This document shows positions 1-64,000 of a stretch of DNA of 64,000 bases, one piece after another. The stretch spans positions 31,744,001-31,808,000 of the forward strand of contig CM022672.1 of the NCBI GenBank assembly GCA_012295275.1, in the 5' to 3' direction. The stretch comes from Chrysomallon squamiferum. Taxonomy: Eukaryota > Animalia > Mollusca. The first letter of the stretch is position 1. Each line of letters starts with the position of its first letter. The notes beneath the pieces were generated by a model, which saw only the letters and a program-made list of their open reading frames with translations, searched no databases and was not told where the DNA came from. The position numbers and the translations under genes are program-made.

Positions 1-8
1 ACACTCAC

Positions 9-45
<37 letters not shown>

Positions 46-242
46 GCTATTATAGTTGTTGCTATTATTATTATTATTATTATTATTATTTGCGTTTGTC
101 TAATTATTTACATATTTGTGTTTTTGTTTAAAACATGCTACTCATATAATGTGTATAGAAACAGAGAAAAGAACAATTTAAAATATAAGATTTATCCACG
201 TACACACATGTACACTATCGATAATCCATCAATATTAAACAC

Positions 243-244
<2 letters not shown>

Positions 245-318
<74 letters not shown>
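245..318. repeat. (GA)n microsatellite followed by (CA)n
   Basis: Perfect GA dinucleotide run. Confidence 0.95.
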
Positions 319-321
<3 letters not shown>

Positions 322-1806
322 ACACACACAGACACAGATACAGGTGGAGAATGTTGGCGAATAATATCTCTAATGTTCTAAATGTGAGAACATTTATTCA
401 TATGCATTAATAAAACAGCATCTACAATTCTACGTAATACAATTTGATTCACTCTCATTACCGTTTTAAAGAAGACATCCGATTGTTCCGCGACGTCATG
501 TCTAGACTGGCCCTTAAACATGTATAATTAATAAATTTTCAGTCAGTTAATTAAATAATCAGTTTAATGAAAGGAAAGTACATTCCGAACAACATAACGA
601 CTGAGTTTAACGACTATCAGTCAAAAGTGTTGCTTACTTGCGTTTAAGAATAGTTCGTTTGAAATCTCGTAATAAAGAGAATCATTGTGTCATTGTTTTG
701 TTAACCACCTATGCGATTATCTTTTCGTGCAGTAACTGAGCACGTGCGTAATTTTGTCCTCTAAATTTGGACTTTGAGTGTCATATAGGTGAACAGATGT
801 ATTTATTTATTCGTATTTTATTGAAAACATTTTGCTTTATCACGCAAAAAGAAAAAAAAAATGCACTAAATTGTATTCATGTTACAACTAAGTACATCAT
901 TTACATGCTAAACTTTCTCGTATACTGTTTTTCTGTGTGTTGTGCTTCTAGTGTTGGTATTGTAATATTAATAATATTCTGATCACTTTAACTCCCTCTG
1001 CTAAAATCCGACATAGACAAAAACATAAATATTCATGATATTTACATATACGCTGTACTCAGAGTTCACATGCGGAATATATATTAACTTTCTTTACAAC
1101 TAAACGTATCACGCATAAAATTTAAAATTTATTTTCTGTTACTGTCATTCAGGCGCTAATTTGTAATCCTCAGATTTTTTTTTGCATAATTTCCGTAACT
1201 CTAACTCAGGCATGAAAATTATCTAAATGTTTGCATAATAATAAAAGCTTCTGAATCAAATTCTGAATTTCACGGGTGTTTGTATTGTGTCTAACATCTG
1301 ATTTTATTATCGACTTTGTAGGAAAAAAAATGTCAGATATTTCAGTGATACGTTCTCATATAAAAACAACTTTGTGACGTTATAAATTATCCTCATAAGA
1401 CACTGAAAATAATTAAAAACGTAAATCGCGACAAAGAGGATTTTTTTTTTTTTTTTTTTTAATTTTACTAAACGTATTATAAATAAATATCAGTGTATGC
1501 ATAATTTTTGTACAGAACAAAATAATAAAAACTGCATGTTCGTAAGTAAAACTGGTCGAAAGTTGTATTAGCTATTTTACCGATGTCGTCTTGGATCTGT
1601 TTATCAGTTTGATACCCCAGTTCGAAGTGTCTCGTTAACTAATAGTCATTTAGCAAGTAAGATAACGTTCCAAAGTATCAACAAAAATTTCATAGTCAGG
1701 TACTGAAAGCATTAGTGTATGTATTAGCGGTCTTCGGCACATAACTTTTATGTTACAATCGGGAAGCTGGCAGACGTATTCTACAATGTTATAGACAGTA
1801 AAGAAA

Positions 1807-1843
<37 letters not shown>

Positions 1844-2396
1844 AAGTATAAATTTGTAAAACAAACAAAAGAAAGTCCTAAATGAAAGGGGCACTTCTCA
1901 AATTTTAGGGGGGGGGTGTCCGGACACCTTGGACCCCCCCACTCCTGATCCGCTCGAGACTGTTAATAACGAGGTTTGACTTGCAGTTAATAAAACGATC
2001 TCGTTGGCTAACAATATTCGTAACGACATTTTTGCAGATCGTGAACATTTTGTCAGCGACTAGATGTTAACTAGATAGCGTAGTACACAACGGGAACACG
2101 GCTTCGGGACTGGTTTTTTAAAAATACCGGATCCACGTCAATGAAAAAAAAACAACAAGTTGGCGGACACGGACGCAGATTCGGAACGGAATAATAAATG
2201 TACCGCGACGTCGGTTAAATGATTTTGTACGGATGTGTGGATTAGGATGCGGATTATGTATCACGAATAACTGGATGACTATCTTTATGAAGAGGGTTCA
2301 TACTCTCGAAGAATGTTAATATATATATATTCTTCGAGAGTATATATATATGTATATGTATATAAATATATATAATTTAAAAAAATGTTTTGACAT

Positions 2397-2443
<47 letters not shown>

Positions 2444-2582
2444 GACGATGATGATGAATAATAATAATGATGAGGATGATGAAATTTTTACAAAGTACTT
2501 ATTTCACTAACATCGAGTTCTTTATATTGTGTCCATTCACTTCTTATTTGCACTTAGGTCTATGTAATATTAATAATAACAT

Positions 2583-2619
<37 letters not shown>

Positions 2620-3052
2620 AATGTTTAGAATGTTTAATTATATACAATAACGATGAAGATTCAGTATCGCTTCTTAACATTTTCGTAAAATCAAAACTGC
2701 AAACGATCATAATCGGATCAGTTCATGGTTAAGGGGAGATAATCACAAACTGAGAAAATAAATAAATTATTACTTAAGCTTATACTCACGCAATCACTAC
2801 TATCTTTACTGGTTTAAAACTACCACGTCTGCTGTTGCTGCGACTGTTACGTTTACAACTACCACCACTTCCACTGCTTATACATCAACTTTCATTATTA
2901 CTGCTAATACTAGTACAACTACAACAACCACTACTTTTTCTTCTATTACTGCTATTATTATTATTATTATTCTTGTAATGCTGTCATTGTTGTCATTGTT
3001 GCTGTATTTATTATGATTATTATTATTGTTATTGTTGTTGTTACTATTATTT

Positions 3053-3102
<50 letters not shown>

Positions 3103-3106
3103 TATT

Positions 3107-3141
<35 letters not shown>

Positions 3142-3158
3142 TTTTACTTTTTTTTCAG

Positions 3159-3221
3159 GCCCTCTTTGTTTGTTTGACCGAGGCTTTCAACATGGGAGGC
3201 GGTTTATATGGATGTAATATG
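3159..3221 (+). CDS. Gly-rich protein exon: signal-peptide end and mature N-terminus (ALFVCLTEAFNMGGGLYGCNM)
   Basis: tttttcag acceptor, gtacga donor at 3222, 63 nt, phase 0/0. Different frame from the ORF-track call. Confidence 0.75.
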
Positions 3222-3392
3222 GTACGAATTTGAATTATTAAAAATAAAATGATTATAAAAAATTTGAAAAAATTGTTTTATAGTTTACATGCATTTCTAT
3301 GAAATGACAAAAACATCAGCTAATTCTCTATTTATTTATATATAATTACCATTTTATTTATTTATTAATTTATTATTATTATTAATTTTTTT

Positions 3393-3426
<34 letters not shown>

Positions 3427-4388
3427 TTTTTCATTTTATTATTTTTATTTTTTATTTATTTTTTTTTAAATTTTGTTCTCTTTAATGGTCAATAAAAACA
3501 AGTCAGTCATGTATTACCGTTATGCATTTTACAATGGAAATTAATAAAATTATTTTGACGTAATTATGTTATTTGCGTAATTTTTTAAATAATCCATACT
3601 GAAAATAGTCAAATTGATACGCTTCAATTAAAGAACGTAAACTAATTTTTAAAGTCGATATTTCAAATCAAAAACGTACAAGGTCAGTACAGTGCTATTC
3701 TAATTTACATATTTAATTTATGATAAAACATTTATTTGTTTTAATTTCAGTACACGTGCTCTCAAGGCTATTACTGTCAAATGCAGTTTCAAAGACCTAT
3801 TTGTATCTGTGAGTATTACAGTAACGACTACTGCAGCGTAATCACTACAATTACACTACTGTAACGACAACAACTACTACTACTACTAATACCTGTTTGT
3901 ATCTGAGATATTACTACAACGTAATCACAACAATTACACTACTGTAACGACAACTACGACTACTACTACTGCTATTATTCTATTATTACTACTTCTAATG
4001 CCTGTCTGTATCTGTGAATATTACAGCAACAACTAACTATAACGCAATAACAACAATTACACTACTGTAACGACAACTACGACTACTACTACTACTGCTA
4101 CTACTATTACCACTACTAATACCATTACTACTACTACTACTACTACTACCGGTGCTACTACTATTATTACTACAACAGCAGCTACTACTACTACTATTAC
4201 TATTACAACTACTACTATTACTAGTAGTACAACTACTGCTACTACGACCAACACTATTATTCTGACATTACTACCACAACAACACCAGCAACAACTATGA
4301 CGTAACTTTATTAATACTGTTGCTGCAGTAGCAATAACTACAACCACTACTATTACTATTACGACAGCTACTACTCCTTAATCACCAT

Positions 4389-4421
<33 letters not shown>

Positions 4422-4848
4422 AACTATTACTACACTAACATCAGTATCATTATAACTACCTTATTAATTTGTTTTGCTGTGTTTCCTTAAACTTGGTAAT
4501 GAACATGATACTAATTAATTAATTAAACGAGCAATTAACATAATAATTAATAACCTTTTGTTCTATTTAGGTCGGAACGGTGGAATGGGTGGAGGTATGG
4601 GTAATGGAATGGGGGGAGGAATTGGCGGCGGTATGGGGGGAGGAATTGGCGGTGGTATGGGGGGAGGAATTGGCGGAGGAGGAATCGGGGGTATCGGTGG
4701 AGGAGGAATTGGCGGTGTAGGAGGAGGAATGTGTTACCATGGATACCAGTATTACCCAAGGAATGGAATGAATGGAGGGATGGGTGGGGTAGGGGGGTTC
4801 GCCTCGGCAGCGGAGAAGAAGGGGCCAGCAAAAGCGATAAAGCCATAA
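3159..4848 (+). CDS. Secreted Gly/Met-rich protein with an N-terminal follistatin-N/EGF-like Cys module, 5'-partial; join(3159-3221,3751-3808,4571-4848)
   Basis: Three exons with canonical AG/GT sites splice in compatible phases (0,0,1) into ALFVCLTEA-FNMGGGLYGCNM-YTCSQGYYCQMQFQRPICI-CRNGGMGGG...KP*. ALFVCLTEA looks like the end of a signal peptide. AATAAA at 4865. Confidence 0.8.
3751..3808 (+). CDS. Gly-rich protein exon: Cys module (YTCSQGYYCQMQFQRPICI)
   Basis: ttaatttcag acceptor, gtgagt donor at 3809, 58 nt, phase 0/1. T+GT forms a Cys codon with the next exon. Confidence 0.75.
3809..4440. repeat. Intronic degenerate (ACT)n with three ~100-bp units that copy the exon/intron junction
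   Basis: cct(a/g)t(t/c)tgtatctg...caattacactactgtaacgacaac recurs at ~3795, 3891 and 4001. Confidence 0.85.
4571..4848 (+). CDS. Gly-rich protein last exon: (GGGM/GGGI)n, Tyr-rich motif, Lys-rich tail
   Basis: ttctatttag acceptor. Varied Gly codons (gga/ggt/ggc/ggg) indicate a coding repeat rather than a microsatellite. TAA at 4846-4848. Confidence 0.88.
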
Positions 4849-5486
4849 AAAAGAAATATATATTAATAAAAAAATAAAAAATAAATAAATAGAATCACTG
4901 TGTATTATTGTGGTAGTAAAGAAATAAAATATTGTATTTATCTAATTATTATTATTATTATTATTATTATTAAATATTATTTAACAATAAATTTCTTTCC
5001 CGATAGAGTAATTTGCACACTCACACACACACACACACACCAACACACACACACAGACACACACAGACACACAGACACACCCACACACAGACACACCCAC
5101 ACACAGTCACACACACAGACACACACACAAAGAGACATACACACACAGAGACAAACACACACACCTACAAAAGGACATAAAAACTCAGGTATTTTTCCTA
5201 AGTCCAGGTTAGATTGACCTGCAAAGAAAACAAAGATCCTGTTTCGCTTCGATAATTTTTATTACCTGTCAGGAAGAAAGAAAGAAAGAAAAAAAAAAAA
5301 AAAATGACGTCGGTGTTATTTAATCCTATACGAAAAGATCTACAGCAATAAAAAATTAAAAATAAGAATTGAAAAAAAAAAAATAAAATAAAATAAAAAA
5401 TATAACCCGGATAAGGTTTGAACTTCCTATTACAAATATAAACCATGAGTATGACGCCACCAGATTTTACCGAAGTACACAGTTAC

Positions 5487-5537
<51 letters not shown>

Positions 5538-6382
5538 AAATAGACACTCGTTAACAGGAACAAACATTTAGAATATATACTGTGCCTGAACAAAAAGGTC
5601 AGAGAGAGAAAAAAAAAAATGTCACGAAATTTATGGGTTTGCCCCTTTTAACCTTTCAAAAGTTAATTTATCTCCCCTGTTTGATTCGGTAATTTACGCT
5701 ACTGCCTGTTTAAATCAAATAACAAACTGCAAATGTTAAAATACAGTTTATGTTTTATTTTATTTTCGAGCAGAAATAACAATAACACATAACAGTGTTA
5801 TTTCACTTATGCGTGAACAATATACATGCCAGTATAAATATTAACAAACTACCGAATACCAGGCAGTGAAAACACATTAATAAATTCGCTTTCCTTGCAG
5901 GCAAAACTCTTTGTATACCTTTGGGCAACACTTTACCTGTGTTGGGAAAATTTGTTAATGGGTTTAGAAGATGGCGTCTTGTACGCGCGCTATGAAATTT
6001 TAAAGTTATAATTAAAGAAAAATCAATCAAATAATAATAATGATAAAAAAGGTGAGACGTAATTTTTATATATATATATATATATATAAAACTTCCCTGA
6101 ATAATTAAGCTGGTCAGATTATGCTCAGTTAGGGCCGAAACTTATGTCTCTGCCGAAACTTATGTAAACTATACTGAGTTTATTTTGGGAAAGATTTCAT
6201 GTTAGGAACGTGTACAATTTTCACGGTAAAATTTTATTATTTTATTTTATTAATATTATATCCTGCAGAAATTTCTAATATTTACGGAAATCATTCTTAG
6301 CAGAAACGAAAATGTCACCATTTTCTTTTAAGGGTTTGTGTATAACATATGATTCGCGATGGATAAATAAGTAATTATGAAA

Positions 6383-6429
<47 letters not shown>

Positions 6430-6446
6430 ACCAAGCATAATAAAAA

Positions 6447-6481
<35 letters not shown>

Positions 6482-7032
6482 TTTTGCAGTTATATACCTT
6501 TTTCAAACCAATAATTTAAAAAAGTAAATTTTTTTTTTTTTTTTTTTAAATTAGACTCTAAAATTTTAAAACTTTAAAACCATTATTCGCCTGTAGCGTG
6601 ACACATTAATACTTTGAAATGTGCATAAATAATTTTGTCATCTCAGTAACATTACGGAGCATTTCTTATTGTTACCTTAAATCCCTGAGAGGTATATTTT
6701 TTTATATTTTTATCTTTGTTAGTTCGGAAACAGAACCCGTGAATGCTGTTAAATATACAAAGTTTCTATTACATAATTCTAGCTGTGCGTGACATTCAGT
6801 AATTATTATGGTTAAGGATTAGTTCTAAATCTGGTAACAACTGCTATGAAAGGTTGAGTGTTGATTATGTAATAGTTATGTGGTTACTGATACCATCTCG
6901 TTAGACTTGTCCCGTGTTGAGTTACAGAGCTTAAAGTGTGTGTGTGTACTGGGATGCACACGGACATGCGCAGTCACGCACACACACGCGCACACAGCCT
7001 AACACATCATACAGAAAAATGCATAACCACAA

Positions 7033-7086
<54 letters not shown>

Positions 7087-8112
7087 GCACTCAGACACAT
7101 ATACACATAATAGACAAATGCACACTTAAACACACACACAAGACAAATGCATATTTAAACACACACACACACACACATAATGAGAGAGACACACTCACAC
7201 ACACCGCTACAAACACACCTATATTTACAGAGAGTGATATATAGACACACATGAACAAACTTTATCTGAAACATAAATCATAGGTGTATCGTTTAAAGTT
7301 GAATTTTAAGTTATGAATTTAAAAACCAGACAGTGATATTCACGTCTGAGTTCCACGTCTGTCGCGAGATTTAGCTCGATCCTGTGAAAGCAAATAGAGC
7401 GCTGAAAACTATTATATTCACTGTTAACACATTTTGGTTTCCCAGTCGGCGTCCATGTTAAATATGATAAAAATGAATTAATATAAAAAAAAAAAAAAAA
7501 GAAAAAAAAAAGAAAAAAAAGAAATAGGGCATTCATCTGTACTCTTTCCTTAACAACAAACGACCTTGTTATTTCTTATTTTATATTTTTTTTTTTTTTT
7601 TTTCTTCAGTAGGTTGATCTATTAAAATATCATCATCTGCGACCGAGTATATGTCTATCAATAAATTCTTTAAATTAGCCTAATTTTTTTATATCGATAA
7701 TAAATAGTGTAAGTTTTTATTTAGGCCAGAGATGTGAATAATACTAATAACAACAACAATAATAGTAACAAAGAACCAATAAAAAAAAATAATAATAATA
7801 ATACAAAAATTTCTGTGTAAATAAATAAAATAAAAGTTCCCAAATGTTTTGAAAAGTTTTAAACATATCTTATAAAATATAAACTCTTTTCAATCCCCAT
7901 TCTAGAGACCTAATTTTATTTTTTATTTTATTTTATTCTTTATTATTATTATTATTATTATTTTTAAAACAATTAAAGTCTTTTTGTTTTTAAATTTTTT
8001 TTTTTTTTTATCTGTTCTTGTTTTTTTCCTTGTTCGTCTTTTTTTACGTTATAAACGGTACGCGCCCCCAAACAAGGTCGTGCACGCGTCTTTCCCCTGA
8101 CTTCTTGACTAT

Positions 8113-8260
8113 CCAATCAGAAAGCGTTTCCATCCGCCAATCATCTGCCTTTAATAGAACTGCCATCACATGAAAAGCTGACGAACGTAAATATATGTTT
8201 AGTTGGGTGTTGGTCAGTAGCGTTAATTAGTGTTTTTTTCACTCCTTTATGTAGCGAAAG
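8113..8260 (+). promoter_or_regulatory. Putative GS core promoter and non-coding first exon
   Basis: CCAAT at 8113 and 8137, TATA-like taaatata at 8188-8195 about 28 nt before a TCAGT initiator (8214-8218), then a consensus AAG|gtaagt donor at 8261. Confidence 0.65.
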
Positions 8261-9819
8261 GTAAGTCTTTATTTTTATTTTTAAAATAAATTAGTAACGC
8301 AGCATTTTAAAACAAATATTGTAATTCCGCTCTTGTTTCAGATGTCATATTTTATTTTTCTTTCGTTTTTATTTTTTTTCGTTTTTTTTTTTTTTATATA
8401 ATTCCCGAAACAGTGCTAAAAGCACGGACATCTATGTCGCCTGATGCTTTATTAAAATGAATGAATGATTTAATACGACTGATACAACGTTACAAAATCA
8501 GAACAAAATGCATTTCTTTCAAGAAGTTAGTGATATTTGCATGCGTTCATCGGCCGATGCACTGAGACACAGTCTTGGTTCGAGTTTTTGCGTCTGCTTC
8601 GTCAGTCTTTTGTTATTGCGAACAGCTGACCGATTACTTTGAAATGTCGTTCACGTCGACACACATTTCTCACGCACAGATCGCGTGCCGAGCGAGCACC
8701 TCAGCCGCCGCCGCCATCGTTGCTGATGTACGAATTCAGTGCAGTTGGTTCATCCTGTTAAGTATTATCGTAGACAATGCCTTTATTTTTTTTTATTATT
8801 TTTTTTTTTTATCTGTATCTGTCAGAGTATTGGAAATGTATAAATTTTAATAATGCATTTAAATGCATTTCAATAAAATTTCAAATTATATATTTAAATG
8901 CATAGGAGCATAATTATGCAATTAACAGATGTTTACAACACTAAAACAAAACAAAAAACGTAGCGTATAACCGTATAAAAAAAAAATATATATATAAATT
9001 CATTAACATGTACATAATTTTTAATTTATTTTTTATTTATTTATTTATTATTATTATTATATATTTTTTTATTATATATGAAATGGAATGAAACACACAC
9101 AGAGAGACAGACAGAACTCACTTTATTTTATTTACTTGTTTTTTTTATTACTGACTGATGACAGTGGTAAGAACTTGCTTTTGCAGAATATAGCTTCAGT
9201 CCTGTTGTATTTTCCCCATTCCAACCAGTGCTGTTAAAAATACATATATCACCTGTTTTTCAAATGCCATTGTGATTCTTCAGTTTTGCAAGGTGAAATA
9301 TAAAATATCCAGTCATTTAAAAAAACATAATAAAATAAAAGTATATAACGAACAAAAAAGAAAAACAAAAAATGAAAAAGCTGACAAATTTCTTGTCCAT
9401 AATTTGTGTTACAGTTCAGTGTAATTAAGTAACATGTTTTCTTTCTGTTAGTCTTAATAATGATCATGATTTTTATTGCAGCAAATTTTGAATTAATTTA
9501 CAAAGTAGTAGATATTACTGTATGATCTGTAAACATTAGATTTTAAATGAAATAAAGTGAAGGTGAGAAAATTGTTAACTTACTCATTCCAGTCTATAGT
9601 TATTGCATGTTTTTTCAGATTGCTTATGTAGGATAGTTACAAGTTTATCATGAGTTACAGAATTAATCATATTTGTCATTATATTAGGTATATTATTATG
9701 ACTCAGACAATAAATAACATTTATCATTGTTAGATATATAACTACGAGTCAAAAAATAAATATTTGTCATTTTATTATATTATTATGAGTCAAAAGAATA
9801 AAAATAACACTTGTCATTG

Positions 9820-9824
<5 letters not shown>

Positions 9825-9906
<82 letters not shown>
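9825..9906. repeat. (TA)n microsatellite
   Basis: Perfect TA run. Confidence 0.95.
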
Positions 9907-9911
<5 letters not shown>

Positions 9912-10236
9912 TCATTTTAATATATAATGGTTATTAATTAATTCTTTGAATCAGCATAAGCTTGCAGCTAGCCTACATAAGCAATAGTTTTATATTTTAT
10001 TTTATTTTTTTTTTCAATTTATTTTATTTTATTTTATTTTATTTTATTTTTTTTATTTCATTTCATTTTTTTTTTTTTTTTTTTCCCTCTTGTTTAGGGA
10101 ATGGTAGACTGCATATTTAACATCCTATAAGAACTGGAAAACGAACACACTTTAGAAATTTCAGAAATTTTATTTGTCTCTAACTGTATAGTGTAATATG
10201 ATTTTTCTTCTTTGCCAGTGATTTCCAACAGCAAAA

Positions 10237-10396
10237 ATGGGAGCACCGCAGACAGACAAGAAGGTTTTGGAGAAGTTTATGGAGCTGGACTTGCCAGATG
10301 ACAAATGTATGTGTGAATACATCTGGATAGATGGAACAGGGGAGGGTCTGAGGTCAAAGTGTCGAACCCTGGACAATGTCCCAAAAAGTGTCAAAG
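10237..10396 (+). CDS. GLUL: GS coding exon 1 ([14 protein letters not shown]...NVPKSVK)
   Basis: aaaaATGG start after the acceptor at 10218; in-frame TGA upstream; donor gtcagt. Confidence 0.93.
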
Positions 10397-12061
10397 GTCA
10401 GTAAGCAAAGTTTCAAGAAGCTGTATAAATTTCTGTGAACGTATCAGTCAGCTTTTATCTAGACTGAGGTAGTTTAAAAGAATCTCTGTAATTCAGTTAT
10501 CAGTTATTTTTGAAGAGCCCCAATCTTTTGGGAGATAATTTTCCCATATTAAAAAATAATAAAGTTTAAATTTAATCACTGTTGTAATTTATTTTCTGCA
10601 TACAGAGTATAGAGAAATAAAGATATAAATATAGTCTCAAAATTTTAAAGATATAAAACACATTCAAATGCTGAATCTATTACCAAGATATATTTTTCAT
10701 ATATTTAATAATTAAGAGGCCTCATAATTCATTTCTGTTAATATCGGAGTAAGGGTAAAACCTGTTAAAATCCGGTATCATTCCATGAGATATTTTCCAT
10801 ACATTTTTGTTTTTAAATTCAATATTGATTTAAGAAAAATTCTTTATTCTTTAATAATTAACAGATTACCCAGAGTGGAATTTTGATGGATCCAGCACAT
10901 ACCAGGCGGAAGGCTCTAATTCGGACATGTACCTGAAACCAGTGGCAGTTTTCCGAGATCCATTCCGGAAAGGACAGAACAAATTAGTCCTGTGCGAGGT
11001 GTTCAAGTACAACAAAAAACCTGCAGGTAGGTTTGTCTAATCTGTCTCCATAGCAACTCGAATCATCCATTTTTTGTTTTTTTTTATTCGAGGAACTTTA
11101 TTTTCATTAGAAAGAAAGAAAAAACTTGTCTTTATGTGAAAATGATGTTGTTGGTATGTTAATAGATTAGTAAAAAAAAAAAAAAATGAAAAATTAAATA
11201 AAAATGGTTGTTTGAGATTCATTAGTTTTGTGTTTGGATGACCAGAAATGTTTGTTACTGATGAATGGTTTTTAATTTTAATTAGGATTTTTATTAGCTC
11301 AGGTTGTTCTGTTTAGTTACAGAGCTTTTTTTTTTTTTTTTTACATATTTATTATTTTTGTCAGGTGTAGATTATATATACAGAAATGTAAAGATATCTA
11401 GGTTTGGCACACTTTCATTTTTTTTTTGCTGACATAATCATTTTAATCAGGTGATTCAACCAGCTGCATTCACAACTTTTCTAATAATAGTAACAGCTGC
11501 ATTAGCTTGAATAGTAACTGCAATATTTTCAGGTCATAAGATTTTTATTTTTATTTTTTTTTTTTGGTGACATGATCTTTGAACAAAGCATAGATATATT
11601 TTACATATCGGTTGTGGTGGTGGTGGTGGGGAGGATTAAGTCATTACGACCTGATAGGCTGGCAACTTGTCAAGTTCTGTTTTACCTGAGGTGAAAAATA
11701 AGTGTTCAAAGATAAGTTGATAATGTGAGAAGATTTGCATATTGTGTAATCTGCCTTTTGAAGAGCTCAGAGTGAATTGTTCATCACGTTTCAAGTGACT
11801 CTCCTACTGAATAAAATATAAAATGTATTTTTGAAGAAGTAAAAATACCCCCCCCCCCAAAAAAAATGAATTTACATTGTAATAAAAAAATACTAGATGT
11901 ATCAGAATTGAAGGGTATTGAAATAATTTTGATCTTGAGATCAGCAATATTTTTCTATAAAGTACAGTATTGTTGTATGAAAAAGGAATTAAATAGATAT
12001 TTTTTTATAATGTTTTTTTTTTTTTTTTTTTTAATAATTTATACAATGGGGTTCTTAATAC

Positions 12062-12093
<32 letters not shown>

Positions 12094-15000
12094 TTTCTAT
12101 GTTGTTTTTTTTTTTTTGGTTTTTTTTGATTTCTGAAAGAAACAAACGTAAGATTCATATGGACTTCTTAATGAACAATTCATTTTTGTTTCTTACTTTG
12201 ATGGTTTGTTTTTTTTGCTTTGGGTTTTCACTTAGAGTATTGTTTTAAACTAGTACACATATTTTTTTTTTAATTTCTGAATTTTTTCTAAATTAGAAAC
12301 TAACAGAAGATTCACCTGTGCTCAGATAATGGAGAGGGCCAAGAAACATGACCCTTGGTTTGGAATTGAGCAGGAATACACTTTACTCGCCTTCGATGGA
12401 CATCCTTTTGGCTGGCCTAAAAATGGCTTCCCAGGTCCTCAAGGTATCAATGCAGTTTTTCTTCATTAATAAAAACACAGTTCAGCTCTATATAAGATTA
12501 GCTGAGTAGGTGACTGAGGTCCTCGAGTTAACAGTTCACATTTTTCTTTCTTTAATTGTCGTTCAGCTCTATATAAGATGAATTGAGCAGGTGACCCTTA
12601 CCTGAAAAACCATGAACTATATCCAGTCTTTTGTCAAGGTCATGGTTTGTGGTTTTTGTGACAGGTGAAGGATAATTTTTTTTTTTATTTTTTTATTTAT
12701 TAATTTGGCCCCATACTGAGGCAAAACGTTTCCTTTTATATATGTTTAACATAAGAAAGTTTGACAAACTGAATGTCTGTTTAAAGTTAGGTTAAGTAAT
12801 TCAGAATTTTTAAATCTGTATAAAGTTGGTTTTACGTAATTTAGAGGGTTTTAAACCTGTTTAAATTGGTTTAAGTAATCAGAGGGTTTTTAAGTCTGTT
12901 TAAATTTGGTTTAAGTAATTCAGAGAGTTTTTAAACGTCTGTTTTATTCAGGTCCGTACTACTGTGGCGTTGGTGCTAACAAGGTTTACGGCAGGGACAT
13001 CGTTGAGGCTCATTACAGAGCTTGTCTGTATGCTGGGGTCAACATCGGCGGCTGCAACGCAGAAGTCATGCCAGCTCAGGTAAGTGTAGTTCTTTTTAAC
13101 TGAGGCAACTGAATAATAATAATAAAACAAAAAAAACAAAGAAAGAAATAATGAAACAAAAATAAATGAAAAAAGCTGGCTAATTTACTGTTAATGAGAA
13201 TCTTGTTATTTTTCAGTCTAAGTAATATCAACTTTTTTTTTCACTTTTTCATCTTAATAATAATATTTATTGATCAGGTTTTGGAAAAGATTTATGATGG
13301 TTCTGTTCTGTCTTTTTAAAGTTGTTTTAAAAGATAAAATTTCAGACTTGAAACATAATTTATAAAAACACTTTAACAGTATGAACTGACATGGTAGCTC
13401 AATGAAAACAGTTTGTATGCAGTAGCAAAGAATAAAAATAATTGCAATGACAAGTGTGAAACCAGTTTGTATTTTACATTATGCTATTCATGTATGTTTA
13501 TAAAATTATTTTATTTAAAATATTTATTAAGTTACCAAATCATGCACCATATTTCATTAATCTATCACATATATAAATAATAATAACTTTATTTAGATTA
13601 ATAAGTTATCAAACAAGACAGTGTATTCCATTAAGCTATGATATGTTTGTAAATAAAAATAACTAAATATTTTAAATAGTTATTTTTTTTATTAACAAAC
13701 TTTGATAGATGAATGCATTTGATAACTTAATTTTATTTAAAATATTTAAAAATATCAAACAAGGCAGTGTATTTCAATAAGCTAACACATGTATGCTAAT
13801 AAAAACAACTCAATAAATATTTTAAATACTTTACATATTATCAAACAAGTCAACGTATTTCATTAAGCTATCACATTCCTGTTAATAAAAAATAACTTAA
13901 TACTTTAAATAAAATCATCAAACAAGGTAACGCATTTCATTAAGCCATCACATTCCTGCTAATAAAAAATAACTTAATATTTTAAATATTTTACATAAAA
14001 TCATAAAACTAGTCAATGTATTTCATTAACCTATCACATGCATGGTAATAAAAATAACTTGATATTTTAAATAAAATTATCATCAAACAAGGCAATGCAT
14101 TCGCATGTGAAATAACACAAACTGATTATTAAAAAAAAACATTTCAGTGGGAGTTCCAGTGAAATAACATAAACAGATTATAAAACGATGATACAATTGA
14201 CATTTCAGTGGGAATTCCAGTGAAATAACATAAACAGATTATAAAACGATGATACAACGATGATACAATTGACAAATTATAAAATGATGATACAATTGAC
14301 AGATTATAAAACGATGATACAATTGACAGATTATAAAACGATGATACACTTGACATTTCAGTGGGAGTTCCAGGTGGGGACCGTGTCGGGGGATAGACAT
14401 GGGGGATCACCTGTGGATGGCGAGGTACATCATGCACCGCGTGTCCGAGGAGTTCGGGGTCGTCGTCACGCTTGATCCCGAAACCGATGGAGGGTGATTG
14501 GAACGGCGCTGGCGCTCACTGCAACTACAGCACACTGGAGATGAGGAACGAAGGTGGCATCAGGTAAAACGCTTGTTACAGGTGTTCAGGTCTGAACAAC
14601 CAAGTTCGTAGTGAAATTCATAATTTAAAAAAAAAAAATTGTATCATAGATTTTATTCACTCATTTTGTTCAGCTTTGAGAATACATACATATGAAATTA
14701 AATATGTATATATATATATATATATATACATATTTAATTTCATATCATTTATCTTATATATTTCTGTCGTGAGATGAAATCACATGCTCAAAAGCTACCT
14801 ACCAACAAATGTACCATCTTTATTTTTTCATTTTTGTTGAACTGTACATATCCCTGAGTTTGGTTTAGGATACCTGAACAAGTTCAATACTTTCTGTAAC
14901 ACTGAAAATATAATTATTTTTTTTTAAATCCTGTTCAGATACCAAATATATAGTATATTGAACATCTATTACTAATCTGTACAAAGAACATTTGGGTTCT

Positions 15001-15623
15001 CTTCAGTAACACCCAAATATAATTTATATCAGTTATGAATTCGTATCAATTTTTAGCTTTTTTTTTAAGTACAAGTATATAAAAATCAGCCTACTTTGAA
15101 ATTTGGATATAGTTTTCTTTCTAGAACTGTATTCTCTCCAGCACTCACAGCTTCATTAAATGTTTAAAAAAAATTTGTTACATGAATTTTTAATGGCAGC
15201 CGTAAGAGAAATTAATTTTGAAGCATTAGCGAAATTCGTTTTATACTTCTAGTGTTGATTAAACATGGGTGATGTTGATGTTTTTTAACTGATCAGATGC
15301 AGCAGATTGACTGATTGTTTTCACCTGTTTTCAGAGCTATCGAGGATGCCATCGAGAAGCTGTCCAAACATCACGTACGTCACATCAAGGCATACGACCC
15401 TCGCGAGGGCAAAGACAACGAACGTCGTCTGACAGGACAGCACGAGACGTCCAGCATCCACGACTTTTCGGCTGGCGTCGCCAACCGCGGCGCTAGCATC
15501 AGGATTCCGCGACAGGTCGCTGAGGACGGGAGGGGTTACCTTGAGGACCGACGCCCGTCGTCCAACTGTGATCCGTATGCCGTGACCGAGGTCATTGTGA
15601 GAACGACATGCTTGGACGAGTAG
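10237..15623 (+). CDS. GLUL: Glutamine synthetase (type II), six coding exons: 10237-10396, 10865-11026, 12297-12443, 12952-13079, 14362-14563, 15335-15623; ~361 aa
   Basis: Hallmark motifs [98 protein letters not shown]. All introns GT-AG with consistent phases. Internal exon sizes 162/147/128/200(+2) match the vertebrate GLUL structure as I recall it. Confidence 0.97.
10865..11026 (+). CDS. GLUL: GS coding exon 2 ([12 protein letters not shown]...YNKKPA)
   Basis: acag acceptor, gtaggt donor, 162 nt. Confidence 0.95.
12297..12443 (+). CDS. GLUL: GS coding exon 3 (ETNRRFTC...FPGPQ)
   Basis: ttag acceptor, gtatca donor, 147 nt. Confidence 0.95.
12952..13079 (+). CDS. GLUL: GS coding exon 4 (GPYYCGVG...EVMPAQ)
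   Basis: ttcag acceptor, gtaagt donor, 128 nt. Confidence 0.95.
13550..14373. repeat. Intronic tandem repeats: degenerate ~70-80 bp units, then 61-bp and 27-bp units containing copies of the next GS acceptor
   Basis: tcaaacaagg...tatttcattaagctatcacat...aataaaaataac recurs several times; acatttcagtggga(g/a)ttccag at 14139, 14200 and 14353; gattataaaacgatgatacaattgaca repeats. Confidence 0.9.
14362..14563 (+). CDS. GLUL: GS coding exon 5 ([15 protein letters not shown]...NEGGI) with two +1 homopolymer insertions
   Basis: 202 nt where the frame needs 200. Extra G in the run at 14376-14379 and extra C in the run at 14477-14479; removing both restores QVGPC and [15 protein letters not shown]. 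Confidence 0.92.
15335..15623 (+). CDS. GLUL: GS last coding exon ([11 protein letters not shown]...TTCLDE*)
   Basis: ttttcag acceptor; matches the 15315-15623 ORF; C-terminal GS signature. Confidence 0.97.
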
Positions 15624-15811
15624 GGGACGCGAGATTTGTTAACAAACCACCTGAACTGTGTGACAGCCTAAATATATAAAAAAAAACACAAAAAAAACAG
15701 AAAAATAACATCGATTTAACGAGTAATCTTGTAGACTGGTTTTAATTTGAGCATTGCTGGTCCTGGCAGTAAGCTCTGTGGTTGTGGATTAGCTGGGAAT
15801 GTGTTGAGATA

Positions 15812-16035
15812 ATCTGCATTATTTTAATATATTCATTGTAATAAAACAAAATGTGCATTTTGTATATTCCATAATAGAATAAAATGTACATTTTTAATAT
15901 CTTCCTTGACAGAATAAAATGTACATTTTTAATATATTCTTTAATAGAATAAAATATTCATTTTTGATATATTCTGTAACTGAATAAAATAAAATGTACA
16001 TTTTAATGTTGCATAATATTAATAGAATAAAAAAA
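15812..16035 (+). repeat. ~35-bp tandem repeat in the GS 3' region, most units containing AATAAA
   Basis: agaataaaatgtacatttttaatat recurs about six times. Confidence 0.8.
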
Positions 16036-16680
16036 AAAAGTTTATATAGGTTAAAAATCTAAACAGATGTTCATTTTCCTTTTTTATATTTTATTTTTTT
16101 TAGACCAGTCTATAAACATAGTTTTAGATCAGTGATCAATATTTACACCTAAGTTGAACCTAATCGGACCTTTTTTTTTTTTTTCAAATAAAGCTGCATA
16201 TAGATTCCAAGTAGGCATATAATTAATTTTGTTTACAATATTCAGAGAATATAGTTTTTGAATATGTAAATGATCAGTTTACTTTGTAATAAAAAATGAA
16301 GCAGATAGCGAGTTTGTTTATATTGGTGCAATAAAATAAAAACATGAAGTATAAAAAAATGAAAAAAAGAATTGTTTGAAACTGGTGAATATTTGTTATG
16401 TTATTGTGAAGAAAATTTGTTTACTAATCCCTATTATTTGTTAGAACATAATGATTCATTTTTTTTTTTTTCCTATATATTTAGAATGTTTAGGGACTGT
16501 TAATATTTTTTAGACTTGATTAAAACCACCACAAATTTTATTAAGCTGTTTGTGGTACATGTGTATATATATATCATATTTTAAATTGATTAATTTTGGT
16601 AATATTTAATTTTTAATTTTTTTTACTTTTTTTATTTCACATAATAAATATATAATTTTTATTTATTTATTTATTTATTT

Positions 16681-16717
<37 letters not shown>

Positions 16718-18402
16718 TTGGTTGTAACCTGCTGTGTGATGTAAGATATGATTGACAGTTAAACAGGTGATTCTTAATCAGAAATGTGAATAAAACATTT
16801 ACAATGAAAATTTATTTTATTTTCTTATTGCAATTGAAATAATGTAGGCAGTAAGAAAGTGAGATATTTGACCAAGTTAACTGTTTTTCGGTTTATTGTT
16901 TTAAATTTAGAAATATATTTCTGATACATGTAATGGAATTTCGTTTTTCAGAATAGTTATTCAGATCTGGATTGTTAAAATTTTATTTTTTTAAGACGTG
17001 GCTTTCAGGTTATTTCAGTTTTAATTATTCCAATATTCTCAATTCCTAACTTTCACCACTTCGTCCTGTATTCACTGTTTAAATACCATGGCTTCTAGCG
17101 TAGTTGATTTTTATTTTATTATTTTAAACGAAATTTTCTCGATTTTATTTTCTACATTTAAAAACACACTCAGACACACACACAGAAATAATTTAATAAC
17201 TGATGATAAATAATACAATAAAAGAAAAGAATTTTAAAAAATAATTAAACGTACATCAGGCTTTTCTAACGGTGCAGAATCTGACGGCCATTTTTTCCCG
17301 TGTAGGACTGATTTCCAATAAAAACAAATGTAAATAACAGTGTTATAAATTTATGAGTGGGTGACAGTCGTACGGAAATGCATTTTCGGTGCACGATTTA
17401 TGATCTATTTTCAATAATGGCCGTAACCACATTGAAGAAAAATGCTTCGTACCGAAACTGAGGGGTTTTCTTTTATTATGTACAAAGGTTTTCATTTAAA
17501 AATATAAAATATAAATGGCTAAAGTCGCGGATTTTGTGTCTCCCAAGTCGGATCTTCTGGAGGAATTAGGCCCCCAGAACCCCTCGCCCCAATTGTTTCT
17601 TTTACATTTTTTTTTTTTTTTTTTATTGTTTAGGCGTTTTTGCCTCGTTTCCAAAAGTCTAGTTACGGCCCTGCTACAAGGTATATCTTTATCTTTCTTT
17701 ACAGTTTTTTCTTTTTCTTTTCTTTTTTCTTTCTTTTATAAAGGGCTGGCTTTACATTAGTTTGTCTTGGCTCTCTTAAAAACATAATTATAAATAATTA
17801 TCTTATACAAACTAGCGCGCCATCGAAATCTGCATACACACTCGATTAAGGTGAAGTATGCATTTAGTTCATCTAAGTGCTGATTACGTTAACAGCAAGT
17901 GTTGCAAATGATACTCATAACAACTGTTACAGGTGCGGAAAACATACTTCTGTTGTAGATAAACCAAACAAATAAATAAATGAAATGAAATAAAAAGTTT
18001 TATAGTCGGCTGGGTTTGTCTTTCGACACTTTGCACCATACATCCCTATAAAACGCGTTTTATGTTACAGTACGGCTGCTTTATTCGATACTTTTAAAAG
18101 TGTTTAGCCTGTTTCCTGCTCTGCACATTACTATGCATGTTTGTTGAATCACAAACGCCACGCGAACTGTAATATACCTTACGCTTGTTATGAGTTTTAT
18201 GACCTGCAAAATAAACTCTTTTTAGATCGATCGGTGAACTCGGCATATTTGCGATTGTAATTTCCGAGAAAGCCGTGATGGTTGCTATAGCAATGCCCGC
18301 CTACGACGATTCATGTTTGTTGTGGGTACTGGCATGACGGATGTAAATAAAGATTGTAAATTTATTTAAAAAAAAAAAAAAAAAAAAAATGTAGTTTTTT
18401 TA

Positions 18403-18484
18403 CCCTCAGATAAGAGGACACCTGCAATATAAGGACACTTTTGCTTGGTCCCACAGGCTGTCCGTACAAGACAGGTACCACTGT
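18403..18484. mobile_element. Remnant end of a Tc1/mariner(pogo)-type MITE
   Basis: Ends acaggtaccactg followed by TA, with internal aggacac repeats typical of such termini. Other end not found. Confidence 0.4.
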
Positions 18485-18578
18485 ATATGAAATGTTACAT
18501 TAGATTTTTATAATGTTCAAAACTGATTTATTATGTTTTGTGCTTTATATAGTATTTTACTACATAATAATCATAATC

Positions 18579-18664
<86 letters not shown>

Positions 18665-18810
18665 ATATATATATATATATATATATAACGGATAATTTCC
18701 TTAATCTCTTAATGGGTCTTAATTATTATCATAATTTATTCTTGTCCAAGGTTAGTCGAACACGAACAATACACCGAAGGAAAGAGGGAAAGAAATTAAA
18801 TGTGTAACAG

Positions 18811-18847
<37 letters not shown>

Positions 18848-19337
18848 TTGGTGGAAACGAGAACATTTCTCTCTAACTAGGTCAGAAGGTCTAAATAATC
18901 TCTGGCAACGTGCGATATAAATGCTGGTTTTGTTTACACTCGTACAAAACATCTGATGCAACGACGTTGTTTTGGTCTGGTTTGACACAGTTTGAAAACG
19001 CTGAGTAACTTTACACAAATGACGATGCCGATGTGAATGTTTATCGAAAGGCACAACAGTACTGTACGGGCAAATAATCTGTTTACGTTAAATCTGAGAA
19101 GCTGTGCTTTGACACAATGTGTTATAAGAAAAATTTTTTTTTTTTTTTTAGATAATTCTCATTCTGGTTTGTGTTGTGAATTTCTTTCCTGAACATTTTT
19201 ACAGCATTATAGGATGGGGAGGGAGAGACAAAAGAAATAAAGAAAAAAAGCAAAGCATAATAATAATAATAATATCTGAAAAGAATTCATGAAGTTTGGT
19301 TAAACTTTTCCTTAAATAATTTTCTTCCTTTTAAGTG

Positions 19338-19372
<35 letters not shown>

Positions 19373-20420
19373 TATAGATATATATTAAATGTTTTATTTC
19401 GCTATATTGAATAACATTATTTAATAACTGTTGACACAAGCGGGGCCAAAACGTACAACAAAACAAAAATCACTAAATTTGAACTAAACGCCATTTCCCG
19501 CTTGAAACCTTACTAGCTACTGTTAATTTATTTCGACGATCACTGCAACCCTCTGTCAACCCACTTTCCATCAAAGTAACATAAATTTTACATCTGCACC
19601 CATTACCATCCTTACATAACAAACGTCACGCAACCCAGCCTACATTTTTCTACTGTACTTTTTTCTTTACTTATACCGAATGACGTTTGCTTGCCTTGTT
19701 TTTTTATTTTTGTGTACTGTTCGTACATTATTATATCACTGTATTATGTAGCTGTTGTTCGTACTAACATTTTACTATTTCGGTACATTTTAACGTTAAT
19801 ATTTACATTCGTGATTTCCTAGGTTTTTTTCATTTTGCCCGGAAAGCTGCTCGCAACAATTAGTCCATGAAATCGAGGGTCGATAGTATAGTTATAACTG
19901 TTCTGCGTTGTTATTTATTTTAAAATGTCGAACAACTCTTCTTATGAAACTAAAAACAACGGCTGTTAATTTATATTCACTTTTCAATAGACTGAACATA
20001 ATGAGCCACCTTATCTGTGATATATTAATCGTATACCACTAGTTAGGTGAAGATTTATTAACATTTATCGCTGACATATTAAACAGCGCTCTAACCCCAG
20101 AACTAAACCCGATGCATTCGTTCATTGACCCCAGAACGATACAATAAACAGCGCCTTTGTTTACAGCAGAAGATCAAGCATATATTATGATAATGGTATC
20201 GATTGACGTCACAACAAGGGCGAGTAACCCTGTTTGGTTCTCTTAGTGAAATAAATTGAAGCGACGTTGTTGGAAATACATCGGTAACAACATTAGTAAA
20301 AATTATTATTTCCCGTTCCAGCTAAAGGTTCAAATCAGATACTGATGTTTCTGCTTTCGTATATTTGGGAAAAAACGCGTAAAATAGGTTTATAACAAAT
20401 TGCTATTGGATTGTATAAAA

Positions 20421-20463
<43 letters not shown>

Positions 20464-20597
20464 GGCGTTGTTATTGTGTGTATTTACATCGTTGGCATTT
20501 CCTATTATTTATTTATTTTATTTTATTTTATTTTATTATTATATATATTTTTTTATTTCGTTAATGTTATTTTTTTTTTAGGAAATGGATCACCTAC

Positions 20598-20679
20598 TTC
20601 CAGAAACCACAAGTGAAAAAAACACATGAGCAGTTGTAACAAGATTTTTGACATTTGTCATTACATGCCTTCACAAACA
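20598..20679 (-). other. Candidate exon of an unidentified minus-strand gene (MSKILLQLLMCFFHLWFLE, signal-peptide-like)
   Basis: ttttctgttgtcag acceptor, gtaggt donor, ATG at 20654 preceded by in-frame stops. No recognisable homology. Confidence 0.3.
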
Positions 20680-21451
20680 CTGACAACAGAAAAGCTGTCA
20701 CTTTTATTATTCAGTAATTGAAAATATTTCTAACGCTAAACCTACATTACAGGCACTGTCACTTCACGAATAAATCAATTTGTAACCTTTTCTCACATCA
20801 CAAAAACTTAATATTTTTTTTTTTCATTTAGTCGCACAACAAAAATAAACCAGGCATGAAAAGAAACATTTAAAAATTTGAATAAAAATAGAAAGGTTAA
20901 AAGATTATATATTCATTAAAAAAAAAAAAAAAAAATCCAGTTTGGTGAGGTGACGGTTTTAAATTAAATACCCTCCCCCTTCACCACACCAACCCGCCTC
21001 CTCAGTATAACACAAATCTTTTGACGTTTTTAATTAACGGCGTATTTTGCATTATTTTCTATGAATACCACATAGGAATGTTGCCTAAGTTGTTGAGAAG
21101 TGAAATTCGATGATGAACAATGATCATTGTAACATAATCATAGTGCTAGAAACAGAATCCTTTTGTTAAGGTCAAAAGAATTTTCTTTTTTTTGGAGGTC
21201 AGCGACCTTGTCAGACTATGGCCTTCATTTCTAGTTAGTCATTAACAAGAACATTTTTTTTTTTTTTTTCTTTTTTTAATAAAAATATTATACAGCTAAG
21301 TTGCTTTTAAATCTGGGCCTTCGTACTCTTTCTATAGTATTTACAAAACCTGTTGTGTTTTATCTTTTGTATTCTTTTTTGAAAGAACGCATTTAAGCAA
21401 AATATGTAAAGATTTATAATAAAATCTTGTTAAATTCAGTTATCTTTATTC

Positions 21452-21515
<64 letters not shown>

Positions 21516-21617
21516 TTTTTTTATCTCCTGTTCAGTAAGATTATTTTTAGTAATTATTATTCAAATACAAGGCAAACATTCTGCATAAATTATGCTGATT
21601 AGACATATATATATATA

Positions 21618-21648
<31 letters not shown>

Positions 21649-24245
21649 ATATATATACATATGAGAAAGGAAATAAAAATAATAATAATGAAAAAGTAAT
21701 AACAAAATAAAATAATTTAAAAAAAAAAAAAAAAAAAAAACACCTACTGGATTTATTCTAACAAACATCTGCGACAAAAAAAAAAAAATAATAAAAATAA
21801 AATGGCGCGCATTCTATTTCACTGAAATAACACTGAACGTCGTATAGTTATTATTTTACGCACACTGAAAGTAACCACGTTCTCTGAGTGTGGAAATAAA
21901 TGCTGACATGTAATATCTCTGTTTACCTCGCTTCAGCCCGCCCTGAACCGAGAGCAATATAAACATGGACGACACCCTATCGCATTTCACGTCACACGCT
22001 ATAGTCACGTGATGTTTAACATTGTTTTCTTGTACGGCGTCAAAACAGATAATTTTTTTTTTTTTTTTTTTGATTGTTTCAAAGGACACTGTCTCGTTTA
22101 TTAGTGAGTAAAGTACGTAAAAGCCTCAAAGTACGAAATGTTTATTCACTTCAGATATAAACGAGAAAACTAGGTTAGAAAAGGTGACTCTTATTAAATA
22201 TAATAATAATAATAATAATATAATAAGAATATTCTGTCGTGTTCACACAGGAAAATATTTCAGATGATAATAAACAATGAGATCAGTTTCAGAGTTTTGT
22301 TATCTCATCTACAGCCAAACTTTGTGGTTTAAATAACTTTTGATACAGTATGTTAAAAAAAATAATAATAATAAAAATAATTGAAAAAAAAATTTTTTTT
22401 TTTTTTTTTTTTAAAATAAGTGTAGCCATATTGCTTTCTAAACTGGTTTATATGTAATCATTTTGTCAAATACAAATCGTTACCATTCTAAAACTGTAAG
22501 AATGATTAATTATCAGCTCATCAACAGAATTCTATTCTGTTACACACAACCAACAGACATCTGTGATGTGAATAAACAGATGTACAGACAGATACACAGA
22601 AAGTCAGTCAGACACACTGACAGATAGATAGATATGTAGGTAGGTAGATAGATAGATAGATAGATAGATAAAATATATATGCCAAAGACAGACAGAGAAA
22701 GGTATGGATAAATATGTAATGCCAGAGGATGAAGGGACAATAAACACATACATACACATACATATACACATATACATACATATACACACACACGTGTATT
22801 TGCATGGATACGTATATATATATATATGTATATGTATGTTTATATATGTGTGTGTATGTGTAAAGAAAAATGATTTAAAAAATGTGTAAGATCCAGAATG
22901 TAATATATTCTTCTAAGCTTGCTCTTTTTATATTTGGTCAAAGGAAGAAGGTCACGTGATACTGAATAATAACTGTTGAAGATAAACAAAAGATGATGTT
23001 GATAATAAGAATAACAAAACAACAAATTTGTAACACACACCCACACATACACACACGCACACATAAACAAATATTCGAATGGTGAATACAATGAACACCG
23101 AAATGAAAGACTGAAAGATTAACGATGTGTAAAGAAACATAATAAATAAATAAATAAATAAATAAATAATAAAGAAGTAAATAAATAAATAAATAAATAA
23201 CATATGAAAGAAAAAATATGTATGTGTGCAGGAGAATGTAAAAATAGAATAATCGAGATAAATTATTACGATAAATTTATAAAAATTAATTAAAAAAAAA
23301 AATTAAATAAATAAATAATAACAAAAAAAAAAGGTTTGTGTGGAAAAATTTTATTGTTGATGTTGTAGTTATATTTGTTGATTTTAAAAAAGCTTTAGTT
23401 TAGATGTGATGTTTATTAATGAGTTAATTCAGATGTTTATCACGATTTTTTTATACAATAATAATAATCATAACAAAGAACACAGAATACTGATATAGCG
23501 AATGACACAGCGAAAATATGATCTGTCAGTTTTTACAAAACGCGCCTTTTTTTATTTTTTATTTTTTTTTTGTACACAGAATAGTCGATCATAATTCTTT
23601 TATTCTGCTGTTACTATAGAAAACAATGACGTCACTGTCTGACTGAATGGAAATGAAAGAAGAAAAAGGTATAAGTGACGTCACTATTTGTTTTTGGCAC
23701 GGTTAGCTAGCACAACGAGATAGCGTTACACGCTGTGACGTAACTGGTATATTTATCATGTATTATGAGTAATAGGTGTAACTGTAAACATTAGTCACCG
23801 AACATTACAGTATTCACATGTCTTTATATTATTCTGATTTCAAAACAAAAATAAATAAATAAATATGATAAATAAGTTTCTGTTATTCCAGCTTATGCTT
23901 CCAAATGAAGTATATTTACATACAACCTAAATATCTTTTTCCCACCTAATTACATGATGTCACATTTTCTGATTAATAAATTAATTCATTTTTATATTTA
24001 TATGTCTGTACGTTACCATATATCTTGTTATTATTGTACAATATATATCTTTTTAAATATTTGTTATAACTAGCTGTTTCGAGAGCGTAATAAAATATTG
24101 ACACAGAATAGTAACAGATTACGTTAACCTTTTGAACTAGTACTCGATTTTTATCTAGCGATAAAAAAAAGAAAGAGAAAAACAACAACAACAATAATAT
24201 AAAGTCACATATAAAGGAATATTATGTCAGTATTTTGTCACGTTT

Positions 24246-24278
<33 letters not shown>

Positions 24279-24957
24279 CACACACACATACACACATACC
24301 CCCAAAACATACACACACAAACACACGCACACACACGATCACACACATATTGTGATTAATAATAATATAGGTACAATTCACAAACTGCCTGTATTCCATG
24401 TGTTAGCAATAAGTTCTATTAAATTCACAAAAATTCAGTTATGTGAAAATTATCTGATGAGCCCCTGACAAGCTTTGATCCAGCAGTCGTCCGCATGTTA
24501 CAGTTTTGAAACAGTTAATTGATTATAACAGAATGAAATAAATAAATAACTGCTTTTGTATTATTATTATCTTCATTTCTTATTGTTGTTATTTATTTAT
24601 TTAAAGTTATTTGTGTTTTCATTTTTGGGATAATGTTTATTCAAAATTCGTGAAAAAAATTCTTGTTCAGGCACGACACCCAGCTGGTTCAACGATCGTT
24701 TAGTTTTCTGTGTGTTGCAAGCTGGTTGTGCAAGTTCGTTGTGACGTCACGCTGCTGACACATCAGTCTCATTGTCGAAATTTTACACGAGTTTGTCCTC
24801 AATCAATTCTGCGACAAACGATTACCGTAAAGCTCTTAATAATCAACTTGTTACTCAAATAGGGTGCGTCATTCCTTTTGTCACGCACAGGTAAAATAAT
24901 AACTCAGTTTTTGTAAATAAACGTTGGTTCAAGAACATATCGTGGTATGAATTTACA

Positions 24958-24991
<34 letters not shown>

Positions 24992-25238
24992 AAAATCGGT
25001 CACGAAGCAAAAGCAAAGTTCGTAGTCGATAGTAACAGTTTATTTTGAAGTGCAAACAGTCTATATATATTTTTTAATGTATTCGCTATTGCAAAAATTC
25101 ACCTGTACTTTGAGTAACTGGATTTAGAAATAAGATTTAAGAGATCTACATTCAAGTGTGTGTCTTTGTGTGTTACAATGAAAAAATAATAATAATAATA
25201 ATAAAAAAATAAATAAATAAAAGGTAAGTAATTTAGCT

Positions 25239-25523
25239 CACTGGTTTTCGGACTTTTTCATACCGCGACCCCTTATGAACAATTCAATACGACAGATGAC
25301 CGCTTTAAAAACATTTATCAATAATATCTAGGGTTACCATATTTTCATCAACCAAAGACAGTACAAAAGGAATCTATATTCACTGTGACAGGTCCCAAAC
25401 CTATCTACATGTTTTTGTTTATTGCTCCTTCCAAGTCAAGTTGAAAAAATCTAAACCCTCGCTGAAAAACGATCTCGCGACCCCCAGAAAAAAGGCTCGC
25501 GACCCCCAGGTTATAAACCTATG
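25239..25523. mobile_element. Non-autonomous hAT (Charlie/Buster-like) MITE, copy 1
   Basis: Imperfect TIRs cactggttttc / tataaacctatg, perfect 8-bp TSD ATTTAGCT (25231-25238 and 25524-25531) with central TA, subterminal gcgacccc repeats; second copy at 54491. Confidence 0.9.
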
Positions 25524-25559
25524 ATTTAGCTGTAGTAGTAACATTGACTAATAATAATC

Positions 25560-25606
<47 letters not shown>

Positions 25607-25671
25607 TAATAATAATAAAAGATAATAATAATAAAAACAAAGATATAAATAAATACAAATAAAAAAAAAAA

Positions 25672-25704
<33 letters not shown>

Positions 25705-25712
25705 AATAGTAA

Positions 25713-25759
<47 letters not shown>

Positions 25760-26751
25760 ACAAATAAAAAAAAAAAAAAAAAAATACAGGTATTTTAAGA
25801 CTGTGGTAGTTTATCTGATCATTATGTTTTGAATTCAGGCTGCAGGAAATAAATGACGAATGTACATACACCTCATTTCTCTGTATACATCTTGAACAGG
25901 ACTACAAATTCTTACAAAGAAATACGAGCTTAAACCTTTCATGGTGGAATAACTGTCACAGCTATCGGATTATTAACATGAAGTATAAACAGAGCTGTTA
26001 GAAGTATTTAATTTTATTTAAATATTCTGTATGTATGATAGTTAAAAATAAACGATGTCAGTGCAAATTACTATTATTACCGTTGACTTTCTTACTGCTA
26101 AATTATTATTTGATCACTGATGCACGGAAATTGACCAGTTAGTTCACAGACTTGTCCAGCTGGTAGAGATGTTCAGTCTCAGTTTTTCTTTTACTTCTTC
26201 TTTTTTTTAATTTTTAATTTTTAATCTCGCAAAAAAGGACGAGAAACATCTTGCACCAGTGGAAATGTTAACGTAGCTTTTTAACCCGGGCAGACGTAAA
26301 TTCGAAAGGTCGCGAGTCGACGATCGTCTGCAGTGTCTAAACTAAAACAGATAACTCTTTGACAGGACCAGTAGAGTTCTCTCCCTTTATTTATTCGAAA
26401 AGAATCTTTTTATCACTGATCGGCAGAACTAAATCTTTGGCGCCCTGAAGCTTCAACTTTTATGAGAAGCTTTCGAAATCAGCAACGAGATCTGCGTCAC
26501 CACTTTTATTATGTCCTGTGGGTTTCTTCTGTGACAGCTCTAAAAGTTTATGTACGGTCTGTTAGATTCATCTTTGTATGTAGTTTAGCATTTTGAATGT
26601 TCTCTGTCTTGTGTACGTCTGATTAAACTCTGCACATAGACAATATTCGTCATTTCTGCGTGAATCTATTTTTTGTGGGAAACTGGGCATTCGCAAGTAT
26701 GTAGTTTAGGATTTTGAATATTCTATGTATGTACGTACGTACGTGTGTGTG

Positions 26752-26831
26752 TATGTATGTATGTATGTATGTATGTATGTATGTATGTATGTATGTATGT
26801 ATGTATGTATGTATGTATGTATGTATGTATG
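26752..26831. repeat. (TATG)n microsatellite
   Basis: Perfect tetranucleotide run. Confidence 0.95.
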
Positions 26832-27068
26832 TTTCCTATTCCATCAACAACAATTATCAATGAAAATAAAGATTTTTCTTATCGAAAGTTTATCCCTTTT
26901 TTGAGGGATTATTATTATTGACTAATTTATTTCATAATAATATGCTGTGTAACATTAATACTCGTTCAGTCTGACTATAGACAAATAGAAACATGAGAGA
27001 GAGAAAGAACGTAAAAAAGAAAGAAAGACAGAACAACAAAAAAAAAAAAAAAAAAATAAATAAACAAA

Positions 27069-27103
<35 letters not shown>

Positions 27104-27173
27104 AAAAACAACAACAAACAAAAAAAACAACAACAACAAACCGATGCGGTAGAAAAGGTCGGAAATGATTTAC

Positions 27174-27393
27174 CTGTAGCAAGTAAAATTTATAAATGAC
27201 GATCCAGAAAACACCCGGAGTGTAGGTAATAAAGTGCCTATATATTTACCTGCATTATGTAAAACTTTCACCTGTGATGTCACCAAGGGACTGAGCGGCA
27301 ACATCACAGAGCCACAGTTCATGTAGAGTGTCCAGTTCTGTTCTGAAAACAACATCAGACGATTTAAATTAATAAGGTGAGACTTCTGTGAAT
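27174..27393 (-). other. Candidate 220-nt minus-strand exon, coding status unknown
   Basis: Strong acceptor ctgtcttttctctccag, CAG|gtaaat donor, one frame open throughout (SQKSHLINLNRLMLFSEQNW...FTCYR). No recognisable domain. Confidence 0.35.
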
Positions 27394-27743
27394 CTGGAGA
27401 GAAAAGACAGAGAGACAGTTAATAAGAAAACACAAAAGAAAGAAAGTTTAAATAAAGATTTAAATTAATAAGGTGAGACTTCTGTGAATCTGGAGAGAAA
27501 AGGCAGAGAGACAGTTAATAAGAAAACACAAAAGAAAGAAAATTTAAATAAAGATTTAAATTAATAAGGTGAGACTTCTGTGAATCTGGAGAGAAAAGAC
27601 AGGGAGACAGTTAATAAGAAAACACAAAAGAAAAAAAGTTTAAATAAAGATTTAAATTAATAAGGTGAGACTTCTATGAATCTGGAGAGAAAAGACAGAG
27701 AGACAGTTAATAAGAAAACACAAAAGAAAGAAAGTTTAAATAA
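27361..27743. repeat. Tandem repeat, 4 x 96 bp, near-identical
   Basis: gatttaaattaataaggtgagacttc starts at 27361, 27457, 27553 and 27649. Confidence 0.95.
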
Positions 27744-28425
27744 CTTGCCTGCAGCCTTAGCTGTTGAATCTGCTTTGTATTTGTCACGTGCTAGGGTTGG
27801 TGTACCCTTAAATAAAATAAATCAGACTTACCACATATTTGAAAAGAATAAGATCCAAAGGATAAATACAGTAATTAACTGGTATCAATCCTCTTCTAAA
27901 TAAATAAATAAAAATTATAATAAAAAGCTATATGTATTGGAGTGATAAAATCAAATAAATAAATTAAAAAATAATAATAAATAAAGATTCAATAATAATA
28001 ATAAGAAGAAGAAGAAGAAGAAGAAGAATGAAATAGTGTCATCAGCTCCATATTAAATGATCTAAGTTCTTTATCTTAGTTGTAATCATATTTCATGTCT
28101 AGCAATATCTAATCTGCATAAGGCATGGTTTACATTTTTGTAAATAAAACCAGATTTTTGAATTCTTATGTTATAAACGTGTTCGTTTTGGACATAGTAT
28201 TTCTGAATTATATACTTTACGTACATGTGTAGTGAAACGAAAATAATGAACTGAGAAAAGACTGCAATGAATATGAATGTTAATGTAACAGATTTATTTT
28301 AAAGTTTTAATAATAATAACCATAGTTATTTTTTACAGCCGGAATGACTTAATAAGTTTGGTAACATTTGGTAACTATAAACTTAGAAAGTTCTCTTTCT
28401 TCCATTTACCACTAAAGAAACAACG

Positions 28426-28457
<32 letters not shown>

Positions 28458-29739
28458 TTTTCATAAAGAAGAGCAACTTAGTAATATAAACTCTCGAGTT
28501 TATATTTACGCGAAAAAAAAAAACAAACAAACAAACAAACAAATAAACAAACAAATAAACAAATAAATAAATAAATAAATAAAATAAAAAAATAAAAAAA
28601 TAAAAAAATGAAATAATCTTGAAAGATAACTGATTTTAAGATACATTTTATACCAGCCCTGATCTTAACCCTAACTCTAACCGTAATACTAAACCTATTT
28701 ATAACAATGGAATATTTATTAACAAACATATCTGTTATCATGTCCTAATTTTTTATATAGTTATACATAAATAACTTGTTACTTTTAAATAAATAAATAT
28801 AAAATAAATACACAAATATAAAAGTCCGAGAGAGAGACAGAGAGAGAAACAGAAAGAGAGAGGTGGGACAGAGAGGGAGAGAGAGACAGAAATAGAGAGA
28901 AAAATATTCAGAGAGTGAGACAGACAGACAGACAGAGATACTCAAACACTCGGATATGTACACATAGAAAAGGCACGTAAAAATATCTTATTAATATATG
29001 CACTTAAGACCTTCTAGTTCTAACTCTGTTTAATTATTATGCAGACGACACATATAGAAATGAAATATTCAACCTTAAATACACACTTGTCATTGCCATG
29101 TTTCCAGGAAAACGTAGATACATACAGAAAATACGAAAGGCAAAATACGGCGTGCATTGTGGGAAGCGGTGATTACCTCGGTTACTGGGCAACCTTTTCA
29201 AGGTTGTCTTCATGGCCGAACGGTAACATCATCCGCCTTCGGAGTGAGTGAGTACCAAGCGTTCGATCCTAAACTACTCAGTCCTAAATTACACACACAG
29301 AGAGACAGACACACAGACAACAACGCATACAATTGCGAGGCTACATATAAAAGTAGATTCGTGAGCTCTGAGTAGCCAGATCTCCGCCTTCGATCTGAGT
29401 TTGTTATTAGTTTTTCTCTAAACCAACCTTTCATAAGTATGAAGTGCAAGAGCAATATAACATATCGGTGTATATTACATACTGTTTATTCTGTTTCAAC
29501 AGTTTATTAACATAGACCAAATAATACTCCTGTTATTTAATGATCACCATTCACAGTAAATGTCCAGTAACAAACATACAGTTTATTTAATGTCGTAAAT
29601 GTCCAGTAACAAACACGTCGTGTTTCACAGTCTTCATTTAGCAGACAACAAAAGTGTTTACTGATACAGTGGGAGATAATTCCTTTACCACTTGCATAGA
29701 GAGAAAGCTTGAGTTATTTCCCCTTAGTGTTTCGAATTT

Positions 29740-30018
29740 ATTCTTTATTAATGGTAGATTTTGAAAAAGAAAGCTTTTGATACAATATCGTGGAAGCAGA
29801 AAAAAAAATACAAAATCAACAACAACAATTATATTAACTTCGGAGTTTCAAATCATGGATATCGATCTTTTCTAATAAACAGGAATCGTGTTTATACATA
29901 AATGGTAAGATTACTAAACGCTTAAAACGTGACACAGGATATAGACAAGGGGATCTGTTATTTCACTGCGTTTTCATTTTGTGCGTTGAGAGTCTTGGAA
30001 TCGTGGTAAGAAATAAAA

Positions 30019-30061
<43 letters not shown>

Positions 30062-31076
30062 GGGATTGAGATAAACGGCAATGAATTTTGAAATTTCGCC
30101 GACGACACAACATTGCTATTAGGTTGGTGTGATAAAACTCTGTAAGCATCTGTGGAAACATTAAAATATTTGATCGATGTATCTGGTCTTAAAGTTAATG
30201 CATATCAAACAAATATAATAAACTTAGGGAAAGACCAAATTAATCATAAAAAAAATCTGATCAAAACAAAAATTAAAATGGACTACAGAATTCACAATAC
30301 TTGGGGTACGGTTTTCCACGGATCTGTATCAAATACAAGAATTAAACTTTAATGCAAAGTCGAATGATGTTAAAAGGCTGCTTGAACAATGGTCAAAATG
30401 TTCTTAGTCTCCTCTAAAAAAAATTACTGCAATAAAAAGTTTAGTTTTATCGAAAATTGTTTTTTTTTTTCTTCACTGCCAAATCCAACAAACTATTTTT
30501 TTTTAAAATATTAGAAACCTATTTCTTTCAGTTTATTTGGAATAAAAAACCTGATAAAATAGCTAGAAAAAAACAAACACCCGCTGCCCCATTATTTGAC
30601 TATTATCAAAATGGTTGTTTAAGAGCAATAATTGTTAAGTTACTTTTTAATGTGTTAAAGATATCGTGGATTAAAGACATAAATTTTAGCAAGACATTGC
30701 CTCTCTTTTGAGTAACTGTTTATAATCAAAAGCTTCACTGACATTAGTTTTAGGGTCAGCCTACAGTGAAGCAAAATTGTTGAAACGCACAAATTCCTTT
30801 TGGAAAAATGTTTTACACATATGGTCAAACTTTCTAGAGAAATGTGAAAGCATAAGGGACAAGATAAAAATACTACGTCAACAGATATAATATAATGTTC
30901 GCATTAAAACTGATAATAAATCAGCTTATTATAAGACAGTGGCAAAGAAAGGAATTTTGTTTTTAAAAGCTCTTTTTGCTAACGACAACTGTATTTAATG
31001 CATTCCATTTTGTAGAATAGAAAATATAACTTAAGACCACAATTTTATATTTATAGTGTGTTGTTGCTAGCTATTA

Positions 31077-31114
<38 letters not shown>

Positions 31115-31310
31115 GCATAAATTTGGTATAGAGTTCTGTAACAAATGGTGGGAAGCTAACTACAAACACCGAGCTTAGATACTTTCAGTACAAGAATTTA
31201 TTATTTGTCTTAATAACAAACATTTGGTATTATATCGTATAAAAAGATTCAGTTAAATGTGAATTTTGTAATATGTTTAGTGAAAATGTAATACGCATGT
31301 TCTCGTTATG
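29740..31310 (+). mobile_element. Decayed L1/Tx1-clade non-LTR retrotransposon ORF2 fragment (RT to C-terminal zinc knuckle)
   Basis: Frame-broken motifs VDFEK-AFDTISW, RQGD..F.LCVE, FADDTTLL, SGLKVN, LLEQWSK, IKSLVLSKIV, FIWNKKPDKIAR, LKISWIK, FWK, LRYFQYK, CEFC. Many stops and frameshifts. Confidence 0.9.
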
Positions 31311-31449
31311 ATCTATTTTTCTATTTTGTTTTCTTATGTTTCTTACAATAATATACACTTTTATTTATGTGATCAAATATTTTTTTATGTCTAAAACAGG
31401 TTAATTTATTTACGTGAACAAATACCTCTAAAACATGTTAATTCTTCTT

Positions 31450-31480
<31 letters not shown>

Positions 31481-32129
31481 TTATTATTATTCTTATTATT
31501 ATTATGGCTGTGGTTTTTACTAATGTTGTGGAGACTTCTGTATTTTAACACATTAATTTACTTTTACTTTTTTATTAGTTTGTTTTAGCTGTATTATATA
31601 TAATACTGTATCATTTGTAGTCAAATAAAAGAAAAGAAAAATAGAAAGAAAATTAAATAAATAAATAAAAATACCAACATATAAATTAAAAAGTGAAACA
31701 AGTAAATAAATAAACAAACAAATAAATTAATAAACAAACAATATTACCACACTGATGAGTATAAGTGTTAGTATTTGAACAAAGCTATTTTTGTTATACT
31801 AAATATAATAAAGGTAGTATTTGTCACACCTGTGTTTAGATCGCTCTGACTCATAACACATACAAATAAAGGAGTGTCCCATGTATTCTGATTCACCATT
31901 ACATTGCATTTTTCACGATCATAGTATAACGTTTCTTGTCGCCAATACAACTGACACGCTATTTTGATCTGACCTACATAACAGACACTTGTTAACGATA
32001 ACTTTTCATCAATATATTGACTGAGAAATAAAGCTAAATATTTTACAAAAAAAATTAGTAATGACAAATTATAATGTTTTTTTTTTTTTTTTTTTTTTTT
32101 TTTAATGACAATTTTGCACAAAGTGTATG

Positions 32130-32504
32130 TATCTACCGCCACACGTGGCGTGACTTGTCCGATATCTGATTTCAATCACGTGCTTATCAGCAGACGACTT
32201 AGTAAACAGCGACACACAGAAAATATTTCAGTGACCTTGTCAAGCAGAAAGGAGTCAGTTCTAGGAAAACCACTCACAAGCAAGAAGCATTATTCAGAAG
32301 TAGTCGGCCATTTTGAAATTTGAAGGTATTTTGTATTTTATTGTCATTTAATATATGCTGTACTATTGCTTTCCTTAAAACAAATCAGACATATAGAAAT
32401 TGTTATCTATTTTGTGAAGGCTATACAATTTTTTGTGTGAATTTTGTTAAAGGCTTTTTTTTCGTACCTAGCATACAGATTTATAAGAAATATCGATAAA
32501 AAAT

Positions 32505-32537
<33 letters not shown>

Positions 32538-32686
32538 TCAATCGTCTTTATAATAATTATTATTATTCCATTAATAATAGTAGTAGTAGTAGTAATAATA
32601 GTATCACCTAAATATAGTTCAATGATTCATCTATTACTTATGCTATATATTTATCGATCGATTACTTTATATTACTTTATTACATT

Positions 32687-32717
<31 letters not shown>

Positions 32718-32825
32718 TTTTAGATTTATCTATACATCCCTGATCTCAGTGATCAATAGCAGAGTTGTTAAACGGAAATTACTCGTTTCTAAGAAATTAT
32801 CGATCAGGAAGTTTTTCAGGTAGGT
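32130..32825 (+). promoter_or_regulatory. Promoter plus two non-coding-exon cassette, copy A (no adjacent CDS)
   Basis: E-boxes cacgtg, YY1-like ggccattttg, AAG|gtattt donor at 32326, second exon ending CAG|gtaggt at 32820. Paralogous to 47800-48515. Confidence 0.5.
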
Positions 32826-32866
32826 ATGTACTTTAAAACTACAAAGTATTTTATATTGTTCTTATT

Positions 32867-32955
<89 letters not shown>

Positions 32956-33099
32956 TTCTTATTTATTTCTTTGCATGTGTTTCGTTCAGTCTTTCTTTCT
33001 TCCTTTCTTCATTCGTTCCTTCCTTGTTTATCTAACATTCATTTTGGTCTATCACCGATGCTAACCAATATATAAAATGTTTTCATCTACAATGGAAAA

Positions 33100-33130
<31 letters not shown>

Positions 33131-33654
33131 AAACAAAGAAGAAAAGAAAAAAAGAATAAACATTATTGCTGCTATGGATATACATGTAACAAACAGCGTT
33201 ATAGCGTGAGGCTTTTTAAACATGAAAAAATATGTGCTAGACCCGACTATAAAATATTTCTTACCATCTGGTGTATGGAAGGTGTAACTAGAGGATGTGA
33301 TAATATTATCTCATATAATTTTTATTACTTTTTATTATTATTATTATTATTATTATATACGAGTTTTAAAAGAAAGAAAAAGAATGTTTGGCAAATTGTT
33401 AATAACTACAGAGGCAAAAATTTAGTCAATAAAACATGCAGATTTTTGCATTTCATGTAATATTATTTTATTGCTTGCCAAAGGGTTTCTGATAATAGTA
33501 AGTCGCATTTTCTTTAAAGTTTATTTTTAATATATGTTCAGCTATTAAATGAATTACGAAACAGAATTATTTGCTTCCCGGAGTGTCTGCCAAATATTGT
33601 AAATTAATAGTAATAATAATGACAAAGACGAACGAAAAAGATTATTACTATTAC

Positions 33655-33697
<43 letters not shown>

Positions 33698-34338
33698 AAA
33701 ACTATTTTGTTTATTATTTATCACAATAATTACATAATATTAACTCTTCCTTTCTGTGTTGTGTTAAGAGAAAATCTTATTTTACAAATTTTAAAATAAA
33801 CGTTTAAATGTATTTTGAAATTAGTGATTTATTGAAATGTATTAAATAAAAAACTTTTAATAGCTCTTTTCTGCAGAGAATTAAATATTTATTACAGAAA
33901 TCTTAAATGAAATTTCTACCAAGATGTATTCACTTTTTTTTCTTTTTTTTTCATTTCTTTTTTCTCATTTCTTTTTCTTATTATTTTTTCTTCAAAACAA
34001 AAAATAAAATGAAAATAAAAATAAAACTAAGATAAATAAAAATAATATAATAATAAAATAACGAAAATAAAATAAATTAAAAAATACAACATGTAGAACC
34101 CGAGTTTGAGTTCCTTGTTGTTTGTTTTCTTGTTTCATAACAAACTTGTGGCCATAGAGACATTTACATTTTTTAAATTTGTGTTAGTATTACTTTAATA
34201 GAATGAACAAAAAGACGTGATTTAACTTACATTAATTTTTCTTTTCGCTTTTGAAATAAAAAATCTTCAAAATAAAATATACCCCGGGTGTTTTCTAGAA
34301 CGGCTTGCATCTCAGTTCCAGTGTAACAGGTCGCAATC

Positions 34339-34913
34339 CTCTGTCACGTCTGAAACACGATTGTCAGATTCCGAGTCTCTGTCACGTCTGAAACACGGTT
34401 GTAAGATTACGAGTCTCTGCCACGTCTGAAACACGGTTGTAAGATTGCGAGTCTCTGTCACGTCTGAAACACGGTTGTAAGATTGCGAGTCTCTGACACG
34501 TCTGAAACACGGTTGTAAGATTGCGAGTCTCTGTCACGTCTGAAACACGGTTGTAAGATTGCGAGTCTCTGTCACGTCTGAAACACGGTTGTAAGATTGC
34601 GAGTCTCTGTCACGTCTGAAACACGGTTGTAAGATTGCGAGTCTCTGACACGTCTGAAACACGGTTGTAAGATTGCGAGTCTCTGTCACGTCTGAAACAC
34701 GGTTGTAAGACTGCGAGTCTCTGACACGTCTGAAACACGGTTGTAAGATTGTGAGTCTCTGTCACGTCTGAAACAGGGTTGTAAGATTGCGAGTCTCTGT
34801 CACGTCTGAAACACGGTTGTAAGATTGCGAGTCTCTGTCACGTCTGAAACACGGTTGTAAGATTGCGAGTCTCTGTCACGTCTGAAACACGGTTGTAAGA
34901 TTGCGAGTCTCTG
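34339..34913. repeat. Minisatellite, 15 x 38 bp (CTCTGTCACGTCTGAAACACGGTTGTAAGATTGCGAGT)
   Basis: Exact 38-bp period from 34339 to 34871, head-to-tail, no spacers. Confidence 0.97.
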
Positions 34914-35221
34914 GCGCGGCGTGAAAACACGTGAACTTTGTTACATTGGAAGTTGATATGCTGCAATGTTACATAACTTTCTAACTGGTACTGCGAAACA
35001 TTAATAGATGTTAATACTGAAAGAGAAACATGGTATATGTCATTTTTATAATTAATCTAAATTTTGTGGTATACGTTTACATGTTGTCATCCCAGAGTAT
35101 ATTCCAAAGGTAATACTAGATGAATGTGTTTTTGTTATGGCAATAATAATGAAAGAGAAAAATCGATTTTGGCGATGATGAATTTTAGTGTATTTTTAAC
35201 AATATATCTGTGAGATAAATC

Positions 35222-35256
<35 letters not shown>

Positions 35257-36112
35257 TTTCTGGTGTACACTACATGACTATCAGCAGTCTGTCAGTTAAT
35301 ATAATTATTTTAAGGATGTGAAATCGTGTTTTTTTATTAATATAGATTCAGCTGAAGAACATTATCTCAAGTCTTACAAATATTATTTATTAGCAAGTCA
35401 ACACAAATCGTTATTTCGAACTATAGAGACACCCGTTGTCTATTAGTATTAAAGTAAGAATGATTACATTTCGGGTAAATGTTGTTAATTGCATCACTTT
35501 TAGTTACAATCTTAGTCACCATATTACAAACGATATTTCTAGTCCTTCGTTATCTTATAGATATGTGATTTTATTAACATACATTCTTTAATTCGTGTGG
35601 ATGTTCTGTGGTTAAAACATGCTGTTAAAAGAATTTTACGTCATCACTTATTACAAGACAATGATGATTTTGAGTGGTCTAAAGGTATTAACTATAGAAT
35701 CTTTAAATTAGAACATTATCTGTTAAAATAGTCACACCAAAATGCTACAATAATATGTAACTTTAAAACTGTTAATGTGAAACAGTAAAGGATTTAATAC
35801 TGGAAAGGAAAAAACGGTAACTGTATTTTTATGATGAATCTAAACTGCCAGGCGTAGTTTACTTCTTGTAACCATATTATAAATGCTAAATTAAGTCTCT
35901 CTCTTTTTTCTTTTTTTTTTTTTTTCTTTTTAAAGGTAATACTAGATGAATGTACTTTTTTAATATGTATATTACATATATACTGGTAATGTGAAACATT
36001 AATGGGAGTAATAATAAAAAAGAAAATAAATGAAATCTGTAATTTCAGAGTATATTTTTACCGTACATCTTCACACACTCACACACAGAGACGCAGATGC
36101 ACACACCATAGT

Positions 36113-36156
<44 letters not shown>

Positions 36157-38899
36157 CACAGAGACACGTACATTCATACCTTCAATCATTCACGAACAGG
36201 CGTAAAGAAATGAACGTACAACATTTTGGCATTGTTTCAATTTGTAAAACAACGTTTCTATTCATTTACAACGTTGTATTTTTCTCTGTAGTTTGCAACA
36301 GAAAGATGCGGAAACTGACAAAATGCGCTCGCTTTTATATGTTTCGGTTGTCATAGAAATAATTGTGTTACCGTAGCTCTCGTAACCGAGTTATATAGCA
36401 ATATAAAATGATGTTAGTATTTGTAGTAGCTCTTGTATGTAGTAGTTGTAGTAGTAGTAATAGTCTGAGTTGTATTTTAGGGGATGTGACAGTGGTTGCA
36501 GCCGTTATAAGTGATGATGACTGAAGCAGTAGTAACAGTATTATAGTAATAAAACTACCAGTACTGATAGCAGTAGTAGTAATAGTGGTTGTAGTTACAA
36601 CAGTCGTGGTAGGAACAGTATTGTAACCACTGTCACCATAGCTACGCTAATATTAACCTACTAATCCCAAATTCAATACCATCATTATACGACCAGATAT
36701 ACATAAACCACCCCAGAAAAAATCCTCAGAAAACCCCCCAGAAGCCCACAATTCCCCCCCAAAAAACAAAAATACAATTACTATTATTACTACAACTAGA
36801 GTCAAAACAACAACTATAGATCGGTAGTAGTGGTAGTAGTAGAAAGAGTAGTAAAACAGTAGCAGTAGTAGTAGCAGTCGTAGGGATAGTAATAATAAAA
36901 ATGATAATAGTAGTAGTAGTAGCAGTAGTAGTTATAATAATAATAATACTAATACTAATAATAATAATAATGACAGTAGTAGTAGTAGTAATAGTAGTAA
37001 TAATAACAATAATATTGATGATAGTAGTAGTAGTTGTAAAAATGAAACAATGAAAAAAGGTCCAAAAAGAAAGACAACAAGAAACAACAACAACAAAAAC
37101 AAAAACAAAATAAAATAAAATAAATTAAAATAAAGTAAATTCACCAGCTGTTTTATGACTTATTTGTATTTCATATTTACTTACTACTTTGTATTTACAC
37201 GTCTACAAATACAAACTATTAGAATTTTAGCACCTGCCTACTCACTTATTTTGTTCTAACAGTCAAACGCTATGCTTTCATCCTCGTTTTTCTTTTTTTT
37301 TCTTTTTTTCAATCTTCTCCTTCTTCGCACTGTCTGTACTGACATATGTTCTTAATAAGCAAGGTAAACCGCAGACACGTCAGTTTACTGTTCCAAGGAC
37401 ACGCGGTTCTAAAGACAAATTCTGCTACTACATTAGACTGAACTTACAAACACGAGTAGAGACCCGGCATTAATCTGCAAGACGTGTGTGAATGTAGCGC
37501 GGAGTCGACACCGGGAGACATGGAATTTCAGTTCAGTGTGGCTGATGGTTTCAGTCACAGAGTGAACGCCGTGTAGGAGTTCAACAGGAGTTCATTTACT
37601 TGTGTTTTTATTCTGTGTAAAGAAACCCGTATATTCCAACCCCTCTACCACAGCTCATTGGTCAAAAAGAACTCATACACCCACGTTTATAATGAATGAT
37701 GTAACATGTGTATTAAATACATAATACATTATTACTCGAACAGAACCTATACACACACTTTCGTAATAAATGATATAATGTATTTAATACGTAATATATT
37801 ATATTAATTATCAAATGTAATCCTTACGCTGGCGTTCATAATGAATAATATATAATACATTTTAAATATATAATAATATAGACATTAAAAATATCATATT
37901 TTCAGATTGACTTTATATATATAAAATAAATATTTATAGCCTTTACCCAAATTATTATTATTATTAGTAGTAGTAGTAGTAGTAGTACTAATAGTAGTTA
38001 TAGTAATTGAAGTACGAGTAGTAGTAGTTGTAGTAATAGTAGTAGTAGTGTATTATACATTATTTTAATGTTTCTATCACAAATATGAAAACACATCATC
38101 ATTATCGACATTATTATATTACTAGTACTCTATTATTATTATTATTTAGTTAGTTAGTTAGTTAGTAGTAGTAGTAGTAGTAGCAGTTGTTGTTGTTGTT
38201 GTATTATTAGTAGTAGTAGTAGGATAAATGTGTTAATCGGGTTAAGATTGCAATATAAAAATTCTAAATTAATGTCAGTTTCGTAATATATTCTTTTTAA
38301 AAAAACAAACCAGTATTTAGGCGTATAGAAGAATTACCAGTATTATTATTATATATAACTTAGCATAACGAGTTTTAACTGTTAACGTGGGACTGGGAAA
38401 AATTAAACGCTTATCTGATTATGTGTCATCTGCTACAGCAGTATTTTCACAAGATTCAGCGTTTCTATCCGTCTCGTGCGTCTCACGCGCTTTGAGTCAC
38501 TATGGCAATAGCTGAGTGACGGAGGCGATAGAAGTGGGAGGAGCTAATATTTGTCAGAAATGTTGGCGATTTATCTCTACGGCGGAACCCAGATAGGGAG
38601 GAAACTGGTAATGGGGGGTGACTAAAGTCCGCACAAAAAGTTCTAGGTGTGGTTACACTCCCGTCCCCTCAGAAAGAGTTAGATTCTGTCCTGTATATTT
38701 AATATTCTGAACTCGACACCCCAAAATATCTATTGACAAAATATGTACCTACTTATATACTGAACTGAAAGCGATATAAACACATATGTATCGAGAATTA
38801 CAAAGATAGTTTCACTAACATGTAGAACTGTCTACAGTTAAACTAAATATAGATGTAGACAAGTCTGTTAAACTGGTTAACACTGAATCAGATACAGAT

Positions 38900-39016
<117 letters not shown>

Positions 39017-40104
39017 ACTAAATTTAGAAGTAGACAAGTTTGTTAAGCTGATAATTCCAAATTTTATAGTTCTATGAGAGCTATATATTGATTCTGCTAT
39101 TTCTGTATGATTGATAGATTAGTTAATGACTTTACAATGAGCAAATCGTCGAGCACACATTCATTCATTCATACATACATACATAGATATATACCTAAAT
39201 ATACTCACACGCAGACATACTCATACATACGAGGGATTAGAGCATGTATTTATATTTATATATGCACTTAAGACCTTCTGGCTCTAACTAACTTCTGACG
39301 ACACATACAGAAATGGAATATTCAACTTGCCAGTCCCATGTTTCCAGGAAAACACAGATGCACACAGAAATAACGAAAGTCAAAATACGGCGTGCTTTGT
39401 GGGAAGCGGTGATTACCTCAGTTACTGGGCAGACTTTTCAAGGTTGTCTTCATGGCCGGACGGTGACGTTGTCAGCGGTATCTGACGGGGTTTGTGAGGT
39501 CGTGATTGGACTTTGTCTTCCTGTGGTAGCGCCGTACTGTTATCAAAAGTCTAATGAAACGTACATAAAAAATACTCAATCCTAAATTAACACACACAGA
39601 GAGACAGATACACAGACAACAACACATACAATTGCGAGGCTACATTTAAAAGTAGATTCGTGAGCTCTGATTATCCAGATCTCCACCTTCCATCTGAGTT
39701 TGTTATTATTTTTTTTTCCTAAACTAACCTTTCATAAGTATGAAGTACAAGAGCAATATAACATATCGGTGTATATAATATACACTTTATTTTGTTTCAA
39801 CAGTTTACTAAGATAGATCATGATCATACAGTGTAATTCCTATTAGTAAATAAATAATAATCATAATCATAAAAACAACAACAACAACAACAACAACAAC
39901 AATAATAATAAAAATAATAACAAAACTCCTGTTATTTAATGATCACCACTCACAGTAAATGTCGAGTAACAAACACTTCGTGTTTCACAGTCTTCATTTA
40001 GAAGACAACAAAAGTGTTTACTGATACAGAGGGAGATAATTCCTATACCACTTGCATAGAGAGAAAAGTTTGAGTTATTTCCCTTTAGCGTTTCGAATTT
40101 ATTC

Positions 40105-41128
40105 TTAATTAATTGTATATTTTGAATAAAACCTTTTGATACAACATCGATTAATTATTTTAAAAACCCAACATATTCGTACTTTGGAGTTTCAAATCAA
40201 ACATGGATATCAACCTTTTCTAATAAACAGGAATCGTTTTTATATATAAATTACTAAACGCTTAAAACGTGACACAGGATATAGACAAGGGGATCTGTTA
40301 TTTCACTGCGTTTTCATTTTGTGTGTTGAGAGTCTTGGAATCTTGGTAAGAAATAAGTAAATATATATATACGGGATTGAGATAAACGGCAATGAATTCA
40401 AAATTTCACAGTTCGCCGACGACACAACATTGCTATTAGGCTGGTCTGATAAAACTCTGTGAGCATCTGTGGAAACAAAATATTTGATCGATGTATCTGA
40501 TCTTAAAGTTAATGCGTATCAAACAAATATAATAAACTTAGGGAAAGACCAAATTAATCACAAAAAAAATCTGATCAAAACAAAAATTAAAATGGACTAC
40601 AGAATTCACAATACTTGGGGTACGGTTTTCCACGGATCTGTATCAAATACAAGAATTAAACTTTAATGCAAAGTCGAATGAGGTTAAAAGGCTGCTTGAA
40701 CAATGGTCAAAATGTTCCTAGTCTCCTCTAAGAAAAATTACCGCAGTCAAACGTTTAGTTTTATCGAAAATTGTTTCTTTTTTTCTTCAAAGTCAAATCT
40801 AACAATCTGTTTCTTTAAAATATTGGAAGCTTATTTCTTTCAGTTTACTACGTCAATAGATATAATATAATGTTCACATTAAAACTGATGATAAATCAGT
40901 TTATTATAAGACAGTGGCAACATTTTTTTTTTTTTTTTTTTTTTTTGCTAACGACAACTGGATTTCATGCATTCCATTTTGTACAAAAGAAAATATAACT
41001 TAAGACCACAATTTTATATTTATAGTGTATTGATGCTAGCTATTAAAAGAAAAGAAATTAACATAAATTTGAAATAGAGTTCTGTGACAAATAGTGGGAA
41101 GCTAGCTAAAAACACCGAGCTTAGATTT
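40105..41128 (+). mobile_element. Second copy of the decayed L1/Tx1 ORF2 fragment
   Basis: RQGD, KISQFADDTTLL, LKVN and LLEQWSK motifs. Shares disabling mutations with the 29740 copy and has an extra internal deletion. Confidence 0.88.
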
Positions 41129-41192
41129 TCTATTTACGAGTTTGTTTGTTGGTTGTCTTTGTCGTTTTCACTGAAATCATTTTTCTTCTGAC

Positions 41193-41335
<143 letters not shown>

Positions 41336-42386
41336 TCTCATTTTATGATACTTTATTTATTTATTTATTCGTTTAGTCATTGATTTATTTCTATTGTATC
41401 CTTTCGTTCTCACATTCAGTCCGTATTTTCAAAAGTCGGGTACACTGTGGTAAAACAGTTTACTTGTTACATATTGACAGATGAGTGACTGAATCTTGTC
41501 GGCGTCTTCAGAGTCACTATGCAAGGGTGGTGTGTGAAGGTCGTGGTATGTACTGCGCTGTATGTAACATGAGAAGTGAAAACACTATTTACATGATAAA
41601 AAATAATGTAACAAAGTTTAATTTTATCTTATTATGAGTAATATTTTTCACATAACAGTCATTACAATGGCAGATAAAAGTAATAGGAAAGAGATTTTGT
41701 TTATTTTTGTTTTCAACCATTTCATTTCTCTTTATATGATTCAGTCATCCTTTATCCATCTAATATAATTACAAGTGGGGTTAGAGTTAAGAAATTAATT
41801 ATTTAATTTTAGGATTATAGTAGGGTTGAATCAGGCTAAGAGCTGTCGAAAGATGCATTATGGTTAGGGTAACAGTCACGTAGTTTTGATAAATGCTGAG
41901 AAAGTTATTTGATATAGTCAGCGTTTGGTTTCATTTAGGATTAGTGAAAATATTAAGACCAGAGTAATGAATAATTCAGTGTCAGTTAAATTAGAGTTAG
42001 GTTTACAATATGCTATGACTTGGGATTAGTCTTTTGAAGGGTTAGCATTTAGGTAATGATTTAATATTGGATAACATCGTTTTAGTTAGGATACGGTTGT
42101 GTTTTACACTGGTAATATTAAGTATTATAACTGAAGCTAAGAATATTGTGTTATTCACGTTACATTTAGTTTTTAAATTACAGTTATGATTAGATTTCAT
42201 TAAAATTTTTCTTTGTGTTTAAAAACATTTAGTTTTAATAGTGGGAGCCTCACAGACTGATACTTGGTGAGTAACACAGTATGTACCATGATACACAGGA
42301 TACATTTGTAATGTTGTTTTACAAGATCACCTGTCAGTCCATGGACTCTTTGCCTTTTGGAACACCCGTAACTGACTAAACTGTAC

Positions 42387-42600
42387 CATATTTGTATCCG
42401 CCCTGTAGTACCCTATTTGTCTATATTATCACACCTCTTTCTATCCTTCCATATTTGTGTCCACCCTATTCTACACTTTTTGTACCCACCCTGTGTTACC
42501 TCATTTATTTCCGCCCTATCATACCCTCTTTATGTCCATTTACTACTACCCTTTGTGCCCACCCTATTTTATATATATTTTTGTGTCCGCTCTGTCCTAC
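42387..42600. repeat. Degenerate ~25-bp tandem repeat
   Basis: ccatatttgtgtccaccctattcta-like units; they account for the overlapping Pro/Leu/Tyr ORFs. Confidence 0.75.
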
Positions 42601-42833
42601 ACTAAACCGCTTATCAATATCTTGAATGAATGTTTTGTCGAACCAGACTATCTGAACATCATGCATAAAACCTCCTACAGGCCAGTATGAATAATACAAG
42701 TTATCGCTTCGCTGGTTTTTATAATCTTTCAGATCACTCGTTCCTATAGTGGTATTTTTAAAGTCAAACCATTTGCCAATGTTCTTGTTTCAAATATCGA
42801 ATAGTTTTAATAATAATAATAATAAATAAAAAA

Positions 42834-42920
<87 letters not shown>

Positions 42921-43429
42921 AATAATAAGTTTGGAGAGGATATTTAATCTCATTTTATCTGACCTATCCACTCTGGCGTGCACAAGTCTGGTGATGGCCA
43001 GGTCCAACTCCTTGATTGTACGCCCCAAAGACTCAAGTATAAGTCCGAGTACTGAGAAATATTATGAGAAAGGAAGATATTTTTGATATGTAAACACAGA
43101 TGAAACCTAAAATAAACACTTTATTCGATTTAAATATAAATCAAACAAATGTATTTCTCTGATTTGGTGCCACCGCCCCTTCGCCCCCCTTTGCACACCA
43201 CTGCCTATCCATTAACAACACCTTCTACTCCACAAAACTGTAAATATAATTGCTGAATTTTTATCTTCTTATTTAACCTGAGTGCAATCCGTTCCAATCT
43301 GTTAGCTACAATCTAATCATTACAGAATTTTTTTGTCTCGTATAAAGCAAAACAAGTGGTGTTAGTCAGTCATTCATTATTCATAATTATTTTCTAAAGA
43401 GCAAAGACAGGACCTTAGTTGATGCAGAA

Positions 43430-45671
<2,242 letters not shown>

Positions 45672-46654
45672 ATTATAATGTTATAGATGTACAAAGGTGA
45701 CATTAAAACAGTATCTAAAAATAGCTACCAGTGCAGTATGGGTTAAGGTACAGCTTTTCATGACTTTAATCGTTTCTTTCTTTATTTTAAATAGAATGAA
45801 ATAAAGCTACTTAACAGAGAAAAGAAATATATATTATTGTTATATTACTATTATGTATATGTTTGACTAAAATCATACATTCACCTTGTATCCTGTTTTT
45901 CATTCGTATAGATTATTTATATATCTTACGAAAAGATCTGATACCGCCAGTTCACTATTCAAGTTTAAACAAGATATATTTTTGGATGGTAAAAGCATTA
46001 TCTTTCTTTGTCCTACAAACCATTTGCTACGTCTATTATTACTGTATGTGTGATAAATTGTAATCAGCATTTTACAAGTTGATCAAGTGCACAAACTATG
46101 CTGAGGTAGTTGTTACTTTTACTCCTGTTTACTCTATCACAAGAAGTTACAATTTCACAATTATGTTTTTTTCTCAGAAGACAGAAGAGTATAGAAAATT
46201 TCAAAGCTACCACCCCTTCTTTGTCAGAATTGAAATCTTCCCCTCACTGAGTGTCGTCTGTCATAACCGACTTCCCCGCACTCACAACTGTGATATCAGA
46301 CTGACACTGCAGACTAAGAGACGAGCATTTTTCTGCGAATGTTAAATTTTTCATTTCTTTAAAAAAGGTAAGAAAAATTTATATTATTATTCTTATAATT
46401 ATTATTTTTGTTGTTGTTGTTGTTGTAAGATATTTCAAAATAAATCAGGTTATATACTTAATAACATTTCTGTTCATAATTTGTTTGTGTTATACTCATT
46501 GGTTAGGGTGTAGGTTGTGGCTAAGTGGTCAGAGGAAAGTAGTGTCTGGCAATTAGAGCGCTTACTTCAAATCAGTAGTCTAGGTGTGAGAGAGGGACTC
46601 AGGGTGTGCAGTGTAAATTTGGAGTAAACACGGTATAATGCTTCAAAAGCTATC

Positions 46655-47195
<541 letters not shown>

Positions 47196-47202
47196 ACAGT
47201 AC

Positions 47203-47349
47203 ATGAAACTGGTTGTTATTGACGCTCTGCTCACTGTTGATGAAACTTGATGTTAATGACGCTTTGCTCACTGTAGATGAAACTTGCTGTTTATCACGCT
47301 CTGTTCACTTTAGTTGAAACTTGCTGTTAATCATGCCCCGCTCACTTTA
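47203..47349. repeat. Tandem repeat, 4 x ~37 bp
   Basis: atgaaacttgctgttaatgacgctctgctcactgt-like units. Confidence 0.85.
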
Positions 47350-47799
47350 AATGAAATATAACTCCAAAATAAATATATAAATAAAGAAACAATATAACCA
47401 CAACAATAAGTGTTAGTATTTGAACAAGCTATTGTTTTTATAACATAATAAAGGTGATATTTGTCACACCTGCGTTTAGATCGCTCTGACTCATAATGCA
47501 TAAAAATAAATGGGTGTCCCATGTATTCTGATTCACCATTACATTGCATTTTTCACGATCCTACGTTTCTTGTCGCCATCACAATTGACACGCTATTTCA
47601 ATCTGACCTACATAACAGACACTTGTCAACGATAACTTTTTCATCAATATACTGAGTGAGAAATAAATATAAATATCTTACAAACAAAATAAGTAATGAC
47701 AAATTATATATCTGTTTTCTGTTTCTTTTTCTTTCTTTTTTTTAAATTTATTTAACAGGTTTACACATATTGTATACAATAAAACATTTGTATGTATCT

Positions 47800-48173
47800 A
47801 CCGCCATACGTGGCGTGAATTGTACAATATCTAATTTCGGTCACGTGATTAGCAACAGGCGACTTTGTAAAGAGCAAAACAAAAAAAGTTTTCAGTGATC
47901 TTGTCAAACAGAAAGGCGTCAGTTCTAGGAAAACCACTCACAAACAAGAAGTATTATACAGAAGTAGTCGGCCATTTTGAAATTTGAAGGTATTTTATAT
48001 TTTATTGTCATTTTGATATATGCTGTACTATTGCTTTGCTTAAAACAAATCAGACATATTGAAATTGTTATCTATTTGGTGAGGGCTATAACTTTTGGTG
48101 TGAATTTTGTTAAAGGCTTTGTTTTTCGTACCTAGCATACAGATTTATAAGAAATATCGATAAAATATTCAAT

Positions 48174-48240
<67 letters not shown>

Positions 48241-48586
48241 CTATCGTCAGTATAATAATCATTGTTATTCCATTCATTAATAATAACAGCAATAGTAATA
48301 GTAGTAATAATAGTATCACCTAAATATAATTCAGTGATTCATTTATTACTTATGCTATATTTTTATCGATCTGATTACTTTATATTACTTTATTTCATTT
48401 CATTTATTTATAGATTTATCTATAGATCCGTGATATCAGTGATCAATAGCAGAGTTCTTAAACGGAAATTATTCGTTTCTAAGAAATTATCGATCAGGAA
48501 GATTTTCAGGTAAGGTATCTATTTTGAAACTACAAAGTATTTTATATTGTTCTTATTTTATTTATTTTTATTTAATTTTACCATTC

Positions 48587-48645
<59 letters not shown>

Positions 48646-50505
48646 TTCTTATTTATTTCTTTGCATTTGTGTCGTTCAGTCTTTCTTTCTTCCTTTCTTC
48701 ATTCGTTCCTTCCTTTGTTGTCTAACATTCGTTTTGGTCTATCACCCATTCTAACCAGTATATAAAATGTTATTGCATTTGTTTTCATCTACAATGGAAA
48801 ATCCCCCCCAAAAAAAAAAAAAAAAAAAAAAAAAAAATAAAAGAAAGAATAAACATTATTGCTGCTATGGATATACATAAAACAAAGAGCGTTATACCGT
48901 GAGGCTTTTTAAACATGAAAAAAATATGTGCTAGACCCGACTATAAAATATTTCATACCATCTGGTGTATGGAAGTAGAAGATGTGATAATATTATCTCA
49001 TATAATTTTTTTTTTTCTATTTACGAGTTTGTTGGTCTTTATTGAAATTATGTATCTTCTCACAATGCTGACAAATGTAAATAATTTCATATTTTCGCGG
49101 TTTGTTTCTACACTTATCGACAGATAGTGTATTAACAATGAATTTGTCAGATCGCTGTAAATAACACCCGAGTATACCTTTGTGTTCTCATGTAGCAGTG
49201 ACACGCTACTTTTATATGACCTACATAACAAGAAAACAGTCAGTGTTAGATTATATTCACATACTGGTCATGCAAGTTTCGTCAGAGAAATAAAACATGT
49301 ACATATTTCTTATTATTGTTGCTGTTGATGTTGTTGCTGCTGCTGCTATTGTTATTGTTGTTGTTATTGTTATTGTTATTATTATTATTATTAATTACCT
49401 TTATAACTGACGTATAAACAATGCAGTCTAGTAGTACTTAATCTACTGAATTAGAATTAAAGTTATCTGTTGTAAAGATGAATGAAAGATGAGTATACAA
49501 ACAATTTGTTTATTTTAATCTGAGACTGAAACCTAACAAAGTGACACTTTGTGACGTATAAGATATTTGACGTCAGTCGCGTGTTTATCAGTGGAGGGTT
49601 TGATAACTAAAAGTTTACAAAGCAGAAGTGAAACTAGTCAGCCATATTGAAAGTGTATGATATTTTATATTTTATTATGTTTGAACGATTCCGGTGTTCT
49701 TAATTTATTACTAAATATATCAGACTTAGTTCTTTAACAAATAGATTATTTAAGTGTGAGTTTTCTTTAAACTTAAATGAAAGATTACGTATAACATGAC
49801 TTTACTAAAATCTTTAGTATGATATTACTACTACTACTTCTACTACTGTTGCCCTTATTATTATTATTATTATTATTTGTATTGACGTCTTTTGCTATAT
49901 ATTTTATTTTATTTTGTTTTATTTACGTCATTTATTCTTAGATCGGTTATATCTGTGATCTACAGTTGAGTTGATAGAGAGAAAATAGTCGCTTATAAGA
50001 AATTGTCGATCAGGAAGTTGAAATTAAAGGTATTTTGTATTGTTTTCTATTTAAAAAAAACATCACATCTTGTTCCTTTATTTTTCTTATTATTCTCTTT
50101 TCTTATATAGTGTTTCTTCTTAGATTTGTTATTGATGGCTAATTATGTTGTTTTTTCGAGAAGTAAAATGGTGTATAAATCATTATATGTACATTGCGAT
50201 TTGAAAATCTTTTGTGCCGTAGTGAAATATTCCTTACCTGACTGTGACAAGACATGTCTGTATATAATAATAATAATTATAATAACAATTATTGCTGTTG
50301 TCGTCATCATCATAATCACTAATGTAAGCATAGTGTACTTCTTTCTATCTTTTATCGATTCGGTATATATTTATCTGATTTTTTTTCTTTCTTTCTTTCA
50401 TTATTTTTTATTTATTTGTTTATTTTTAGATCTCTGATCGCAGTATTGAACAGTACAGGCGCTAAACAGAAAGTAGTCGCTTGTTAGAAATTATCTTAGG
50501 TTAAT
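47800..50505 (+). promoter_or_regulatory. Serial promoter/5'-UTR exon cassettes upstream of the BTB gene (copies B, C and partial D)
   Basis: Donors at 47990, 48510, 50030 and 50500; acceptors at 48413/48425, 49941 and 50429; shared core aa(t)agtcgctt.taagaaatt.tcgatcaggaag. Confidence 0.5.
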
Positions 50506-50657
50506 TATTTCTTTACATAAAACTGTTTCTTTGAAAGATTTCCGTGTACAGGTCATAGCTAGATATAAATATAGAAACCTGGTCACTGCAGTGCGAGGCG
50601 CTGCAACAGAACTCTGACCTGTACACAGAAACATGTTAAAATTATATTTAGTATGAG

Positions 50658-50659
<2 letters not shown>

Positions 50660-50690
<31 letters not shown>

Positions 50691-51012
50691 GTTATTATTA
50701 ATTAAATTGTTTCATTGTTGTCAGCCGTAAGAATTGTTACAGTTCTGTGTCCGAACAATTTCTTTTTCTCTTTCTCCATTCCATTTTATTATTATTTTTA
50801 TTATTATTATTGTTATTGTTATGATTATGATTATTATTATGATAATTATTATTACTATTATTATTATTATCATCATCATCATCATCATCAACATCATCAT
50901 CATCATTATTATTATTAATATTATTAATTAAATGTTTTTATTATTGTTATTAGCCCTAAGAATTGTTACACTTCTGTGTCCGAACAATTTCTTTTTCTTT
51001 CTCTCCATTCCA

Positions 51013-51076
<64 letters not shown>

Positions 51077-51148
51077 TAAATTATTATTATTTACAGTTTG
51101 TGTCCTAACAATTTCAGTTTTTCAATTTCTTTTCTCCATTCCATTTTA

Positions 51149-51179
<31 letters not shown>

Positions 51180-51421
51180 GTTGTTATTGTTATGATTATG
51201 ATTATTATTATTATAATTATTATTACTATTATTATTATTATTATCATCATCATCATCAACATCATCATCATCATTATTATTATTAATATTATTTATTAAA
51301 TGTTTTTATTATTATTATTAGCCCTAAGAATTGTTACACTTCTGTGTCCGAACAATTTCTTTTTCTTTCTCTCCATTCCATATTATTATTATTATTATTA
51401 TTGTTATCATCATCATCATCA

Positions 51422-51492
<71 letters not shown>

Positions 51493-51500
51493 ATTATTAT
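50660..51500. repeat. Four-unit composite tandem repeat (unique ~60-bp core plus (TTA)n/(CAT)n)
   Basis: ttaca(g/c)ttctgtgtcc(g/t)aacaatttc...tctccattccat at ~50725, 50954, 51090 and 51321. Confidence 0.88.
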
Positions 51501-51520
51501 TATTTGTTTATAGTGAAAAT

Positions 51521-51777
51521 ATGGCCACCTCAGCAGAAGTTTCAAGTTGGCAGACAGGGAAAAAACTGATGGAATGTGTTGAACACGTTTTTCGTACGAG
51601 AACAGACAGCGACGTCAGATTTGTTGTTGGGGAAGAAAAAAAACCTGTGGATGCACATCGCTTCATCCTTATGATACGAAGTACAGTCTTCCACAGGATG
51701 CTGATGGGAGAACTTCGCGAACAAAACAGCATCCTTCTGCCTGATGTGCAGGCAGATATTTTTACAGAGTTTTTAAA
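51521..51777 (+). CDS. BTB gene coding exon 1
   Basis: ATGG start, AA|gtatgt donor. The HTHT tail in the ORF track is intronic (CA)n. Confidence 0.92.
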
Positions 51778-51782
51778 GTATG

Positions 51783-51857
<75 letters not shown>

Positions 51858-53083
51858 CACAGATACACATACAGCGACACAGGTACGAACATAGTGATTA
51901 ACGAAACATACATACCGACACGAACGTTGATAACAATACAGTTTTTGTTAGTAATCTAATTATTTTCTAATTAATTCATCTCCCATAATTATCTCTCGTT
52001 TTGAAGTCTTACTCTACTTCTTTTACACAGATATCTTTATACGGATGACGTCGTCCTAACAGGCCACAACGTCACCGGTCTGCTGTATCTATCGAGGAAG
52101 TACATCGTCACGACACTGGAAGATCAGTGCGTGCGCTACTTGGAGTCGTCGTTGTCGTCACGGGATGCGTGCGTCGTGCTGGAACAAGCTCACCTGTTTG
52201 ATGAACACGATCTAAGAAAAAAAACTCTGGACTTCATTTGGGAACATGGCGACGAAGTTCTGAAGTCGGATGAAGTCACCGATCTTTGTCACGAATGTCT
52301 GGTTGAGATCGTACGATCAGACGAACTGACAGCAGACGAGAAAAATGTTTTTGAAGCCGCTGTGAAGTGGGCTGACAGCGCGTGTAAGAAGCAAGGAAGA
52401 CAGACGAATGGACAGAACATGCTCGAAGCACTGGGAGAGGCCGTGAAGCACGTGCGTTATCCATTACTCGATCAGACGTATTTTGTAGAACACGTGACAC
52501 CCACTAACATACTCAGTGACACAGAAGAAAACAAGATTTTGAGACACTGGGTGAAGAGTGATGAAGATGTGTCACCTTTTAACTCAAATAAGAGAACTGC
52601 AATGATGAAAACACAGATTACAATAAACAGGTTTGGTAGAACATTGCGTTTTTCTTGCCACATTCTGGTGAAGTACATGATGACGCCATTACTTTCTCTG
52701 TCAACAAAAACGCTTTACTTCGCGGATTTCAGTTGTACGGTCAGATTCAAACACGAACCCTCGACGTCAGCGCCTTCATCACTGACACAAGAACAGACGA
52801 GATACTGGACGGGTCTACGCTGATACAGATATATGAACACTTGCCTCCTGTGTATGTCGTCGTGTTCAGACGTCCAGTGAAGATTACTAAAGACACTGAA
52901 TACAGCTTGTTTGTTACTGTTAAGGGAGAAGTCACATGGTTTGGACTTGAAGGTGAATCAGAAATTGTTGTAGACTCTTTTGTTTGTAGATTTTCTGAGT
53001 CACACGAAACTAAACACAGTGACAGAAAACTTTGTACATTTGTGATAGGAGGACAAATACCTGCTTTGTTATTTTTAGTGTAA
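51521..53083 (+). CDS. BTB/POZ-BACK-PHR domain protein (BTBD1/2/3/6 family); join(51521-51777,52031-53083) with a frameshift near 52650
   Basis: BTB: WQTGK..., SDVRFVVG, AHRFIL..RSTVF..M, LPDV..DIF..FLKYLYTD. BACK: DELTADEKNVFEAAVKWA, VRYPLL. PHR: DAITFSVNKNALLRGFQLYG...GGQIPALLF. Phase-2 GT-AG intron 51778-52030. Acceptor at 51513 just before the ATG. Confidence 0.93.
52031..53083 (+). CDS. BTB gene coding exon 2 (end of BTB, BACK, PHR)
   Basis: ttttacacag acceptor. ORFs 52131-52823 and 52655-53083 are joined by restoring one base near the T5 run at 52649-52653. Confidence 0.9.
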
Positions 53084-53808
53084 AAACAACATCGTTAAAA
53101 CACTGTCACTTTTAGTCATCACTGGCCTAATATTTTTATTTTTATTTATTTGTTCATTTATTGATTTATTGATTTGTTTACGTTTTTCTGATGACGTCAG
53201 ACAGCAGTGATGACGTCATAGACACTTCATTTGATTTGAATTTTTTGTGTGTCAAACAGATACTTGAAAAATGTATATTAACATCTCATTGCTTTATCAT
53301 TTATTTATTTATTTATTTAAGTATATCTAATGTTTTTAGTTTGTATATAAAACTTAGTATTATTAACTATTTCTTGTTTCATTTGTACTTTTTTATTTCG
53401 GTTTAAAATGTGTATAAAGTAAAATGTAGATAAATTATATATGTACTTACTGACTGTTGGACATGAAATACAAGTATTGTTATTTGATTTATTTATTTTG
53501 TTTTATTCAGATTTATATTAAATATGTAAGTAAATTAGATTATGTTTCAAATTTACTTTCTGTTTGTTTATGTATAAGATGTATATAAACAAAATGCAAA
53601 TAAATTTGTTTTTGTATCATGAATTCTTACATTGTTTATTTTCGGATTTAATTTGTGTTTAGAATATAAACAGAAAAATGATATAGACATAAAAATAAAG
53701 TTTTATTATTTAGTTTCTGTAATACTTTTCTGCATACAGCGTGTAATACATAAAGATGTTGTGAGACAGGATTCCAGAGCAGATCCTCTATCTGTACTTG
53801 ATGTGTGT

Positions 53809-53996
<188 letters not shown>

Positions 53997-54490
53997 ACTG
54001 TAAAATAAAGAACAAATATACTTTATAACAGAGTTATTCCCAGGCTAACTTTAATATATTATGAACGAAACTTTGAAAAATGCGGAGCTCTCTACTTCGG
54101 ATATCTGGTGTAAATTCCAGAATAAAGTTCATTTCATAAAGGTCATTTCATAAACAGTGACAACAATTAGCACGTAATTAGACTACCGCGTTGACAAAAT
54201 GAAATGATCGCACTTTGTGAAATCTTTATAAACAATGATGCCAAGCTTCTTGTATCCTCCCAACAGTCATATAGTCAGAAAAGTCATACAGTTTGGAAAG
54301 CAGTGAAGCAGTAAGTAAGCTGGGCACCCCCGTGTGGAGAATGATCAAGTAGTCTTGACTGTGTCTCACTGCTAACTGTTGTAATCACAACTCCGGTGGG
54401 AAGCTGATTAAGTGTGCATTAAACCTTGACCTGTGTTGTTATGAGCTGTATGACAAATAAGCCTATGACTAATGGGAGATAACCCTATAC

Positions 54491-54782
54491 CACTGGTTTT
54501 CAACCTTTTTCATACCGCGACGACTTATGAGCAACTCAATATAAACGAAAATCACTTTTAAAATTTTTGATCCAATATTATGTAGGGTTACCATATTATC
54601 ATCAAGCAAAGACAGTACAAAAGGAATCTATATTCACTATGACGGGTCCCAAACCTATCTACACGTTTTTGTTTATTTCTCCTTCCAAGTCAAGTTGTAC
54701 AAAACTAACACATACCCTACCTGAAGAACGATCTCACAATCCCCAGAATAAAAGTCTGGCGACCCCAGTTTGAAAACCTATG
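54491..54782. mobile_element. Non-autonomous hAT MITE, copy 2
   Basis: TIRs cactggttttcaa / ttgaaaacctatg, degenerate 8-bp TSD ccctatac / cccttcac; aligns end to end with 25239-25523. Confidence 0.88.
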
Positions 54783-55572
54783 CCCTTCACGCAGCTAAAT
54801 GAACAAGATCATTATTAGTGTGATACCTAAGTGAATTCACTCATTTAAATTAAGAGTCAACAGCAGATGTCTAAATAAATACTATGACGCATATTTTGCT
54901 TTGTTTTATTGAATTCATCGGAAAGCGATCTAAAAAACTGAAGTCCGCTGACTGATCGCACAATGTGTTCAGGAGACCGTTGGACAAAATGGAGGCAAGA
55001 TGTATCGATATTCAACTTTCAAGTGATCTGTTTCAAATAATAAAACACTTTGCCGCGGGTTTGTACTAAGACCCTGGCAATGCAATCTGAAATATGAAGA
55101 CAGGAAATATTTGACATTATAAAACTTAGTGACCATTACAAACAGTTGTACGAAACTAACACTTCGTCAAAGAGTAACGACCGACAAATTCAAAAATATG
55201 AATAAATTGATGATACACACAGTGATCCAGTGACCGAACTATCGTACACTGATGTTCTTAAAATGATAAAACAAATTAAATATTTCGTTGCTGCAACCGA
55301 CAGCAGATTTAGCAATCGATGTTAAACATGGAGGCGATGACACAGAAGTTTGTTTTGGAGAGAAACCAGAAAAAATAAACAAATAAATAAATAAATAAAG
55401 TAGAAGTGAAAAAAGCAGTTGTCGATGACAGACTGTTTCTCAGATGACATATGATAGATGCTTAACAATAACATTAGAAATAAAATACATTTCGTGTCAT
55501 TTTAATTTGTACAATCCGGCACTGTGTCTAAAACGGCACCTATGATTGGTCCCAAATGAATCAGGGTCCACT

Positions 55573-55638
<66 letters not shown>

Positions 55639-55773
55639 CCACACAGACACTCACACATATCAATACGCATTGTCTGTCTAGCACATAAATACATGTATTT
55701 ATACTTTCTTAAACATATATATACGATCACACACATATCTAAATGTCTTTCATAAACACCCACACTCATACAT

Positions 55774-55806
<33 letters not shown>

Positions 55807-55896
55807 TACACACATATATATCAATATCTGTCTACCTATCTCTGTATCTATGTATGTATGTTTGTATGTGATCTAGTATGTATATATATGTGTGTA

Positions 55897-55932
<36 letters not shown>

Positions 55933-56280
55933 GATGTGTGTGTCTGCGTGTGTGTGTGTACGGAGAGAGAGAGAAGAGAGATATAGATACACACTCATCT
56001 AATCACTCATAAATCTTTCTAAAGCATACATACATACGTAGTTCATACGTACATACATAAAAGCATACATACAAACACACCCACAAGTAAGTTGATACAC
56101 TTGTAGTTGTCAATGTTTCTAGTAGTTCAAACTAAGTATGTTGATAAACTTGTAGTGAGAGTGTTTCTAGTAGTAGCACATTAAGTATTTTGATAAACTG
56201 ATAGTTACATACATGTTGGTGAACCTTAAGATCATAATGTTATTGAATTAATAGTATTTTGAAAAGTATTATTTTTATAA

Positions 56281-56394
<114 letters not shown>

Positions 56395-56965
56395 ATTGCT
56401 GTCCTTTTTATTAAAATGAATTTACTTTTAATCTAGTTTACACTTTACAGAATTATAATGCAGTGACTGAGGGTAATGTGTAAGTAAACCTATCACTTTT
56501 GTTAATATATTATCAGATTTAACATTAAAATAACCTTCTTGGACAAGCATGTTTTTTTACAGAAACGCTTCTGATCAAGAACTAAATTATAAGAAGAGGA
56601 AAGGCGCACGCATTTGCGTAGGTCACTGTGTACTTGTGTGTGTTGTTGTGTGTATTTGTATGTATCAGTTTGTGTTTTGTGTGTCGGTGTGTGTTTTTGT
56701 GTGTCGGTGTTCATTGTGTGCGAGCGTGTTACTGTTAAAACAAAACAAAATCGTTGCAAAATATAATTACTCGTATTTTGTTTCTTAATTGGTTCCTTAC
56801 TTATCTCCCTTTCTTAAAGTTACACAGTGTATATGCTATTCACCTTTATTTGAAATGTATGCGAACGTTAAAGCATGAGTGAGTGTGTAACTGAGCAAGT
56901 GTGTAACACACATCTGTTTGTATGTGTGTTTACAGGTCTATGCTTATAGGTGTATGTATGTATGT

Positions 56966-57092
56966 ATCCTCCGAAGGCGGAGGATTTTACCGTTTGGTCA
57001 CCGGGACATGTTTGATGTGTGCATGTGAGAGATTATGGGTGTGCGTTCAATGGTGAAACAGGAGACGTATTTGTATGTGAAAGAAAGTGTAG

Positions 57093-57131
<39 letters not shown>
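56966..57131 (+). mobile_element. Possible Helentron/HINE-type element end (short palindrome followed by GT microsatellite)
   Basis: Perfect stem atcctccg-aagg-cggaggat, then (GT)n about 110 bp later. Other end not identified. Confidence 0.35.
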
Positions 57132-57133
<2 letters not shown>

Positions 57134-57221
57134 CTAGAGAGCGAGAGGACGGGTACAGACATTTTATATGTGGAATATTGGCTGCTGGGAGATTTTAACC
57201 TACACTGATTTTTCAATGAGC

Positions 57222-57269
<48 letters not shown>

Positions 57270-57947
57270 GATTATTTATGCTGTTGTTGATGTTGTTATT
57301 ATATTGTTATTTTGATCGTCGTATTACTTTTTCTATTTGTCTTTTATTCTATTTATCATTATTGTCTCAATCGTTATTTTTATTGTTTCGTTTTGCTTTT
57401 GCACATTTCGTTATTAATAATGAGAAATAGATTCATCTAATAGCGTTTCTTTTTTCTATTTGTTTGTTTTAATTATTATTTATTTATTCTTTTTTTTTCT
57501 GTACAGTGGAATTACAATTTTTGTTTTTCTTTTTGTAAAATGAAGAAAATCAACAGGAGAGACATTTTTTTCTCGCCAGCTCAGTTATTTTTTCCGCGAG
57601 AATTGCAGATGTCAGTTATATTACTTCAATCAGCGATCAGACGAAACACACGAGGTAATTTTTTTTTTACATTTGAATTTCCCTTTTTCGCATCATTTAA
57701 AGTTTGGGAGGCTTGGTGTTAAAGGTTCATAATATTTTCATAATAAGTAAGAATTTACCTGACACAAAATCGAAAGAAGATAAAATAAAATAAATAAATA
57801 AATAAAACCTTTTATTTCCTTGTGCAAGCAAATACAAGGCTGTATCAGGATAGAATCCTTAATTTTATTTATTTATTTATTTATTTTATCATTTTGTTTC
57901 TTTCTTGCTCCCCTATCTGTTTTCCTTTTTTTCTTTAGTTATTTTAA

Positions 57948-57980
<33 letters not shown>

Positions 57981-59219
57981 TCATAACATTTGTTGTTGTC
58001 CTTCTTGCAGTAAACAACGTTAAAAGAAGAATGTGGCTAAAAAGCGCAAACAAAAATTTCATTTCTTAGCGTCGTCTTTCCGAGGCTCTGGTAAATGTTT
58101 TATTTCCATGATGAGATATAAAACATGTAACAAACCTATTCAGTTAATTAGTGTTGTGTGATACCTGTAGTGATGTTTGTGTATGTGAATGTAAGTGTGT
58201 GTCGGGCTGAGGGTTGTAGAACGTGCTTGTTTTCGAGGGTGGAGTGGATGTTGCATGGTTGCTGTGGGCCTTCCTTTGCTCTTGAGGCCCCGGGACAAAG
58301 AACCCGCTGAACACCCCTTCCCGATAGGCCCAAGATCAAAAACATATGCTAATGATCACTAACATCATCCGCTCATGTTTATAATTCCTATGAAATGTTG
58401 GTGGTCGTTTTGGATCATCTTCTTGGGTTTTTCAGCCATATTTATCTGGTATATATCTGTTAGTCCAATTTTAGTATCTGATAAACTGATTCAGTGATGA
58501 TATCGGAAAATATAGTATAACTTTAGACCAAAGTTCAAATTAAGTTATCAAAATTAAGCATTGCACGAAACGAACATCGTAACGACACAGTGATTCTCTT
58601 TATTACGACAGACTTCAAAAGATACTTCTGGTTAACTGAGTGGTTATGGTGACATCTTCGGGAGCGTGACCCCTGAATTATTGTAAACCTTTATCTCAGT
58701 TACTTGTTCCAGGTGAAGTGCACCAGATCGGCAGCGGACACAGAGAACTGGGTGGGGTAATGTGGATGGGGAGGTGATCTGGTTTTTTATTATAGTTTGA
58801 GCGCTGCAGGCCGAATTGAAGTCGATTGATAAACGATAAAGAAATATGTCGATGATGAATATGTGTGTGTGTTTTCGCAACGAGGCCAGCCATAGTGAAA
58901 CAACAGCTCAGTGTTCCTGTGTATGGGAAGATATTAGTTACAGAAAGTGAGATTATTTCACCGGATACAACCGAACAAGTCATATGACAACATACGTATT
59001 TTCTTCTTCTTCTCCTTTTCGTCTTTTTTATTTTATTTTACAAACGGATTTATCAAACATATATTCACATATAAAATAAAACATTTAAAAGAATATTTTG
59101 AAGGTTTCATTAAAACTATGTTCTCTTTGAAAACTCATTTAGTTTCACCAAAAAGCTATAAATTGCCTGTCTGTACTGAATGAAAATCTCTTCAGGTAAA
59201 TTCACATTTAAATCTGTAT

Positions 59220-59580
59220 CTAAGTTAGACTAACCAGAGATCTAACCCTAATCGAAATGCTAACCTTACTTGTGAAAGTCATCATATGACTTTCCAGGTG
59301 TTGCAGATTTTTCAGATATTTAAACCTAACGCTAACTCTAACTCTAAGATTGTTCAAGTCTTATATGAAGTGTCTCTTGAGAGAAATAGATATTTGAATC
59401 TGAACTAGAATTATTCCTAACCCTATCTCTAACTCTAAATTTAAATTTATCCTAACCCTGTCCATAAGTTGTATACAGTAATACTAACCTTAACACCAAC
59501 ACTAGCCCTAATACTAAACTGAACACCTACACTAAACCCTAATCCTAAACTTAACACCTACACTAACTCATACTCCTATT
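59220..59580. repeat. Degenerate (CCCTAA)-like hexamer tract
   Basis: ctaaccctaa, ctaactctaa and aaaccctaatcctaaac. Similar tracts at 28655-28695 and, on the opposite strand, 41775-42090. Confidence 0.6.
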
Positions 59581-60393
59581 TAATGCTTTGCATAAGCAGT
59601 CAAGAAGTTGGCAATGTTTCATAGCAATATATGAAACCCAAATACAAATTCATTCTTTGCACTTTGAAATAAAATCATGTTAGTCCTTTGACAGTACAGA
59701 ATAACTGGATTTATTTTTGTCAGTAATTATCAGTGTTGAGTTTTGAAAGCAGAGAGATTTATTTTTGTCAGTGAAGTTATCATTAACACCTATTTATAGT
59801 CAGTATAAAATGAAATTTTAAAACCAGATTTAATTTCTGCCAGTAACTGAAGTTTACATTAATTAAGGTTAAAACTATTTTTAGTCATAACAGTTATAAG
59901 CTATAATCAGAATTATGGGCCTTTGTTTGTATAAAAATGTATTTTCAAGTCAGATGAGACAATAATTTCATGTTTACTCATTTCAATAATTCCAGTATAA
60001 TGATTCTGTCAACAAGAGGTAGCATGTTCTCCAGTCAAACAAGTACAGAATCCAGTTGTTTCATTTCATTATCACATGAACTGTTTTCTCAACTTTAACT
60101 TTCTATCTCCTTCTTGATTTATTCTGAATAACACCAGCAACAGTGACAAGTATTAATAATCAAATTATGATATCAGTAACTAATTAAGTAAAAGCTACAT
60201 GATGAAATTACATGTATAAAATTACTTCTTTGTCCATTGTTTTGTTATCTGCTTTCCATTCATTTTTAAACTTTTACTTCTTTTGAAGTTTTAAATGAAA
60301 CAAGTGTTGTATAAAATATGAAAAACATTTATATGAACAGAAAGTTGAAAACTATGTGGTAAAAAGATCAGTTTTCCATTCTGTTAAACAGTA

Positions 60394-60451
<58 letters not shown>

Positions 60452-60822
60452 TGTGTGTGTGAATACATATGTACAGAAAGAAGAGAAAAATAATAACATT
60501 TTCAGATATTTCTTTGTCTTGCTACTGTAAAAATTATCTCAACACACAAAATCATTATTGTATTCATCTGAAATAATCACATTTTAAAACACAACTCAGA
60601 TAGTTTAGTTTTTAATTACTGCTTAATTAGAGACAGAACTAGATAATCTTAGCTGTTCAGAAGAGATTTCACTAAACTGAAACACACACACACACCAAAA
60701 TAATAATCATAAACAAAAATTGAAATATTAAAATAAAAATGAGTAATAAATAGAAAAAATAAGAATCAAATGGAATAATTAAGAATAAGAAAAATTATAA
60801 TTCAAAATATAAATGCATAACC

Positions 60823-60853
<31 letters not shown>

Positions 60854-61326
60854 TTTCAAAAAAAAAAAAAAAAAGAAGAAAAAACAACAAATAAATAAAC
60901 AATCACAAATCAAACAACAACCACAAAGTCTATAAATCTGCAAGAAAACTCAGCTAACAATTATTGTCAAACTATCATCAGTTGCAGCATCAGGCTTCTG
61001 TCATGTTTGCTTGCAGTTTCAAGGGCAGCTCACTCTGTTCTCACATGATACTTGACTGAGGTTTAGCTGATGTGGGGCTGCTCTGCTGTTTGCTCTTTGC
61101 TTTAAGGGCCGCACTGATTATTTAAATTAATATTATGTATTATGACATTTAGAGTCTCCTAGCATCAGAAAAATTACATTTTGTTCTATTAGTTTTTAAA
61201 GTAGTCTAGCCATTATTTGTTCTTTACAACTACCAGTTACCTACTTAAAGGTGTTAGACATTTTTGTTTTTTTTTCTTTCTTTTTCTTTTTTAATATACA
61301 ATGCTAGGAAGTATTTATCAAATGCA

Positions 61327-61369
<43 letters not shown>

Positions 61370-64000
61370 AAAATAACATTTAATTAATATTAACAATATT
61401 TTTACTGACAATTTTTGGTTTGTTTCCTGGCACTAGACAATGTCAGTAAAATGAAAACAGAAGATCCCGTAATTAACTATTACTTATTATAAATATATTT
61501 GTAGTAAACAGTAGACCCTTTTCCTCCTCTCTGAAAAATAATCATGAAGGTAACAATGTAACAAAAGTTCATGCAAAACATTTAACTACAGTCAGAAGGA
61601 GAACTGTACAAATATCTAGAAGTAATATGACAAATAATGGTTATAGGGAATGTTTTGTATTAAGTACATGTGAGGGATTCAAATAAAGCATCCATTGTAA
61701 TCTTTGGTTTCACTGAAAACACGTAAAGTCTATTTCTGTTTGTTTAGAATTAAAGTACTTGGGTGCTGGAAGACACTTGGGACATCTACAAACACTGCCA
61801 CTGAGACTGTCTTAACAAAAACAAGACAGTAGTGGTCTGTCAGTATTGTTCAGGTGTGTGGGATGTTGTCAGTGTGACTGGGGTGAAAGGTAGGTCAGCA
61901 GAGAAGACAGAATATCTGGCAAGAGAGAAAGATGTTTGAGTCAATTCTGTACATTATATTATCAATTGTCTAAAATATTTTACTATCATGATGAATTAAA
62001 GAATGTAATGAACAAAGACACTGTGTGGATTTTATGAGAGACAATCCTAACTTATTACAAATGATGACAATACTAAAAGTTATCATTAAGCAATGAATAA
62101 GAAGAGAAATATTCCAAAAAAAAAAAAAAGTAGATAAATTACAAGTTGCAGACTATCACGTAAAAAAATTACAAACAAAAAACCCAGGAATTGAAAGAGA
62201 AACAGTATTTATTCAAGTAATAAAAAATAGGAATCAATTAAATATCAAAATAAAAATATTCATGTCTACTGAAGCAAAGTTCTGGCAAGATGTCACCTTT
62301 TTCACAGAATAGAAAACCTCTTGCAAGTTATAGACAGAGCTTAGAGGCACCTTTCCTTCTAGAGGTCTCATGTTCTTGTTCTGAAAAAAATATATAATAC
62401 AAAATAATAATATTCTTCCCAAATGAGATGCTTGAAAATAAGTAAAATTCACTTCACATAGAACTACGAGGACAAGCTTGACAAAAATGAAATGTTTGTC
62501 ACATTGCTATGTCTTATGCCACACATGAAATGAACAAAGAAAATGTTACACAAAGCACATTGAGTTATATCACAGTCACACTGAGATATATCAGCTACAC
62601 ATGTATGTACATGACAGCACAATCACATCAGTTTATTACTTACTAAATATTAGTCAAACAATTTCAAATGTTTAAATTACAGGAAAACATTGCCACAGCT
62701 CAATTTTCCTCTGGAAGTCAAAACAGTCATTGTTACTCAAATATAAAGCCTGAATAGACAAATTACAAGTTACAGTCAGCAGAAAGTGAATATAAATTAT
62801 AACTGTGGATAATGCTAGAGATCAGAAATAGAATACTGTGCTTTTTTAAACCTCAACAGTTTGAAATAAGAACACTGAGAAATCTTATATTATTCACTCA
62901 GCTGATCTGTTAGAGGACAGAGATTTGGAAGACTACATAGAATTATGGTAAGACAGAATGAATACATACAAGTCAGCAGTCTTCCACTGGTAGGTTTGTA
63001 GGAGTCTGGTTGTCTACTGATGGGGATGGTGAGTCTGGTCATTCTCTGCTGGAGGTGAGGAGCCTTATCATCCACTGGTAGGGTGCCTGATCATCTGGAA
63101 TTCAGATTGCATAACAAATTTAGTTTTCTGTGATGTCTGCATGTTTTATTTTTGCTGTTAATTTCTCAACTGCTTTGAGGTTGTTTTAAAAGACCTAGCA
63201 GTTTGTTATTTAAAGAGAGAAGGAAAATCCCAACAGGAAAACAAAATGGTTCAGTCAGGCAGGCAACTCATGTTTTGAATGACATTGCCTTTATGGACCA
63301 GTATAGTAAGCCATTGTCTGTTCTTATTTTGATAGGGTGTAATGTGTAATTAACCTGTGTCAAAAACATTTAATATAGCTATTATATTCCTATTATATCT
63401 TTGCTCGCTGTATGATCCCATTTATTATCATTGGAAAAAGTTATTTAAATTGTATTTGATCGACTGTATAATGTATTATTTATAATGTGTACCTTAACTT
63501 GTCCTCTCTGTATTTCTCTAGTGGATAGATAGAATTATTGCTTGATATTGATTGCTGTCAATTTAGTTTTTAAATTCCTTGTTAGGTGGCCATTAAAGCA
63601 CCTTGTTACCCTAGACTGAGCCTTAATAAAATATCCAAGATGTTTTATGGTGTGAGCTCTGTGACAGGATTGTAAAAGTTGGGCCTCTCATCCAGGATTT
63701 TAAAAATAATTAATGTGGGAGTTCGTTTTCTCAAATTCTTATGGAATTATTTCTTTGGATGTATCGAATATTTTCCCAATTTAATGACAGCTAATTTATG
63801 TTTATATCTACTAGAGAAAATATAACAAAACAAAATAATAAGAATAAAAAAAATTATAAAATTATAAAATCAGAACAGAAATTATTACGGATCAAGATAT
63901 AGTGCACAATCTTGGTGTAACTTCTACTAAAAGAGCCAAGAGGGCTGAGCTAATAGAATTAGCAAATATTCATAGTATTTCAAGTCCCAGTCAAGAGAGA

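What the first reader, a model, noticed from the sequence alone, without database searches (positions are those of the whole stretch)
3159..4848. Hidden secreted Gly/Met-rich structural protein with an orphan follistatin-N-like Cys module
Seen: two small exons missed by the ORF track splice in phase onto the Gly-rich ORF. The product has a signal-peptide end, C-x4-C-x5-C-x8-C-x-C (CNMYTCSQGYYCQMQFQRPICIC), about 50 residues of GGGM/GGGI, then CYHGYQYYP and a Lys-rich tail (~123 aa mature). Known: this spacing resembles the EGF-like N-terminal part of follistatin/SPARC domains, where Cys5 bonds into a following Kazal domain. Gly/Met repeats recall scallop abductin; Gly/Tyr repeats with a basic tail recall shematrin-type shell proteins. 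Inference: the Kazal part is replaced by a flexible Gly block, so Cys5 and the single distal Cys could close a loop or cross-link chains, with Tyr/Lys available for quinone tanning. This is the best candidate here for an undescribed biomaterial protein (shell, periostracum, operculum or ligament).
Basis: partly seen in the sequence, partly recalled or inferred. Interest (0 to 1): 0.8.

Follow-up and report, generated by a model that had tools for sequence, protein, structure and literature searches.

The report
Snail glycine-spring protein with cysteine hairpin
Three short exons, likely from a snail, join in frame into a small orphan protein in which a predicted two-disulfide hairpin and tyrosine/lysine-rich ends flank a flexible glycine-rich block, so it is likely a cross-linked structural protein of the shell or skin matrix, a common class in molluscs, though its splicing and tissue are untested.

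Summary
The sequence observation holds. Exons 3159-3221, 3751-3808 and 4571-4848 have AG/GT ends and join into a stop-free 132-codon frame. A second haplotype changes exon 4 by 4 listed substitutions, all synonymous (4 more were not listed), and a 12-nt in-frame deletion. The start exon was not found. No RNA covered exon 4, and the junctions are untested.

Cys1-4 have the C-x4-C-x5-C-x8-C spacing of the two-disulfide hairpin in eggshell CREMP, slime-mould spore-coat proteins, EGF and follistatin-N. Kazal-free copies are already known in structural proteins, so the module is not an orphan oddity. Cys5 and Cys6 enclose a 53-residue, 70% Gly block predicted to be disordered; Tyr and Lys lie only outside it. 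No full-length relative was found.

Best reading (0.6): a secreted, end-cross-linked matrix protein of a mollusc hard part or cuticle. Rival (0.2): a cationic Gly-rich defence peptide. It is neither abductin nor follistatin. A similar repeat in a published mantle-enriched snail gene is only a weak lead, as synteny was not supported. The scan's notes hold no earlier report of it.

The parts
3159..3221 (+). Coding exon A (first exon seen): hydrophobic end of a predicted signal peptide (cleavage after codon 9 judged by eye from the -3,-1 rule), a short Gly-rich stretch and Cys1
   Evidence: AG/GT ends and top-ranked acceptor of 216; hydropathy values; no RNA; least secure exon
3751..3808 (+). Coding exon B: Cys2-Cys4 of the two-disulfide beta-hairpin and the first base of the Cys5 codon
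   Evidence: the model of this frame shows a hairpin at residues 9-22, mean pLDDT 74
4571..4848 (+). Last coding exon: rest of Cys5, Gly block, Cys6 with Tyr cluster, second short Gly/Met stretch, Lys tail, stop
   Evidence: frame-keeping haplotype
4573..4731 (+). 53-residue GGGM/GGGI block between Cys5 and Cys6; varies in length by one 4-residue unit between haplotypes
   Evidence: predicted disordered, mean pLDDT 46.7 for the exon-4 peptide
4732..4758 (+). Cys6 followed by four Tyr (candidate cross-linking patch)
   Evidence: sequence; function inferred
4816..4845 (+). Basic tail holding all 4 Lys in the last 10 residues
4865..4885 (+). Three AATAAA polyadenylation-signal matches just after the stop
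   Evidence: weak, since the region is 11% GC
3796..4120 (+). Three tandem copies (starting at 3796, 3892, 4001) of the end of exon B plus the intron start; only the first keeps the full GTGAGT donor

Best explanation
The three exons join in frame into a likely secreted 11.7-kDa structural matrix protein in which a predicted two-disulfide beta-hairpin and Tyr/Lys-bearing ends would be cross-linked into a network while the 53-residue Gly/Met/Ile block between them likely acts as a flexible spacer. Shown: the open frame, the Cys spacing, the composition, the confinement of Tyr and Lys to the ends, and a haplotype that keeps the frame. Predicted: the hairpin fold (Cys1-3 and Cys2-4, by analogy with CREMP) and the disorder of the Gly block. 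Inferred: secretion; Cys5 and Cys6 pairing with each other or between chains; oxidative Tyr/Lys cross-linking; deposition in a mantle- or epidermis-made layer such as periostracum, shell organic matrix, operculum or scale.
For: Open frame and coding-type variation. Cys1-4 spacing is identical to CREMP modules (Cys at 3, 8, 14, 23; C1-C3/C2-C4 by NMR; PMC12723725). An HMM from 9 such repeats of P0001 scores the N-terminal region 19.3 bits; 0 of 2000 Cys-fixed shuffles reach it (max 12.8). A two-sequence profile ranks CREMP 9PGB first among 11 PDB hits (E 2e-8, four repeats summed). The same hairpin builds eggshell membrane, spore coats and octopus egg threads. Secreted Gly-rich proteins are typical mollusc shell components, and one is co-expressed with a peroxidase in the periostracal groove (PMC7894901). 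Abductin has a like size and Gly/Met content, with terminal Tyr and Lys/Met cross-links proposed (PMC9999432).
Against: No RNA or protein evidence: 0 contigs in 3 RNA runs laid on exon 4. The start and most of the signal peptide are missing from the window. No relatives to test conservation of Cys5/Cys6 or Tyr. The HMM test is partly circular because P0001 was found with this exon. The exon-B stretch alone had 0 PDB sequence hits and only weak fold hits (E 3.8 or worse; Z 2.2 or less). The net charge of +6 fits a defence peptide equally well. The snail origin rests on unchecked notes.
Confidence: 0.6

Rival explanations
1. A cationic Gly-rich host-defence or microbe-binding peptide: the Cys hairpin and basic tail act on microbes and the Gly block helps attachment, as in crab hyastatin.
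For: 7 Lys+Arg against 1 acidic residue, pI 9.15. Hyastatin joins a Gly-rich region to a six-Cys region (PMC11772090 passages). The exon-B frame weakly hits Pfam PF16839, a nematode antimicrobial peptide family (E 0.021).
Against: The PF16839 score (15.3 bits) is far below the 27-bit cut-off and P0001's repeat hits it too. No paralogue array in the window. All 4 listed haplotype substitutions are silent rather than diversifying.
Confidence: 0.2
2. The gene model is wrong or silent: only exon 4 (or exons B and 4) is used, exon A is a chance match, or the gene is not expressed.
For: No RNA cover; no start exon; other upstream stretches can supply Cys1 by chance; the neighbouring glutamine synthetase exon reads in three frames, which hints at small assembly errors.
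Against: Three strong acceptors in a row give one open frame and a complete module; exon A has the best acceptor of 216 and a hydrophobic start; the haplotype keeps the frame.
Confidence: 0.12
3. A follistatin/SPARC-derived fragment that still binds a growth factor or cell-surface partner through its N-terminal hairpin, with the Gly block as a tether.
For: C4-x-C5 matches follistatin domains (recalled). FSTL3 is the top Foldseek row (E 3.8), and FSTL3 and SPARC appear among the profile hits (E 0.17 and 1).
Against: No Kazal part follows; the hits are not significant and EGF domains score alike; CREMP scores better.
Confidence: 0.05

Closest known systems
CREMP / spore-coat / 'FOLN-like' two-disulfide module (PDB 9PGB; PMC12723725)
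   Same: C-x4-C-x5-C-x8-C spacing, predicted beta-hairpin, and use in extracellular structural materials.
   Different: CREMP has 81 tandem modules in a 3,059-aa protein. Here one module is followed by two extra Cys and a Gly block.
EGF-like domain (Notch EGF5, octopus octovafibrin; PMC12723725 section 2.2)
   Same: 4-5-8 spacing of Cys1-4, then C-x-C, and six Cys in all.
   Different: 53 Gly-rich residues separate Cys5 and Cys6, against about 8 in EGF (recalled). The third disulfide is untested.
Follistatin/SPARC FS domain
   Same: N-terminal hairpin spacing and C4-x-C5; weak FSTL3 and SPARC hits.
   Different: No Kazal part; 6 Cys rather than 10 (recalled); hits not significant.
Scallop abductin (PMC9999432 passages)
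   Same: About 120-aa mature chain, Gly/Met-rich, predicted disordered, few Lys, Tyr near the ends.
   Different: Abductin repeats GGFGGMGGGX and is 58% Gly. This protein is 41.5% Gly, has no Phe in the block, uses Ile, and carries a six-Cys frame.
Gly-rich mollusc shell proteins: shematrins, KRMP, Lottia GMP/GRP, Cepaea Gly-rich-2/3
   Same: Small, basic, Gly-rich low-complexity proteins; lineage-restricted.
   Different: Tyr lies outside the repeats here; no sequence match was found; expression in mantle is not shown.
Hyastatin-type Gly-rich antimicrobial peptides (PMC11772090 passages)
   Same: Gly-rich region joined to six Cys; cationic.
   Different: Opposite domain order, no Pro/Arg region, other Cys arrangement.

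Membership tests
Follistatin/SPARC FS domain | N-terminal four-Cys hairpin followed by x-Cys5 | tested here: met
   spacing 4,5,8,1
Follistatin/SPARC FS domain | Kazal-like part with five further Cys directly after Cys5 (recalled definition) | tested here: not met
   53 Gly-rich residues and a single Cys follow; no Pfam family on exon 4
Pfam FOLN (PF09289) | Score above the curated cut-off | tested here: inconclusive
   No FOLN hit for the exon-B frame, but that frame lacks Cys1; the spliced module was not scanned against Pfam
CREMP/spore-coat two-disulfide module | C-x4-C-x5-C-x8-C spacing | tested here: met
CREMP/spore-coat two-disulfide module | Similar non-Cys residues and beta-hairpin | tested here: met
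   19.3 bits, 0 of 2000 Cys-fixed shuffles as high (partly circular); hairpin in the model; 9PGB top profile hit
CREMP/spore-coat two-disulfide module | C1-C3 and C2-C4 disulfides | not testable with these tools
   needs disulfide mapping; the model lacked Cys1
CREMP proteins | Long tandem runs of modules plus VWFD/C8 domains | tested here: not met
   single module; no second copy in the window
EGF-like domain | Six Cys with C4-x-C5 | tested here: met
EGF-like domain | Short C5-C6 loop of about 8 residues (recalled) | tested here: not met
   53 residues in the spliced form
Abductin | GGFGGMGGGX repeat and about 58% Gly | tested here: not met
   no Phe in the block; 41.5% Gly
Shematrin/KRMP-type Gly/Tyr proteins | Tyr within the Gly repeats | tested here: not met
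   Tyr only at mature 8-20 and 87-93; KRMP definition, shematrin detail recalled
Secreted Gly-rich mollusc matrix proteins (functional class) | Signal peptide | tested here: inconclusive
   only the hydrophobic end is in the window; start exon not found; no SignalP available
Secreted Gly-rich mollusc matrix proteins (functional class) | Mantle/epidermal expression and presence in the matrix | tested here: inconclusive
   0 contigs in 3 RNA runs; identity with a published mantle gene not established

The most novel reading that the evidence does not exclude
This is an EGF-type six-cysteine domain whose third disulfide loop has grown by repeat slippage from about 8 to 53 Gly/Met/Ile residues and still varies in length between haplotypes. 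The Cys5-Cys6 bond would close a covalent elastic ring hanging from a rigid hairpin, and Tyr/Lys ends would tan such rings into a resilient, sulfur-rich layer of a vent snail's shell, periostracum or scales: a ring-spring design not found in the papers searched.
Probability: 0.15. Interest if true: 0.62.

Novelty: new variant of a known kind. Interest (0 to 1): 0.33.

Why it matters
Insoluble, cross-linked Gly-rich proteins are easy to miss in shell proteomics: a recent vent-snail study identified no protein at all from its acid-insoluble fractions (PMC11871041). A 123-aa protein with one folded hairpin, one disordered block and defined cross-linking ends is small enough to express and test as a minimal elastomer, and would show an EGF/CREMP-type module being recruited into a low-complexity matrix protein. 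It stays modest because Gly-rich secreted orphans are common in molluscs, the module is known in other structural proteins, and no expression is shown.

Tried and rejected
Homologue searches that found nothing. Exon-4 peptide, lengths 50-160: 7,985 candidates scored, none at E<=10. Its C-terminal 42 residues, lengths 59-191: no candidates. Module alignment, lengths 77-2000: 75 candidates, none. Metagenome contigs: 0 pattern matches, and 598 matches with none confirmed. HMMER over 1.84 billion representatives with the 39-aa exon-B frame: one hit, P0001. ESM Atlas: leads under 0.9 only (EB, Dumpy DPY, EGF) and none for exon 4. These are weak negatives for short or low-complexity queries.

Folds: no Foldseek hit at E<=0.001; 2 of 48,161 chains at Z>=2.

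No whole genome is held, so paralogues and the start exon outside the window are unexamined.

Published gene lead. CsqKR_Scaf312_1.12 in PMC7142155 has a GGMG repeat (period 4, 9.75 copies, residues 2-40) and is unannotated and 96.7-fold mantle-enriched. My scan of exon 4 also gives a GGMG consensus, but none of its six best blocks is 39 residues long, and a start at residue 2 needs a truncated model. Synteny was not supported: the four glutamine synthetase and two BTB6-like rows lie on other scaffolds (these tables list differentially expressed genes only), and the neighbour's repeat unit is not in the window. I saw only 20 of 69 'GGG' places in the repeat table. Kept as a weak lead (about 0.25), not as evidence.

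Peptide strings were absent from 3 readable supplements of PMC11871041, but the sheet headers shown list accessions rather than sequences, one PDF was unreadable, one file too large and the spreadsheet was cut. BioRxiv supplements were closed.

Read-through of the exon-B donor gives a further Cys seven residues on, then a stop. Rejected as the main form because that stretch is a tandem intron repeat. The Arg/Trp-rich second frame of exon 4 was rejected: it has a stop at codon 11 and is not the frame the splice selects.

Ten literature searches listed no paper describing this protein or this architecture; most hits were seen only as listings.

Full report
Observation. They join into a 132-codon frame with no internal stop. 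On a crude pyrimidine-tract score, acceptor 3159 ranks first of 216 AG sites in positions 1-5200, and the other two tie for second with two unrelated sites; the donors are ordinary. Exons are 38-57% GC in flanks of 11-33%. AATAAA signals follow the stop. A second haplotype in run X4 covers the laid stretch in one unspliced contig with a 12-nt deletion and 8 other letters; the 4 that the tool listed are all synonymous third positions. This supports coding constraint on exon 4, with the caveats that 4 differences were not listed, two lie near the deletion, and X4 may be related to the assembly's own sample.

What is not shown. No convincing ATG exon lies in the 3.1 kb upstream (15 candidates), so only the end of the signal peptide is seen. 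In 200,000 random two-exon joins, all 37 that produced the four-Cys spacing used the 3751 exon, but only 2 used the 3221 donor. Exon B is therefore the special one, and exon A rests on its acceptor, its hydrophobic start and its Gly-rich content.

Anatomy. The predicted mature chain is 123 aa, 11.7 kDa, pI 9.15, with 41.5% Gly, 8.9% Met, 7.3% Ile and 6.5% Tyr. The six Cys are spaced 4, 5, 8, 1 and 53. The 53-residue block holds 37 Gly, 6 Met and 6 Ile and no Tyr, Phe or Lys. All 8 Tyr lie before it or right after Cys6, and all 4 Lys lie in the last 10 residues. A single-sequence model of the exon-B frame gives a beta-hairpin (mean pLDDT 74). The exon-4 peptide gives no confident structure (46.7), as expected for a disordered chain; Gly/Met stretches can populate polyproline II helices (PMC12571646 passages).

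The Cys module. The only hit among 1.84 billion representatives was P0001, an unnamed 3,937-aa protein with SdrD_B repeats and tandem four-Cys modules without Kazal parts (E 1.6e-7 from 7 stretches). An HMM from 9 of its modules scores our N-terminal region at 19.3 bits, above all 2000 Cys-fixed shuffles (partly circular). A two-sequence profile ranks the CREMP structure 9PGB first, with FSTL3 (E 0.17) and SPARC (E 1) weaker. PMC12723725 (abstract, part of the main text and section 2.2 read) defines CREMP modules as C-x4-C-x5-C-x8-C hairpins with C1-C3/C2-C4 bonds, notes they are sometimes annotated as follistatin-N, relates them to Dictyostelium spore-coat proteins, and gives the same spacing for Notch EGF5 and for octopus egg-thread octovafibrin. 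PMC4931340 (passages) lists FOLN domains in spore-coat proteins. A Kazal-free module is thus a known building block of extracellular materials. The C4-x-C5 step fits follistatin and EGF alike. Foldseek gave only non-significant rows, mixing FSTL3 and EGF domains. Pfam FOLN was not hit, but the scanned frame lacked Cys1.

Relatives. No full-length relative was found in three word-indexed protein searches, two metagenome scans or two Atlas searches, nor a paralogue in the window. Earlier AI notes call this genome a snail, likely a vent snail; I did not verify that. [quoted passage not shown] The repeat resembles exon 4, but the window's neighbours, a glutamine synthetase and a BTB-BACK-PHR gene, could not be tied to that scaffold. 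It remains a weak lead and is not counted as evidence.

Mechanism. The layout is that of an end-linked network former: a folded, Tyr-bearing hairpin at one end, a Cys/Tyr patch and Lys tail at the other, and a long flexible hydrophobic Gly block between. By analogy with abductin, where cross-links through terminal Tyr or Lys/Met are proposed (PMC9999432 passages), with KRMP (PMC4498902 passages), and with a snail Gly-rich protein co-expressed with peroxidase in the periostracal groove (PMC7894901 passages), the protein would be secreted and fixed by disulfides and oxidative cross-links in an organic layer (0.6). Silk-like nacre proteins with Cys are proposed as framework connectors (bioRxiv 10.1101/2022.09.07.507049 passages). 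A cationic Gly-rich defence peptide like hyastatin is the main rival (0.2; PMC11772090 passages). A wrong or silent model (0.12) and a follistatin-like ligand binder (0.05) follow. PMC4094399 and PMC4944945 were seen as passages and only confirm that Gly/Met-rich and silk-like shell proteins are a broad class.

Novelty. The functional class is well known and the module is known; their combination, with Cys5 and Cys6 bracketing a length-variable Gly block, was not found in ten literature searches or in the databases above. I rate it a new variant of a known kind, interest 0.33. The boldest reading not excluded is an EGF domain whose third loop has become a disulfide-closed elastic ring (probability 0.15, interest 0.62).

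Noticed in passing
window 10222-15623 (+): Multi-exon glutamine synthetase gene (Pfam Gln-synt_N E 6e-12; weak Gln-synt_C). The exon near 14361-14563 reads in three successive frames, so it holds two apparent frameshifts: assembly errors or a damaged copy.
   Followed up: partly
window 51494-53083 (+): BTB-BACK-PHR gene (BTBD-like; Pfam BTB, BACK and PHR above cut-off); the BACK and PHR parts lie in different frames around 52640-52820.
   Followed up: partly
window 3796-4120 (+): The last codons of exon B and the start of the intron are tandemly triplicated; copy 2 has lost the GT and copy 3 has a weaker donor-like site.
   Followed up: partly
window 4605-4877 (+): A second frame over exon 4 is open for 90 codons and reads as Arg/Trp-rich repeats; likely a by-product of the Gly codons.
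   Followed up: partly
window 29101-29400 and 39301-39600 (+): Two similar non-repetitive stretches with near-identical translated segments, likely copies of a dispersed repeat or transposon fragment.
   Followed up: no
window 1851-2330: A GC-richer, non-repetitive island 0.8-1.3 kb upstream of exon A; could be a regulatory element, untranslated exon or repeat remnant.
   Followed up: no
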